This document shows positions 1-64,000 of a stretch of DNA of 64,000 bases, one piece after another; position 1 is the stretch's first letter; each line of letters opens with the position of its first letter. The position numbers and the translations under genes are program-made. Under the pieces are notes generated by a model that did no database searches, had not been told where the DNA came from, and saw nothing but the letters and a program-made list of their open reading frames with translations. The stretch spans positions 77 to 64,076 of the forward strand of contig JAGAHC010000008.1 of NCBI GenBank assembly GCA_017627275.1, given 5' to 3'. The stretch comes from Lachnospiraceae bacterium (lineage in GTDB: Bacteria; Bacillota; Clostridia; Lachnospirales; Lachnospiraceae).

Positions 1-2
1 CT

Positions 3-1034
3 ACAACTGAACACAGGAAGGGTAAACATCTTTCATTTGAAGAGCGTGTCATTATTCAAACGCGTCTTAAGGACGGATGGACACCCAACAGGATCGCCGG
101 TGAGATTGGCTGCGCACCGAACACCGTCCGAAACGAGATCAAACGAGGAACCATCGCTCTTTACCGTGGAAATGTTTTCCGGTACAAAGCTAAGGCCGGG
201 CAGGCTGCTTACGAGAAGAATCGCGAAGCTTGCTGCCGCCACTATGATCTCCTTAAAAAGAGTGCCTTCATCTCATATGTGGAAGAACACTTTTTTGATG
301 ACGAGTGGTCGCTGGATGTATGTGCTCACCGTGCTCTGAAGGATGGATCATTTACCCGGAAGCAAATTGTCTGTACTAAAACGCTTTATGGCTACGCAGA
401 TCTCGGCCTTCTGAGCATAAAGAACATTCATCTCCCGGAAAAGCTGCGGCGCTCTCCCAAGAAGTCGCGAATTCATGAGAACAAGCGGATTCTTGGAAGA
501 AGTATCGAGGAGCGCCCTGCCAGTGTCGATGACCGTACAGAGTTCGGACATTGGGAAGCGGACCTGGTCATCGGCTCAAAGAGCGGTAACGACGACGCCT
601 TGCTTACGATGATCGAGCGCAAGACCCGGGAATACTGGATGATCCGTGTGCCTGGACGGGATCCAAACGGTGTCATGGAAGCGCTCCGGGAAGTCAGAAA
701 CCAATACGTTGAGCATTGGGATGACGTCTTCAAAACGATTACAACAGACAACGGCTCAGAATTCTCACTCCTGTCAGGGCTGGAGGAGCTCAGCAAAACG
801 CTGGTCTACTTCGCTCATCCCTATACTTCATGTGAAAAGGGATCAGTGGAGCGGCATAACGGCTTGATCCGCAGGTTCATCCCCAAGGGACGCAGGATCG
901 ACAGCTTCTCGGATGAACAGATCTGTCGGATCGAAGTCTGGTGCAACAGTCTTCCAAGGAAGATTCTGAATTACAACACCCCAGACGAACTCTTTGAGGA
1001 TGAACTGGACAGGATCTACGCCGTCGCAGCATGA
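3..1034 (+). CDS. IS30-family DDE transposase (5' partial)
   Basis: Frame of ORF 279..1034 stays open back to nt 3 (TTEHRKGKHLSFEERVIIQ...GCAPNTVRNEIKRG, HTH); DDE motifs WEADLV, TTDNGSEF, KGSVERHNG. Confidence 0.95.
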   Translation, partial: TTEHRKGKHLSFEERVIIQTRLKDGWTPNRIAGEIGCAPNTVRNEIKRGTIALYRGNVFRYKAKAGQAAYEKNREACCRHYDLLKKSAFISYVEEHFFDDEWSLDVCAHRALKDGSFTRKQIVCTKTLYGYADLGLLSIKNIHLPEKLRRSPKKSRIHENKRILGRSIEERPASVDDRTEFGHWEADLVIGSKSGNDDALLTMIERKTREYWMIRVPGRDPNGVMEALREVRNQYVEHWDDVFKTITTDNGSEFSLLSGLEELSKTLVYFAHPYTSCEKGSVERHNGLIRRFIPKGRRIDSFSDEQICRIEVWCNSLPRKILNYNTPDELFEDELDRIYAVAA

Positions 1035-1197
1035 TAATTCGGGTAGCACAGGCTCCCAGCCAGTCAAGGCAACCTCATAGAGGCGCCTTCGGCGGCCTTG
1101 ACAGCCTGATCACCCTGTGCCTACGGGTATCTAAGAGGAATGTAACCATTCCTCCAGGATGACTGTCCTGTGCGCTTAGGACTATTCAACTGTCAAT

Positions 1198-1221
1198 GTT
1201 CAACTTGTTATTGCAATTTAC
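1198..1221. repeat. Probable right terminal inverted repeat of the IS30 element
   Basis: GTTCAACTTGTTATTGCAATTTAC (reverse complement GTAAATTGCAATAACAAGTTGAAC) resembles Firmicutes IS30 ends; partner IR not in window. Confidence 0.6.
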
Positions 1222-1233
1222 GAAAAACAGATG

Positions 1234-1263
1234 TTGTCATCCTCATCTGAATTGTTGTATGAT
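1234..1263 (+). promoter_or_regulatory. Putative sigma-A promoter of yajC
   Basis: TTGTCA-18 bp-TATGAT; RBS AAGGAG before ATG 1299. Confidence 0.5.
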
Positions 1264-1298
1264 ACCAAAGAACCTATTTTATAAAGGAGTAAACGATT

Positions 1299-1628
1299 AT
1301 GTATAACATGTTACTGGCCAGTCAGAATGGCGGAATGATCCTCACGGTTGCCTATCTTGTTGTCATCATGGCATTTTTCTATTTCTTCATGATCCGTCCG
1401 CAGAGAAAGGAACAGCAGAAGAAGCAGGCGCTCCTGGAGTCTTTGGAGATCGGGGACAACGTTCTTACGACGGCCGGTTTCTACGGCATGATTATTGATA
1501 TCGTCGATGATACTGTTATCGTCGAATTCGGCGGCAATAAGAACTGCCGAATTCCGATGCAGAAAAGCGCCATTATTCAGGTGGAAAAACCGCAGGATGC
1601 CCTGGCAGATTCGACAGATACCCAGTAA
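1299..1628 (+). CDS. yajC: Preprotein translocase subunit YajC
   Basis: N-terminal TM helix then FFMIRPQRK...LEIGDNVLTTAGFYG signature. Confidence 0.95.
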   Translation: MYNMLLASQNGGMILTVAYLVVIMAFFYFFMIRPQRKEQQKKQALLESLEIGDNVLTTAGFYGMIIDIVDDTVIVEFGGNKNCRIPMQKSAIIQVEKPQDALADSTDTQ

Positions 1629-1653
1629 AGAAACAACCATTTCTGATGGATTC

Positions 1654-1695
1654 ATCGAGTAGGAGCTGCAAAGGCAATTCCTACTCGATTTTTTT
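1654..1695 (+). terminator. Intrinsic terminator after yajC
   Basis: 11-bp stem ATCGAGTAGGA/TCCTACTCGAT followed by T7. Confidence 0.8.
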
Positions 1696-1721
1696 AAAGC
1701 ACGTAAGAGAGGAGAAAACCC

Positions 1722-3395
1722 ATGAACAGTGATCGCGTGATGGAAGGATCGGCGCAGGCGCCGCACAGAAGTCTGTTTAATGCACTCGGTGTCACGAGCG
1801 AGGAACGAAAGAAACCGATGATCGGTATCGTCAGCTCTTATAATGAGATCGTTCCGGGACATATGAATCTGGATAAGATCACCGAAGCCGTCAGACTCGG
1901 CGTTGCGGAAGCCGGCGGATTCCCGGTCGTTTTCCCGGCCATTGCCGTCTGTGACGGTATCGCCATGGGCCACATCGGCATGAAGTATTCGCTGGTAACG
2001 AGAGACCTGATCGCGGATTCCACAGAGTGCATGGTGAAGGCGCATGCCTTTGATGCGCTCGTCATGATCCCCAACTGCGACAAGAATGTTCCTGGGCTTT
2101 TGATGGCGGCGGCCAGAGTCAATATCCCGACCATTTTTGTTTCCGGCGGCGCCATGCTTGCCGGCAATGTCGGCGGCAAAAAGCGTTCCTTATCCTCGAT
2201 CTTTGAGGCGGTCGGCGCGTATGAAGCCGGAAAGATCAATGCGGACGAACTGCTGGAATTTGAAGAAAACGTCTGCCCGACCTGCGGTTCCTGCTCCGGC
2301 ATGTACACCGCCAATTCCATGAACTGCCTGACCGAGGCCATCGGCATGGGACTCAAAGGAAACGGCACCATTCCCGCCGTCTATTCCGCAAGGATCCGTC
2401 TTGCCAAACAGGCCGGCTATAAGATCATGGAGCTTCTGGAGAAGAACATCCGCCCGCGCGACATCCTGACAAAGGAAGCCTTTGAAAACGCGCTTTCCGT
2501 GGATATGGCGCTTGGCTGTTCCACGAACACCATGCTGCACCTGCCTGCCATTGCACATGAAGCAGGCGTGGAACTCGATATGGAATACTGTAATGCGATC
2601 TCTGACCGGACGCCGAATCTCTGTCATCTGGCACCGGCGGGCGGCGATCATATTGAAGACCTGAATGCGGCCGGCGGAATCTATGCCGTCATGAAAGAGC
2701 TTTCCAAAAAAGACCTTCTGCATCTGGATCTGATCACCGCGACCGGAAAGACGGTGAGAGAGAACATCGAATCCGCTATGAATCTGAATCCGGAAGTGAT
2801 CCGCCCGATCGACAATCCGTTTATGGCATCCGGCGGCATTGCCGTTCTGAAAGGAAACCTTGCTCCGGATACGGCCGTCGTGAAGCGTTCGGCCGTGCTC
2901 CCGGAAATGATGAAGCACGAAGGGCCGGCACGCGTCTTTGACTGTGAAGAAGATGCCATTGCCGCCATCAAAGGCGGAAAGATCAATCCCGGCGACGTCG
3001 TCATCATCCGCTATGAAGGACCTAAAGGCGGCCCCGGCATGCGCGAGATGCTGAATCCGACCTCCGCCATCGTCGGTATGGGACTCGATAAGACCGTGGC
3101 CCTTATAACAGACGGCCGGTTTTCCGGCGCATCCCGCGGCGCGGCCATCGGCCACGTCTCGCCCGAGGCAGCGCTCGGCGGTCCGATCGCGTTTATTAAG
3201 GAAGGCGATATTATCGAGATCGATATTCCCGCCAATACCCTGAATATCCGGATCAGTGACGAAGAACTCGAAGCCAGAAGGAAGGAATGGAAACCGCAGC
3301 CGCCGAAGGTGCAGGACGGATATCTTTTACGGTATGCTTCCATGGTGCAGAGCGCCAATAAGGGAGCGATCCTTGTGGCAAAGAATACAGACTAA
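1722..3395 (+). CDS. ilvD: Dihydroxy-acid dehydratase
   Basis: [47 protein letters not shown]. Confidence 0.97.
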
Positions 3396-3412
3396 AGACA
3401 GCAGGAGATACT

Positions 3413-5104
3413 ATGAAACTTTCCGGAGCAGAGATTATCATTGCATGTTTGAAGGAGCAGGGCGTCGACACGGTATTCGGCTATCCCGGCGGCTCCATTC
3501 TGGACGTCTATGATGCACTGTATAAAAACAGAAAAGAGATCACGCACATTCTGACAAGTCATGAACAGGGCGCGGCACACGCGGCAGACGGCTATGCCAG
3601 AGCCAGCGGCAAGGTAGGCGTCTGCTTTGCGACAAGCGGCCCCGGAGCCACCAATCTGGTAACGGGAATAGCCACCGCCTATATGGATTCCATCCCGTTG
3701 GTCGCCATCACCTGCAACGTATCTCTGCCCCTTCTCGGAAAAGACAGTTTTCAGGAAGTCGATATCGCCGGCATCACCATGCCGGTCACCAAACACGGCA
3801 CCATCGTGAAGGATATCAAAGACCTGGCACCCGCGATCCGCAGAGCCTTTGCCATTGCCAGAAGCGGAAGACCGGGACCGGTACTCGTTGACGTCACCAA
3901 AAACGTGACGCAGACGAAATACGAATACGAACCGGAGACGCCTGCGATGTACCTCCGGAAGATCAAACGTTACACGAAAGACGATATTCAGAAAGCCGTA
4001 TCGATGATCAAACGGGCGGAAAGACCCTTTGTCTTTGTCGGCGGCGGTGCAGTATCCTCCGGGGCCGACAGGGAAGTCCGGAAGTTTGTTTCCCTCCTGC
4101 ATGCACCGGTCTGCGATTCCCTGATGGGGAAGGGCGTGTATGACGGAAAGGATCCTCTTTACACCGGCATGATCGGCATGCACGGCACCAAGGCATCCAA
4201 TTTCGGGGTCATGGAGTCCGACCTTCTGATCGCCCTCGGCGCCCGCTTTGATGACCGCGTCATCGGGGATGCGTCCCGGTTTGCGCCGGACGCGAAGGTC
4301 CTGCATATCGATATTGACCCGGCGGAGATCAACAAAAACATTCTTTCGCACCATTCGCTGGTCGGAGATCTGAAGGAGATCCTGCTGCTTCTGAATAAAG
4401 AACTGACGCCGCAGAAACATACGGCCTGGGTGAAAAAAGTGCAGGATCTGAAGAAAGCCTATCCTCTGTTTGATCCTGATTCTACCGCGTCCCTGACGGC
4501 GCCTTTTGTGATCCGCGAGATCCAGAGACTCACGGAAGGAAAGAAGATCATCCTGACGACGGATGTCGGACAGCATCAGATGTGGACGGCACAGTACTAT
4601 ACGTTCGATAAACCGCGGACCCTGATCACATCAGGGGGCCTTGGGACCATGGGATACGGACTCGGTGCGGCGATCGGCGCAAAGACCGCAAAAGAAGACT
4701 ATATCGTCATCAATATTACCGGAGACGGCTGTTTTCGCATGAATATGAATGAACTTGCCACGGCTTCCCGGTACGGGATCAAGGTGATCGATGTCCTGAT
4801 CGACAACCATGCGCTCGGCATGGTCAGACAGTGGCAGACTCTCTTTTACCACAAGCATTATTCGGCCACCGTTTTAGAGGATCAGGTCGATTACTGCATG
4901 GTGGCACAGGGTCTCGGGTGCGGCGCCGCGAAGGTGTCGGGCAAGGAAGCGTTTCGGAAGAGCTTTCTTGCGGCGCTGGAAGCGGATCGTCCCTTCCTTC
5001 TTCACTGCGTCGTCGACCATGACGACAGCGTCTACCCGATGGTCGCTCCCGGCATGTCACTGGCGGACACCTTTGACAAAAGTGCAGAAGAGGCAGACGC
5101 CTAA
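3413..5104 (+). CDS. ilvB: Acetolactate synthase large subunit
   Basis: FGYPGG, HEQGAAHAADGYAR, TSGPGATN, TPP motif GDG...N, LGMVRQWQ. Confidence 0.96.
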   Translation: MKLSGAEIIIACLKEQGVDTVFGYPGGSILDVYDALYKNRKEITHILTSHEQGAAHAADGYARASGKVGVCFATSGPGATNLVTGIATAYMDSIPLVAITCNVSLPLLGKDSFQEVDIAGITMPVTKHGTIVKDIKDLAPAIRRAFAIARSGRPGPVLVDVTKNVTQTKYEYEPETPAMYLRKIKRYTKDDIQKAVSMIKRAERPFVFVGGGAVSSGADREVRKFVSLLHAPVCDSLMGKGVYDGKDPLYTGMIGMHGTKASNFGVMESDLLIALGARFDDRVIGDASRFAPDAKVLHIDIDPAEINKNILSHHSLVGDLKEILLLLNKELTPQKHTAWVKKVQDLKKAYPLFDPDSTASLTAPFVIREIQRLTEGKKIILTTDVGQHQMWTAQYYTFDKPRTLITSGGLGTMGYGLGAAIGAKTAKEDYIVINITGDGCFRMNMNELATASRYGIKVIDVLIDNHALGMVRQWQTLFYHKHYSATVLEDQVDYCMVAQGLGCGAAKVSGKEAFRKSFLAALEADRPFLLHCVVDHDDSVYPMVAPGMSLADTFDKSAEEADA

Positions 5105-5194
5105 AAATAAGTAGCGCACAATTTATTAATATGCTATATTTAGAAAGATTCTTTACTCATTTACTAAATCTGTACAGGCGAGAGGAAAAAAACC

Positions 5195-6028
5195 ATGTCT
5201 TTTAAGACGAAACATTGCTCAGCATTTGTTTTCATGCTTCTGACGATCCTTGTGACGACCGTGCTGTGGAAGCCCGTTGAAGCAAAGGCCTATTTTGACG
5301 GCAAGGCGCCGGATTGCTCCATTACTTATGATTTCGGTAACGGCCAGACCTATACCGTCGGCAATGAAATGGCAAAGACCATGTGTGTCACGAATCCGGA
5401 CGGCAGTTTTTACGTCAATCCCGAGACCGGAAAGTATGTCGTCGATCCCTGGAAGGTCCTTTCGTTCCTGAATTCCTTAAAGACACTGTATTCCGCAAAC
5501 GGACAGACCATGAACTTTCTTGCGACGCGCGGAGAGATCGTGCAGGTGCACGGCGGCACGCAGTTTGCCATGGACGTCGCTTCCGAACTGCAGTACCTGT
5601 ATTCCGCGATCGTAGAGGAGAGGACGGAGACCCGTGTCGTCAATTACGGCATCGGGAGCACCTATGTGGAAGTCGACATGGGGATGCAGATGCTTTACTA
5701 CTACCAGAACGGTGTCAAGATCCTCGAGACGCCCATCGTCACCGGGAACACGTCCGCCGGCATGGGGACGCCCAGCGGCATCTATTATGTCAACAATAAG
5801 CAGACCAACACCTATCTGGTCGGACGCAATTACCGCTCCTTCGTGGCCTACTGGATGCCCATCATCGGCAACAGCATCGGGATCCACGATGCCAACTGGA
5901 GAGGGAGCTTCGGCGGAACCATTTATCAGACGAACGGATCCCACGGCTGCATCAATGTGCCGCCTGCCGTGATGCCCAGTGTCTATGAAGCGATCTCCGT
6001 CGGAACCCCTGCCGTTTTGTTTTATTGA
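5195..6028 (+). CDS. L,D-transpeptidase (YkuD family) with signal peptide
   Basis: Hydrophobic N-terminus ending AEA; C-terminal IGIHDA...SHGCIN catalytic motif. Confidence 0.9.
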   Translation: MSFKTKHCSAFVFMLLTILVTTVLWKPVEAKAYFDGKAPDCSITYDFGNGQTYTVGNEMAKTMCVTNPDGSFYVNPETGKYVVDPWKVLSFLNSLKTLYSANGQTMNFLATRGEIVQVHGGTQFAMDVASELQYLYSAIVEERTETRVVNYGIGSTYVEVDMGMQMLYYYQNGVKILETPIVTGNTSAGMGTPSGIYYVNNKQTNTYLVGRNYRSFVAYWMPIIGNSIGIHDANWRGSFGGTIYQTNGSHGCINVPPAVMPSVYEAISVGTPAVLFY

Positions 6029-6041
6029 TCAGGCCTAAAAA

Positions 6042-6087
6042 AACACAGGCCCTTTTACTTGAAAAGAAGAGGGGCCTGTGTTATTTT
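6042..6087 (+). terminator. Intrinsic terminator after the L,D-transpeptidase gene
   Basis: Stem AACACAGGCCC/GGGCCTGTGTT flanked by A- and T-rich tracts. Confidence 0.7.
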
Positions 6088-6111
6088 ATGTAGGTGCGAC
6101 AACTCGCATGT

Positions 6112-6184
6112 GCTGGAATAGCTCAGTCGGTAGAGCAGCTGATTCGTAATCAGCAGGTCGTCAGTTCAAGTCTGATTTCCAGCT
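6112..6184 (+). tRNA. tRNA-Thr (anticodon CGT), CCA not encoded
   Basis: Full cloverleaf: acceptor GCTGGAA/TTCCAGC, D-arm GCTC/GAGC, anticodon arm GCTGA-TTCGTAA-TCAGC, T-loop TTCAAGT; 73 nt. Confidence 0.97.
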
Positions 6185-6190
6185 CGAAAA

Positions 6191-6227
6191 AAAAGGAACC
6201 ACTTTCCCTGAGAAAGTGGTTCCTTTT
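6191..6227. terminator. Bidirectional terminator / short palindromic repeat copy 1
   Basis: AAAAGGAACCACTTTC-CCTGA-GAAAGTGGTTCCTTTT between convergent tRNA and CDS; similar to 55493..55527. Confidence 0.8.
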
Positions 6228-6235
6228 CTTTACCA

Positions 6236-7222
6236 TTATTTTGAAGCCTGATACTGTCTGAGGAGGAGGATCACCTTCTCAACGTCGGCGGCGCTGACGC
6301 TCTTAGGTTCCCCGGTTTCCTCCGTCTCTGCAGGTTCTTCGGTTTCAGCTGCCGGTTCCTCGGCTTCCTCTTCGGCGGCTGCGTCTTTCTCTGTATCCTT
6401 CTTGATTTTGATCACTTCTTTTTCTTCTTCGGATGCTTCTGCCGGTTCTTCTTCAGAAGCTTCCGCGGCTTCTTCCTTTGCGGGTTCTGCCGCTTCTTCT
6501 GTCGTTTCTTCTACAGCTTCTTCTTCAGTTCCCGCAAATTCCTCAAAGCCCTTTAAGAGGGTGGCGAATTTCTCTTTGGAAGCGTTGGCTTCTTCCGCCT
6601 TGGCATTCCAGAAATCCTTGTTGGCGATGTCGCCGGAAGCGACCGCGTTTTCGGACTGTTCTTTGATCTTTGCCTTGACGGCGTCTATCGTAGCCTGCAG
6701 TTCTTCGGCCTTTTCGTTGATCTCGTCGACCGTGCTCTGCAGCGTTTCGTTGGTTTCAAAAGCCTGTGCGAGAGACTCCTCGGTCACGGCCAGCTGATCC
6801 TTTGTGGCTGTCAGGTCTTCATTTGCCGCGCTTAAGGATTCGTCCTTCACAGACAGTTCATCCTTTAAAGAACGGATCTCACCTTCCATGGAAGATACCG
6901 TATTCTGATAGTCTGTCACCTTCTGTTCCAATGACTTGATGTTTTTATTCAAGTTGAAGCAGACGATCATGGAGATGGCGACAAACAGGATAGTCAGATA
7001 GGGCAGAAGAGTTTCCAGGATGTTGCCTTCCTTCTGCTTCGCAGCGTGGGACGGTGTGGTCTTTAATTCCACATAATTGGTGCCGTTTGCTTCCTGTTCC
7101 TGGGATTCGTCGAGCGCTTCGGCAACGTCGTCCCGCAGTTCCTGCGCGGTGTTCTGCACCTCTTCGGCTGCCATCTGTTCCTGCTCATTGATTTCCAAAT
7201 TGTGATCCATTCCTTCGTTCAT
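6236..7222 (-). CDS. Hypothetical membrane-anchored coiled-coil protein with acidic low-complexity tail
   Basis: 328 aa; one TM (LLPYLTILFVAISMIVCF), heptad-rich region, E/A/P-rich repeats; RBS GGGGG upstream. Confidence 0.8.
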   Translation of the reverse strand: MNEGMDHNLEINEQEQMAAEEVQNTAQELRDDVAEALDESQEQEANGTNYVELKTTPSHAAKQKEGNILETLLPYLTILFVAISMIVCFNLNKNIKSLEQKVTDYQNTVSSMEGEIRSLKDELSVKDESLSAANEDLTATKDQLAVTEESLAQAFETNETLQSTVDEINEKAEELQATIDAVKAKIKEQSENAVASGDIANKDFWNAKAEEANASKEKFATLLKGFEEFAGTEEEAVEETTEEAAEPAKEEAAEASEEEPAEASEEEKEVIKIKKDTEKDAAAEEEAEEPAAETEEPAETEETGEPKSVSAADVEKVILLLRQYQASK

Positions 7223-7388
7223 GTTTTTTACCCCCTGAACCCGTTACGATTTATGTGAGTCTATGATGAAAAATGCAGACACAAACAGCGAGGAGCACTG
7301 CGAATATGCTCTCCGTGGCAGGATCTGCGTTTGAATGATTTTATGATAAAGAATGCAGGCCAAAAAGTCGATATGCACCATATAAAAA

Positions 7389-7417
7389 TTTACTAATTCA
7401 CCGGTTTTGAGTATAAT
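7389..7417 (+). promoter_or_regulatory. Putative sigma-A promoter of the asd operon
   Basis: TTTACT-17 bp-TATAAT. Confidence 0.55.
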
Positions 7418-7516
7418 GGATACCATATATTGTGGAGGTTCCTGTGGGATTCCACTTTGTTTAAAAATGAGTACAATTCCTCATAAATGAGTTTTCGGAT
7501 CGGAAAGGAGACCGTT

Positions 7517-8599
7517 ATGGAAAAATTGAAGGTAGCCGTTTTGGGCGGAACAGGAATGGTCGGTCAGCGTTTTGTGACGCTGCTTGCGGATCATCCGTGG
7601 TATGAGATCAAAATCATTGCAGCCAGCCCCCGTTCCAAGGGAAAGACCTATGAAGAAGCGGTAAGCGGACGCTGGGCCATGGAAAAACCGATCCCGGAAA
7701 ACGTGAAGAATATCGTGTTAAAAGATGTTTCGGAAGTAAAAGAAATCGCTTCGGAAGTGGATTTCTGTTTTTCCGCCGTCGACATGACAAAGGAAGAGAT
7801 CCGCGCCATTGAAGAAGAATACGCGCTGGCGGAAACGCCCGTAGTTTCCAACAACAGCGCGCACCGCTGGACTCCTGACGTTCCGATGATCATTCCGGAG
7901 ATCAATGCCGATCACGCGGACATCATCCCGCTGCAGAAAAAACGCCTGGGGACGACCCGCGGCTTCATTGCCGTCAAGCCAAACTGCTCGATCCAGAGCT
8001 ATGTGCCCGTCTTAAAGGCCTGGGAGGAATTCGGCCCCCACAACCTGACGGTCACGACGTACCAGGCGATCTCCGGCGCCGGCAAGACCTTTGAAAGCTG
8101 GCCCGAGATGGTCGGCAACATCATTCCCTACATCGGCGGCGAAGAGGAAAAGAGTGAAAAAGAGCCGCTGAAGATCTTCGGCCAGATCGTCGGAAATGAG
8201 ATCGTAGCAAGCGACGCCTATCACATCACCTGCCAGTGCGTCCGCGTACCGGTGCTTTACGGACATACGGCGGCCGTCTTTGTCAATCTCGACAAAAAGG
8301 TCGAGAAGGAAGTCCTGATTGAAAAAATCCGTTCCTACAGCGGCAAGGCGCAGGAACTGGATCTGCCGCATGCGCCGAAGCACTTCATCCAATATCTGGA
8401 GGAAGACAACCGTCCGCAGGTTTCGGAAGATGTCTGGTTTGAATACGGCATGGGCGTCTCGATCGGAAGACTGCGCGAAGACCATATCTTTGACTACAAG
8501 TTCATCGGTCTTTCCCACAACACGATGCGCGGCGCGGCCGGCGGTGCCGTCGAGTGCGCGGAACTTCTGACGAAGTTGGGATACATCAGCGCCAAATAA
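7517..8599 (+). CDS. asd: Aspartate-semialdehyde dehydrogenase
   Basis: GGTGMVG, KPNCS, YQAISGAG, HNTMRGAAGG; start at MEKLK after RBS AAAGGAG. Confidence 0.96.
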   Translation: MEKLKVAVLGGTGMVGQRFVTLLADHPWYEIKIIAASPRSKGKTYEEAVSGRWAMEKPIPENVKNIVLKDVSEVKEIASEVDFCFSAVDMTKEEIRAIEEEYALAETPVVSNNSAHRWTPDVPMIIPEINADHADIIPLQKKRLGTTRGFIAVKPNCSIQSYVPVLKAWEEFGPHNLTVTTYQAISGAGKTFESWPEMVGNIIPYIGGEEEKSEKEPLKIFGQIVGNEIVASDAYHITCQCVRVPVLYGHTAAVFVNLDKKVEKEVLIEKIRSYSGKAQELDLPHAPKHFIQYLEEDNRPQVSEDVWFEYGMGVSIGRLREDHIFDYKFIGLSHNTMRGAAGGAVECAELLTKLGYISAK

Positions 8600-10662
8600 T
8601 GGGAAAAACGGTTTTCATCGCTGAAAAACCGAGTGTCGCCAGAGAGTTTGCCGATGCGCTGGGGATCTCCTTTGCCCGCAGAGACGGCTATCTCGAGGGA
8701 AACGATACCTTTATCACCTGGTGTGTCGGGCACCTTGTCGGGATGTCCTACCCTGAAAGCTATGACGAAAAGTATAAGAGATGGCAACTTTCCACCATCC
8801 CTTTTATTCCCGATGTCTATCGTTATGAGGTTCTTGCGAATGCCAAAAAGCAGTTTGCCATTGTCAAAGACCTTTTAACAAGAAGCGATGTCGAGACCAT
8901 CTATGTCTGTACGGACTCCGGAAGAGAAGGGGAGTACATCTATCGGCTGGTCGCCGACATGGCTGGTGTCAGGGACAAAAAACAGTTCCGTGTCTGGATC
9001 GATTCCCAGACAAAGGAAGAGATTTTACGCGGGATTAGAGAAGCCAAACCGGAATCCGCCTACGATAATCTTTCCGCCGCCGCCTATCTGCGCGCCAAGG
9101 AAGATTACCTGATCGGCATCAACTTTTCGCGCGCCATGACCTTAAAATATGCGCCTTCCATCAAAGCGCACTTAGGGTTGGAGCGCTGCGTCATTGCCAT
9201 CGGCCGTGTCATGACCTGCGTGCTCGGCATCGTCGTGCAGAGTGAGAGGGAGATCAGAGCCTTTCAGAAGACCCCGTTTTACCGCGTGTTCGGCTCCTTC
9301 GGCGATCCCTCTTTTGATGCGGAATGGGGCGTCACGGATCAAAGCGCCTATTACCAGCATCCTGCCCTGTACGGCGAAAAGGGATTCCGGGAAGAAGCGG
9401 AAGCGCTGCGCTTTATGGAAGAACTGAAACAGCACGAGACGGCGCTGGTAAAGGAAGTCGTCCGAAAAAAGGAAAAAAAGAACGCACCGCTTCTGTATAA
9501 CCTCGCCGAACTGCAGAACGACTGCACCAGGTTTTTTAAGATCAGTCCGGATCAGACCCTTGCGGCGGCGCAGACTCTGTACGAGAAAAAACTGACCACC
9601 TACCCGCGTACGGATGCGAGAGTCATCTCGACGGCGGTCTGTAAAGAAATCAAAAAGAATCTGCAGGGCTTACGGAACATTCAGGCCCTCCTTCCCTTTG
9701 TGGATACCATCCTTGCCGGTGACAGCGTGGCAAAGCTGTCGAAGACCAGATATGTAAACGATAAGGCGATCACCGATCACTATGCCATCATTCCCACCGG
9801 ACAGGGGCTGAATGCGCTTTCTTCTCTGGACCAGACGACCCGAAACGTTTATGAACTGATCTGCAGACGGTTTTTGTCCATCTTCCTGCCGCCTGCTCTC
9901 TACAGCCGTACCCAGATCCGCCTCGTTGTCGGAGAAGATAAGCCGGAAGAGTTTTCGTGTTCCGTAAAAACGGTCGTGGAAGAAGGATTCCGGTCGGTCC
10001 TGCAGTACAGTTTCGCGAAGGCAAAAGAGACGGCGGAAAAGACAGAAGAAGAGGAAGACGAGCTTTCCGTTTCCTCGGAAGAAGTCAGAGAGTTCTTATC
10101 CAGGTTAAAGAAGGGCATGACGCTTCCCATCCGGCGCTTTTTCATCAAGCAGGGGGAGACCACGCCGCCGAAGCGCTACAATTCCGGTTCCATGATCCTG
10201 GCGATGGAAAACGCCGGGCAGCTGATCGAAGAAGAAGAACTGCGGGAGCAGATCAAAGGCAGCGGCATCGGCACCAGTGCCACCAGGGCGGAGATCATCA
10301 AAAAACTCGTCACGAACGGGTATCTTTCGTTAAACAAAAAGACGCAGATCCTCACGCCGACCAGACTCGGGGAAATGATCTATGACACCGTACGGAGCTG
10401 CATCCGCTCGCTCCTGGACCCGAAGCTGACCGCCAGCTGGGAGATCGGACTGACCAGGGTCGCGGAGGGAACGGTCACGGAAAAAGAGTATCTGCAAAAA
10501 CTTGATGACTTTGTCCGGAAGCGAACCGATTACATCAAACAGACCAATTACAGAAACGAACTGCTTCGCCAGTACCGGATCATCGACGGGTTCTACCCGT
10601 CCCGTTCCCGGAAAGAAGAAAAAGGAGTAAAAAAGAATGAATCTGCAGCAATTTCAAATTGA
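8599..10662 (+). CDS. topB: DNA topoisomerase III (type IA)
   Basis: IAEKPSVA, TDSGREGE, TTYPRTD, GIGTSATRAEII; ATG overlaps asd stop. Confidence 0.92.
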   Translation: MGKTVFIAEKPSVAREFADALGISFARRDGYLEGNDTFITWCVGHLVGMSYPESYDEKYKRWQLSTIPFIPDVYRYEVLANAKKQFAIVKDLLTRSDVETIYVCTDSGREGEYIYRLVADMAGVRDKKQFRVWIDSQTKEEILRGIREAKPESAYDNLSAAAYLRAKEDYLIGINFSRAMTLKYAPSIKAHLGLERCVIAIGRVMTCVLGIVVQSEREIRAFQKTPFYRVFGSFGDPSFDAEWGVTDQSAYYQHPALYGEKGFREEAEALRFMEELKQHETALVKEVVRKKEKKNAPLLYNLAELQNDCTRFFKISPDQTLAAAQTLYEKKLTTYPRTDARVISTAVCKEIKKNLQGLRNIQALLPFVDTILAGDSVAKLSKTRYVNDKAITDHYAIIPTGQGLNALSSLDQTTRNVYELICRRFLSIFLPPALYSRTQIRLVVGEDKPEEFSCSVKTVVEEGFRSVLQYSFAKAKETAEKTEEEEDELSVSSEEVREFLSRLKKGMTLPIRRFFIKQGETTPPKRYNSGSMILAMENAGQLIEEEELREQIKGSGIGTSATRAEIIKKLVTNGYLSLNKKTQILTPTRLGEMIYDTVRSCIRSLLDPKLTASWEIGLTRVAEGTVTEKEYLQKLDDFVRKRTDYIKQTNYRNELLRQYRIIDGFYPSRSRKEEKGVKKNESAAISN

Positions 10663-11311
10663 TAAGATGTTTGATCTGAATGAAACCATCGCGAAAGACC
10701 TGTTTTCTGACGTGCAATATCCGTGGGAGGTCCTGCCGCGCATCAAGGCCTTTATTGAAGAACTTGGCAAAACCCTGCCGACAGACAGGTTTGAAAAACG
10801 CGGCGAAGGCATTTACGTTGCCAAAAGCGCGCATGTTTTCGACTCTGCCTATATCGCAGGCCCCTGCATCATCGACGAGGAGGCGGAAGTCAGACAGTGT
10901 GCTTTCATTAGAGGCTGCGCCATCGTCGGAAAGGGCGCCGTCGTCGGCAATTCCACGGAGCTCAAAAACGTGATTCTCTTTAACGGGGTGCAGGTCCCGC
11001 ATTATAATTATGTCGGAGATTCCGTCCTTGGGTTTAAGGCACACATGGGTGCGGGTTCCATCACATCGAATGTCAAAAGCGATAAGACTTTGGTCGTAAT
11101 CCATGCTGGCGTTGACGAGGAAGAAACGGGCCTCAAAAAAGTCGGCGCCATGCTGGGCGATCATGTGGAAGTCGGCTGCAACTCCGTGTTGAACCCGGGC
11201 ACCGTCATCGGAAGGCACAGCAATGTTTATCCGCTTTCCATGGTGCGCGGCTGTGTTCCGGAAAACCATATTTACAAAGACAAAAACAACATCGTTCCGA
11301 AAAGAGATTAA
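10637..11311 (+). CDS. Left-handed beta-helix acetyltransferase, GlmU C-terminal-like
   Basis: Hexapeptide repeats, PHYNYVGDSVLG, GAGSITSN; no nucleotidyltransferase domain. Confidence 0.85.
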   Translation: MNLQQFQIDKMFDLNETIAKDLFSDVQYPWEVLPRIKAFIEELGKTLPTDRFEKRGEGIYVAKSAHVFDSAYIAGPCIIDEEAEVRQCAFIRGCAIVGKGAVVGNSTELKNVILFNGVQVPHYNYVGDSVLGFKAHMGAGSITSNVKSDKTLVVIHAGVDEEETGLKKVGAMLGDHVEVGCNSVLNPGTVIGRHSNVYPLSMVRGCVPENHIYKDKNNIVPKRD

Positions 11312-11326
11312 GGTCAGGCAGGATAC

Positions 11327-13153
11327 ATGGCAGGCATCGGTATATCTTTTGTAGAGCTCCTGTGGGAGCTGTTTAATTCCAAACCCGGGAAAAAGGGAAG
11401 AGTTCCCTATCACCCCGAAAAACCGGCATTTGAAACGGTGGCGGAGGGGACGGATCCGCTTCCGAGGAGCACCCCGGAAGAAGAAGGCGTCGACCCCGCT
11501 TATCTCGACGCCTTTCTGCAGGCGCTTTCGCATGCCGAGAACACAAAGCTTCATCAGGTCACCATCGCAAGACACGGCAAGATCATTTATGAAGAAGCTT
11601 TCGACCCCTATGTGAAAGGCCTCTGGCATACGACCTATTCCATGTGCAAGACCTTTACGGGGATGGCTGTCGGCGTGCTCGTCGATGAAGGGAAGCTTTC
11701 TCTGGACGCCCCAGTCCTGTCCTTCTTCCCGCAGCAGCAGAAGCTCCTGCAGTCGATCCGTTTTCACAACCTCACCGTGCGTCACCTTCTGACCATGTGC
11801 AGCGGTTCGGCTTTCAACGAAGTGGGCGCCGTGACTGCCACCGGATGGGTGGAAGGCTTTTTCGGAACCGGGTTAAAAGGCATTCCCGGCACCCGGTTCG
11901 ACTATAACAGCATGAACAGCTTTATGCTTTCCGCCATCGTGGAGAAGGTAAGCGGAAAGCGCCTGGATCAGTTCCTGCAGGAGAAGATCTTTACGCCCTT
12001 AGGGATCCGCAAGGTCTATTGGGAAACCTCCCCGGAAGGATACAGCAAGGGCGGATGGGGCCTGTTTCTCAGACAGGAAGATGCCGTCAAGCTGGGCCTT
12101 CTGTATTTGCAAAAAGGCAGATGGAACGGAAGACAGCTGATCTCGGAAGCCTATGTAAAGGAAGCCACCACTCCGCAGATCGCGACCGGGAAGCCGACGC
12201 ACCCGTATTACGGGTATCATCTCTGGGTCGGCAAAGAACGCGGGATCTTTACCTACAACGGGATGCTCGGACAGAACGTATACTGCTTCCCGGATATGGA
12301 TATGATCATTGCCACGAATGCCGGCAATCCGGAACTGTTTTTCGAAGGCGGCGTCTCGGAGGTCGTGTATGATTTCTTTGCGGGAGGATATCGTCCGTCG
12401 GATACGCCGCTCCCTAAAGGCCCGGCTCTGCTTCGGACTTCTTCCAACCCGCCGTCATCTTCTGCGTTGTATTCCTTCGGAAGACAGGGGTGGAAAAAGA
12501 AAAACGTAAGAGACTTTATGACAGCCGCCCCCGCCCCCGTACAGACAGGCGATCCGTATGCCTTTGCGCGGGATTATCTGGGAAAGGAATTTTTCACGGA
12601 AGTAAAAAGCATCGGGACCGCGCCCCTTTTGCTGCAGGTCATTCACAACAATTACTGCGAAGGGATCACTTCCCTCTGCCTGACCAGGGAACAGGGGATC
12701 CTTGTCCTTTCCCTGCAGGACGGGGATGTACGGCACCGTCTGCCGATCCGCCTGGATCACAGCACCGGAACGGTCCTCAATCTGAACGGAGAGCCCTACC
12801 TCGTTGGGATCAAGGCAAGGGTCACGACCGACCCGGAGGAGCGGACCGTCCTGTTCCTGCGCCTGTGTTTCCTGGAAGAAGCGCTCGAGCGGGAACTTTC
12901 CGTGATCTTTCACAGGAAGGACTGCCTGATCCTGAAGTGGGACGAGACCCCGGGTACCACACTGGTATTAAACGCCCTCACCAACACGCTGAACGAACCG
13001 GGCAGCTTCTCCCTTCTGATGACAGGAGTGCTCTCGCAGATTTCTCCCGAACTTCTGACCAACACCGTCCGCGGAGCACTCACACCGGAAACCAGGGCAC
13101 GTACAAACGAGAAAGGAAGCGAAGATGACAGAACGGGTATCCAACGCGCTTAA
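11327..13153 (+). CDS. Serine hydrolase, beta-lactamase/esterase superfamily
   Basis: SxxK (YSMCK), YxN-like (FDYNS), GGWGL; long C-terminal extension. Confidence 0.85.
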   Translation: MAGIGISFVELLWELFNSKPGKKGRVPYHPEKPAFETVAEGTDPLPRSTPEEEGVDPAYLDAFLQALSHAENTKLHQVTIARHGKIIYEEAFDPYVKGLWHTTYSMCKTFTGMAVGVLVDEGKLSLDAPVLSFFPQQQKLLQSIRFHNLTVRHLLTMCSGSAFNEVGAVTATGWVEGFFGTGLKGIPGTRFDYNSMNSFMLSAIVEKVSGKRLDQFLQEKIFTPLGIRKVYWETSPEGYSKGGWGLFLRQEDAVKLGLLYLQKGRWNGRQLISEAYVKEATTPQIATGKPTHPYYGYHLWVGKERGIFTYNGMLGQNVYCFPDMDMIIATNAGNPELFFEGGVSEVVYDFFAGGYRPSDTPLPKGPALLRTSSNPPSSSALYSFGRQGWKKKNVRDFMTAAPAPVQTGDPYAFARDYLGKEFFTEVKSIGTAPLLLQVIHNNYCEGITSLCLTREQGILVLSLQDGDVRHRLPIRLDHSTGTVLNLNGEPYLVGIKARVTTDPEERTVLFLRLCFLEEALERELSVIFHRKDCLILKWDETPGTTLVLNALTNTLNEPGSFSLLMTGVLSQISPELLTNTVRGALTPETRARTNEKGSEDDRTGIQRA

Positions 13154-13949
13154 CATGGTAAGGGGCCTCACGCCCTTTGTTCCGAAGGTCGCGGTCACGC
13201 TCGGATCGGGACTCGGAAACTTTGCCAAAAACATCCGTGTGGAATGCGAGATCCCCTACCGGGACATCCCCGAATTCCCAGTCTCGACCGCACCGGGACA
13301 CGATGGGAGGTTTATCCTCGGATATGTGGAAGACGTCCCCGTGATCTGCATGAAGGGACGCATCCACTACTATGAAGGCTATTCCATGGAGGAAGTGGTC
13401 CTGCCGCTTCGCCTGATGGCGGGCCTCGGCGCAGACACCCTGATCCTGACCAATGCTTCCGGCGGGATCAACGATTCCTATCAGGTCGGCAGCCTCGTCA
13501 TCCTGACAGACCAGATCGCCTCCTTCGTACCGAATCCGCTGATCGGCAAAAACGATGCGGAGGAAGGTCCGAGATTCCATGATATGAGCGCCGTTTACGA
13601 CAAGGACCTGCAGGCCCTTTTAAAGAAGGCGGGGGAAGAAGAGAATATCCCGCTGAAAGAAGGCGTGTACTGTCAGCTGACCGGCCCCTCTTTTGAAACG
13701 CCGGCTGAGATAAGGATGTTAAAGACGATCGGCGCGGATATGGTGGGCATGAGCACGGCGGTGGAAGCCAACGTCGCCAGACACATCGGGCTGCGCGTGG
13801 CGGGTGTTTCCCTGATCTCCAATCTGGCTTCCGGCATCTCCAAGGAAAAGCTTTCCGAGGAAGATGTCATCCTTGCCGGAAAGGAAGCGGAGCCCCGGTT
13901 TGAAAGACTGATCAAAACCTTTATCAAAAAGATAGGAGAGGAAGAATGA
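13125..13949 (+). CDS. punA: Purine-nucleoside phosphorylase (trimeric type)
   Basis: LGSGLG, GRIHYYEG, TNASGG, GPSFETPAE, VGMST. Confidence 0.95.
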   Translation: MTERVSNALNMVRGLTPFVPKVAVTLGSGLGNFAKNIRVECEIPYRDIPEFPVSTAPGHDGRFILGYVEDVPVICMKGRIHYYEGYSMEEVVLPLRLMAGLGADTLILTNASGGINDSYQVGSLVILTDQIASFVPNPLIGKNDAEEGPRFHDMSAVYDKDLQALLKKAGEEENIPLKEGVYCQLTGPSFETPAEIRMLKTIGADMVGMSTAVEANVARHIGLRVAGVSLISNLASGISKEKLSEEDVILAGKEAEPRFERLIKTFIKKIGEEE

Positions 13950-15253
13950 TACGGTTTTATAATGCACAGATCCTGACCATGAATCCTGCCGAACAAGACG
14001 GCGGTCTTTCGATCTTCCTGGGAGAAGTCCATGTGGAAAACGACCGCATCTGCAAGGTCATAAAAGGTGCTTTTGCACCGGGCGAAAAGGAGACCTTTGA
14101 ACGGGAGATCGATTGTGAGGACAACCTTCTTCTGCCCGGCTTCAAGAACGCGCATACGCATTCCGCGATGACGTTTCTGCGTTCCAACGCGGACGACCTT
14201 CCCCTGCAGGAGTGGCTGAACAACCAGGTCTTTCCGTACGAGGCAAAGCTCACGGGAGACGATATCTATACGCTCACCAAACTTGCGATCCTCGAGTACT
14301 TAAGCGGCGGAACGACGGCCGTCATGGAAATGTACCTGAATCCCGACAGGACGGCGGACGCCTTTATCGATGCCGGCATGCGGGTGGTGCAGACGAGCGC
14401 GATCAACAACTTCAATGATTCCGTCGAAAAGCTGGAAGACTGGTATCTGCGGCTCAACGGAAAGAACCCGCTGTCGTCCTTCCGTCTCGGCTTCCATGCC
14501 GAATATACGACCTCTGTGGAGATGATCCGGGAGATCGCGGCCCTTGCCGCCAAATATGAAGCCCCGGTGTACACGCACATTGCGGAAACAAAGACCGAGG
14601 TGGACGAGTGCATCGCCCGCTACGGCAAAACACCCGTCGCGCTTCTTTGCGACGAAGGGATCTTCCGCTATGGCGGTGCGGGCTACCATCTGGTCCACAC
14701 CACGGAAGATGACAGAAAGCGCATGAAGGAACACGGCGTAAGCGTCGTGACCAATCCCGCGTCCAACCTGAAACTCGCCAGCGGCATCGCGCCGGTCGCC
14801 GATTACTTAAAAGACGGTATCGCTGTTGCCATCGGAACAGACGGCCCCGCCTCCAACAACTGTCTGGATATGTTCCGGGAAATGTTCCTTGTCACGGCGC
14901 TCGGCAAATACAGAGAAAACGATGCCTCCGCCATCCCTGCGGACGCTGTGTTGAAGATGGCGCTGTCCGACGGCGCGGACATCATAGGACTGCCGGAGGC
15001 AAATTGCCTGGCCGAAGGGAAGTTTGCGGATCTCTTCCTGCTCGACATCAGACAGCCGAACATGCAGCCCGTCAACAACCTTCTGAAAAATATCGTCTAC
15101 AGCGGCAGCAAGAGCAATGTCATCCTGACCATGGTCGGCGGAAAGATCCTGTATGAAAGGAACAATGACATCGACCGGGCCTTCCACATCGACTGCAAGC
15201 CGAGCGACCTGTACGAAGAAGCGGAGAAGATACGGAGGCGCATTCTTGGATAA
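13946..15253 (+). CDS. mtaD: Amidohydrolase, MTA/SAH deaminase family
   Basis: NAHTHSAM, HAEYT, THIAET, NPASNLKLASG, GTDGPASNN. Confidence 0.85.
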   Translation: MIRFYNAQILTMNPAEQDGGLSIFLGEVHVENDRICKVIKGAFAPGEKETFEREIDCEDNLLLPGFKNAHTHSAMTFLRSNADDLPLQEWLNNQVFPYEAKLTGDDIYTLTKLAILEYLSGGTTAVMEMYLNPDRTADAFIDAGMRVVQTSAINNFNDSVEKLEDWYLRLNGKNPLSSFRLGFHAEYTTSVEMIREIAALAAKYEAPVYTHIAETKTEVDECIARYGKTPVALLCDEGIFRYGGAGYHLVHTTEDDRKRMKEHGVSVVTNPASNLKLASGIAPVADYLKDGIAVAIGTDGPASNNCLDMFREMFLVTALGKYRENDASAIPADAVLKMALSDGADIIGLPEANCLAEGKFADLFLLDIRQPNMQPVNNLLKNIVYSGSKSNVILTMVGGKILYERNNDIDRAFHIDCKPSDLYEEAEKIRRRILG

Positions 15254-16940
15254 TGCCAATCTGACCTTTGTCCTGACCATCCTGGGACTGATCCTGTTGT
15301 TTTATTTCCTGGGAAGGGCGGAACAGAGAAGACAATTGCAAAGACAGCTCCGGCTCCTGAAGTATTCATTCGGCGTGAGCCCCGCCAAAAAGGTTTCTTT
15401 AGAGCGTTTTCAGCTGATTCCCCGCTATTTTGAAAAGCACCGGCTGAAAAACCAGCTGGACGATATCACCTGGGACGATCTGGATATGGACGAGATCTAT
15501 ACCAGGATCGACAGAACGCATTCCGCGGCGGGAGAGGAGTACCTTTATTTCCTCTTAAGGACACCCCTGCCGGATGGGGCGGATCCCCTTCTTGACGAGG
15601 CGGCCGTTTCCTACTTTGAGGATCCTTCTCACGAACAGGAGCGGCTCCGGCTGGAAATGTGTTTCGCGAGAGCGGGAAGAAGCGACAAGTATTCCCTCTA
15701 TGATTATCTGGATCACCTGGATACGCTGGGAGAGCGGCCGCTCATGAAGCACCTGCCCTTCCTGATCCTGCCGGTCCTCGCTTTGCTTCTGATGTTCGCG
15801 TCCTCGCAGGCTGTCCTTTTGCTGATCGCGGTCTTTGCGTTTTCGCTGATCTCGTATTATCCGGAAAAACGAAAGATCGAGCCTTATATCGTATCGTTCC
15901 GCTACCTGTTGCGTCTGATGAACAGCGCGGACGAGATCGTAAAGACGGAAGACGGCAGTGTCTTTGCAAAGGAAAAACAGATCCTGCGGGAAAAGACAAA
16001 AGCGCTTTCCTCCTTCCGGAGAGGTTCGTTCCTTTTATCGCGCGGAGACGGATTTGCTTCCGGCAATCCCTTCGATTTTCTGCTCGATTACCTTCTGATC
16101 TTTTTCCACATCGATCTTTTGAAATTCGATCAGATGTTACGGGAAGTCCGGAACAAGGACGGGGATATCGATGCCCTGGTGACGGCGCTCGGGAAGATGG
16201 ATACCACCATCAGCGTTTCTTCCTTCCGGAGATCGCTTCCTTACTATTGCAGACCGCGCTTCGATGCGTCACGGATCTTCCTCGAAGAAGAGGAGCTGTA
16301 CCATCCGTTGTTAAAAGCGCCGGTCCCCAACAGTTTCCGGACGACAAACAGCATGCTGATCACCGGCTCCAACGCTTCCGGCAAATCCACGTTTTTGCGG
16401 GCGGTCGCGATCTCCTGTATCCTGGCGCAGACGCTGCATACCGTTTGCGCAAGAGACTACTGTGCAAACCGCTTCCGCGTATTTTCCGCCATGTCGTTGA
16501 ACGACGACCTGCTCAAGGGCGAAAGCTACTTCATGGTGGAGATCAAGGCCATCAAGCGGATCCTCGATGCCGCAAAGGAAGAGTCGCCCTACCCGGTCCT
16601 GTGTTTTGTCGATGAGGTCCTGCGGGGCACCAATACCATCGAGCGGATTGCCGCCTCCACGGAGATCTTAAAGACCATGGGAGAGGAGAAGCTGCTATGC
16701 TTTGCGGCCACACACGATCTGGAACTCACGAAGATGCTCGATGGGCTGTATACAAACGTGCATTTTACCGAGGAGATGGCGGGAGAGGACATTACCTTCC
16801 CGTACAAACTGCAGGAAGGCCCCGCCGTTTCGCGCAACGCGATCCTTCTTTTGCAGAATATGGGGTATGAGAAAGACATCGTGACCGGTGCCAGAAACCG
16901 GGCAGAGCACTTTGAAGAAAGCGGAGTCTGGGCATTATGA
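15246..16940 (+). CDS. Membrane-anchored MutS-related ATPase (MutS domain V only)
   Basis: TTG start after GGAGG; two hydrophobic segments; Walker [10 protein letters not shown], Walker [13 protein letters not shown]; no mismatch-binding domain. Confidence 0.88.
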
Positions 16941-17395
16941 AGGTAAAGATCTTTACGGACGGCGCCGCCAAGGGAAATCCCGAAGGACCGGGAGGGTACG
17001 GCGCGATCCTCCAATATGTGGACTCCAAAGGGAGGCTGCACGAGAGAGAATACTCCGAAGGGTTCCCGAAGACCTCCAATAACCGGATGGAACTGATGGG
17101 GCCGATCGTCGCGCTGGAAGCCCTGAACAGACCCTGTGATGTCGAGCTGTATTCCGATTCGCAGTATCTTGTCAAGGCGTTCGAGGAGCACTGGATCGAC
17201 CACTGGCAAAAAAACGGATGGAAGACCTCCAAAAAGGAGCCGGTCAAGAACGTGGATCTTTGGGAGAGGCTGCTTGCGGCAAAGGCACCGCACAACGTGC
17301 GTTTTTACTGGGTCAAGGGACATGACGGTCACCCTGAGAACGAAAGATGTGATACACTGGCATCAAACGCCGCATTACAATACAAAACGGAGTAA
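16937..17395 (+). CDS. rnhA: Ribonuclease HI
   Basis: [37 protein letters not shown]. Confidence 0.96.
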
Positions 17396-17398
17396 ACC

Positions 17399-17833
17399 AT
17401 GGAGACCATTCGCATCCGCTACATCAATGACCAAATCGAGCGCTTAAAACCCATCGCCGGAAAGTCCGACTGGATCGACTTACGGGCCGCCGAGGACGTG
17501 TCGCTCAAAGAAGGCGAATCCCGCCTCATCAATCTCGGGGTGGCCATGGAACTTCCGAAAGGGTATGAAGCGCACATCGTTCCGCGCAGTTCCACCTTTA
17601 AGAATTTCGGTCTTTTGCAGACCAATCACATGGGCGTCGTCGACGAGTCCTACCACGGAAACGGAGATATCTGGCACATGCCGGTGCTGGCCGTCCGTGA
17701 TACGACGATCCATTTCGGCGACAGGATCGCACAGTTTCGGATCATGAAAAAACAGCCGGACATTCACTTTGAGGAAGTGGAGCACCTGGACGGAGAAGAC
17801 CGCGGGGGCTTCGGATCTACCGGCATTCAATAA
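17399..17833 (+). CDS. dut: dUTP diphosphatase (trimeric)
   Basis: [27 protein letters not shown]. Confidence 0.94.
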
Positions 17834-17851
17834 AAAGACAGGAGAAGACTT

Positions 17852-19309
17852 ATGAAAATTCGCACACGTTACGCCCCGTCACCCACGGGAAGAATGCACG
17901 TCGGCAATCTGCGGACAGCCCTCTACGCCTACCTCATTGCCAAACATGAGAACGGAGATTACCTCCTCCGGATCGAAGATACCGATCAGGAACGCGAAGT
18001 CGAAGGCGCGGTCGACATCATCAACCGGACTTTGGCAGAGACCGGTCTCATTCCGGATGAGAGCCCGGACAAACCGGGGGACGTTGGTCCCTACGTCCAG
18101 AGTGAGCGGATGAAGGCCGGCATTTATATGGACTATGCCAGACAGCTGGTGGAGAAAAAGGAAGCGTATTACTGTTTCTGCACTCCGGAGAGGCTGAAGA
18201 CTCTGACGCAGACGATCGACGGGAAGGAAGTCAGCGTCTACGATAAACACTGCCTTTCCCTGTCGGAGGAGGAAGTAAAAAAGAATCTGGAGGAAGGCAA
18301 GCCCTTTGTCATCCGCCAGAACAATCCCAAAGAAGGGACGACCACTTTTCACGATGAACTCTACGGGGACATCACGGTGGAGAACAAGGAACTGGACGAT
18401 ATGATCCTGATCAAATCGGACGGTTATCCCACCTATAACTTCGCCAATGTCATCGACGACCACCTGATGGGGATCACGCATGTCGTGCGCGGCAATGAAT
18501 ATATTTCCTCTTCCCCGAAATACAACCGTCTGTATGAAGCCTACGGATGGGAGGTCCCGAAATACATTCACTGTCCTCTGATTACCGACGAGGATCATCA
18601 TAAGCTCAGCAAGCGCAGCGGCCACTCCTCCTATGAAGACCTGATCGCGCAGGGATTCGTCCCGGAAGCCGTCGTCAATTTTATTGCGCTGCTCGGATGG
18701 TCTCCCGATTCAGAGCAGGAGATCTTTTCCCTGCAGGAGCTGGTAGAGATCTTTGACTATCACCGGATCGGCAGATCCCCCGCCGTCTTTGATTACACAA
18801 AGCTCCGCTGGATGAACGGAGAGTACTTAAAGGCGATGGACGCAGACAAATTCTTTGAAAATGCCCGTCCGTATCTGGAACAGGTCCTCCACAAGGGACA
18901 GGATCTTCGACAGATCGCAGACATGGTAAAGACCAGGATCGAAGTGTATCCGGACATTCCGGAGATGATCGACTTTTTTGAGGAACTGCCGGAGTATTCG
19001 ATCGACATGTACACTCACAAGAAGATGAAGACGGACGCCGCTTCGTCGCTCCTTGTTTTAAAGGACCTTCTGCCGCTCTTTGAGAAGCAGGAAGACTACA
19101 GCAACGATGCGCTGTATCAGACCCTTCAGCAGTACGTGGAAGAAACCGGCTGCAAAAACGGATATGCGCTCTGGCCGCTTCGGACTGCGGTCTCCGGAAA
19201 AGCCGTCACGCCCGCCGGCGCCACGCAGATCATGGAGATCCTCGGAAAGGAAGAAAGCCTGCACCGCATCCGCGTCGGCATTGAAAAACTGGAAAGAGAG
19301 ACTGCATGA
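17852..19309 (+). CDS. gltX: Glutamate--tRNA ligase
   Basis: RYAPSPTG, HVGN, LRIEDTD, KLSKR. Confidence 0.97.
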   Translation: MKIRTRYAPSPTGRMHVGNLRTALYAYLIAKHENGDYLLRIEDTDQEREVEGAVDIINRTLAETGLIPDESPDKPGDVGPYVQSERMKAGIYMDYARQLVEKKEAYYCFCTPERLKTLTQTIDGKEVSVYDKHCLSLSEEEVKKNLEEGKPFVIRQNNPKEGTTTFHDELYGDITVENKELDDMILIKSDGYPTYNFANVIDDHLMGITHVVRGNEYISSSPKYNRLYEAYGWEVPKYIHCPLITDEDHHKLSKRSGHSSYEDLIAQGFVPEAVVNFIALLGWSPDSEQEIFSLQELVEIFDYHRIGRSPAVFDYTKLRWMNGEYLKAMDADKFFENARPYLEQVLHKGQDLRQIADMVKTRIEVYPDIPEMIDFFEELPEYSIDMYTHKKMKTDAASSLLVLKDLLPLFEKQEDYSNDALYQTLQQYVEETGCKNGYALWPLRTAVSGKAVTPAGATQIMEILGKEESLHRIRVGIEKLERETA

Positions 19310-21063
19310 CTAAGACGCTGACCTTTTCCCCCTGTTTTTCCTATGATCCCGGCACCCTTGTCCTGCACGGACCGGGGGAAAGAAGCGTGCGCTTTTCGAT
19401 CGCCAACAAAAGCGGCGGAAGTCTGCTTCTTCATCTGGTACATCTGAAGACGCAGCAGGAGACGGTGTACGCCTTCCCGGAAGGATCCGGATACGGAGCG
19501 TTGTACAGCGTCCGGGCAGAGGGACTTTCCCCTTCGGAATACGGCTACTTTTATACCCTGGACGGGGCGTTTTACCCCGATCCTCTGGCCCGTGCCGTAT
19601 TGACGGGATCGCCCTCTGATCACCCGCTCTACGGATTCTTTCTTCCAAACGGAGACTTCCCCGTAAAGGACTTTTTGTCTGTTCCTCTCCGGGAGCAGAT
19701 TCTGTACGGTCTGCATGTCAAAGGCTTCACCAGGACGGATGCTTCCGTTCCGCAAAAGCTCCGCGGCACCTTTGAAGGGGTCGTTGCAAAGATCCCGTAT
19801 CTGCGGTCGCTTTCTGTCAACGCCATCGAATGCATGCCGGTCTATGTTCCCGCAAAGAGCGAAAACAATTACTGGGGATACGGAACGGGCTATTACTACG
19901 CGCTGAATCCCGCCTTTTCGGCAACCGGCAATGCGGAAGAATCGTTTCTTTCGTTTCTGAGCGCCTGTCATGAAAACGGGATCCTCCTGTATCTGCAGTT
20001 TCATTTTCCGGAAACGTTTTCCGCAGAGGAAGCGCTGCGTGTCATCCGCTTTTACCGGACTGCCTACGGGATCGACGGCATCCGCCTGATCGGCATCCAC
20101 CCGGTCGCTTCCATGATCGCAGACGACCCTCTGCTGCAGGATCTGTATCTTCTGACGGAGAACACACAGGTCTTTTCTCCCGAAAGAAAGAGACAGGGCT
20201 TCATCGACCGTTCTTCGCGTCATCTGTTACGGCGCTTTGCAAAGGGTGACGCCGGCATCCTGCGAGACTTTGTCCGCCTTCTTCTGCAGGTCGGAGGAGA
20301 TCAGGAAACGGTATCCTCCCTCACGGATTTCTCCGGGTTTACGGCCTTTGACCTGGTTTCCTACAACTGGAAACACAATGAGAACAACGGCGAAGAAAAC
20401 CGCGACGGAGAAGACTACAACGACAGCTGGAACTGCGGGGTAGAAGGACCTTCCTCCAAAAAGGAGATCAAGGCGCTTCGGATGCGCCAGATCCGCAACC
20501 TCTTTACAGTGCTTGCCTTTTCACAGGGCGCGCTCCGGCTGCGCGAAGGGGATGAAGTATTAAACGAACAGGGCGGAAACAACAATCCCTACTGTCAGGA
20601 CAACGAAGTCGGCTGGGTGCAGTGGAAGAAGACCGCTCCCGCAAAGGAGACGCTTTCCTTTGTCACGAAGCTCCTTTCTCTGCGTTCCTCCTTACGTCTT
20701 CTGCATAAAGACCGCTCCATTCTGATGAGCACGGGCAAGGACAAGGTCCTGCCGGAAGTCTCTCTCCACGGAAAGGAAGCCTGGAAGCCGTCCTTTCAAA
20801 ACGAGGACCGTACCATCGGCATCGTCTACAAAGGAGACGGGAAAGAGGATCCCTATGCCGTCTGTCTTGCTCTCAACATGCACTGGAAGCGGCAGGAGCT
20901 CGGCCTTCCCCATCTGCCGGACGGGTATGTCTGGGCGCTTACCATGGATACCTTTCAGAAGGATCCGTTCCCTGAAATGCCGCAGGTCCTGACGGAACAG
21001 CATCACCTCCTCATCAGGGAGCGTTCCGTACAGATCCTTACGGCCGTTCCGGAAAGCAGGTGA
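19306..21063 (+). CDS. GlgX/isoamylase-like GH13 protein, probably catalytically inactive
   Basis: NYWGY, DLVSYN.KHN..NGE.NRDG...N.SWNCG.EG, GNNNPYCQDN; catalytic Asp residues replaced. Confidence 0.85.
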   Translation: MTKTLTFSPCFSYDPGTLVLHGPGERSVRFSIANKSGGSLLLHLVHLKTQQETVYAFPEGSGYGALYSVRAEGLSPSEYGYFYTLDGAFYPDPLARAVLTGSPSDHPLYGFFLPNGDFPVKDFLSVPLREQILYGLHVKGFTRTDASVPQKLRGTFEGVVAKIPYLRSLSVNAIECMPVYVPAKSENNYWGYGTGYYYALNPAFSATGNAEESFLSFLSACHENGILLYLQFHFPETFSAEEALRVIRFYRTAYGIDGIRLIGIHPVASMIADDPLLQDLYLLTENTQVFSPERKRQGFIDRSSRHLLRRFAKGDAGILRDFVRLLLQVGGDQETVSSLTDFSGFTAFDLVSYNWKHNENNGEENRDGEDYNDSWNCGVEGPSSKKEIKALRMRQIRNLFTVLAFSQGALRLREGDEVLNEQGGNNNPYCQDNEVGWVQWKKTAPAKETLSFVTKLLSLRSSLRLLHKDRSILMSTGKDKVLPEVSLHGKEAWKPSFQNEDRTIGIVYKGDGKEDPYAVCLALNMHWKRQELGLPHLPDGYVWALTMDTFQKDPFPEMPQVLTEQHHLLIRERSVQILTAVPESR

Positions 21064-21067
21064 AACG

Positions 21068-21646
21068 ATGCATCATAACGAGCCGATCACCTTGCAGAAA
21101 ACAGTGGGACATTTTCTCACCATTACGCATCACAAATACCTTGTGATGAAGGGCTGCTTTGCAGTCGGCCTTATCCGCCAGGGTCTGATGCACGACCTCT
21201 CCAAATATTCGCCCTCGGAGTTTCTGATCGGCGCGAGATACTTTCAGGGCGACCGCAGTCCCAATAATGCCGAGCGCGACGATGTCGGCATCTCCACCGC
21301 CTGGCTCCATCACAAGGGGCGCAACAAGCACCACTATGAATACTGGATGGATTACAACCCGAAGGGGGCAGACCGCGCGGAGGACGCCATCATTCCGATG
21401 AAGATGCCGGGCTGCTATGTGATCGAGATGTTCATGGACCGGATCGCCGCATCCAAGGTCTATCAGAAAGAGAAGTACACGGATCAGCATCCGCTTGCTT
21501 ATTTTGAACGGGCGCCCAAAAACAGAGTCCTTCTCCATCCGGAGACGTATGACCTGCTGTACTCACTTTTGAAAATGCTTGCGGAAAAAGGAGAGGAAGA
21601 GACCTTTTCCTACATCCGCAAACACCTGGTGCGAAAGCCATGGTAA
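21068..21646 (+). CDS. DUF5662-family protein (HD-like, His-rich)
   Basis: HDLSKYSP.EF, WLHHKGRNKHHYEYW, EMFMDRIAASK. Confidence 0.75.
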   Translation: MHHNEPITLQKTVGHFLTITHHKYLVMKGCFAVGLIRQGLMHDLSKYSPSEFLIGARYFQGDRSPNNAERDDVGISTAWLHHKGRNKHHYEYWMDYNPKGADRAEDAIIPMKMPGCYVIEMFMDRIAASKVYQKEKYTDQHPLAYFERAPKNRVLLHPETYDLLYSLLKMLAEKGEEETFSYIRKHLVRKPW

Positions 21647-22398
21647 CTGCTCAGGAGCTTCGATTCTTTGAAGAAGCAAAGGATATGGTCTTAACGTTTT
21701 CGGAGAGAGAACGGCACGGCATCGGCATGCAGATGGAAAAAACCATGCATGCCGTTTTAAAGAATTTCTGCGATCCGGATCTGGACCATCAGGAGATCCC
21801 GCTGCTTAACTACATTGCCGATATTTTTACCGGAGAAGAGGTCATCGAGATCCAGACGGCCCAGTTTCACAGGCTGCGGAACAAACTCAGCGCCTTTCTC
21901 CCGGTCTATCCCGTCCGCGTCGTCTATCCCATCCCTCAGAACAAATGGATCATCTGGGTGGATCCCGTAACGGGCAAGGCGGGAGAGCGCAGAACTTCCC
22001 CTCTGCACGGCAGTTTTTACACCGCCTTTTCGGAACTCTATAAGATACGGCCCTTTTTGAAAGAGAAGAATCTGACGATAGAACTCCTTCTTTTGGACGT
22101 GGAGGAATACCGCCTGCAGGACGGCTATGCCAGAAAAGGAAAACGCGGCTCCCACCGCTACGACCGGATCCCGCTGCGTTTAAACGACAGGATGGTCCTT
22201 AGGGGTAAGGAAGATTACATGCAGTTTCTTCCGCCGGAACTGGAAGAGCCGTTTACCTCCGCCGACCTCGCAAAAACCCTGCACTATCGAAAAGAGGGCT
22301 TTTCCACGGTCCTGCAGATCCTGCACGACATGCAGGTGGTAAAGCGTGTCGGAAAAAAACGAAACGCCTATCTCTATGAGGTGAATGACCCCATCTGA
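21640..22398 (+). CDS. Hypothetical PD-(D/E)XK nuclease-like protein with C-terminal winged helix
   Basis: EKTMH...YIADIF...VIEIQT; basic C-terminal wHTH-like segment. Confidence 0.6.
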   Translation: MVTAQELRFFEEAKDMVLTFSERERHGIGMQMEKTMHAVLKNFCDPDLDHQEIPLLNYIADIFTGEEVIEIQTAQFHRLRNKLSAFLPVYPVRVVYPIPQNKWIIWVDPVTGKAGERRTSPLHGSFYTAFSELYKIRPFLKEKNLTIELLLLDVEEYRLQDGYARKGKRGSHRYDRIPLRLNDRMVLRGKEDYMQFLPPELEEPFTSADLAKTLHYRKEGFSTVLQILHDMQVVKRVGKKRNAYLYEVNDPI

Positions 22399-22408
22399 CG
22401 CTTCTTTG

Positions 22409-22417
22409 TGCTAGAAT
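22409..22417 (+). promoter_or_regulatory. Extended -10 promoter of miaB, probably leaderless or very short leader
   Basis: TGcTAGAAT ending 8 nt before ATG 22426; no SD. Confidence 0.5.
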
Positions 22418-22425
22418 AGATTGTT

Positions 22426-23850
22426 ATGACAAATACACCCGATTTTCATTCCAAAGAGAAGATAAGACAGGACGCTTATCTTGAGAAACTGCGTACGCTT
22501 ACGGAAGACCTTTTTGCGGAAAGGAAGGCGCCGCTTACGTTTCATGTCGTGACCTTCGGCTGCCAGATGAATGCCAAGGATTCCGAGAAACTCTCCGGCG
22601 TATTAAAGGCGGCAGGGTTTCTGATGAGCGAAACGGAAGACGCGGACCTCGTCCTTTTCAATACCTGTACCGTGCGCGACAACGCGGACCAGCGGCTGTT
22701 TGGGAGACTGGGACGCCTGTCCCATCTGAAGAAAAAACGGCCCCACGCGAAGATCGCCCTCTGCGGCTGCATGATGCAGGAAGCATCGAACGTGGAGAAG
22801 ATTAAAAAGAGCTACCCCTATGTGGATCTGATCTTCGGTACGCACAACCTTTACCGCTTCCCGGAATACCTGTATACCATGTATACGCAGGACGCACCGG
22901 TGATCGATATCTGGGAGAAGACCGACGACATTCTGGAGGATCTGCCGACCGACCGGAAATATCCCTTTAAATCCGGCGTTAACATCATGTTCGGCTGCAA
23001 CAATTTCTGCAGCTATTGCATCGTTCCCTATGTGCGCGGAAGAGAGCGTTCCCGGGAGAAGGAAGAGATCCTTGCGGAGATCAGGACGCTCGTACAAAGC
23101 GGCGTAAAGGAAGTCATGCTCCTTGGGCAGAACGTCAACAGCTACGGAAGAGGCCTTGAAAAAGCCTGTACCTTCCCGGAACTTTTGCGGGAAGTTTCCC
23201 ACGTCGAAGGGCTTGCCCGCGTCCGATTCATGACACCGCACCCAAAGGACTTTTCCCCGGAACTCCTGCAGGTCATCGCGGAAGAAAAGACGGTCGCAAG
23301 GCACATCCACCTTCCCCTGCAGTCGGGATCGACAAAAATCCTTCGGGAGATGAACCGGAGATATACAAAAGAGGATTATCTTTCCCTGGCGGAAAGGATC
23401 CGAAGAGATCTGCCGGATGTGGCGATTACCACGGACATCATCGTCGGATTCCCCACGGAAACCATGGAGGATGTGGAAGACACCCTCGATGTGATCGACC
23501 GCGTGCAGTTCGACAACGCCTATACCTTTATCTATTCCCCGCGAAGAGGGACGCCGGCCGCCGCACTTCCCAAGGCGCTGACGGACGAGGAGATCCATGC
23601 CGCCTTTGACAGGGTCCTTGCGCGGGTACAGCATAACGCAAGGATTCGGGCAGGCCTTCTGGAAGGAGAGACGCACACGGCGCTCTTTGAAGAAGTGAAC
23701 GAAAAAGATCCTTCCCTGATCACCGGAAGGCTTTCCAACAATATGATCGTACACGTGCCGGGGGATCCCTCCCTCATCGGTTCGTTCCGGAAGGTTTTCT
23801 TAAAGGAATGCCACGGGTTTTATTATTTCGGAGAAATCGCAAAGGAGTAA
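22426..23850 (+). CDS. miaB: tRNA-i(6)A37 methylthiotransferase
   Basis: TFGCQMN..DSE, NTCTVR, radical-SAM CNNFCSYC, TRAM domain. Confidence 0.96.
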   Translation: MTNTPDFHSKEKIRQDAYLEKLRTLTEDLFAERKAPLTFHVVTFGCQMNAKDSEKLSGVLKAAGFLMSETEDADLVLFNTCTVRDNADQRLFGRLGRLSHLKKKRPHAKIALCGCMMQEASNVEKIKKSYPYVDLIFGTHNLYRFPEYLYTMYTQDAPVIDIWEKTDDILEDLPTDRKYPFKSGVNIMFGCNNFCSYCIVPYVRGRERSREKEEILAEIRTLVQSGVKEVMLLGQNVNSYGRGLEKACTFPELLREVSHVEGLARVRFMTPHPKDFSPELLQVIAEEKTVARHIHLPLQSGSTKILREMNRRYTKEDYLSLAERIRRDLPDVAITTDIIVGFPTETMEDVEDTLDVIDRVQFDNAYTFIYSPRRGTPAAALPKALTDEEIHAAFDRVLARVQHNARIRAGLLEGETHTALFEEVNEKDPSLITGRLSNNMIVHVPGDPSLIGSFRKVFLKECHGFYYFGEIAKE

Positions 23851-23852
23851 CG

Positions 23853-26597
23853 TTGGAAGAAACACAGAGCGTAAAAAACGAGATCCTTGCCGCCTTTCCG
23901 GAGATCCCGAAGGAGGAGATCGACAAGATCTCTCCCATGATGATGCATTATCTCACCACCAAGCTCGCGAACAGGAACGCCATCCTGTTTTACCGTCTGG
24001 GTGATTTCTATGAAATGTTCTTTTCGGACGCGGTCCTGGTTTCCAGAGAACTGGAGCTGACCCTGACCGGAAAAAACTGCGGGCTGACCGAACGCGCGCC
24101 GATGTGCGGCGTGCCTTTTCATGCGGCGGACACCTATATCACAAAGCTCGTGGAAAAGGGATATCATGTCGCGATCTGCGAACAGGTCGAGGATCCCAAA
24201 GAAGCAAAGGGCATCGTGAAGCGCGAGGTCATCCGCGTCGTGACGCCCGGGACCAACATCGACATGGCTTCCCTCGACGAAAAGACCAACCACTACATCC
24301 TCTGCCTGCATTATGACGCGGGAGAGGCAGGCATCGCCGTCTGCGATATCACGACGGGGAGTTTCCGCGTCACACAGACAACCAGCCTCCAGAACACCCT
24401 GGACGAGATCCTGAAGCTTTCTCCGTCCGAAGTCCTTGCGGATGATGCCTTTATGATCAGCGGCGTAAAGACCGACCTGCTGGAAAAAGAGCTGCGCACA
24501 CCGCTCCAGGTCCTGACGGAAGAGTATTTCCGGGAGGATACCGCCGCAAAAGTCCTGTGTCATAAGTTCGGCGTTTCTTCGGTGACGGCGCTTGGCTTAA
24601 GCGCCATGCCTCTTGCGCAGTGTGCGGCGGGCGCCCTTCTGCAGTACCTGAAGGAAACGCAGAAGAACGATCTGAACGGCATCACGCATCTGGATGTTTA
24701 CACGGGCGGACAGTACATGCTGCTCGACCATTCGACGAGAAGAAGTCTGGAACTGACTTCCACCATGCGGGAAAAAGAGAAGCGGGGCTCCCTGCTATGG
24801 GTCCTCGACAAGACCGGGACCGCCATGGGTGCCAGAATGCTCAAAACTTTTCTGGAACAGCCGCTTCTGCAAAAGGAAGCGATCCTCGCAAGGCTCGACG
24901 CCGTGGAAGCCTTAAAGGACCACAGCGTGGACCGGGAGGAGATCCGGGAGTACTTAAAGCCAGTCTATGATCTGGAGCGGCTCCTCACAAGGATCGTTTA
25001 TGCCCATGCCAATCCGAGGGACCTTCTTTCGTTTGCTTCCTCCCTGTCGCACCTTCCGCCCATCCGGACGATCCTGGCACCGCTTGTCAGTGAGGGCGCA
25101 TCGTCCCTTCTGGCAGAACTTTTGCAGAATCTGGATCCTCTGACCGACCTGTATGACCTGCTTTCTTCTTCGCTGGATGAAGATGCTCCGCTGACCGTCA
25201 AGGAGGGCGGCATCATCAAGCAGGGATTTGATAAGGACATCGATACCTTAAAGAGCGTCCGCACGGAAGGAAAGCAGTGGCTGATCGACCTGGAGGAAAA
25301 GGAAAAGGCAAGGACCGGCATCAAGAACCTGAAGATCAAATACAACAAGGTCTTCGGCTATTATCTGGATGTCACGAATTCCTATAAGGACCTTGTCCCT
25401 GCCGACTATATCCGAAAACAGACCCTCACCGGGTCGGAGCGCTATACGACCGAGGAATTAAAGCGGCTCGAAGACAATATCCTCCATGCGGAAGACAAGC
25501 TGAATACGCTGGAATACGAAGTCTTCTGCAGGGTACGCGATACGATCGCGGAGAATGCCGAGCGCGTGCGTAAGACCTCCGAAGCCATCGCCACGCTGGA
25601 TGCCCTTTGTTCCCTTGCTCTCATCGCCGAACAGAACCATTACGTTCGCCCGTCCTTTAACGAAAAGGGGAGCATTACCATCAAGGACGGCAGACATCCC
25701 GTGGTCGAGAAGATGGTGACCCACGAATTCGTGCCAAACGACACGTTCCTCGATTCGGACAAGGATATGATCGCCATCATCACGGGCCCCAACATGGCCG
25801 GCAAGAGCACCTATATGCGGCAGGTGGCCCTCATCTGCCTCCTTGCCCAGATCGGAAGTTTTGTTCCCGCCGCAGAAGCGGATCTTTGTATCGTCGACCG
25901 TATCTTCACGAGGGTCGGGGCTTCGGATGATCTGGCAAGCGGCCAGAGTACCTTCATGGTCGAAATGAACGAAGTCGCAAACATCCTGCGCAACGCCACG
26001 GCAAAGAGCCTGCTGATCCTGGATGAGATCGGAAGAGGTACTTCCACCTTTGACGGCCTCTCCATCGCCTGGGCCGTCATCGAGCACATCTGCAATAAAA
26101 AGCTGATCGGCGCCAAGACCCTCTTTGCCACCCACTATCATGAGCTGACCGAGCTCGAAGGCAAGATCAAAAACGTACGAAACTATTGTGTGGCGGTGAA
26201 GGAGAGCGGAGACAACATCATTTTCCTCCGCAAGATCATTCGCGGCGGCGCGGACCAGAGCTACGGCATCCAGGTGGCAAGACTCGCCGGCGTCCCTTCA
26301 ATGGTGACCGACCGCGCGAAGGAGATCGTCAGTACGCTGACCGACAATGACATCACGGAGCGAATGGAGAAGATCGACATTCCGTCGGAAAAGAAAGGCT
26401 CCGGAAAACCCAGACACTACGATGAAGTCGATCTGAAGCAGATGTCCTTTTTCGATACCCTGAATGAAGAAGACATCCTGAAGGAGATCCGGGAGATTGA
26501 TATTTCGGCCCTCACGCCGCTTGACGCCCTGAACACCCTGTACCGGATGCAGAATGAACTCAACAATACCTGGAGCACACCGCATGGCAACGCCTAA
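23853..26597 (+). CDS. mutS: DNA mismatch repair protein MutS
   Basis: GDFYEMF, GPNMAGKST, DEIGRGT, ATHYHEL; TTG start after AAGGAG. Confidence 0.97.
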   Translation: MEETQSVKNEILAAFPEIPKEEIDKISPMMMHYLTTKLANRNAILFYRLGDFYEMFFSDAVLVSRELELTLTGKNCGLTERAPMCGVPFHAADTYITKLVEKGYHVAICEQVEDPKEAKGIVKREVIRVVTPGTNIDMASLDEKTNHYILCLHYDAGEAGIAVCDITTGSFRVTQTTSLQNTLDEILKLSPSEVLADDAFMISGVKTDLLEKELRTPLQVLTEEYFREDTAAKVLCHKFGVSSVTALGLSAMPLAQCAAGALLQYLKETQKNDLNGITHLDVYTGGQYMLLDHSTRRSLELTSTMREKEKRGSLLWVLDKTGTAMGARMLKTFLEQPLLQKEAILARLDAVEALKDHSVDREEIREYLKPVYDLERLLTRIVYAHANPRDLLSFASSLSHLPPIRTILAPLVSEGASSLLAELLQNLDPLTDLYDLLSSSLDEDAPLTVKEGGIIKQGFDKDIDTLKSVRTEGKQWLIDLEEKEKARTGIKNLKIKYNKVFGYYLDVTNSYKDLVPADYIRKQTLTGSERYTTEELKRLEDNILHAEDKLNTLEYEVFCRVRDTIAENAERVRKTSEAIATLDALCSLALIAEQNHYVRPSFNEKGSITIKDGRHPVVEKMVTHEFVPNDTFLDSDKDMIAIITGPNMAGKSTYMRQVALICLLAQIGSFVPAAEADLCIVDRIFTRVGASDDLASGQSTFMVEMNEVANILRNATAKSLLILDEIGRGTSTFDGLSIAWAVIEHICNKKLIGAKTLFATHYHELTELEGKIKNVRNYCVAVKESGDNIIFLRKIIRGGADQSYGIQVARLAGVPSMVTDRAKEIVSTLTDNDITERMEKIDIPSEKKGSGKPRHYDEVDLKQMSFFDTLNEEDILKEIREIDISALTPLDALNTLYRMQNELNNTWSTPHGNA

Positions 26598-28458
26598 GAT
26601 AAAACTGTTAAGCGAAGAGACTATTGCCCGGATCGCGGCCGGAGAGGTCGTGGAGAAGCCGGTCAATGTCGTCAAGGAACTCGTTGAAAACGCGCTGGAC
26701 GCCGGCGCAGGGGCTGTCAGCATCGAGATCAGAGACGGCGGGATCTCTCTGATCCGTGTCACGGACAACGGAACAGGGATCGACCGCGCAGACATCCCGG
26801 GCGCTTTTTTAAGACACGCGACCAGTAAGATCAGGGACGAACAGGACCTGATGGCGCTTACCACCTTAGGTTTCCGCGGCGAGGCGCTCTCCAGCATCGC
26901 AGCCGTCTCCAAGGTGGAGATGATCACCAAACAGAAGGATTCGCTCACCGGCTTTCGCGTGACGAACTCGCCTCTGTTTTCGAACGGAACGGAAGAGGGC
27001 GGGCTCTATTACGAGGAGATCGGCGCGCCCGACGGCACCACCGTGATCGTGCGGGATCTGTTTTACAATGTCCCCGTTCGTAAAAAGTTTTTAAAGCAGG
27101 CTCCGACGGAAGCTTCCTACATCACGGAAGCCGTGGAACACCTTGCCCTGTCGCACCCGGATATTTCCTTCCACTACATCGTGAACGGGAAAGACAGACT
27201 TCATACGACCGGCAACGGCGATCTGAAGGAGATCCTGTACCGCATCTACGGGAAGGAAGTAACGACCCACCTGCTGCCGCTTTCCTTTGCAAAAGACGAT
27301 CTTTCAATCGAAGGCTTTATCGGCCACCCCGCGCTCAACCGCGGCAACCGGGATTATGAAGTCCTCTTCGTCAACGGAAGAGTCTTATCTTCGCCGCTTA
27401 TCTGTTCCGCGATCGAAGAGGGATACGGCACCAACCTGATGCAGCACCGCTTCCCCTTTGCGGTCCTGTCGATGACCCTGCCGCCGAAGTCCCTCGACGT
27501 GAATATCCATCCTGCCAAAAAGGAAGTGCGGTTTACGGATCCCGCCTTTGTGTCCCAATGTGTGACAAAGGCAGTCGAAAACGCGCTGCACCGTCATGAA
27601 CCGATCCAGAAGGAGACGCTTCTTACGGCAAAGGAGAGTGCCGATGATAAAAAGGCGGACGATGCGGTAAGGACGCAGGACATCTTAAAAGACAGTCATT
27701 ATGAGCCCTTTGAGCAGACACCGGTTTCCCCGGTATCTGCGCAGGACCTGATCGCAGACATGCCGGAAATCTATGACGCAAACGGGATTTCCCCTTCTCC
27801 GGCAGAAGTAAAGACGCCTGAAAAAGAAATCTCATACCGCCAGGAGGAAATGGTCTTTACCAAAGAACACGCCGCCTCCTTCCGGTTCCTCGGACAACTG
27901 TTTCTGACCTACTGGCTCATCGAGTGGGAAGATAGATTCCTGATCATCGACCAGCATGCGGCACACGAAAAGGTCAATTACGAAAAACTCATGCGTACCC
28001 TGTCGGAGAATCAGGAAGGCCCCGCTCCCAGCCAGCAGATCCTTCCCGCGAAGATCCTCACGCTGACTGCGAGAGAAGAAGCGGCCTTTGCGGAGACCAA
28101 AGAAGCTTTCTTGCAGCTGGGATTTATCGTAGAGGAAATGGGCGGCGGAAGCATCGCCCTGCGCGAGGTGCCGACAACGCTCTACGGAGCAGACCCGGAA
28201 ACACTCTTTAAGGATACCCTGCAGGAATGGATGGATGACCGGGGCGGGAAGACGCCCACGGAGATCCTGCAGAAGATTGCCGATATGTCCTGCAAGGCTT
28301 CCGTCAAGGGCGGACAGCGCCTGCGGGAGGAAGAAGCAAAGGCATTGATCGCTTCCATGCTTTCTCTGGACGACCCCTACCACTGTCCGCACGGAAGACC
28401 GACCATGATCGAGTTGACAAAGCATGAGATCGAACGAAAATTCAAACGTATCGTTTGA
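26584..28458 (+). CDS. mutL: DNA mismatch repair endonuclease MutL
   Basis: IAAGEVVE, KELVENALDAGA, GFRGEAL, DQHAAHE, CPHGRP. Confidence 0.97.
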   Translation: MATPKIKLLSEETIARIAAGEVVEKPVNVVKELVENALDAGAGAVSIEIRDGGISLIRVTDNGTGIDRADIPGAFLRHATSKIRDEQDLMALTTLGFRGEALSSIAAVSKVEMITKQKDSLTGFRVTNSPLFSNGTEEGGLYYEEIGAPDGTTVIVRDLFYNVPVRKKFLKQAPTEASYITEAVEHLALSHPDISFHYIVNGKDRLHTTGNGDLKEILYRIYGKEVTTHLLPLSFAKDDLSIEGFIGHPALNRGNRDYEVLFVNGRVLSSPLICSAIEEGYGTNLMQHRFPFAVLSMTLPPKSLDVNIHPAKKEVRFTDPAFVSQCVTKAVENALHRHEPIQKETLLTAKESADDKKADDAVRTQDILKDSHYEPFEQTPVSPVSAQDLIADMPEIYDANGISPSPAEVKTPEKEISYRQEEMVFTKEHAASFRFLGQLFLTYWLIEWEDRFLIIDQHAAHEKVNYEKLMRTLSENQEGPAPSQQILPAKILTLTAREEAAFAETKEAFLQLGFIVEEMGGGSIALREVPTTLYGADPETLFKDTLQEWMDDRGGKTPTEILQKIADMSCKASVKGGQRLREEEAKALIASMLSLDDPYHCPHGRPTMIELTKHEIERKFKRIV

Positions 28459-29416
28459 GGACAACCAAAAAGAACCCCTCATCGTTGTCGCCGGTCCCAC
28501 CGCGGTCGGCAAGAGCGACCTCGCGCTGTTTCTGGCTAAGCACTTAGACGGCGCCGTCCTTTCCGCCGACTCCATGCAGGTCTACCGCGGGATGGACATC
28601 GGAACGGCAAAGGTCCGGGAAGAAGAAAGACGCGGCATCCCCCATTATCTGATCGACATCCTGTCTCCCGAAGAAGAGTGGAATGTCATGCGCTTTCTTA
28701 CAGAAGCCAAGAAGGCGTACGGGATGATTCGTGAACAGGGACAGCTCCCGATCCTCTGCGGCGGAACGGGATTCTATGTGGACGCCTTTGTGCGGGATGT
28801 GGATTTTACCGAAGAAGAAACGGACCCCCTGTACAGGGAATCGCTCTATCAGGAAGCGGCAGGAGACGTTCTTTCTCTGTACCGAAAGCTCCAGCAGACA
28901 GACCCCGACTATGCAAAAGAGATCCATCCGAACAACGTGAAACGGATCGTCCGGGCATTGGAATACCATCACCTGACGGGACAGACGCTTTCTTTCCACA
29001 ATCGCACCCAGAAAGAGAAGACCTCTCCCTACAAGGTCTTTTACCTGGTCCTTACCGATGAGAGGAAGACCCTTTACGAACGAATCGACAGACGGGTCGA
29101 TGCGATGATGGAAGAAGGACTTCTAGCGGAAGTCATATCTCTGAAGGAACAATATCCATCCCTTACGGATGTATCCCGCCTGTCTGTCTCCATGCAGGGG
29201 ATCGGATACAAGGAACTGCTGCTTTATCTTGACGGTCAGCTTTCTTTACAGGAAGCAGTCGATCTGATCAAGCAAAACACCAGGCATTTTGCAAAACGGC
29301 AGCTTACCTGGTTTAAAAAGAGTCCCGGTGCCGTATTCTTTTCTCTGGAAGAGGAGAGGGACAGGGACAGGTTTTATGAATCCATACTGGAAAAGATCAA
29401 GGAGTATTATCAATGA
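28424..29416 (+). CDS. miaA: tRNA dimethylallyltransferase
   Basis: GPTAVGKS, DSMQVY, GGTGFY, TRHFAKRQLTW; start uncertain. Confidence 0.95.
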   Translation: MRSNENSNVSFEDNQKEPLIVVAGPTAVGKSDLALFLAKHLDGAVLSADSMQVYRGMDIGTAKVREEERRGIPHYLIDILSPEEEWNVMRFLTEAKKAYGMIREQGQLPILCGGTGFYVDAFVRDVDFTEEETDPLYRESLYQEAAGDVLSLYRKLQQTDPDYAKEIHPNNVKRIVRALEYHHLTGQTLSFHNRTQKEKTSPYKVFYLVLTDERKTLYERIDRRVDAMMEEGLLAEVISLKEQYPSLTDVSRLSVSMQGIGYKELLLYLDGQLSLQEAVDLIKQNTRHFAKRQLTWFKKSPGAVFFSLEEERDRDRFYESILEKIKEYYQ

Positions 29417-30708
29417 ATCACAACGAAACGGACAGCTTATTCCCCGCATCCTTCGGGATCACCGACGACGTCTTACGCTTTTCGGAAGACTGCCTGCAGG
29501 AGCTTGCAGACACCTTTTCTAAGATCGATCGCACCGCGGAGTACAATACGTACCGGGTGATGGAGAGTTTTCAGCGTGCCCATGTCTCCGAAGCCCATTT
29601 AAAGGGCACAACGGGCTACGGCTATGACGACATCGGCAGAGATACGCTGGAGAAGGTCTATGCCGGGTATTTCCGCACGGAGGACGCCCTGGTGAGGCCA
29701 CAGATCGTCAGCGGGACCCATGCGCTGACGCTCGCCCTGCGCGGGAATCTCCGTCCGAATGACACCCTGCTTTCCGTCTCCGGAAAACCGTACGACACCC
29801 TGGAAGAAGTCATCGGGATCCGTCCCTCCAGAGGGTCTTTACAGGAATGCGGCATCCGATACAAAGAGGTCTCCCTTCTTCCCGATTCTTCCTTTGATGA
29901 AGAAAAGATCCTGCAGGCGCTGGACGATCCTTCGATCCGTCTGGCTGCCATCCAGCGCTCCAGAGGCTATCAGACAAGAAAGAGCCTGTCGGTTGCAAAG
30001 ATCGGGGAGGTGATCGCCCTCATCAAAGAGAAACGGCCGGATGTCCTCGTCCTCGTGGACAACTGCTACGGCGAATTCATCGATCGGAAAGAGCCCTCCG
30101 AAGTCGGTGCGGACATGGTCGTGGGATCTCTGATCAAGAATCCCGGCGGCGGCCTTGCACCGACCGGCGGCTATATCGCGGGGACGGCAGAATGCATTGC
30201 CAATGCGGCCGTCTTTCTGACAAGTCCCGGGCTCGGAAAAGAAGTGGGCGCGTCCCTCCAGGTCCTGCCGGCCCTGTACCAGGGCTTTTTCATGGGCCCC
30301 GTCGTTTCGGCTGCCGCCTTAAAGGGTGCCGTCTTTGCGGCAAGAGCCTTTGAAAAGCTGGGATTTCCGGTATTTCCTTCTTCCGGCGAGCCGCGGGCCG
30401 ACATCATCCAGGCCGTTACCCTGCATGACCCCGATAAGCTCATTGCCTTCTGCCAGGGGATCCAGAGCGCTTCGCCGGTCGACAGCTTCGTATCGGCAGA
30501 GCCGGCGCCGATGCCGGGGTATGATTCGGATGTCATCATGGCGGCCGGCGCCTTTGTGTCCGGTTCCTCCATCGAGCTTTCCGCGGACGGTCCCATGCGG
30601 GAGCCTTACAACGTGTTTTTCCAGGGCGGACTGTCCTTCCCGCATGCCAAATACGGCATCATGAAGGCCATTCAGAATCTCCTTGACCGTCATTTGATAT
30701 CTCTATAA
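29413..30708 (+). CDS. ynbB: PLP-dependent methionine gamma-lyase family protein (YnbB / aluminium-resistance)
   Basis: GYGYDD.GR, SGTHAL, QRSRGY, DNCYGEF, GSLIKNPGGG. Confidence 0.9.
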   Translation: MNHNETDSLFPASFGITDDVLRFSEDCLQELADTFSKIDRTAEYNTYRVMESFQRAHVSEAHLKGTTGYGYDDIGRDTLEKVYAGYFRTEDALVRPQIVSGTHALTLALRGNLRPNDTLLSVSGKPYDTLEEVIGIRPSRGSLQECGIRYKEVSLLPDSSFDEEKILQALDDPSIRLAAIQRSRGYQTRKSLSVAKIGEVIALIKEKRPDVLVLVDNCYGEFIDRKEPSEVGADMVVGSLIKNPGGGLAPTGGYIAGTAECIANAAVFLTSPGLGKEVGASLQVLPALYQGFFMGPVVSAAALKGAVFAARAFEKLGFPVFPSSGEPRADIIQAVTLHDPDKLIAFCQGIQSASPVDSFVSAEPAPMPGYDSDVIMAAGAFVSGSSIELSADGPMREPYNVFFQGGLSFPHAKYGIMKAIQNLLDRHLISL

Positions 30709-30755
30709 AATGATTGAAAGGCTTCTTTTGCCCCGGAGAGGCGAAGGGAGCAGGA

Positions 30756-31451
30756 ATGAAAAAAACAGGATTTCAGGCGGAATTACCGTACGAACGCTTC
30801 TTAAAACACGGCGCGGGATCCCTCACAAATGCCGAACTTCTGGCTATTGTCTTAAGGACCGGCACCAACAGGGAATCCGCCACGGATTTGGGACGAAAGA
30901 TCCTGCAGATCAGGGATGAACACAGCACCGCTTTATCGGTCCTGCATGACCTCACGATGGAAGATCTGATCGAAATCGACGGCATCGGGGAAGTCAAAGC
31001 GGTCAAAATATTATGTCTTGCAGAGCTCTCCAAGCGCATGGTTTCCGAAAAAGCCGGGGAGAGACAACAGTTTACGAAGGCCCCTGTCGTCGCAGACTGC
31101 TATATGGAAAAACTGCGGCATGAGCCGCATGAAAAGGCATATCTGTTGTTTCTCGACAACAAGCTGTCCCTGATTGCAGAAGAGATCCTCTCCATCGGCA
31201 CGGTGAACCGCACGCTTTTGGACCCGCGCGAGATCTATTTGCGCGCACTGCGGAAGAAGGCGGTCTCGATCCTGCTTTTGCACAATCACCCGAGCGGCGA
31301 TCCGACACCGAGTGCGGATGACATCGCCGTGACAAAGCGTGTCGCAAAAGCCGGAGAGATCATCGGGATTCCGCTCATCGATCACATCGTGATCGGCGAC
31401 GGAAGATACTGCAGCATGAAAGAATCCGGGCATCTGACAAACGGAGGATAA
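30756..31451 (+). CDS. radC: RadC-family JAB-domain protein
   Basis: PYERF...ELLAIVLRTG, HNHPSGDPTPSADD, IDHIVIG. Confidence 0.93.
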   Translation: MKKTGFQAELPYERFLKHGAGSLTNAELLAIVLRTGTNRESATDLGRKILQIRDEHSTALSVLHDLTMEDLIEIDGIGEVKAVKILCLAELSKRMVSEKAGERQQFTKAPVVADCYMEKLRHEPHEKAYLLFLDNKLSLIAEEILSIGTVNRTLLDPREIYLRALRKKAVSILLLHNHPSGDPTPSADDIAVTKRVAKAGEIIGIPLIDHIVIGDGRYCSMKESGHLTNGG

Positions 31452-31458
31452 TACCATT

Positions 31459-32469
31459 TTGAATACAACGGTTTTCGGCATTGATCTGGGCACCTACAAT
31501 ATCAAACTGTATCATGCGCTGACGGACGATATCCTCGTCGAAAAGAACATGATCGCCATTGAGAATCGTAAGACCATGATCGCCTACGGGGACGAAGCCT
31601 ACGAGATGTATGAAAAGGCACCGGCCAGCATTCAGGTCTCTTCCCCCATTGTCAGCGGCGTCATCGCGGATATCCACAATATGGAGACCCTGCTGAACGC
31701 CTTTGTCAAACAGGCGTCCCACGGGAGCCTCAAAGCGGGAGACTTCTATGTCACGGTCCCTTCCGACATCACGGAAGTGGAAAAACGCGCCTTTTCCGAT
31801 CTGATCAAGGACGCGAAGATCAAGGCCAAAAAGGTCTATGCCGTCGACAAGGCCATCGCGGACGGTCTGGGCATGGGGATCGATGTCAAGAATTCCCAGG
31901 GGGTCTTGATCGTAGACGTGGGCTATGACACGACGGAGATCTCCATCCTGTCGCTTGGCGGGATCGTGTTAAGCCGTCTCATCAAGGTCGGCGGCCACTC
32001 CTTCGATGCCTCCATCGTCAGCGCCGTGCGGCGTGAATTCAATCTGGTCATCGGCATGAAGACCGCCGAAAAAGTGCGCATGTTCTACAATGACATCGAC
32101 CACCTGGACGATACCTGCAGCATTTTCGGCCGCGACATCGTGACGGGACTCCCGGTCGAGCGAACCCTCAACAGCACCTTCGTCGCGGAGACCCTCTCCG
32201 AAAACTTCCGGACCATCGCCGACAGCATCCGGCTGATCCTTGAAAAGACTCCGCCGGAACTGGCAGCCGACATCTATCGCCACGGCGTCTTTTTGACCGG
32301 CGGCGGATCGATGGAAGAGGGCCTTGCGCAGGAGATCAATCTGGAGGTCTCCCTCCCCGTCAATCTGTCCGAAAACCCGCTCACCTGCGCGGTCATCGGA
32401 CTCTCTCAGGTGATGAAACGTTCCAATTACCGCTCCCTTGCCTATACCATCGAAGGGCTCGGGAAATAA
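31459..32469 (+). CDS. mreB: Rod shape-determining protein MreB (divergent)
   Basis: GIDLGT, GRDIVTGLP, LTGGGS; position before mreC; TTG start. Confidence 0.88.
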   Translation: MNTTVFGIDLGTYNIKLYHALTDDILVEKNMIAIENRKTMIAYGDEAYEMYEKAPASIQVSSPIVSGVIADIHNMETLLNAFVKQASHGSLKAGDFYVTVPSDITEVEKRAFSDLIKDAKIKAKKVYAVDKAIADGLGMGIDVKNSQGVLIVDVGYDTTEISILSLGGIVLSRLIKVGGHSFDASIVSAVRREFNLVIGMKTAEKVRMFYNDIDHLDDTCSIFGRDIVTGLPVERTLNSTFVAETLSENFRTIADSIRLILEKTPPELAADIYRHGVFLTGGGSMEEGLAQEINLEVSLPVNLSENPLTCAVIGLSQVMKRSNYRSLAYTIEGLGK

Positions 32470-32481
32470 GAGGTCGCTTTC

Positions 32482-33360
32482 ATGGCAGACAGAAGAAAGA
32501 AGATCTCCATACGGGAAAGCATTCGGATCCCTTCACGGTATCTCTTGCTTCTTCTAAGCCTTCTTTGCATCCTTTTGATGGTCTTAACCTTCAATATCAG
32601 AGGCTTTGCCTCCCCCTTTGAGACCGTGGCAAACTATATGATCGTGCCGTTTCAGAAGGGCGTTTCTTCGATCGGAGAGATCCTGATCCGCAAGGATGCC
32701 GACAGGCGGGAACTGGAAGAGATCCGGGCGGAGAACCGCGCTTTAAAAGAGGAAAACAAACTCTTACAGGAAGAACAGACCGTTTTAAAAGAACAGGAAT
32801 ATGAGCTCATGGAACTCCGGAAGCTTCTGCAGATCGAAGAAGCCTATCCGGAATATGAGATGACGGGCGCCAGGATCATCGCCAGAGACAACAGCAACTG
32901 GTATCATTCCTTCCTCATCGGAAAGGGTGAAAACGACGGGCTTCTCGTCGACATGAACGTTCTTTCGGAAAACGGCCTCATCGGCAGGCTCACGGCCGTG
33001 GGTCCCGACTGGGCGAGGGTCTCCACCATCATCGACGACAATATGAACGTATCCGGCACGGTGCTCAGCACCTCGGACATCCTGATGGTCAGCGGCGATC
33101 TGAAACTCTATGAGAGCGGCACCATTTCCTACGGCCATCTGAACGATACGAGAGGCCGCGTCAAGATCGGCGATAAGGTCGTTACCTCCAATATCAGCGA
33201 AAAGTATCTGCCGGGCATCCTGATCGGCTATATCGCAAGCATCGAAAACGACGCCAACAATCTGACCAAATCCGGGGAACTGATCCCCGCGACGGATTTT
33301 TCGCACCTGAACAATGTTCTGGTGGTGATGGGAAAAAAGCAGCTCCCGTCTGAGGAATAG
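32482..33360 (+). CDS. mreC: Rod shape-determining protein MreC
   Basis: TM + coiled coil, GLIGR, GDKVVTS, PGILIG. Confidence 0.94.
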   Translation: MADRRKKISIRESIRIPSRYLLLLLSLLCILLMVLTFNIRGFASPFETVANYMIVPFQKGVSSIGEILIRKDADRRELEEIRAENRALKEENKLLQEEQTVLKEQEYELMELRKLLQIEEAYPEYEMTGARIIARDNSNWYHSFLIGKGENDGLLVDMNVLSENGLIGRLTAVGPDWARVSTIIDDNMNVSGTVLSTSDILMVSGDLKLYESGTISYGHLNDTRGRVKIGDKVVTSNISEKYLPGILIGYIASIENDANNLTKSGELIPATDFSHLNNVLVVMGKKQLPSEE

Positions 33361-33370
33361 GGGAGGCGTC

Positions 33371-33916
33371 ATGAAAAGAGTTCCCCGCCTTCTGATCTAC
33401 TGCCTTTTGTTTTTCACCGGGATCCTTCTGCAGGTAAGCCTGGTACCTGCCTTAAAAGTCGGCGGCATCGTGCCGAATGTCCTTCTGATCCTGATCGCCA
33501 GCATCGGGATCTTTGCGGGAGAACTGACCGGTATGACGGCCGGCTTCCTTTCGGGTCTGATCCTCGATGTCCTGTTCGGAAACCTCCTTGGGTTCTACGC
33601 CCTGATCTATCTACTGATCGGATTCATCGCGGGAAAGGTCGGCTCTCTGCTGTATGTGGAAGACATCAAATTTCCGCTCTTGTTCATTGCCTTTCTCGAT
33701 TGCCTGTACGGCCTGTACTGCTTCGTGTTTCAGTTTCTGTTTCAGAACCGTTTGTACGGCTGGTATTTTTTCCGGCACATCCTGCTGCCGGAAGTCATTT
33801 ATACCGGCCTGTTTTCAGTGATTCTCTATCCCGTTTTGTCCCTGCTGTACAAAAGGGTGCTGAGAGAAAAGACGGCCAGCGAGCTGGCGGAAGAGGAGAA
33901 GAGTGTTCTTAAGTAA
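33371..33916 (+). CDS. mreD: Rod shape-determining protein MreD
   Basis: Polytopic membrane protein, PNVLLI, GFLSGLILD. Confidence 0.92.
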   Translation: MKRVPRLLIYCLLFFTGILLQVSLVPALKVGGIVPNVLLILIASIGIFAGELTGMTAGFLSGLILDVLFGNLLGFYALIYLLIGFIAGKVGSLLYVEDIKFPLLFIAFLDCLYGLYCFVFQFLFQNRLYGWYFFRHILLPEVIYTGLFSVILYPVLSLLYKRVLREKTASELAEEEKSVLK

Positions 33917-36797
33917 TCTGCGGAATATGCTGAAAGTGCAGATCGGAAACCTCCTGGTGAGAATCCGGAAGATCCATGTCCGGATCCTCCTTCTTAGCCT
34001 GTTTTTCGTGCTCCTTTCGATCGTCTTTTTTTACCGGCTCTTCCAATTGCAGATCATCCGGGGAGAAGAGTATTTGAACTCCTTCCAGTTAAAGATCCAG
34101 CGGGAGGTCGCCATTTCCCCTTCCCGCGGCAACATCTATGACCGGAACGGCGAACTTCTTGCCTACAATGAGCTTGCCTACTCCGTCGTGATCCGGGACA
34201 TCCTGGAAGAATCGTCGCACAAGAATGCGGACCTGAACCGGATCGTGCGGGAGACCATCCGCATCATCGAAGAAAACGGCGACCAGATCACGGCCTCGTT
34301 CGGGATCCTGCTCGATGAAAACGGAAACTTCGTTTTCCGGAACGAGGGTACGGCAGGCCTTCGGTTTCTGGCTGACGTCTTCGGCAGACTCTCTGCAGAT
34401 GACCTGACCTACGAGGAGCAGACATCTACGCCGCAGGACATCATCGACCATCTGTGCCGTTCCTTCGCCATCGGAGAATACATGGAACCCGGCAACCGGC
34501 AGACCTTCGTGCCGGGGTTCGGCTACGAAAAGAATGAACTCTTAAAGGTCGTAACGATCCGCTATCAGCTGAACCTGAACAACTATCAGAAATACATGCC
34601 TGCCACCGTTGCCTTCGGTGTTTCGCAGGATACCGTCGCGACCATCATGGAGAGCGGAAACGTCTTAAGCGGCGTGACGGTCGAAGAAGGCGCGTTCCGC
34701 CGTTATGTCGACAGCGAATACTTTTCGCAGATCTTAGGCTATACCGGACAGGCTTCCCCCGAGGAACTGACCGCTTTACGGGAAGAGGATCCTTCCTATG
34801 CCGCGGGCGACATCGTCGGAAAAAGCGGCATCGAATCCTCCATGGAGCTGCAGCTCCAGGGGAAGAAGGGCAAGAAACAGGTGTACGTCGACAACCTCGG
34901 CAGAGTCCTGGAAGAGACCCTCTTGTCGGAACCCCATGCCGGAAATGACGTGTATCTCACCATCGATAAAAACCTGCAGATCGCAGCCTATGATCTTTTG
35001 GAAAAATACCTTTCCAGAATCCTGTTGGAAAAGATCGAAGACATCAAGGTCTATGAAAACCACGAAAACAACTCGACCGACATCGTAATCCCCATCTACG
35101 ACGTGTACTACGCGCTGATCCGCAACAGCATCCTGGATACCGCCCACTTTTCGGCAGAGGACGCCGGCAGTACGGAAAAGGAGGTCCACGCTGCCTTCCT
35201 TGCCTACCGCGAGGAAGTGTTTGACCGCATGAGAGAGGAGATCTCTGAAAACGGCACGGCGTATGAGGAACTGACAAAGGAGGATCAGATCTATCAGAGC
35301 GCCCTGGTCTCGAGGCTCTACAGCGACGGCATTCTGATGCGGGATGCGATCGATACGGAAGATGAGGTGTATCAGGACTGGACGACGAACGAAACGATCT
35401 CCCTGAAGACCTTCCTGACCCATGCCATCGAAAAAGGCTGGATCAGCATTGCGTCTCTCAATATCGAGAAGGAGTACTCCGATTCCGACCAGGTGTTTTC
35501 CGCCCTGCTTACAGCGATGGAAGAGATCTTTTTCCAGGATAAGACCATTGAAAAGAGACTGTATCAGAACATGCTCTTAAACGATGTGCTGAGCGGAAAG
35601 CAGATGTGCCACCTTTTGCTGGAGCAGGGAAAGGTGGACGTCGACGAGGCGGAACTTGCGCAGTTCTACAGCGGCACGGAAAGCGCCTACACCTTTATGC
35701 TGAACCGGATCTCAGACCTTGACTTAACGCCTGCGCAATTGAACCTGGATCCGTATTCCGGCTCCATGGTCATCACGGATCCGCGGACCGGACAGGTCCT
35801 TGCCATGGTTTCCTATCCGAGTTTTGACAACAACCGGATGAGTAACGGCGTGGATCCCGTGTATTACGAAAGCCTGCGCAACAACCAGTCGACCCCGCTC
35901 ATCAATTATGCCACCTACCAGGAGACGGCGCCCGGTTCCACCTTCAAGATGGTCGTAGCCAGCGCCGGCCTCTGCGAAGGCGTCATCAATGTGGGAGAGA
36001 CCCTCTACTGCGGCGGCGTCTTCGACAAGATCGGAGAGCCCGAGCCCAAGTGCTGGATCTATCCCGAGGGCGCGCACGGGGCATTAAACGTATCGCAGGC
36101 CATCGAGCATTCCTGCAACCTGTTTTTCTATGAAGTCGGCTACCGCCTGGGACTTACGCAGAGCCAGTATCAGTCGGAGAGGGGCATTGCCCTCCTGAAG
36201 GAATATGCGGAAATGTTCGGCCTTGGCGTTCCCTCCGGCGTGGAGATCGAAGAGGCGCTTCCCCGCATCGCCACGGAAGACGCGGTCCGTGCCTCCATCG
36301 GACAGGCCGACAGCGGTTATACCACGGCACAGTTGGCCCGTTATGTGTCCACGGTCGCAAATGGCGGCACCTGCTATGATCTGACGCTGATCGACCGCAT
36401 TGCCGATGCGTCGGGACTGGTCCTGACGAAGAAGGATCCCGTCATCTACAACGTCATCAACATGAACGAATCCTACTGGAACGCCATCCACACCGGCATG
36501 CGCAACGTCATCCGGGGGAAGACCTATTATCAGGGATTTCCCATCCAGATCGCGGGCAAGACCGGTACGGCGCAGCAGTCGACCGACCGTCCAAACCACG
36601 CCCTGTTTGTCTGTTACGCGCCCTATACACGACCGGAAGTGGCTGTAGCCTGCCGCGTCGCGAACGGCTATACCTCCGACTATGCCGCGCAGATCACGAA
36701 GGCGGTGCTTTCCTATTACTTCCATACCGAGGAACTGGAGGAACTCATGAAAGGAGAGAACATCGTTCTGGAAAGCGGAACGATCGGCGGAGACTGA
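33903..36797 (+). CDS. mrdA: Class B penicillin-binding protein (PBP2/MrdA-type) with large insertion
   Basis: RGNIYDRNG, PGSTFK (SxxK), SCN, KTG; start uncertain. Confidence 0.92.
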   Translation: MFLSNLRNMLKVQIGNLLVRIRKIHVRILLLSLFFVLLSIVFFYRLFQLQIIRGEEYLNSFQLKIQREVAISPSRGNIYDRNGELLAYNELAYSVVIRDILEESSHKNADLNRIVRETIRIIEENGDQITASFGILLDENGNFVFRNEGTAGLRFLADVFGRLSADDLTYEEQTSTPQDIIDHLCRSFAIGEYMEPGNRQTFVPGFGYEKNELLKVVTIRYQLNLNNYQKYMPATVAFGVSQDTVATIMESGNVLSGVTVEEGAFRRYVDSEYFSQILGYTGQASPEELTALREEDPSYAAGDIVGKSGIESSMELQLQGKKGKKQVYVDNLGRVLEETLLSEPHAGNDVYLTIDKNLQIAAYDLLEKYLSRILLEKIEDIKVYENHENNSTDIVIPIYDVYYALIRNSILDTAHFSAEDAGSTEKEVHAAFLAYREEVFDRMREEISENGTAYEELTKEDQIYQSALVSRLYSDGILMRDAIDTEDEVYQDWTTNETISLKTFLTHAIEKGWISIASLNIEKEYSDSDQVFSALLTAMEEIFFQDKTIEKRLYQNMLLNDVLSGKQMCHLLLEQGKVDVDEAELAQFYSGTESAYTFMLNRISDLDLTPAQLNLDPYSGSMVITDPRTGQVLAMVSYPSFDNNRMSNGVDPVYYESLRNNQSTPLINYATYQETAPGSTFKMVVASAGLCEGVINVGETLYCGGVFDKIGEPEPKCWIYPEGAHGALNVSQAIEHSCNLFFYEVGYRLGLTQSQYQSERGIALLKEYAEMFGLGVPSGVEIEEALPRIATEDAVRASIGQADSGYTTAQLARYVSTVANGGTCYDLTLIDRIADASGLVLTKKDPVIYNVINMNESYWNAIHTGMRNVIRGKTYYQGFPIQIAGKTGTAQQSTDRPNHALFVCYAPYTRPEVAVACRVANGYTSDYAAQITKAVLSYYFHTEELEELMKGENIVLESGTIGGD

Positions 36798-37951
36798 TGT
36801 TTAAGACCTTTTCCTATCGACAATTTGATTATCTCCTGGTACTGTTGGTCCTTACCCTGAATACCATCGGTCTGTTTGCTATCAGGTCCGCCGCCCCCGA
36901 CCTGCAGAGCAAGCAGTTTATGGGCATGGCGGTCGGCATCCTTTTCATGGTGTTCTGTTCCATGCTGGACTACACGAAACTGTTAAAGGGATTTGTCCTG
37001 TATTATCTGCTCGCCATCGTCCTGCTTATCCTGGTCCTTTTGCTTGGATCGACCGGCGGCGGCGCACAGCGCTGGTTTGCGATCGGCGGCATTACCTTCC
37101 AGCCCTCGGAAGCGGCCAAGCTCCTTCTGATCCTGTTTTTTGCGGCCTTCCTCCAGAAGTACAAAGAACGTCTGTCCCCGCTCATGATGACGTTTATCCT
37201 GCTTCTCTTTATCGTGCCGCCCCTTTACCTGATCCAGCGCCAGCCCGACCTTTCCACCACCGTGGTGGTCTTTCTGATCTTCTGTGCGATCCTGTTTGTC
37301 GGCGGCGTTCCGTACCGCCTGGTACTGATCGTCCTTGCTGCGGCGATCCCCGCCGTTGCCATGTTTTTCTTCCTGGTCCTCCAGGAAGGGCAGGATATCC
37401 TGAACGATTACCAGCAGGGGCGCATCTTAAGCTGGCTGTTCCCGGAGAGGTACCCGGATCTGGCCTTCCAGACCCTCAACTCCATTACCGCCATCGGCTC
37501 TGGTCAATTGACGGGAAAGGGGTATAATAATAACGAAATCAGTTCCGTCCTGAACAGCGGGTTTATTTCGCAGTCGCAGACCGATTTTATTTTCACGGTC
37601 ATCAGTGAGGAATTCGGCTTTATCGGCAGCATCGCCGTCGTATTTCTCATTCTGTTTATCACGATCCGCTGCTTTATGCTGGCCAGAAAGGCAAAGGACA
37701 CGGCCGGGATGATCATCTGCGCCGGCGTCGGGGCCTGGATCGGATTTCAGGGGTATATCAATATCGGCGTGGTCATGGGACTTCTCCCGAATACGGGACT
37801 GCCGCTGCCGTTTGTAAGTTACGGACTGACGAGCCTTTTGTCCCTGTATCTGGGACTTGGATTTGTCTTAAACGTCGGTATGCAGAGCGCACCGCAGATG
37901 ACAGCCACGACCGTCGGCCGGATCAGGACGCCGATCACAAAAAGAGGTTAG
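36797..37951 (+). CDS. rodA: SEDS glycosyltransferase RodA
   Basis: QPSEAAK, QPDL, SQTDFIF..ISEEFG, LPFVSYG; ATG overlaps pbp2 stop. Confidence 0.93.
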   Translation: MFKTFSYRQFDYLLVLLVLTLNTIGLFAIRSAAPDLQSKQFMGMAVGILFMVFCSMLDYTKLLKGFVLYYLLAIVLLILVLLLGSTGGGAQRWFAIGGITFQPSEAAKLLLILFFAAFLQKYKERLSPLMMTFILLLFIVPPLYLIQRQPDLSTTVVVFLIFCAILFVGGVPYRLVLIVLAAAIPAVAMFFFLVLQEGQDILNDYQQGRILSWLFPERYPDLAFQTLNSITAIGSGQLTGKGYNNNEISSVLNSGFISQSQTDFIFTVISEEFGFIGSIAVVFLILFITIRCFMLARKAKDTAGMIICAGVGAWIGFQGYINIGVVMGLLPNTGLPLPFVSYGLTSLLSLYLGLGFVLNVGMQSAPQMTATTVGRIRTPITKRG

Positions 37952-37954
37952 GAG

Positions 37955-38350
37955 ATGAACATCGCACTCATTGCGCATGACGCCAAAAAGAAGCTGATGC
38001 AGAATTTCTGCATTGCTTACCGTGCCATCTTAAGCAAAAACGACCTCTATTCCACCGGCACGACCGGAAGGCTGATCGAAGAGGTGACGAACCTTTCGAT
38101 CCATAAGCAGCTGGCGGGCCATCTCGGGGGCATGCAGCAGATCGATGCCAAGATCGAGCATGATGAGATCGATCTGGTGATCTTTTTAAGAGATCCGCTG
38201 ACGCCCAAGCAGCACGAGCAGGCTTCCGATACCCTTTGCAAAATATGCGACAACCACAACATTCCCATTGCGACGAATCTCGCCAGTGCGGAACTTCTCA
38301 TCAAATCCCTGGACAGAGGAGACTTAGAGTGGCGTGAAATGTATAAATAA
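37955..38350 (+). CDS. mgsA: Methylglyoxal synthase-like protein with degenerate active site
   Basis: IALIAHD.KK, TGTTG, RDPL, PIATN; GGDQQ changed to GGMQQ. Confidence 0.85.
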   Translation: MNIALIAHDAKKKLMQNFCIAYRAILSKNDLYSTGTTGRLIEEVTNLSIHKQLAGHLGGMQQIDAKIEHDEIDLVIFLRDPLTPKQHEQASDTLCKICDNHNIPIATNLASAELLIKSLDRGDLEWREMYK

Positions 38351-39305
38351 GTTTTTACCCGTCCTCCTTGCCGTTTGTCTCCTGACAGGCTGCGGACGAT
38401 CCCTTCCTTTTCCGTATTCCGAGAATAAGACGGATGTCAGTTACCGGCTGTTTGCCAAGACTTCCGGCAATTCCGATATTGCGCAGTCCTATGCGTCCTC
38501 GCTCTGCGTCGTGGACGAGACGGACTCCTTTGGTACGCCCATCGAATCCCAGGCGCTGTCGCTCGGACTCTTTGACTTAAGCCGGATCCACACGATCTAC
38601 GCGGAAAACGTATATGCGCAGGTCTACCCGGCAAGCCTCACCAAGGTCATGACGGCGCTGATCGCCTTAAAATACAGTACCCCGGAGACCGTCCTGACCG
38701 CCTCCTCCAATATCTATAACTTGGAAGCGGGCGCACAGACCTGCGGACTGGCGGCGGGAGATACCATGACGGTCGACCAGGCGCTGCGGCTGCTTTTGAT
38801 CTATTCCGCCAACGACGTTGCCATCATGATCGCGGAAAACATCGGCGGAAGCGTCGAAGGGTTTTTATCGATGATGAATACCGAGGCCACGAGGATCGGC
38901 GCCACCGGCACCAATTTCATCAATTCCAGCGGCTTAAACGATTCCGAGCATTATTCCACCGCTTACGACCTCTACCTGATCTTCCAGGAAGCCATGAAAT
39001 ACGACCTGTTTTCGGAGATCATCAATATGTCCTCCTACAGCACGGTCTACCATGATCTTTCGGGTGGAGAGAAGCATATCGAGGTCAAATCCACGGACTG
39101 GTATCTGCGGGGAGAAGTAGCGGCGCCCTCCGGCGTTACCGTGATCGGCGGCAAAACAGGCACCACCAATGCCGCAGGACACTGCCTGATCCTGCTTTCC
39201 AGGGATGTTTCCGGAAAGCCTTATATTTCGGTCGTGATGGGGGCTTCTGACAACCGGACGCTCTATGAATCCATGAACAGCCTGTTGCAACGGATCCCCA
39301 ACTGA
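38334..39305 (+). CDS. D-alanyl-D-alanine carboxypeptidase (peptidase S11), lipoprotein
   Basis: Lipobox LLTGC, PASLTK, SAN, GKTG; GTG start. Confidence 0.92.
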   Translation: MKCINKFLPVLLAVCLLTGCGRSLPFPYSENKTDVSYRLFAKTSGNSDIAQSYASSLCVVDETDSFGTPIESQALSLGLFDLSRIHTIYAENVYAQVYPASLTKVMTALIALKYSTPETVLTASSNIYNLEAGAQTCGLAAGDTMTVDQALRLLLIYSANDVAIMIAENIGGSVEGFLSMMNTEATRIGATGTNFINSSGLNDSEHYSTAYDLYLIFQEAMKYDLFSEIINMSSYSTVYHDLSGGEKHIEVKSTDWYLRGEVAAPSGVTVIGGKTGTTNAAGHCLILLSRDVSGKPYISVVMGASDNRTLYESMNSLLQRIPN

Positions 39306-39350
39306 TATTATAATAGACTCAAATATTACACATTAAGGGAGGGCACTTCT

Positions 39351-39770
39351 TTGGTTCAATTAATTGTTGGTAATAAAGGCAAAGGCAAGACAACATGCTT
39401 ACTCGATAAAGTCAATTCTGAAATCAAAAGTATTCTCGGCAATATCTGCTATCTGGATAAAAGCAAGAAACACATGTATGAACTCAATAACCGGATCCGT
39501 CTGATCTGCGTTCCCGATTACGGCATCGAAGGCGCAGAAGAGTTCTTCGGTTTTGTCAGCGGCATCATTTCTCAGGATCATGATTTACAGCAGATGTATT
39601 TCGACAGTTTCCTGGACCTCTCCGGATTAAAGGCCGAAGAGATCCCGGCATTTGTGAAAAAACTGGAGAAGCTCAGCAGCGATTTTGAGGTCGATTTCGT
39701 TGTCAGCGTTTCGCTCGATGAATCGGAGCTTCCGGAATCTGTGAGGGATCTGATCACCGTATCCCTTTGA
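39351..39770 (+). CDS. Small conserved P-loop-like protein of unknown function
   Basis: GNKGKGKT at N-terminus; RBS GGGAGG; upstream TTGCAA-18-TATAAT (39285..39314). Confidence 0.75.
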   Translation: MVQLIVGNKGKGKTTCLLDKVNSEIKSILGNICYLDKSKKHMYELNNRIRLICVPDYGIEGAEEFFGFVSGIISQDHDLQQMYFDSFLDLSGLKAEEIPAFVKKLEKLSSDFEVDFVVSVSLDESELPESVRDLITVSL

Positions 39771-39776
39771 TCTTCC

Positions 39777-41183
39777 TTGCAAAGAAACAAAGATCAACAA
39801 TCCAATACCATCGTTCCGTATAAGAGGCCATGGAATATCAATATCGGCATGATTATTTTTGCCGTGATCCTGGTCTATATTCTCATCAGTATTTTTACCT
39901 ACATGAATACCGAAAAGATCGTGGGTTACGAAGTAAAGAGCGGGTCTCTTTCTTCGAACCGCGTCTTTCGGGGCATCGCTTTGCGCAGGGAAGAGATCGT
40001 GACGAGCGACTATGCGGGCTATATCAATTATTATCACGAGGAAGGGGACCGCATCGGCAATCACAACCTCGTCTATACCATTGATGAATCCGGTACCGTC
40101 ATGGATTATATCAATGCCCAGAACGCGGGAGAGGCTTCGTTTACGGACGAAAACTTAAAGGAACTGCGATCCGACGTGATCTCCTTTATCTCCAATTTTT
40201 CACCCCGTTCTTTTTCTTCCGTCTACGAATTCAAGAATTCCGTGCTCAGCACGACCAGAAAGCTTTCCAGCAACACCATCCTTTCCCAGATCGAAGCCAT
40301 GGACGAAGGCGGGCTTTCCGCCTCCATTCATTACGGCTATGCGCCCGCGACCGGCGATATCGTCTACTCGGTCGACGGGTATGAACAGACGCTGTTTGAA
40401 GACGTAACGGCAAAGGATCTGGAAGGAAATGAATACCGCAAAGACACGCTGGACAACGGCCGGCTGATCGCGCAGGGAGATCCGGTGTTCAAACTCTGCA
40501 CCGATGAAAACTGGACCATCGTCATCGCGGTCTCTTCGCTTGAAGAGGCGCAGGCCTTAAAGGACGAAAACTATGTCCGGGTCCGTTTTCTGAAGAACCA
40601 GTATGAATCCTGGGCCAAGGTGGACATGCGTCCCGGAGAAGAAGAGGACCTTTTCTATGTGAGCCTTTCCTTTACCAACTCCATGGTCACCTTCTGTCAG
40701 GATCGCTACATCGACATTGAGATCCTCAACACCGACCGCATCGGACTCAAGATCCCCAACACCGCCATCGTGGAGAGCGAGTTCTTCCTGGTGCCCAAGG
40801 ACTTTCTGACGCAGTCGGTCTCCGGACAGGGCGTCCTGCGGCTTGGGACAACGGAAGCGGGCTCTCAGACCACGGACTTCATCGTGTCGCCGCCGTATTC
40901 GGAAACGGAAGAGTACTATTACCTGGATCAGACGTCCCTCCGGCTTGGCGATACGCTCATCAAGCCCGATTCCGACGAGACCTATACGATCAGTGCGCTC
41001 GGCACCCTGGTCGGCGTCTACAACATCAACAAGGGCTATGCCGATTTCAAACTCATCAACGTCCTTTACAGCAACGACGAGTATTCGATCGTCGTACCGA
41101 ATAATGTCTATGGGTTAAGTGAATACGATTACATCGTTCTGGATGCGTCCAAGATCGCGCCGGACCAGCTGATCTATCAGTAA
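39777..41183 (+). CDS. Membrane-anchored protein, HlyD/adaptor-like, unknown function
   Basis: Single N-terminal TM, beta-rich extracellular region; family call from remembered synteny upstream of sepF. Confidence 0.6.
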   Translation: MQRNKDQQSNTIVPYKRPWNINIGMIIFAVILVYILISIFTYMNTEKIVGYEVKSGSLSSNRVFRGIALRREEIVTSDYAGYINYYHEEGDRIGNHNLVYTIDESGTVMDYINAQNAGEASFTDENLKELRSDVISFISNFSPRSFSSVYEFKNSVLSTTRKLSSNTILSQIEAMDEGGLSASIHYGYAPATGDIVYSVDGYEQTLFEDVTAKDLEGNEYRKDTLDNGRLIAQGDPVFKLCTDENWTIVIAVSSLEEAQALKDENYVRVRFLKNQYESWAKVDMRPGEEEDLFYVSLSFTNSMVTFCQDRYIDIEILNTDRIGLKIPNTAIVESEFFLVPKDFLTQSVSGQGVLRLGTTEAGSQTTDFIVSPPYSETEEYYYLDQTSLRLGDTLIKPDSDETYTISALGTLVGVYNINKGYADFKLINVLYSNDEYSIVVPNNVYGLSEYDYIVLDASKIAPDQLIYQ

Positions 41184-41308
41184 CAGGGTTCTTCCCCTGC
41201 GAAAAATCCGTCCATTTAGGTTGACACATGCCAATAATCCATAGATAATGATTATATCTGTTTATTTTTTCTTATAATTATACTAAAGTTCAAGGGGAGA
41301 TTTTGCAT

Positions 41309-41827
41309 ATGAGCGTAATGGACAAGTTGATCAATGCCATGAGGATCAATCCGGAAGAAGAATATTACGAAGGAGAAGAGTTCGACGAACTGGATTCTCA
41401 GGACGCAGCACCGGCACCGTCTCTGTTCAGAAGAGACCGCACGCCGGCAGCGGAAGAGGATAGAACGGAGCGTAAAATGGCGGAAAAGACAAGCTACAGC
41501 AGTGCAAGAGCAAGCAGAAGAAGCGTTGCCGGCATGGAAGTCTGTGTCATTAAGCCGACTTCCGTGGAAGAAGCAAGAGAGCTGACGGACACCCTCCTTG
41601 AGAACCGGACCGTTGTTCTGAATCTGGAAGGACTGGATGTCGATATTGCGCAGCGCATCATCGATTTTACTTCCGGTTCCTGCTATGCCATTCGCGGCAA
41701 CCTGATGAAAATCTCTCATTATATTTTTGTTGTCACCCCGGAGAGCGTGGACATTTCCGGCGACATCACCGCATCCATGGGCATCGATGAGTCTTCCTCG
41801 TCTGCCTTTGATATGCCGTTTGCCTGA
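41309..41827 (+). CDS. sepF: Cell division protein SepF
   Basis: VVLNLEG..AQRIIDFTSG...ISHYIFVVTP; upstream TTGACA-17-GATAAT (41221..41249). Confidence 0.95.
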   Translation: MSVMDKLINAMRINPEEEYYEGEEFDELDSQDAAPAPSLFRRDRTPAAEEDRTERKMAEKTSYSSARASRRSVAGMEVCVIKPTSVEEARELTDTLLENRTVVLNLEGLDVDIAQRIIDFTSGSCYAIRGNLMKISHYIFVVTPESVDISGDITASMGIDESSSSAFDMPFA

Positions 41828-41856
41828 TCCTGTTTGGTATTGAACGGGAATTCCAT

Positions 41857-41886
41857 ACGCGGTCCTGTTCGTCAGGACCGCGTTTT
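41857..41886 (+). terminator. Probable terminator after sepF
   Basis: Stem ACGCGGTCCTG/CAGGACCGCGT then TTT. Confidence 0.6.
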
Positions 41887-41930
41887 GTATGAAAACACTT
41901 ATTCATGAAAACGCAAAAGGACGACTGGGA

Positions 41931-42521
41931 ATGAACGAAACAAAACGACCGCTTCAAGAAGAACAGAAGAGTGTGTGGGAGAAAATGCCCCTTCTCCACT
42001 TTGTCTGGATGCTGCCGTTATTCGGTATCCTCCTGTTTCTTGATCTTTCCACCAAGCAATGGGCGGAGAGGGTCTTGAAGGATGCCGATCCGATCCCGTT
42101 AATCCGGGGCGTTCTGGAATTCCAGTATCTGGAAAACGCCGGCGCCGCCTTCGGGATGATGCAGCGGGCACAAGGGTTCTTTGTGATCTCCGCCATCGCG
42201 GTGCTCATCATCATCACGTCCGTTCTTTTCAATATGCCGGGCGGGAAGCGTCACCTTCCTCTGCGTGTGAACGTGGTCGTGATCGCGGCGGGCGCCCTGG
42301 GAAACCTCATCGACCGCCTTCGTTTTCAGTATGTCAGAGACTTTATTTACTTTAAGCTGATCAATTTCCCCATCTTCAATGTCGCGGACATCTGCGTCAC
42401 CTGCGGCGCCATCGTTCTGATGATTCTGCTGCTCTGGTTTTATAAGGACAAGGACCTGGAGTTTCTGTCTTCCTCCAAGCGCAGGGAAACGCCGCAGCCC
42501 GGGAAGAAAAAGAAAAAATGA
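41931..42521 (+). CDS. lspA: Lipoprotein signal peptidase II
   Basis: DLSTK, NAGAAFG, GALGNLIDR, VRDFI, FNVAD; start uncertain (41889 alternative). Confidence 0.94.
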   Translation: MNETKRPLQEEQKSVWEKMPLLHFVWMLPLFGILLFLDLSTKQWAERVLKDADPIPLIRGVLEFQYLENAGAAFGMMQRAQGFFVISAIAVLIIITSVLFNMPGGKRHLPLRVNVVVIAAGALGNLIDRLRFQYVRDFIYFKLINFPIFNVADICVTCGAIVLMILLLWFYKDKDLEFLSSSKRRETPQPGKKKKK

Positions 42522-43474
42522 ACCTCTTACGCTTTGATGTCGGAGAAGAAGAGGAGGGGATGCGGATCGACCGCTACCTGGTGCAGGAACTGGAAGAAGC
42601 GTATTCCAGGTCTTACCTGAAAACGCTGTTTGCAAAGGATCTGATCCTCTTAAACGATAAGGCCGTCAAGCCTTCGTGTCCGGTCACGGCAGGCGACCGC
42701 ATTCTGTTGTCCCTTCCGGAACAGGAGCTTCCTTCGATCGTCCCGGAAGACATCCCGCTGTCCATCCTGTATGAAGATGACGACCTCCTGGTCGTCAATA
42801 AAGAAAAGGGCATGGTCGTCCATCCTTCGCACGGACATTGGAGCGGGACACTGGTGAATGCCGTCATGCATCACTGCCTGCTCCCTGACGGGACTTACAG
42901 TCTGTCCGGTATCAACGGCGTCTTACGTCCGGGCATCGTCCACCGCATCGACAAGGATACCTCAGGCGCACTTCTCATCTGCAAGACCGATGCCGCGCAC
43001 AAAGTCATGGCGGATGCCTTAAAAGAGCATGCGCCGGAGCGTAAGTATGCGGCGCTTGTCTACGGGATCCTCGAAGAAGACGCCTTCACGATCGATCAGC
43101 CCATCGGCAGAGACGTGAAGGACCGCAAAAAAATGGCGGTCCGGAAGGACGGAAAACGGGCCGTGACCCATGTCCGCGTCCTCGAGCGCTTTGAAAAGAA
43201 AGGGGACCTTCCCGCCTCGACCCTCATCGAATGCCGCCTGGAAACGGGCAGGACCCACCAGATCCGTGTGCATATGGCTTTCTGCGGGCACCCGGTCCTT
43301 GGCGATCCCGTGTATGCGGGGCGAAGACGAAGCGTACTGGACGGCGCAGGACAGTACCTGCACGCAAAGACGCTTGGCTTTACGCATCCGCGCACCGGAG
43401 AGGAAATCCATACGGAGGCGCCGCTTCCCGCGGTATTTGAAGAAGCCCTGCGAAGGCTTCGAAGCGCGCCGTAA
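42518..43474 (+). CDS. rluD: RluA-family pseudouridine synthase (RluD-like)
   Basis: S4 domain, NKEKGMVVHP, HRIDKDTSG, GRTHQIRVH. Confidence 0.9.
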   Translation: MNLLRFDVGEEEEGMRIDRYLVQELEEAYSRSYLKTLFAKDLILLNDKAVKPSCPVTAGDRILLSLPEQELPSIVPEDIPLSILYEDDDLLVVNKEKGMVVHPSHGHWSGTLVNAVMHHCLLPDGTYSLSGINGVLRPGIVHRIDKDTSGALLICKTDAAHKVMADALKEHAPERKYAALVYGILEEDAFTIDQPIGRDVKDRKKMAVRKDGKRAVTHVRVLERFEKKGDLPASTLIECRLETGRTHQIRVHMAFCGHPVLGDPVYAGRRRSVLDGAGQYLHAKTLGFTHPRTGEEIHTEAPLPAVFEEALRRLRSAP

Positions 43475-43558
43475 GGGGATATTTTTTGCTTTCCTCATGA
43501 ATGAAAACGCAATTTGTGGTATATTTTCTTTAAACCATTATTTTGAAAGGATCAGACT

Positions 43559-44185
43559 ATGAATACTATTATCACGATCGGCAGACAGTTCGGCTCCGGC
43601 GGAAGAGAGATCGGCGAAAAAGTCGCGGCGCATTTCGGCATTCCCTGCTATGATAAGGAACTCTTAAGCAAGGTCTCGCAGAATTCCGGCTTTGCCCAGG
43701 AAATGATCAAAAAGCACGACGAAAAGCCGACCGGCTCATTCCTCTACAACCTGGTCATGGATACCTATTCCTTCGGGTACAACGCATCTTCCTTTGTGGA
43801 TATGCCGATCTCCCAGAAGGTCTTTCTGGCACAGTTTGATACCATCAAGAAGCTGGCAGAAGAGGGGCCTGCCGTTTTTATCGGCCGTTGTGCGGACAGC
43901 GCGCTGAGCGAAAAGACAAACGTCATCAACATCTTTATCCAGGCAAATGAGGACTTCCGCGTCAAAAAGATCATGAGCCGCTATGCGGACATCGATACCG
44001 AGCAGAAAGCCCTCGATATGATGAACAAAAAGGATAAGCAGCGTCAGAGCTATTACAATTATTACACCTCCAAAAAATGGGGACGCTCAGACACCTACGA
44101 CCTGTGCATCAACACGGCGATGCTCGGCATCGAAGGAACCGTCAAACTGATCATTCAGTGCATCGAGGATTTCGAGGGCAAGTGA
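43559..44185 (+). CDS. Cytidylate kinase-like family protein
   Basis: ITIGRQFGSGG, IGRCAD, DKQRQSYY. Confidence 0.85.
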   Translation: MNTIITIGRQFGSGGREIGEKVAAHFGIPCYDKELLSKVSQNSGFAQEMIKKHDEKPTGSFLYNLVMDTYSFGYNASSFVDMPISQKVFLAQFDTIKKLAEEGPAVFIGRCADSALSEKTNVINIFIQANEDFRVKKIMSRYADIDTEQKALDMMNKKDKQRQSYYNYYTSKKWGRSDTYDLCINTAMLGIEGTVKLIIQCIEDFEGK

Positions 44186-44234
44186 TCGAAAGAGGACTGT
44201 CCGAGAGTATAGAAAGACTGCAGAATACAGAAAG

Positions 44235-44268
44235 AAACAGGTCTCTGAGGTAAGAGGCCTGTTTTTTT
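44235..44268 (+). terminator. Terminator between convergent cmk-like gene and dtd
   Basis: Stem AAACAGGTCTC/GAGGCCTGTTT then T-run. Confidence 0.75.
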
Positions 44269-44329
44269 AAATCTCAAACTGTTCGCAAAAGGCAGCTTTA
44301 ACGAATTTACATAGGGGGTTTTTCAGGGA

Positions 44330-44779
44330 TCAGAACAGATCCTCGGAATCCAGGATCACGGTAAAGGGACCGTCATTTAAGAGGCTCACATGCATTTCAG
44401 CACCGAATACACCGGTCTGCACATCCGGAAACGCTTCTCTGCAGCGATCCACGATATGGTTGTAAATGTCCTCTGCATGGTCCGGTGCGCCTGCACGGAT
44501 AAACGAAGGTCTGTTTCCCTTTCTGCAGTCCGCATACAGCGTAAACTGTGAAATCAGGAGCAAATTGCCGCCGATCGTATGGATATCCAGATTGGTCTTG
44601 CCGTCCGCATCGTCAAAAATGCGCAGTTTTTGCATTTTGGCGACCATTTTGTCGGCGATTTCCTTATTGTCCGTATCACAGACCCCGATCAGGACCAGGA
44701 ACCCGTCATCGATCTTTCCGACGATATTTCCGTCTACCTCGACCTGTGCGGTAGTAACGCGTTGAATTACAAATCTCAT
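44330..44779 (-). CDS. dtd: D-aminoacyl-tRNA deacylase
   Basis: MRFVIQRV, SQFTL, GNRPSF, NDGPFT. Confidence 0.96.
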   Translation of the reverse strand: MRFVIQRVTTAQVEVDGNIVGKIDDGFLVLIGVCDTDNKEIADKMVAKMQKLRIFDDADGKTNLDIHTIGGNLLLISQFTLYADCRKGNRPSFIRAGAPDHAEDIYNHIVDRCREAFPDVQTGVFGAEMHVSLLNDGPFTVILDSEDLF

Positions 44780-44844
44780 GTTTTGTCTTCTGTCAGTCTC
44801 TTCTATCGATGTGTTTATTTGTTACTAATTTAACAAACTATGAA

Positions 44845-46191
44845 TTATGCCTTGTCACTATTGTTTTTCCGTCTGTTACGGATCCCCAGGATCCGCTTCC
44901 AGGCAGATTCGGCTTTGCCGGCATTGAAGCGGTTGTCGGTCACATCCCGCTTATTGACCATCTTCCCCTCTTCCACGTAGGCCGTCTCGATATAGGCATT
45001 GGTATCCGTATCCATGCTCTTTTCAGAAAGCCTCCTGTTGACGGCCCTGGCAATGGTCCGGTAGATCACGGCAAATAACGGCACGCCGATGACCCATCCG
45101 GGAAGTCCGAAGACGCCGCCGAACAGGAAGATCGCAAACATTACCCAGAAACTGGGAAGCCCTGTGGAGGACCCTAAAATCCTCGGCCCCAGGATATTGC
45201 CGTCAAACTGCTGCAGGATCAGCACAAAGATCAGGAAATACAGCGATGCCAGCGGCTGGATCATGAAGACCAGAATCGCGCCGATCGCAGCCCCGATGTA
45301 GGGTCCGAAGACCGGAATGATGTTTGTTACGCCAATGATAAAGGAAACCAGGACCGGATACGGCGTCCCGATGATGGACGTGCCGATAAAACAAAGGAAG
45401 CCGATGATGATGGAATCCACGATCTTTCCGACGAAAAAGTTCGTAAACGTCTGATGAATGAAGCGGCATTCCGCGATCGCCTTGTTGGCGGTATCTTCCT
45501 TCAGAAATGCATACGCCATCTTCTTTCCCTGTGCCGCGAACGTGTCTTTGGAATACAGGATATACCCCGATACGATCAGTCCGATAAAGAGGTTGAAGAT
45601 CGTCTGGATGGCGCGCAGGGCGCTTTTGGATACGGCGGTCACCACAGACGTCATGCTCGGCAAAAGTTTGGTGTTGATAAAATTATCGATCCCTTCGTAG
45701 ATCTGATTGATCACCTGGTTGATGTAATTTGACGCCTCTTCATTGATGTCCGCCAGGTGCACCGTGATAAACTCGTTCACATTGTTGATATAGGTCGGCA
45801 TGCTGGCGGCGATGCTCTGGATGCTCGCGATCAGCTGCGGCACGATGATCATCACAGTCCCGAACAACAGGAGCAAAAACAGGATGAGCGTCAGGGGAAC
45901 GGCAGCTTTGCGGATATTGCTGCGTCTTTTGACAGACATCGGATTGCTCTTATCCTTCGAGGAAAACAGAGGAAACAGAATCTTTTCCTCTATAAAATTG
46001 AGAACCGGGGTCAGGATATATCCCAGGATCACGCCGTAAATCACGGCACTCAGCGCCCGCAGGATCCCGAGGAGCCCGCCGACAAACCGTCCTCCGTAGA
46101 AAACAAAGAAATAAAACAGTATGGAAAGGGCGATGACGATAAAGGCCGTGATCCCCCATTTGATTTGGTTTTTATCTGGTCTGAATCTCAT
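44845..46191 (-). CDS. AI-2E (PerM) family membrane transporter
   Basis: Multi-TM, TNIIPVFGPYIG, QQFDGNILGPRILG. Confidence 0.9.
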   Translation of the reverse strand: MRFRPDKNQIKWGITAFIVIALSILFYFFVFYGGRFVGGLLGILRALSAVIYGVILGYILTPVLNFIEEKILFPLFSSKDKSNPMSVKRRSNIRKAAVPLTLILFLLLLFGTVMIIVPQLIASIQSIAASMPTYINNVNEFITVHLADINEEASNYINQVINQIYEGIDNFINTKLLPSMTSVVTAVSKSALRAIQTIFNLFIGLIVSGYILYSKDTFAAQGKKMAYAFLKEDTANKAIAECRFIHQTFTNFFVGKIVDSIIIGFLCFIGTSIIGTPYPVLVSFIIGVTNIIPVFGPYIGAAIGAILVFMIQPLASLYFLIFVLILQQFDGNILGPRILGSSTGLPSFWVMFAIFLFGGVFGLPGWVIGVPLFAVIYRTIARAVNRRLSEKSMDTDTNAYIETAYVEEGKMVNKRDVTDNRFNAGKAESAWKRILGIRNRRKNNSDKA

Positions 46192-46343
46192 AATCTCTCC
46201 TCAAAACGAAACTATTATAACATAAGTAAACAGGAGGAATCCTGAATTTGCAAGGTCTGCGCCTCTTTTCACAAAAATTTCTCAAACTATGGTAGAATGT
46301 TTTTGCGAACAATATATGGTATACGGGAAAGGAACAAACCACA

Positions 46344-47450
46344 ATGCAGTCGGTCAGTGGAAACGCGGCTTACTATGAAGAACAGGAAAACAAGAATACG
46401 CTGAAGATGCGGGAGATCCTCTCTACTCTCCCGCCCTTTTTAAAGCAGTATTTCCGCGGGATCGCTGACCGTACGTCCGCAAGGACGCGGCTCGCCTATG
46501 CCTATGACCTGCATGTGTTCTTCGAATTCCTGCATACGACGAACCCCGCTCTCAAAAGCATCCCCATGACGGAATTTCCGCTCGATCTTCTGAATCAAAT
46601 CAAGAAGGAAGACATTGAGGAATTCCTGGAATACACGTCTTATTACCAGAAAGACACCAAGACCTATACCAACGGAGAACGGGGAAAGGCCAGAAAACTC
46701 TCCGCCATCCGCAGCATGTACCACTATTTTTACTGCTCGGAACTGATCGAAAAGGACATTGCCGCCCTCATCGAGATGCCCAAGCTCCACGAAAAGCCCA
46801 TTATCCGCATGGATGCCGACGAAGTATCCACCCTCTTAAACCAGGTCGAAAAAGGGACGGCGCTCACAAAGGCCCAGCTCAAATACCATAAGGCAACCAG
46901 GGTCCGCGACGTCGCCATGCTCACACTGATGCTCGGTACCGGGATCCGCGTCTCCGAATGCGTGGGACTGGATCTGAAGGATATCAACTTCAAGGAAAAC
47001 GGCATCCGCGTCCACAGGAAGGGCGGATATGATGCCATCGTCTACTTCGGCGACGAAGTGGCTGAAGCCCTGCAGGACTATCTGCAGGAGCGCAGAAATG
47101 TCATTCCGGAAAGCGGGCACGAAAACGCGCTCTTTCTGTCGATGCAGAATAAACGCATCACCGTCCGTGCCGTCGAGAAAATGGTCAAAAAGTACGCTTC
47201 CCTCGTAACGACCATGAAGAAGATCACCCCGCATAAACTGCGGAGCACCTACGGAACAAGTCTTTACCGGGAAACCGGAGACATCTATCTCGTGGCCGAT
47301 GTCCTCGGTCATAAGGACGTCAACACCACGAGAAAGCATTACGCGGCCATCGAAGAAGACAGACGAAAGAAGGCCGCCAATATCGTGAAACTCAGAGACA
47401 GGGAACAAAGGGAAGAAAACAAAGACGACTCCTCTTCTACTGCGGAATGA
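46344..47450 (+). CDS. Chromosomal Xer-type tyrosine recombinase
   Basis: GIRVSE, RKGG, HKLR, LGH, HY catalytic set; no mobile-element context. Confidence 0.88.
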   Translation: MQSVSGNAAYYEEQENKNTLKMREILSTLPPFLKQYFRGIADRTSARTRLAYAYDLHVFFEFLHTTNPALKSIPMTEFPLDLLNQIKKEDIEEFLEYTSYYQKDTKTYTNGERGKARKLSAIRSMYHYFYCSELIEKDIAALIEMPKLHEKPIIRMDADEVSTLLNQVEKGTALTKAQLKYHKATRVRDVAMLTLMLGTGIRVSECVGLDLKDINFKENGIRVHRKGGYDAIVYFGDEVAEALQDYLQERRNVIPESGHENALFLSMQNKRITVRAVEKMVKKYASLVTTMKKITPHKLRSTYGTSLYRETGDIYLVADVLGHKDVNTTRKHYAAIEEDRRKKAANIVKLRDREQREENKDDSSSTAE

Positions 47451-47805
47451 TCATATAATACGGCAGGATGACGCTCGTACCCGGTGTCACCTGCGGCGCG
47501 ATCTCTCCGCCGACCTCCTCCAGATGGTTGATGGAGAGGACCTCTCTCCGGTAAGACGAATACTCGGTCACTTCCTCCGCGCCCGAAAGGAATCTCTCCC
47601 GGATCACATCCTCCAGCGTCTCATCAAAGGGCACCGTCACGCTCGTGTAATACTTTTCCACGATCTTCTTCTCCGTGGACGCCATCGAACGGATCCCGCC
47701 GAAAGCAACCCCCGACATGATCAGTACCGCCAGCGTCAGTAAAAGCATCCTGATGCGCAGCTGCAGTTGTCTCTTGCGACGGCTCGTTCTCCTGTGTGAC
47801 ATCTC
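47437..47805 (-). CDS. yneA: YneA-like SOS cell-division inhibitor (TM + degenerate LysM)
   Basis: Divergent from lexA; TM then KYYTSV...EVLSINHL...ILPYY; RBS GGGGAGG. Confidence 0.7.
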   Translation of the reverse strand, partial: EMSHRRTSRRKRQLQLRIRMLLLTLAVLIMSGVAFGGIRSMASTEKKIVEKYYTSVTVPFDETLEDVIRERFLSGAEEVTEYSSYRREVLSINHLEEVGGEIAPQVTPGTSVILPYYMIIPQ

Positions 47806-47842
47806 TTCATCCTCCCCTGTATAAACAGCTAAAAGCAAACAG

Positions 47843-47926
47843 AAAACATATGTTCGATATCGTTACTATACAGAACATCTGTTCTCCTGTCAAGTCTTTT
47901 CGAACATATTTTTGGAATATATGTTT
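47843..47926. promoter_or_regulatory. LexA (SOS) operator array in the yneA-lexA divergon
   Basis: Perfect AGAACATCTGTTCT (47872..47885); near-matches AAAACATATGTTCG (47843..47856) and GAATATATGTTT (47915..47926); half site CGAAC at 47901. Confidence 0.85.
47865..47893 (-). promoter_or_regulatory. yneA promoter
   Basis: TTGACA-17-TATAGT on the minus strand with the perfect SOS box in the spacer. Confidence 0.75.
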
Positions 47927-47952
47927 GCTTTTTGCCCGCACCATGCTATAAT
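47925..47952 (+). promoter_or_regulatory. lexA promoter
   Basis: TTGCTT-16-TATAAT with extended TGc. Confidence 0.7.
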
Positions 47953-47990
47953 ACGCTTGTCACGGAGTTTTTCGGAATAAGGAGGCGGCT

Positions 47991-48608
47991 ATGGCCAAGG
48001 GAAGAATCAGTGAGAAACAACAGCAGATTCTCGATTATATCAAAGAAGAGATCCTGGCGAAGGGATATCCTCCGACCGTGCGGGAGATCTGTGAAAAGGT
48101 ACATTTGAAGTCCACCTCTTCCGTGCATTCGCATCTGGAGACACTTGAAAAGAACGGCTTTATCCGTCGTGACCCGACGAAGCCCCGTGCCATTGAGATC
48201 TGTGACGACAGTTTTCAAATGGTCCGCACCGAGATGGTCTCCATTCCCGTTGTCGGCCGCATCGCCGCCGGGGAGCCGATCCTGGCGGACCAGAACATCG
48301 AACAGTACTTCCCCGTTCCCGCGGAGATGATCCCGCAGGGGACGTCTTTTGCCATGCGGGTGCATGGGGATTCCATGATCAATGCCGGCATCTTTGACGG
48401 CGATCTGCTCTTTGCCAACTCTGCCGATACGGCGGAAAACGGCGAGATCGTCGTCGCGCTCATCGACGAGGAGGCCACCGTCAAGCGCTTCTACAAGGAA
48501 AAAGACAGGATCCGTCTGCAGCCGGAAAACGACTCCATGGATCCCATCTATGTGGATCATTGCCTTATCCTCGGGAAGATCTTCGGGGTCCTGCGCCTGA
48601 TGCGCTGA
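47991..48608 (+). CDS. lexA: SOS repressor LexA
   Basis: GYPPTVREI, VGRIAAGEP (AG cleavage site), GDSM, ATVKRFYKE. Confidence 0.97.
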   Translation: MAKGRISEKQQQILDYIKEEILAKGYPPTVREICEKVHLKSTSSVHSHLETLEKNGFIRRDPTKPRAIEICDDSFQMVRTEMVSIPVVGRIAAGEPILADQNIEQYFPVPAEMIPQGTSFAMRVHGDSMINAGIFDGDLLFANSADTAENGEIVVALIDEEATVKRFYKEKDRIRLQPENDSMDPIYVDHCLILGKIFGVLRLMR

Positions 48609-48630
48609 GATCCTTATTTTTCAGCAATAT

Positions 48631-48666
48631 AAGACCCCGGGAATCTGCATTCCCGGGGTCTTTTTT
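48631..48666. terminator. Terminator between convergent lexA and rsfS
   Basis: 14-bp stem AAGACCCCGGGAAT/ATTCCCGGGGTCTT then T-run. Confidence 0.85.
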
Positions 48667-48702
48667 GTCAGAAAATCCGCATCAGTGCCCTGTTCGTGAT
48701 GT

Positions 48703-49062
48703 TCAAAGCTCCTCAGGGTTGATCTGCTTGCCGTCCAGCCAGATGCGCTCCAGATCGTAAAACAGCCGGTTTTCCTCATCAAAAATGTGCACGATCAGAT
48801 CGCCGAAGTCAAGCAGCACCCACTGTGCGTTCTGGTACCCTTCCACCTGTTTGGTCGTGACCCCTTCTTCTCCGAGCGCCTTGATCACGGCATCGGAAAG
48901 GGTCTGGATCTGCGTGGAGTTCCTGCCGCTTGCAATAATGAAGTAGTCAGCCAGGACCGAGACCTCGCTGATATCAATGACCTTGATATCCTTGGCCTTC
49001 TTGTCCTCCAGCGCGTAGATCGCCTTTCTGGCAAGCATCAATGCATCTTTCTTTTCCGCCAT
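48703..49062 (-). CDS. rsfS: Ribosome silencing factor RsfS
   Basis: DKKAKDI, DYFIIASG, WVLLDFGDLIVHIF...FYDLERIW. Confidence 0.96.
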   Translation of the reverse strand: MAEKKDALMLARKAIYALEDKKAKDIKVIDISEVSVLADYFIIASGRNSTQIQTLSDAVIKALGEEGVTTKQVEGYQNAQWVLLDFGDLIVHIFDEENRLFYDLERIWLDGKQINPEEL

Positions 49063-49089
49063 GTTCCGTCCTTTCTTTAAAAAACAAGT

Positions 49090-50337
49090 TTATTTCGATT
49101 GCTGATAATACGCATAGGTTTCTTCCGTCATCGGGTCAATGGGCGCTTCCTTTAACCTGAGATAGGTAAGCGTATCGGAAAGGATCATCAAAAGCGCTTC
49201 ATCAAGGTCCCGGAATGCCGCTTTCCGGATCTCCGGCAGGCGTTTTGCCAGATTCCGCCCGGGCTCAATATAATCCGCAATATACAGGATCTTTTCAAGC
49301 AGCGTCATAGCAGGTTTCCCGGTCGAATGACAGCGAATGGCGGAGAGGATCTCCTCGTCTTCCACACCGAAGGTCTGCCTGGCGATCACCGCCCCGGCCT
49401 TCGCATGCAAAAGCTCCTCGTTATCCCGCTCAATCTCGGAAACCGGAAGGCCGTTCTCCTCACAAAGCCGGATCTTATCCTCTTTGGAGAGGTATTTCCC
49501 GACATCATGCAAAAAACCGGCAAGTTCCGCCCTCTCAGGATCCGCGCCATGGACCAGGGAAAGCGCGTACGCCGTCCCCGCGACCCCTAAGCTGTGCACG
49601 AAGCGCTTGTAGGGGAGGATCTCCTCCACTTTATGGACGATCTCGAGCCTGTTTTCCCTGGAAAGCGCGATATTTTCATTTATCAACCCGGTCGGTAAAT
49701 TTGACCGATTGGATAATTCATCCTGATAAAGGCCTTTTTCCAGAATATAGCTTTCTACGGCAGCAGGCGTCAGAAAATGGATGCTCTCCCCTCTTGCCAC
49801 GCGGTCTCTGATCAGGGTGGATGAGATCCCGACAGAGAGGATCGGCAGCCGATGGATTCTGGCCCCGTATTCTCTCTGCAGTCTTTCTATGGTCTCTTGC
49901 AGTATCTCCTCTTCGACCTGGTCCTCCCGCACTGCCACACAGATCTCTGCGAGAGCAAAGATCGTTTCCGGCTTGTACCAGGTATGCATGTTGCAGAGCG
50001 TATCCGCTCCGACGATGAAGTAATAGACTGCGTCCGGATTCTCCTTCGCAAGCGCCTCCAGCGTATCCGCCGTATAGGTGTTGCCCTCCCGGCGGATCTC
50101 CATATCGCTCACGAAAAGGCCTTTTTCTCCGAGCGCGGAGAGCCTCGCCATGGTGAGGCGGTCGGAAGCCTTTGTCACCTTCTTCCCCATCTCTTCCTTC
50201 ATATAGGAATGCCCGGATGGCATCAGAAGGACTTTATCCAGGGAAAAAGCGCTTTTTGCTTCTTCCGCCAGAAGGAGGTGCGCATAATGAATGGGATCGA
50301 ACGTCCCGCCCAGAATTCCGATTTTTTCAGGAGTCAT
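49090..50337 (-). CDS. nadD: Fused NadD nicotinate-nucleotide adenylyltransferase and YqeK HD-domain Ap4A hydrolase
   Basis: GGTFDPIH..H, FIVGAD, ISSTLIR, then KRFVHSLGV, LHDVGK, IRCHSTG, ADYIEPGR in one frame. Confidence 0.92.
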   Translation of the reverse strand: MTPEKIGILGGTFDPIHYAHLLLAEEAKSAFSLDKVLLMPSGHSYMKEEMGKKVTKASDRLTMARLSALGEKGLFVSDMEIRREGNTYTADTLEALAKENPDAVYYFIVGADTLCNMHTWYKPETIFALAEICVAVREDQVEEEILQETIERLQREYGARIHRLPILSVGISSTLIRDRVARGESIHFLTPAAVESYILEKGLYQDELSNRSNLPTGLINENIALSRENRLEIVHKVEEILPYKRFVHSLGVAGTAYALSLVHGADPERAELAGFLHDVGKYLSKEDKIRLCEENGLPVSEIERDNEELLHAKAGAVIARQTFGVEDEEILSAIRCHSTGKPAMTLLEKILYIADYIEPGRNLAKRLPEIRKAAFRDLDEALLMILSDTLTYLRLKEAPIDPMTEETYAYYQQSK

Positions 50338-51625
50338 AGTATTCAAACGCGTGCCCGTAGATCCTTACGGTGTCTCCTTCCCGGATTCCCAATGCCTTTA
50401 ATTCGTCGGCAATGCCATTTTCTTCGATAAATTTCTGGAAGAACATAAATCCCTTCTCGGTTTCCAGATTGGTATAGCCAAGCATCCTTTCGACGCGCGG
50501 TCCTTCGACCAAGAAGTCCTTCGTCTTTTTGTCCCTCGTCACGGTAAACGGCAGTTCTTCCCTGGTCAGCGCCTCTTCCGGATCGTATTCCTGCGCATAG
50601 ACGATGCTGTCCTCTTCCTGTGTGCTGACGATCTCATGAGCCTTGGAAAGGAGGTCTCTCACGCCCTTTCCGGTGGCTGCGCTGATCGAAAAGACCGGCA
50701 CATGCAAAGGATCCAGCTTCTCATGGAGCCTTTGCAGGATCTCCTCTTCCTCTTCCGGCAGCAAAAGATCGGTCTTGTTGGCGGCAAGGATCTGTTTTTT
50801 CTTTGTGAGGTCCGCATTGTACTTTGCCAGTTCCGCATTGATCGCATCGATGTCGTTTAACGGATCTCTGCCTTCTAAACCCGCGGCATCGATCACATGG
50901 ATCAGGACTCTCGTCCGCTCGATGTGCTGCAGGAAATCATGTCCGAGCCCTGCGCCTTCCGCGGCGCCTTCGATCAGCCCCGGGATGTCCGCCATGACAA
51001 AGCTTCTTTCGTCATCCAGATCCACCACGCCGAGCATCGGCGCAAGCGTCGTAAAGTGGTAATCGGCGACTTTCGGCCTGGCATTGGTCGACTCGGAAAG
51101 GAGCGTCGATTTTCCGACATTCGGAAAGCCGACGAGTCCGACATCCGCGATCAGTTTCAGCTCCAGCAACAGGTTCAGTTCCCGTGCCGGCTGTCCCGGC
51201 TGTGCGTATTTCGGCGCCTGCATGGTGCTGGTCGCGTAATGCTGGTTGCCGTTGCCGCCGTGGCCGCCCTTTAACAGCACAAAGCGTTTGGTGTCCCCTG
51301 ACAGATCGACGATCACCTTCCCGCTTTCCGCTTCTTTCACCAGCGTCCCCTTCGGGAGCTTCAGGACCAGATCGTTTCCCTTCTTCCCGGCCTGTTTTTT
51401 CTTTCTGCCGTCTTCGCCGGGCTCCGCCTTGAACTTCTGGTTATGACGGTACGCCGAGAGCGTGTTTACGCCCTCATCCACTTCCAGGATGATGCTGCCG
51501 CCGTTGCCGCCGTCGCCGCCGTCCGGCCCGCCGTTGGGCACGTATTTTTCCCGGCGGAACGACACATGGCCGTCGCCGCCCTTTCCGCTGATGACTGTGA
51601 TTCTTACCTTATCCGCAAATGCCAT
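50327..51625 (-). CDS. obgE: GTPase ObgE
   Basis: Gly-rich Obg fold, GFPNVGKST, DIPGLIEGA, NKTD, C-terminal OCT domain. Confidence 0.97.
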   Translation of the reverse strand: MAFADKVRITVISGKGGDGHVSFRREKYVPNGGPDGGDGGNGGSIILEVDEGVNTLSAYRHNQKFKAEPGEDGRKKKQAGKKGNDLVLKLPKGTLVKEAESGKVIVDLSGDTKRFVLLKGGHGGNGNQHYATSTMQAPKYAQPGQPARELNLLLELKLIADVGLVGFPNVGKSTLLSESTNARPKVADYHFTTLAPMLGVVDLDDERSFVMADIPGLIEGAAEGAGLGHDFLQHIERTRVLIHVIDAAGLEGRDPLNDIDAINAELAKYNADLTKKKQILAANKTDLLLPEEEEEILQRLHEKLDPLHVPVFSISAATGKGVRDLLSKAHEIVSTQEEDSIVYAQEYDPEEALTREELPFTVTRDKKTKDFLVEGPRVERMLGYTNLETEKGFMFFQKFIEENGIADELKALGIREGDTVRIYGHAFEYYDS

Positions 51626-51650
51626 TTGAATGTCCTTTATGAATGCTTGT

Positions 51651-52313
51651 TTATTCCAGATACGTCGCGTCGCCCAGGCCTTCGAACCGGATGTCCTTTA
51701 CCTTCTTGTCCGCGAGATCGACATACACATCGAATTCTTCCCAGCGCTCCTTTGGGACTTCCCCGTCAAAGTGGATGTCATAGGCAAATGCCCCGTATTC
51801 GAGCCAGACTTCCAACGTCTCGTAGTTATAGAACATGCCGCTTCTCCAGCCGGCGTCGAAGAGTTCCTGCCCGGTCTTGCCGATAAGCTGATCCAGCTCT
51901 TCCTGTGACAGGATGGTCTCATCCAGGTTTTCGACTGTTTTTACGGGGACATCCCCGATCAGCTGCGCCACGTTTTTATCGTAGTCGTCGTCAAATTCGA
52001 GCGCAAACAGCTGATCCGAAAGGTCCTTTGTCAGATCCGCCACAACGCGATAGGTGACGCCGTCCTTCTGAAACGCGTAGACAAAGTTTTCCTCCGTAAA
52101 CGACTGCTGTTCCGTATACTCATCCTTATCGGCGATCGAAAGCGCATCGCCGACGGTCTTGATGGCGGAAAGGTCAAGACCGGCCGCTTCCCCCGTACTT
52201 TCTTCGGAAGCCTGTTCCGTACTGCCTGCCGTATTCTCTGCCGTTGCGGCGCCGCACCCTGCCGTCAGCAGAAACGCCATGGCCGCGATCATAAGGATCA
52301 TTGTTTTTTTCAT
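51651..52313 (-). CDS. Hypothetical acidic lipoprotein
   Basis: MKKTMILMIAAMAFLLTAGC lipobox; RBS AAAGGAG; start 52313 or 52319. Confidence 0.75.
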   Translation of the reverse strand: MKKTMILMIAAMAFLLTAGCGAATAENTAGSTEQASEESTGEAAGLDLSAIKTVGDALSIADKDEYTEQQSFTEENFVYAFQKDGVTYRVVADLTKDLSDQLFALEFDDDYDKNVAQLIGDVPVKTVENLDETILSQEELDQLIGKTGQELFDAGWRSGMFYNYETLEVWLEYGAFAYDIHFDGEVPKERWEEFDVYVDLADKKVKDIRFEGLGDATYLE

Positions 52314-52388
52314 CTTCATTCTCTCCTTTGTGACCAAAAATTCTGTCAGTATCAATTGTAACCTTATTGCCCCCAATTTCAAAGGAAT

Positions 52389-52420
52389 AAAAAAACAGGC
52401 CCCGCAAAGGCGGGACCTGT
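52389..52420 (-). terminator. Terminator after rpmA
   Basis: Minus-strand stem ACAGGTCCCGC/GCGGGGCCTGT followed by T-run. Confidence 0.7.
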
Positions 52421-52441
52421 CAGTGTTTCGTTGAAAAACGA

Positions 52442-52702
52442 TTATTCCTCCACCGGATAGACGTTTGCCTTGGTGTTGAACTTGCCGGCATGCTCGAAAC
52501 GAAGGATGCCGTCCTTCATTGCAAATAAGGTGTCATCACCGCCGCGGCCTACGTTCAGACCCGGATGGATCTTGGTTCCACGCTGTCTGTGAAGAATATT
52601 GCCGGCCTTGACGAACTGTCCGTCGGCACGCTTCGCGCCCAGTCTCTTCGCATTTGAGTCGCGGCCGTTCTTTGTGGAGCCCATACCTTTTTTATGAGCC
52701 AT
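52442..52702 (-). CDS. rpmA: 50S ribosomal protein L27 without N-terminal extension
   Basis: [16 protein letters not shown]...[10 protein letters not shown]; in-frame TGA five codons upstream of ATG. Confidence 0.97.
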
Positions 52703-52742
52703 GATAATCTCCCTTCAAATCAATCAGATCGAACTGCTTTCG

Positions 52743-53048
52743 TCAGATCGAAATACTTTCGATCTTTACGCGTGTAAAAGGCTGTCTGTGACCGTTCTTC
52801 TTGTGATACCCTTTTTTGGGCTTGTAACGGTAGACAACGACTTTTTTCTGCTTGCCCTGTTCCATGACGGTAGCGGACACGCTGGCGGCCTTCACATCAG
52901 CGCCGACCTTTAAACTGTCCCCGCCCACTGCCAGGACGTCGTCGAACTTCACAGTATCGCCGGTTTCGGCTTCAAGCTTCTCGACTTCGATGATATCGCC
53001 TTCGGAAACCTTATACTGCTTTCCGCCTGTTGCAATGATTGCGTACAT
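52743..53048 (-). CDS. rplU: 50S ribosomal protein L21
   Basis: [14 protein letters not shown]...KNGHRQPFT; RBS GGGAGG. Confidence 0.97.
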
Positions 53049-53067
53049 ATCGGTACCTCCCTTTCTA

Positions 53068-53183
53068 AAGACTCGCTGATTACGGTAAACAGAACGATCT
53101 GTTTTTTTAGCCCGGACTGCAGTACCAACAATCCGTAGCCGCGCCCATAGCGCATAGAACCTCACCAAGCGGCATACCGTAAT
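53068..53183 (-). ncRNA. Probable L21-leader cis-regulatory RNA
   Basis: 5' UTR of rplU closed by ATTACGGTA/TACCGTAAT; ends CAGCGAGTC like Firmicutes L21 leaders. Confidence 0.55.
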
Positions 53184-53212
53184 AATCTAGCATTATCACG
53201 GGAAAAAGTCAA
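53184..53212 (-). promoter_or_regulatory. rplU promoter
   Basis: TTGACT-17-TAGATT with TGc extension. Confidence 0.7.
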
Positions 53213-53214
53213 AT

Positions 53215-53745
53215 CTATCTTTCCGAAATATCCTTGTTGATCATTTCCAGATACGGCACCAGGACGCCCTGTTTTTTCGGAAGGATGTAGGTCTGATCGA
53301 GCTCGTCGAACCGGAAGCTCTTCCTTCCGCCCTTTTCCGCGCGCTCCCAGAACGGCAGAAAGTGCCGAAGCGGCAGGTAATAATACAGATCCTCCCCGCT
53401 GTAATAGATCAGGAAGAAGGCGATCCCGTCCTGCGCTTCGAATTCCTTCATGAATTCCACCTGATGGGGGTGGATATTCTGGAGCGCGAAGGTCTTTTCC
53501 GCGGATTCCTTAGCATCAAAACAGACCGGGATCCCCTGCACCGCACCGATGTAGTCGACCGTGCTCTTCTGGTCAAAGTACGCCAGTGTGATGTGTCTTG
53601 TCGCATTATCGATCTGGACCGGCGTGATCGGGGTCGGCACCTTCTGGATCAGCGCCAGCTTCCCTTCCCGGTACTTTTCATTGGTCCGGTTGATCATCTC
53701 TTCGAGGACGCTGCCCCGCAGTCCCCTGGAATTCCAAGTAGGCAT
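53215..53745 (-). CDS. recU: Holliday junction resolvase RecU
   Basis: GSVLEEMIN, QKVPTP, STVDY.G, FDAKE. Confidence 0.93.
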   Translation of the reverse strand: MPTWNSRGLRGSVLEEMINRTNEKYREGKLALIQKVPTPITPVQIDNATRHITLAYFDQKSTVDYIGAVQGIPVCFDAKESAEKTFALQNIHPHQVEFMKEFEAQDGIAFFLIYYSGEDLYYYLPLRHFLPFWERAEKGGRKSFRFDELDQTYILPKKQGVLVPYLEMINKDISER

Positions 53746-53760
53746 TCTTCATCCTTTCTG

Positions 53761-54414
53761 TCAGCGTTTCAGGGATTCCTGAGAAACCGGAAAATCAAAG
53801 TAGGTGTCCGGGTACGGCTCGTTTTCCAGTTCAAAATGCCACCATTCGCAGTCGATCGGCAAAAACCCGTTCCGCGTCATCGCACGCTGCAAAAACATCC
53901 GGTTCTCAAACTGCTCATCCGTGATCTTTCTGCAGTCCGGATGGGAAAGCTCACTGAAATAATCAAAGGGGCTCCCCATATCCACTTCTTTTCCGGTCTG
54001 CATGTCAAAGAGCGTCAGATCGATGGTGCTGCCCCGGCTGTGGGCGGAGCGGCTGGAGATGTACCCTCTCTGAAACAGTTCCTGCTTTTCGATGTCCGGG
54101 TAAAAGAAGGACTTCATCTTCAGATCCAGGTCCTCGATCCCCCAGAGTTCAAAATGCCTGACCGCCTTCGCGGGCCGGTAGGCATCGAACACCTTCAGGC
54201 GATATCCCTGCGCGTTCATCTCTCCCGCCACGACCTTTAAGGCTCTGGCCGCTTCCTTTGTTAACAGCGCGATCGGCTCCTCGTATCCGTCGATCCGCTC
54301 GCCGATGAAATTGTAGGTGCTGTAATACCGGATCTCCTGGATGATGCCCGGCACAAAATCCGAGAGCAGCACGAACCCGGAAGCATCCATCTCTGTGTTT
54401 CGTAAGGAACTCAT
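53761..54414 (-). CDS. D-alanyl-D-alanine dipeptidase (VanX/DdpX, peptidase M15)
   Basis: FDAYRP, SAHSRGSTID, DMGSPFDYF, EWWHF; ATGA overlap with rluC stop. Confidence 0.92.
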   Translation of the reverse strand: MSSLRNTEMDASGFVLLSDFVPGIIQEIRYYSTYNFIGERIDGYEEPIALLTKEAARALKVVAGEMNAQGYRLKVFDAYRPAKAVRHFELWGIEDLDLKMKSFFYPDIEKQELFQRGYISSRSAHSRGSTIDLTLFDMQTGKEVDMGSPFDYFSELSHPDCRKITDEQFENRMFLQRAMTRNGFLPIDCEWWHFELENEPYPDTYFDFPVSQESLKR

Positions 54415-55457
54415 TCCCCTTGCGCCTCCTCTTCTGATGCCGTAAAGACCCGGAAAACCTCCGGCTCACGGCTTACGATCTCGCGCTCCGACAGGGCAGA
54501 CAGACTTCCTGTCAGTGCCGGAAACACGAGTTTATGACAATGCAACAGCTGTCGTTTCGGCATGCCCTTCGGAAGCTTCTTTTCCGCCGCACGGTTCCGC
54601 TCTTCATTCCCGTATTTCGGGTCAAAGAGGATCGGGTGCCCGGCGGACGCAAAGTGCACGCGCAGCTGATGGCTTCTCCCCGTCAGGAGCCTTGCTTCCA
54701 CAAGGGACACCGTATCATAATCGTTCGAGCAGCAGGCCGTGCTGACTTCTCTGCTTAGGCGAACATACTCCGTCCTGCTGTATTTGCTTCCCGGGACCTC
54801 CTCTTTAGAGAACGTCACGGTGTTCGTCTTTTCGTCCTTCAAAAGATACCCTTCGATCGATCCGCTCACCGGGACCTGCCCGAGGACGACCAGCCGGTAA
54901 TACTTCTCGATCCCGTCCTCTCTGAAAAGCCTCGTCATTTCTCTTTCCGCGGAAAGCGTCTTCGCACAGACAAGGAGACCGCTCGTATTGCGGTCCAACC
55001 GGTGCGTTGCGGTCGGCTTAAAGTACGATAGGCTCTCCTTTGTCGCTTCCCCCTTTTCCAGAAGATAGCCTGTGAGCCACTCATTCACGGAAATATCGTC
55101 CCTGTCCGCCTTCTGCGAAAGGACGCCGGCCGGCTTATTGAGGATCAGGACTGCTTCGTCTTCATACACGATGGCGTCCCGCAGTTCTTTGAGCGCTGCC
55201 AGGGCATGCGCATACTCTTCGATTCCCGCGGTTTCGCTTTGCGAAAGCTTTAAGAAGGTCTCCTCCGCCAGATAAAAGCGGACTTCGTCCCCCTCCTGTA
55301 GCAGGTAATCGCCTTCAGCCTTTTTGCCGTTCACTACGATATTCTTTTTGCGCAACATCTTATAGGGGAAGGATCCCGCCGCAGAAGGCAAAAGTCGTTT
55401 GATGTACTTATCCAGCCTCTGCCCGGCATCCCCCGTCGCGATCTGAAACGATCTCAT
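54411..55457 (-). CDS. RluA-family pseudouridine synthase (RluC-like)
   Basis: S4 domain, NKPAG, HRLDRNTSG, GRSHQLRVH; start 55457 or 55475. Confidence 0.9.
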   Translation of the reverse strand: MRSFQIATGDAGQRLDKYIKRLLPSAAGSFPYKMLRKKNIVVNGKKAEGDYLLQEGDEVRFYLAEETFLKLSQSETAGIEEYAHALAALKELRDAIVYEDEAVLILNKPAGVLSQKADRDDISVNEWLTGYLLEKGEATKESLSYFKPTATHRLDRNTSGLLVCAKTLSAEREMTRLFREDGIEKYYRLVVLGQVPVSGSIEGYLLKDEKTNTVTFSKEEVPGSKYSRTEYVRLSREVSTACCSNDYDTVSLVEARLLTGRSHQLRVHFASAGHPILFDPKYGNEERNRAAEKKLPKGMPKRQLLHCHKLVFPALTGSLSALSEREIVSREPEVFRVFTASEEEAQGE

Positions 55458-55492
55458 GCGTTTATTGTACCCCATTTTTCATCGCTTGGCAG

Positions 55493-55527
55493 AAGGAACC
55501 GGTTTCCTCAGGGATAAGTGGTTCCTT
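55493..55527. repeat. Short palindromic repeat copy 2
   Basis: Reverse complement AAGGAACCACTTATCCCTGAGGAAACCGGTTCCTT aligns with 6193..6225. Confidence 0.65.
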
Positions 55528-55532
55528 TCATG

Positions 55533-55563
55533 AAAAAAGGACAGATACCGCAGTATCTGTCCT
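55533..55563 (-). terminator. Terminator after the coaD operon
   Basis: Stem AGGACAGATAC/GTATCTGTCCT, T6 on the minus strand. Confidence 0.8.
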
Positions 55564-55585
55564 CTCCGTGATTTCTTTATACAGC

Positions 55586-56212
55586 TCAGATGAGCTTCAG
55601 CTCCTCCGAGGTGCCCTCTCCGGCATCCTCTGTATACTCGCCGTCCGTCCCTTCGGATTCTTCCGGAACGAGGCTTTCGCGGACAAGCGCCTGTTTGTTC
55701 TGGCGCAGTGTACGGATATAGTTTTCAAGGCTTGCGGAAAGAACAGAGTGCGCATCATTGGCCTGGGCCAGCGTATTGGTGGAGAGTGTCTCCAGTTCAT
55801 CCAGGAGCCCTTCTACGTATGCGACGGCGCTCTCTCTGTAGGCGGTCGCTTCTTCGTTGGCCTGCCGGAGGACGGCGTCAGCCTTTCTGGAAGACAGTGC
55901 CATCACTTCATTCGCCTGCGTATAGGCCTGCTGCATGATGGCATGCTCATTGATCAGTTCGTTGGTCTGTACCGTTGCCTCTTCGATCAGCTGATTGGCC
56001 TTTTTGCGGGCATCGTTCAGGATCTCTTCTTTATTGGCGATGATTTGTCTGTGGCGCTCGATCTCCACGGGGACGGAAGCGTGCAGGTCGTCCAGCAGTC
56101 CGTACAGTTCCTCCCTGTCCACGATGATCTTGGAGCTCGAAAACGCCTGATACTTGCAGCCGTCGATATACTCCTGAATTTGGGCAATGATATCTTCGAT
56201 TCTACTGTTCAT
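55586..56212 (-). CDS. Coiled-coil protein, SepIVA/DivIVA-like
   Basis: Follows coaD; IVDREELYGLLDDL..SVPVEI then heptads; RBS AGAGG. Confidence 0.65.
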   Translation of the reverse strand: MNSRIEDIIAQIQEYIDGCKYQAFSSSKIIVDREELYGLLDDLHASVPVEIERHRQIIANKEEILNDARKKANQLIEEATVQTNELINEHAIMQQAYTQANEVMALSSRKADAVLRQANEEATAYRESAVAYVEGLLDELETLSTNTLAQANDAHSVLSASLENYIRTLRQNKQALVRESLVPEESEGTDGEYTEDAGEGTSEELKLI

Positions 56213-56720
56213 TGTTCCTCTCCTTACGTTTTTCGTAAGCCTCTTTGTATTTTTCTTTAATAATCGCTTCGATTTCGGGGGGAACACAAGGAGAAATATC
56301 CCCGCCAAAAGAAGCGATTTCGCGAACGCTGGAAGAACTCAGATACGCATACTGGAGCCTTGTCATCAGAAAGACGGTATCAAGCGCCCCTCTCGACAAA
56401 AGGCGGTTCGTCTGCGCGATCTGCATCTCATATTCAAAATCCGTAACGGCACGAAGCCCGCGGATCGACACATGACAGTCGATCGATTCCGCATAATCGA
56501 TGAGCAGACCGTCATTCGTATCGATGACGACATTCGGGATGTCCTTCGTGACCAGTTTCAACATTTTAACACGTTCTTCTACGGAAAACAACGAACTCTT
56601 CGCCTTGTTATCCAGGATGCAGACCGTGATTTTATCAAACATTCTGGCCGCGCGCTGGATGATGTCAATGTGTCCGTAGGTGACGGGATCAAAGCTTCCC
56701 GGATATATCGCTGACTTCAT
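56202..56720 (-). CDS. coaD: Phosphopantetheine adenylyltransferase
   Basis: YPGSFDPVTYGH, RGLRAVTDFEYE, LSSSSVRE. Confidence 0.97.
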   Translation of the reverse strand: MKSAIYPGSFDPVTYGHIDIIQRAARMFDKITVCILDNKAKSSLFSVEERVKMLKLVTKDIPNVVIDTNDGLLIDYAESIDCHVSIRGLRAVTDFEYEMQIAQTNRLLSRGALDTVFLMTRLQYAYLSSSSVREIASFGGDISPCVPPEIEAIIKEKYKEAYEKRKERNNEQ

Positions 56721-56768
56721 GATACTCCTGCCTTATCTGCTGTCTTAAAAAAGTTCTTAGATAGTATA

Positions 56769-57335
56769 TCACAAATCGGACGATCCATCTTTTTTTGCAA
56801 TAAAGAGATGCCTCTGTCCCTTATAGCGTTTTTCCCTGGTAATGAAAAGCTGCAGATCCTCGAGAAAAGTAAAATCGGACGTGAGGGAGGTCTCCACGAT
56901 GATCTGCGTATTCTCCGTCACGTAATCCATGGCAGACAGGGCGGACAGGATGTCCCGCACGACGGGGGATTCATAGGGCGGATCGACATAGATCAGGTCG
57001 ACTTCCTTTTCCCTGATGTGACGGAGGGCCGATACGGCATCCTGCTTTAAGAGCGTCCCCTCTTCTTCAAAATGCGTCTTATGCAGATTCTCCTGAATGC
57101 AGGCGACCGCATTTTTGTTGTTTTCGATGAAATAAGCCCGCACCGCGCCGCGGGAAAGCGCCTCGATCCCGATGCCGCCGCTCCCCGCGCAGACATCGAC
57201 AAAGACAGAGCCCGGCACCGCAGCCTGGATGATGTTAAAGAGCGTCTCTTTGATCCGATCCTGCGTAGGCCGCGTATCGTTGCCGGAGGGTGTCACCAGC
57301 TGCATCCTTCTCATGGTTCCCGCAATCACTCTCAT
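56769..57335 (-). CDS. rsmD: 16S rRNA (guanine966-N2)-methyltransferase RsmD
   Basis: MRVIAG, TRPTQDRIKETLFN, AGSGGIGIEALSRGA, DPPY. Confidence 0.95.
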   Translation of the reverse strand: MRVIAGTMRRMQLVTPSGNDTRPTQDRIKETLFNIIQAAVPGSVFVDVCAGSGGIGIEALSRGAVRAYFIENNKNAVACIQENLHKTHFEEEGTLLKQDAVSALRHIREKEVDLIYVDPPYESPVVRDILSALSAMDYVTENTQIIVETSLTSDFTFLEDLQLFITREKRYKGQRHLFIAKKDGSSDL

Positions 57336-57383
57336 GTCCTGCTCCTTCTCTCCGCCAACAAGCATGACGGACTCAGTATCGCA

Positions 57384-59621
57384 TTATTTCTTCAGCTTGC
57401 TTCCCTTGCCGCCGCGTCCCGTGACCTTGAGCGACGCGATGTTCAGATCCTTCTCATGGAACCGGATCTGTCCGGAGTCCGACGGATGAAGGACATAGAC
57501 GCCTTCGATCCTGTCTCCCTTCGACAGCTTCATGCCTCTGGCGCCGGCCGCGGTCTTCTTCATATAGGGAAGCTGCTCGATCTCGCACTTTAAGAAGTAT
57601 CCTTCCTTCGTGCCAAAGACCGCATACTGCTGGCCCGAGATCACCCGGACGCCTGCCACTTCGTCCTTGTCCGAAAGCTTCGTCGCCGCCACCGTCTTTC
57701 TCGTGACGTCAAACTCTCCGCCGTCCACGACCTTGACCATACCTTCGGCCGTGGCAAACAGCAGCCTGTACAGATTGAGATCCGACTGACTCGTTGCCAG
57801 CACGATCGTTTCCGTGCCGGAATTGTAGTTGCTGACGTTGTCGATCGGAACGCCCTTGTCTCTTAACTTCGCCGCCGGAAGGTCGGACGCCTTGATCGTA
57901 TGGAGCTGTCCGGTATTCGTAAAGATGCAGACCTTGCCGTTGCTCTTGACCGGGAAATAATACACAAAGTCCTGTTCGATGGCCTCTCTGTTCCGCTCGA
58001 GGCTTGCTTCGTCCAGGAGTTTCGCGTACCCGAAGCGGTCCATGACAAAGAGCATGTCCCTGGCTTCCGGCTCCTTGATCGTAAAGACGGCTTCCTCCGC
58101 CTGCGTGATCTCGGTCTTTCTGGGGGCGGCATACTTTTTCTTGAAGTCCAGAAGTTCCTGTCTGATGACCTGCGTCATGGACGCACGCTCTTCCAGGATG
58201 TCCTCGTACCGGTAGATATTGGCGACGGTCTCTTCATGCTCTTTTAAGAGCGCGTCGATCTCCAGACCGATCAGTTTGTAGAGACGCATATCAAGGATGG
58301 CGTCTGCCTGTCTTTCCGTGAACAGGAGCTGCTGCGCCATCACCTTGGATTCCTTGGATTTGAATTTGATCCCCGTCACGTCCCCTTCGACAAGGCACTT
58401 TTTCACCTGCGCGCGTTCCTTGGAACCCCGGAGGATCTCGATGATGAGGTCGATGACATTGCAGGCCTTGATCAGGCCTTCCTGCACCTCTCTCTTATCC
58501 TGCTCCTTCTTTAACAGGGTCTCGTATTTGCGCCGGTTCAGATCATACTGGAAGTCGAGATTCGCCTTCAGGATTTCCTTCAAAGACAGCGTCTCCGGTC
58601 TCCCGTCATGGATCCCGAGCATGTTGACGCCGAAGGTGTCTTCAAGACGCGTCTTCTTGTAGAGCATGTTTTTGAAGTTCTCGACGTCGGTGTCCTTCTT
58701 CAGTTCGATGACGATCCGGATGCCTTCCTTGGACGACTGGTTGGTGATGTCGATGACATCCTGCGTCGTCTTGTTCTCGGAAAGCGCCGCCACATCGGAA
58801 AGGAATTTGCCGATGCCCTGGCCGATCATGGTGAAGGGGATCTCCGTGATGACCAAAAGGACATGGCCGCCTTTTCCCTTCTCGATTGCCACCCTGCCGC
58901 GGACACGCACCTTCCCGGTTCCGGTCTCATAGATCTCCGGCAGTTCGTCCGCATTGATGATGATGCCGCCCGTCGGGAAGTCGGGTCCCTTGACATACTT
59001 CATCAGCTTCTTGTCCGTGATCTCCGGATTGTCAAGGAGCGCTACGGCCGCATCAAGGACTTCGCCCAGATTGTGCGGCGGCGTGCTCGTCGCCATACCG
59101 ACCGCGATGCCTTCCGATCCGTTGACCAGGAAGTGCGGGATCCTGACCGGCAGGACCGAGGGCTCTTTTTCCGTCTCATCAAAGTTGGGAACAAAGTCGA
59201 CCACGTCTTTATCAAGGTCCGCCAGGAAGGCGTCCTCCGTAATCTTCTGAAGCCTTGCCTCCGTGTAACGCATCGCCGCGGCGCCGTCACCCTCGATGTT
59301 GCCGAAGTTTCCGTGCCCGTCGATCAGCGGAACTTCCTTCTTGAAGCCCTGCGCCATCACGACCAGCGCGTCATAGATGGAACTGTCCCCGTGCGGATGA
59401 TACTTACCCATCGTATCGCCGACGATACGGGCGCTCTTCCGGTAAGGCTTATCCGAAGTCGTGCCGAGTTCCCGCATGTCATAGAGGACGCGGCGCTGTA
59501 CCGGCTTTAAGCCGTCCCGGAAATCCGGCAGCGCACGCGCCACGATGACGCTCATCGCGTAGTCGATGTACGACTTCTGCATCAAATCCGAATACTCTGT
59601 CTTGATAATACTTTCCTGCAT
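57384..59621 (-). CDS. parC: Type IIA topoisomerase subunit A, probably topoisomerase IV ParC
   Basis: [24 protein letters not shown]; no GyrA-box at start of CTD; short CTD. Confidence 0.85.
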
Positions 59622-59693
59622 ACTGCTCTGCTCTTTCCTTTTTCGTTTATGGTTCCGGCGTTCTGCTGTCTGCTATCGTATTGAAAACGTAGG

Positions 59694-59880
59694 TGCGGAT
59701 TTTTCGTGATATTTGCGAATAAGCACGCTTTGCCGCTCGTCGTTACTTAGGTGGCAGCGGATGGATTCAACCAAGCTGCAGAGCAGATTGGGGGAATCCG
59801 GACGATGGCACCTTATGTAACGCAACGAAGCGGCATAGAGCGAAAGCGTCTGCGCATGAGCAAATATACAAAAATCCGCA
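59694..59880. repeat. ~190-bp imperfect palindrome between parE and parC
   Basis: Terminal 11-bp perfect IR TGCGGATTTTT/AAAAATCCGCA with nested pairing to an apex near 59781. Confidence 0.85.
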
Positions 59881-59914
59881 AAAGCCGCTGTCTTGCCGAT
59901 CGATAAGGACAGCT

Positions 59915-61837
59915 TCACGCATCGATCTCCGCATCGTTAGCATGGGCGTGGATGAAGTCGCGTCTGGGCGGGACTTCCGAGCCCATGAGGAGCTCCGTCG
60001 TTCCGGAGGCCTGTCTCGCATCCTCGATCTGCACCAGTCTCAGTTTCCGGCGTTCCGGATCAAGCGTCGTCTCCCACAGCTGCTCCGGATCCATCTCCCC
60101 GAGTCCCTTGTAACGCTGCAGGGTAAACGGTCCCGTATGACTCTTGCGGTACTTGGCTAACGCCACATCGTCATAGAGGTACTCTTCCTTCCCCTTCTTC
60201 GGGATCGCCTTATATAACGGCGGCATGGCCACATACACATGTCCCTCGTAAATGAGCTGGGGCATGAAGCGGTAAAACAGCGTCAGAAGAAGCGTCGAGA
60301 TATGCGCACCGTCCACGTCCGCATCCGCCATGATAATGATCTTGTCATAACGGAGTTTTTCGATATCAAAGTCATTGCCGTAGCCTTCGGAGAAGCCGCA
60401 GCCGAACGCATTGATCATGGTCTTAATCTCGGCGTTCGCAAGCACCTTGTCGATCGATGCCTTTTCAACGTTTAAGATCTTGCCGCGGATCGGAAGGATC
60501 GCCTGGAACTGGCGGTTTCTGGCCATCTTGGCGCTGCCGCCCGCGGAATCGCCCTCGACGATAAAGATCTCGCATTTGGAAGCGTCCTTGCTCTCGCAGT
60601 TGGCAAGCTTCCCGTTCGAATCAAACGAAAACTTCTGCTTGGTCAGCAGGTTCGTCTTCGCCTTCTGTTCGCTCTTCCGGATCTTCGCCGCCTTCTCCGC
60701 ACATTCGATGACCGCTTTCAGCGTTTCCAGGTTCCGGTCAAAGTAATGCACCACATCTTCGTTCGTCACCTGGCTGACAGCCTTGGCGGCGTCCTGGTTA
60801 TCCAGCTTCGTCTTGGTCTGTCCTTCAAACCGCGGGTCCGGGTGCTTGATGGAGATCACGGCGGTCATGCCGTTTCGAACGTCGGCACCCGTGAAATTGA
60901 TGTCCTTATCCTTTAAGATGTTCAGCTGCCTGGCATAGGAGTTGATGATCTGGGTAAAGACCGTTTTGAAGCCCGTCAAGTGCGAACCGCCTTCGGCATT
61001 GTAGATGTTGTTGCAGAATCCCATGACCTCTTCATGGAACTCATTGATGTACTGGAAGGCCGCCTCGACCTGAATGCCGTCGCTCTCGCCGGAAAAATAG
61101 ATGATGTCGGTCACGGTTTCGTTGTTGCCGTTGATATCCTTGATAAAGGCACGGATCCCGTCCGGTTCGTGAAATTCCTGTACGTCCTTGCTCTCCGGCC
61201 GTTTGTCTTCAAAATGGATGGTCAGGTTCGGATTCAGATAGCAGGTCTCGTGGAGTCTGGACTTGATGTCGTCCTCCTTGAACCTGGTCTTGTCAAAGAT
61301 TGTGTCGTCCGGGGTGAAGTTGATCTTCGTGCCGGTCCCTTTGGCTTTTCCGACAATGGGAAGAAGCCCCTTTTCCAGTTTGGTGACGGGGATCCCTCTC
61401 TCATAGCGGTCCTCGTAGAGATTGCCGCCGTTCTTGATCTGCACCGTCATCTGCGAAGAAAGAGCGTTGACGACAGACGACCCGACGCCATGCAGGCCGC
61501 CGCTCGTTTTGTAAGCTTCGTTATCAAACTTACCGCCGGCATGAAGCGTGGTGAGCACGATACGTTCCGCACTGACACCTTTTTCATGCATCTCGACCGG
61601 GATCCCGCGGCCGTCGTCCTCGACCGTGCAGGACCCGTCCGCTTCCAGGGTCACCCAGATATTGTTGCAAAAGCCGGCCAGATGTTCGTCCACGGAGTTG
61701 TCCACGATCTCATACACAAGGTGGTTCAATCCTCTGGTGGACACGCTGCCGATATACATGCCGGGTCTGGTCCGGACGGCTTCAAGACCCTCCAGGACCT
61801 TGATGCTCTCCGCACCGTAATTCACTTTTCCTGCCAT
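59915..61837 (-). CDS. parE: Type IIA topoisomerase subunit B, probably ParE
   Basis: EIVDNSVDE, GGLHGVGSS, VEGDSAGG, PIRGK, DADVDG, RYKGLGEM. Confidence 0.85.
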   Translation of the reverse strand: MAGKVNYGAESIKVLEGLEAVRTRPGMYIGSVSTRGLNHLVYEIVDNSVDEHLAGFCNNIWVTLEADGSCTVEDDGRGIPVEMHEKGVSAERIVLTTLHAGGKFDNEAYKTSGGLHGVGSSVVNALSSQMTVQIKNGGNLYEDRYERGIPVTKLEKGLLPIVGKAKGTGTKINFTPDDTIFDKTRFKEDDIKSRLHETCYLNPNLTIHFEDKRPESKDVQEFHEPDGIRAFIKDINGNNETVTDIIYFSGESDGIQVEAAFQYINEFHEEVMGFCNNIYNAEGGSHLTGFKTVFTQIINSYARQLNILKDKDINFTGADVRNGMTAVISIKHPDPRFEGQTKTKLDNQDAAKAVSQVTNEDVVHYFDRNLETLKAVIECAEKAAKIRKSEQKAKTNLLTKQKFSFDSNGKLANCESKDASKCEIFIVEGDSAGGSAKMARNRQFQAILPIRGKILNVEKASIDKVLANAEIKTMINAFGCGFSEGYGNDFDIEKLRYDKIIIMADADVDGAHISTLLLTLFYRFMPQLIYEGHVYVAMPPLYKAIPKKGKEEYLYDDVALAKYRKSHTGPFTLQRYKGLGEMDPEQLWETTLDPERRKLRLVQIEDARQASGTTELLMGSEVPPRRDFIHAHANDAEIDA

Positions 61838-61859
61838 ACTGCTAATTGCTCCTTATCGT

Positions 61860-62780
61860 TTAGAACGTATTTTGAAAATCTGAACGGGAGGCGATGACTT
61901 CTTCGGCGATGCTCGGAATGTCCAGCTTCTTCGAGCATGCAATGGCAAGCGCCTCCGGGCCGATATGACAACAGACACTTAAAGATAAGTGATCTTCTTC
62001 CACATGGAAATTGGGGAAGGCCGTCTCCACTTCTTTTTTGAAGATCTCAATGCCTTCCGGATACTGGGCATCCACCGCATACAGCCAGATGTCCTCTCTG
62101 TCGAGTCCGCCGTAAAGCTGCTCAATGTCGTTCCGCATGGCATTGATCATGGACGTTTTGGCCTGGGCCATGGTCCTTGCCTTGGAGAAGGCGTCCAGCT
62201 TTTCCCCCTTGATCTGCAGAACGGGTTTGATCTTTAACAGAGAGCCGATGGCGGCGGCAGCAGGCGTGATGCGCCCGCCCTTTTTTAGATACTGCAGCGT
62301 CTCCAGCGTGATGTAGATGCTGGCGTCAAACTTGGTCTTCTCGAGGATCCCCTTGATCTCTCTCGCGTTCATCCCGTATTCCGCCATCTGCAGCGCATCC
62401 AGACAGGAACGCTTCTGCGTGACGGAGATCCGCTGGTTGTTGACGACCTGGACCTTGCCTTCGTAGTCGCTCGCAAGCATCATGGCGGACTGACAGGATC
62501 CGGACAGACCGGAAGACATGGGGATATGCACCACTTCCTCATAATCCTTTAAGGCCTTGTCCCAGATCTTTAAGACTTCGGTCGGCGCCGGCTGGCTCGT
62601 CAGGATCTGCTCGTCCTTCGCCATTTTCTTGAAAAACTTATCGCGCGATAAGTTGATGTCTTCATAATAGGTCTTCCCACCGATCATAAACGGCATCGGC
62701 ACAACAAAGATGCCGAGCTTCTTCGCCTCAGCCTGGGTAATGCCCGCATTCGAATCGGTTACAATTGCTGTTTTTGCCAT
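61860..62780 (-). CDS. DegV-family fatty-acid-binding protein
   Basis: IVTDSNA, TSQP, MSSGLSGS, LKKGGRI, HIGP. Confidence 0.93.
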   Translation of the reverse strand: MAKTAIVTDSNAGITQAEAKKLGIFVVPMPFMIGGKTYYEDINLSRDKFFKKMAKDEQILTSQPAPTEVLKIWDKALKDYEEVVHIPMSSGLSGSCQSAMMLASDYEGKVQVVNNQRISVTQKRSCLDALQMAEYGMNAREIKGILEKTKFDASIYITLETLQYLKKGGRITPAAAAIGSLLKIKPVLQIKGEKLDAFSKARTMAQAKTSMINAMRNDIEQLYGGLDREDIWLYAVDAQYPEGIEIFKKEVETAFPNFHVEEDHLSLSVCCHIGPEALAIACSKKLDIPSIAEEVIASRSDFQNTF

Positions 62781-62850
62781 ACATCAACCTCTGGATATCA
62801 AAAAATGAAGACACTACTACATATAGTGCCTAACCTAATTCAGTTTACGG

Positions 62851-64000
62851 TCAGATGGAGGATAAGTCAACTGCATTCTTGTCGGAAAAATCAAATTCCT
62901 CGCCGCTCAAAAATGCCTTTTCGGCCTGTTTTTGCGCCTTTTTCAGGATGTCCGCGTCTTCGTAAATATCTGCCAGGATAAACCCCAAAGCGCCGCTTTG
63001 CCTAAGGCCGAAGAGTTCTCCCGGGCCTCTGAGTTTCAGATCCTCCTCCGCGATCTTAAACCCGTCCGTACTGTTCACGAGCACTTCCAGGCGCTTAGGC
63101 GTCTCTTCCAATTTATCGTGATAAAGGAAGATACAGTAGCTCTGGTCCTTCCCCCTGCCGACCCTTCCCCGCAGCTGGTGAAGCTGGGAAAGCCCGAAGC
63201 GCTCGGCGTTCTCGATCAGGATGGTCGTGGCATTCGGCACATTGATGCCGACCTCGATCACGGTCGTGGAGACGAGGATATCGATCTCGCCCGCGGCAAA
63301 GGAGGTCATGATACGGTTCTTTTCCTGCGCCTTCATTTTGCCGTTCAGGGAAGCGATTCGTACCGAAGGCGGAAACACCGTTCTGATCTTTTCCGTATAA
63401 TCCTGCACGTTCTCAATGTCCGAGAGTTCACCTTCTTCGATGGCCGGGCAGATGATGTAGGCCTGCTTCTTCTCTGAGATCCGCTGGTATAAAAACCGCA
63501 GGGCCTTTTCCCTGTCCCGCTGCGAAAGCGCCAGATTCTTGATCGGCAGACGGTCCTTCGGCATGGACTTCAGCACCGAAAGGTCGAGGTCACCGTAGAG
63601 GATGATGGCGAGCGTCCTCGGAATGGGCGTCGCACTCATCACAAGCACCGGGATCTCCTCCCCCTTCTCGGAGAACGTCTTTCTCTGCCGCACCCCGAAG
63701 CGGTGCTGTTCATCCGTGATGACAAGCGCAAGGTCCTGATAAGACACCTTTTCCTGGATGAGCGCGTGCGTCCCGATGATGATGTCGGCCTCCCCGTTTG
63801 CGATCTCTTCCTGTACCTTTCGTTTCGCAGAAGCAGACAGCGACCCCGTCAGAAGCACCGGCCGTACGGGCAAATCGTTTTCCCGGATCAGGTCAAGGAG
63901 CGCCCCCATATGCTGCTCCGCAAGGACTTCGGTCGGAACCATCAGCGCGCCCTGCCTGCCGTTGCAGGCACAGAGGATGAGGGCCAGAAAGGCAAGGATG
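62851..64000 (-). CDS. recG: ATP-dependent DNA helicase RecG (5' partial)
   Basis: PTEVLAEQH, DEQHRFG, SATPIPRT, TTVIEVG, HQLRGRVGRG; frame open to window end. Confidence 0.97.
   Translation of the reverse strand, partial: ILAFLALILCACNGRQGALMVPTEVLAEQHMGALLDLIRENDLPVRPVLLTGSLSASAKRKVQEEIANGEADIIIGTHALIQEKVSYQDLALVITDEQHRFGVRQRKTFSEKGEEIPVLVMSATPIPRTLAIILYGDLDLSVLKSMPKDRLPIKNLALSQRDREKALRFLYQRISEKKQAYIICPAIEEGELSDIENVQDYTEKIRTVFPPSVRIASLNGKMKAQEKNRIMTSFAAGEIDILVSTTVIEVGINVPNATTILIENAERFGLSQLHQLRGRVGRGKDQSYCIFLYHDKLEETPKRLEVLVNSTDGFKIAEEDLKLRGPGELFGLRQSGALGFILADIYEDADILKKAQKQAEKAFLSGEEFDFSDKNAVDLSSI

Follow-up and report, generated by a model that had tools for sequence, protein, structure and literature searches.

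The genes for ribosomal proteins bL21 (rplU) and bL27 (rpmA) lie side by side on the minus strand of an ordinary chromosomal region: the window, by which we mean the entire 64-kb stretch of DNA analysed, also carries ilvD, an ilvB-like gene, mutS, mutL, miaA, mreBCD, PBP2, rodA, sepF, lspA, lexA and rsfS, together with a nadD-yqeK fusion, obg, recU, a topoisomerase IV/gyrase-like pair and degV. Both ribosomal proteins are genuine, with Pfam scores far beyond the curated cut-offs; the PF00829 match takes in the full profile (positions 1-99 of 99), and the PF01016 match runs over profile positions 1-71, starting from residue 2 of the rpmA product. A GGGAGG Shine-Dalgarno-like site is found 6 nt 5′ of the rplU ATG, and rpmA, adjacent and on the same strand, appears to possess a ribosome-binding site of its own (AGGGAG), which is the arrangement of a leaderless two-gene operon. 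The frame upstream of rpmA reads TGA AGG GAG ATT ATC ATG, and since this TGA is in frame, 15 nt before the start codon, no leader can be translated in front of L27, which begins directly with MAHKKG. A preliminary description of this DNA had placed 40 nt between the rplU stop and the rpmA ATG and had held that L27, starting at MAHKKG behind its own Shine-Dalgarno site, could not be extended upstream; the sequence agrees with both statements.

With a promoter-like site before rplU and a terminator-like hairpin after rpmA (Table 1), the two genes look like a self-contained two-gene operon. The hairpin is a strong one, and when positions 52300-53300 were scanned with Rfam at a permissive threshold it also drew weak matches of the terminator type; the Rfam L21 leader, sought 5′ of rplU, gave no match at the gathering score. 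No deletion scar was recognised in the 40-nt spacer, save for a 10-nt direct repeat, TTCGATCTGA, one copy of which lies at the rplU stop codon and the other in the spacer; this repeat is missing from the 18-nt spacer of the sibling species described below, and could be a small duplication or the trace of the rearrangement.

As the window is a metagenomic contig, it might be argued that a chimeric contig or a collapsed region has dropped prp, the gene for the L27-processing protease, the more so as many co-resident species have near-identical L27 cores, and loose ends encode leaders of the MLKISMQFF type. Such an assembly or binning error is scarcely credible here. Logan contigs from two other runs (X1 and X2; 349 nt, 0 differences) cover positions 52670-53018, from within rplU (most of which is included) across the spacer into the start of rpmA, and their identity across the junction indicates that the arrangement is not an assembly artefact; the same arrangement is, moreover, present in the sibling species from two further samples.

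Table 1. Features of the rplU-rpmA region and of other parts of the window mentioned in the text.
Feature	Position	Strand	Description
rplU	52743..53048	-	bL21, 101 aa; ATG 53048-53046, TGA ends at 52743; PF00829 Ribosomal_L21p, E 7e-41
rplU-rpmA spacer	52703..52742	-	40 nt; in-frame TGA and AGGGAG Shine-Dalgarno-like site
rpmA	52442..52702	-	bL27 without leader, 86 aa; PF01016 Ribosomal_L27, E 1e-34
Promoter-like site in recU-rplU spacer	53184..53212	-	TTGACT-17-TAGATT (with TG); consensus match alone
Intrinsic-terminator-like hairpin	52394..52421	-	12-bp stem with 8 G-C pairs, then T run; 20 nt past rpmA stop
Direct repeat TTCGATCTGA	52703-52760	-	10 nt; one copy at rplU stop codon, the second 9 nt downstream of it
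Lipoprotein-like gene	51651-52316	-	about 221 aa; between rpmA and obg
Promoter-like site of lipoprotein-like gene	52382..52355	-	
nadD-yqeK fusion	49090-50346	-	418 aa; PF01467 (nicotinate-nucleotide adenylyltransferase-like) and PF01966 (HD domain)
Tyrosine recombinase and adjoining lexA	46344-47450 and 47991-48608	+	recombinase with PF00589 and SAM-like N-terminal domain

We searched for prp with a profile HMM built from 42 ORFs that occupy the rplU-rpmA gap of related loci; three of these ORFs were confirmed as PF04327 Peptidase_Prp with E-values of 1e-26 to 1e-28. The six-frame translation of the whole 64-kb window yielded no match (best E 0.91), and the same profile recovered all 43 Prp genes in the Obg-anchored loci L001-L080. 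Neither of the elements on which Prp-dependent maturation of L27 relies is therefore found at the operon, there being no leader and no prp between rplU and rpmA, and the co-loss of leader and prp at this site is well supported; the absence of prp from the operon had already been pointed out in the preliminary description.

The position of prp in other genomes bears on whether it could have been retained elsewhere. All 43 Prp genes in the Obg-anchored loci are located between rplU and a leader-encoding rpmA, as are 82 of the 84 in loci found with a 4-sequence Prp alignment (here next to a long rpmA), the other two being cut by contig ends. Because 125 of the 127 Prp genes in the two sets together occupy this position, prp is likely to be missing from the rest of the genome as well, although the search itself covered the 64-kb window. 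We also considered that prp might have been relocated and kept because Prp has further targets, for instance phage proteins or a leader on FlhB, with only the L27 leader deleted. Spirochaetes and some Thermotogae, in which L27 is leaderless as it is in the window, do retain Prp without long L27, possibly for cleavage of FlhB, the proposed substrate (PMC9405229), and the portion of the genome searched here amounts to 64 kb, from which, as from the operon, prp is absent. Relocation is nonetheless quite unlikely in view of the fixed position of prp, the lack of any Prp gene near 127 leaderless rpmA genes, of which the surrounding 8-20 kb were inspected, and the lack of a Prp-type cleavage motif in any ORF of the window. 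The Prp of the leader-bearing locus L005, used as a query in a single-protein scan, retrieved four loci, none of which belongs to the MAG of L174, the leaderless sister of L005; as the scan needs exact 8-mers, this is a weak negative.

The organism is an uncultured member of the Lachnospiraceae of the ruminant gut. The window sequence was found only in gut metagenomes (sheep, goat, bovine and other), and the closest species genomes are those of uncultured Lachnospiraceae from ruminants and rabbits, with a best Obg identity of 67%; the species, and probably the genus, is missing from the species-genome collection. Among the best 120 L27 homologues, about 110 possess a leader of the MLxLNLQFF type, and seven, including that of the window itself, are leaderless. 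The nearest L27 (P0002, 88% identical) belongs to the sibling lineage, whose contigs from two further samples (L081 and L082) have the gene order recU-rplU-rpmA, an 18-nt spacer and an L27 starting with MAHKKG. A further L27, P0004 on a 523-bp ENA contig, has 86 aa and 87% identity to that of the window, but its N-terminus is altered to MGRSKGGSGAKNG; the variant may be real, or it may stem from a sequencing error or a frameshift. The segment altered in it is the part of L27 that reaches the peptidyl transferase centre.

The nearest relatives outside the clade formed by the window and its sibling (L001, L014, L002, L003-L012 and L213-L226) all carry a PF04327 Prp gene between rplU and rpmA, and all have a long L27 with the leader MLxLNLQFF↓AHKKG (also MLNLSLQFF↓A; the arrow marks the cleavage site). 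Their rplU-rpmA gap of 360-430 nt is filled by a prp of 320-340 nt. In a neighbour-joining tree of Obg (34 taxa, 300 bootstraps), the window was joined with L081 in 100% of replicates and this pair with the leader-bearing L001 in 76%, while leaderless L174 was joined with leader-bearing L005 in 98%. The Lachnospiraceae formed a cluster with 100% support, and a single clade comprising all leaderless Lachnospiraceae received 0%, with the tree showing at least three independent losses inside the family. Since the nearest relatives all carry prp and the leader, and the Obg tree nests the window among them, the state of the window is, as judged from these sequence comparisons, a secondary loss, which is common to one sibling lineage and independent of the other losses in Lachnospiraceae. 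Alignment of L27 N-termini and rplU-rpmA synteny across relatives, proposed in the preliminary description as a check, thus maps the loss to the window and L081/L082, and the possibility raised there, that short L27 without prp is ancestral in the family, is answered in favour of a derived state.

The short state might still be ancestral in this particular branch, or the rplU-rpmA operon might have been transferred from leaderless Clostridia such as Oscillospirales. Gut Clostridia that share the habitat abound in leaderless operons, and within the tree of Lachnospiraceae the short and the long state alternate; the spacer displays no deletion scar, and bootstrap support for joining the window clade to long-type L001 is no higher than 76%. 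Against this, the L21 and L27 sequences of the window are most similar to those of long-type Lachnospiraceae (77% identity to L001, 74% to L014 and 72-74% to L003-L012), as opposed to at most 71% for the other leaderless lineages and at most 67% for short-type Oscillospirales, which argues for deletion in place rather than transfer of the operon. The flanking recU and obg are native, with similarity giving the same neighbours, and leader and Prp represent the older state, as they are common to Bacilli, Clostridia and other phyla (PMC9405229). We regard an ancestral or transferred short operon as very unlikely.

Very probably, then, an ancestral Firmicute module consisting of prp and an L27 leader of about nine codons was lost by deletion, and the two-gene rplU-rpmA operon is what was left. 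After such a deletion, translation of L27 would begin at M-AHKKG, served by a ribosome-binding site of its own. Methionine aminopeptidase is expected to remove the initiator Met when residue 2 is Ala, and Met1 would presumably be cut off by this enzyme, so that the mature N-terminus would come out the same as after Prp cleavage in the relatives and a dedicated protease would become unnecessary. Residues 2-26 of the window L27 are indeed the very sequence with which long L27s such as P0011 begin once their leader has been cleaved off; the ribosome would accordingly get the same protein, and its assembly would presumably be normal without the leader. A comparison of short and long sister lineages revealed no obvious convergent substitutions in mature L27 or L21.

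Leaderless rplU-rpmA operons of the E. coli type are found in most bacteria, and the window resembles them in having adjacent genes, no prp, and an L27 that starts with M-A-H-K-K and presumably acquires its mature end by Met removal alone. It differs from them in that its state is secondary and arose inside a family with leader and Prp, and in that its mature L27 is of the Firmicute type. With the Firmicute rplU-prp(ysxB)-rpmA arrangement of S. aureus, B. subtilis, S. pneumoniae and C. difficile it shares the same flanking genes, including obg downstream, as well as a mature L27 N-terminus that is the same as in its closest Lachnospiraceae relatives, but it is devoid of both defining parts, prp and the MLxLNLQFF leader. 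Papers up to 2026 ascribe an L27 leader and Prp to all Firmicutes, call the role of the leader unknown, and promote Prp as an antibiotic target (PMC9405229, PMC12324487, preprint 10.64898/2026.08.10.744006); every species with long L27 is stated to have Prp (PMC9405229). We found no mention of Clostridia lacking both leader and Prp in PMC9405229 or PMC12324487, although Wall et al. 2015/2017 may already tabulate exceptions.

Experiments in other Firmicutes give some indication of how easily the leader can be dispensed with. In S. aureus, pre-truncated L27 failed to support growth (as cited in PMC12324487), so that doing without the leader need not be neutral for a Firmicute. S. pneumoniae with an engineered rpmA lacking the leader is viable, with slow growth (PMC12324487), which by analogy makes a bypass physiologically possible. 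In both this strain and the window, a Firmicute L27 is made without a leader; the laboratory strain, however, grows more slowly and keeps prp, whereas the natural lineages have lost prp too and are presumably adapted to its absence. Some pneumococci carry an alternative protease, Rrp (PMC12324487).

To see how widespread the leaderless arrangement is, we searched species genomes, each species being represented once, for sequences that would encode a leaderless rpmA start, and obtained at least 120 loci. Among the 120 matches listed, every L27 is leaderless and no Prp is encoded within the 8-kb locus, rpmA follows rplU at a distance of 19-230 nt wherever the locus holds both genes, and 85 of 120 bear Clostridia-type names. 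They include Faecalibacterium, Gemmiger formicilis DFI.6.10, Subdoligranulum, Ruthenibacterium lactatiformans 585-1, Anaerotruncus sp. G3(2012) and many Oscillospiraceae, one of them with a complete genome (CP176394.1), and, within Lachnospiraceae, Cuneatibacter sp. NSJ-177, Eubacterium sp. CAG:38 and three MAGs. Of about 50 Obg-anchored Firmicute loci, six are leaderless and without prp, and a further leaderless lineage (GCA_003704445.1 and relatives) has the order pth-rplU-rpmA-trpS-obg. The named examples from Faecalibacterium, G. formicilis, R. lactatiformans, Anaerotruncus, Cuneatibacter and Eubacterium sp. CAG:38 share with the window the succession of rplU, a short spacer within the above range and an rpmA whose product starts with MAHKKG, with no Prp nearby; they belong to independent lineages, whereas the window clade is nested among leader-bearing Lachnospiraceae.

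The window is thus one of many parallel losses in Clostridia, and a modest, ordinary example of them. The earlier statement that this lineage has lost both leader and protease holds in the sense that the loss at the operon is derived, but the lineage is not special in this respect, as the same has happened in parallel in many Clostridia; likewise, the statement that Firmicutes normally have rplU-prp-rpmA applies to Bacilli and many Clostridia, but not to a large share of gut Clostridia. Taken alone, the window adds one more bacterium with a common arrangement and matters little. The wider pattern is worth recording, as it contradicts the “all Firmicutes” statement of PMC9405229 and PMC12324487: with large parts of gut Clostridia lacking leader and Prp, the leader is not a general requirement of ribosome assembly in Firmicutes. 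What compensates for the absence of the module could be sought in pairs of sister lineages of which one has it and the other does not, some of these being in culture, and an inhibitor of Prp would be expected to spare leaderless commensals without Prp.

Two side observations concern the leaderless loci. In four uncultured Oscillospiraceae (L057, L073, L078 and L080), L27 is leaderless and starts with MASKKG, and the rplU-rpmA gap of 190-310 nt contains an ORF of 34-63 aa ending in ...KK(N/D/S)ELL(E/D)(Y/L)AA(S/A)K(G/N)(I/V)KVSAS(S/A)TK(A/G)(V/A)IIEAIEA..., a sequence reminiscent of SAP/HeH-like helix motifs. The L21 and L27 sequences of L173, from a record titled Alloprevotella sp., cluster with Oscillospiraceae in the tree, and the contig has probably been mis-binned.

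The preliminary description had also proposed looking for LQFF/A-type sites in phages. When viral contigs were searched for sequences that would encode M-N-L-Q-F-F-A, at least 120 matches (loci L292-L411) were obtained. Among the viral matches listed, none is L27; most are acidic, scaffolding-like proteins of about 200 aa in which a short leader is followed by MNLQFF↓AE, and a few are capsid-sized (about 340-400 aa). The viral leaders end in MNLQ(F/Y)F↓A(E/D), like the Prp cleavage site of L27. The commonest gut type among these matches is 66% identical to a protein of AC844P2, a cultured phage of Anaerostipes caccae, which is itself a member of Lachnospiraceae; this scaffold-like protein (L412, OP172636.1, 2473-3099) starts with MFKNTIPMNLQYF↓AEPG and is encoded just upstream of a capsid-sized gene. 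In S. aureus, phage 80alpha depends on host Prp (PMC5744158), and, by analogy, phages of the AC844P2 type plausibly do so as well; the distribution of the motif suggests a wide dependence of Firmicute phages on host Prp. Faecalibacterium phage FP_Mushu, a phage of a host without Prp, has no Prp-type motif, but as it is Mu-like and encodes its own protease, it makes no fair comparison. Sites of the kind predicted are thus present in viral contigs and in AC844P2, but nothing ties them to the host represented by the window, and the idea that loss of prp has removed a phage host factor in its lineage is speculative, if plausible. It could be supposed further that phages have driven the repeated, independent loss of Prp together with the L27 leader among gut Clostridia, and that this loss is adaptive, with deletion of prp blocking capsid maturation and deletion of the leader acting as the enabling compensatory step; we hold this to be improbable.

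Several other features of the window deserve brief mention. The lipoprotein-like gene between rpmA and obg encodes a protein without a Pfam match whose start, MKMKKTMILMIAAMAFLLTAGC, is a putative signal peptide that includes a lipobox; the gene is preceded by its own promoter-like site. On the sibling contig L081, obg comes directly after rpmA, indicating that this gene is a lineage-specific insertion. The nadD-yqeK fusion has a TTG start that overlaps the end of obg by 20 nt. Finally, the tyrosine recombinase, which may mark a mobile element or be a housekeeping enzyme of the Xer type, is separated from lexA by an unannotated ORF of 133 aa on the opposite strand.
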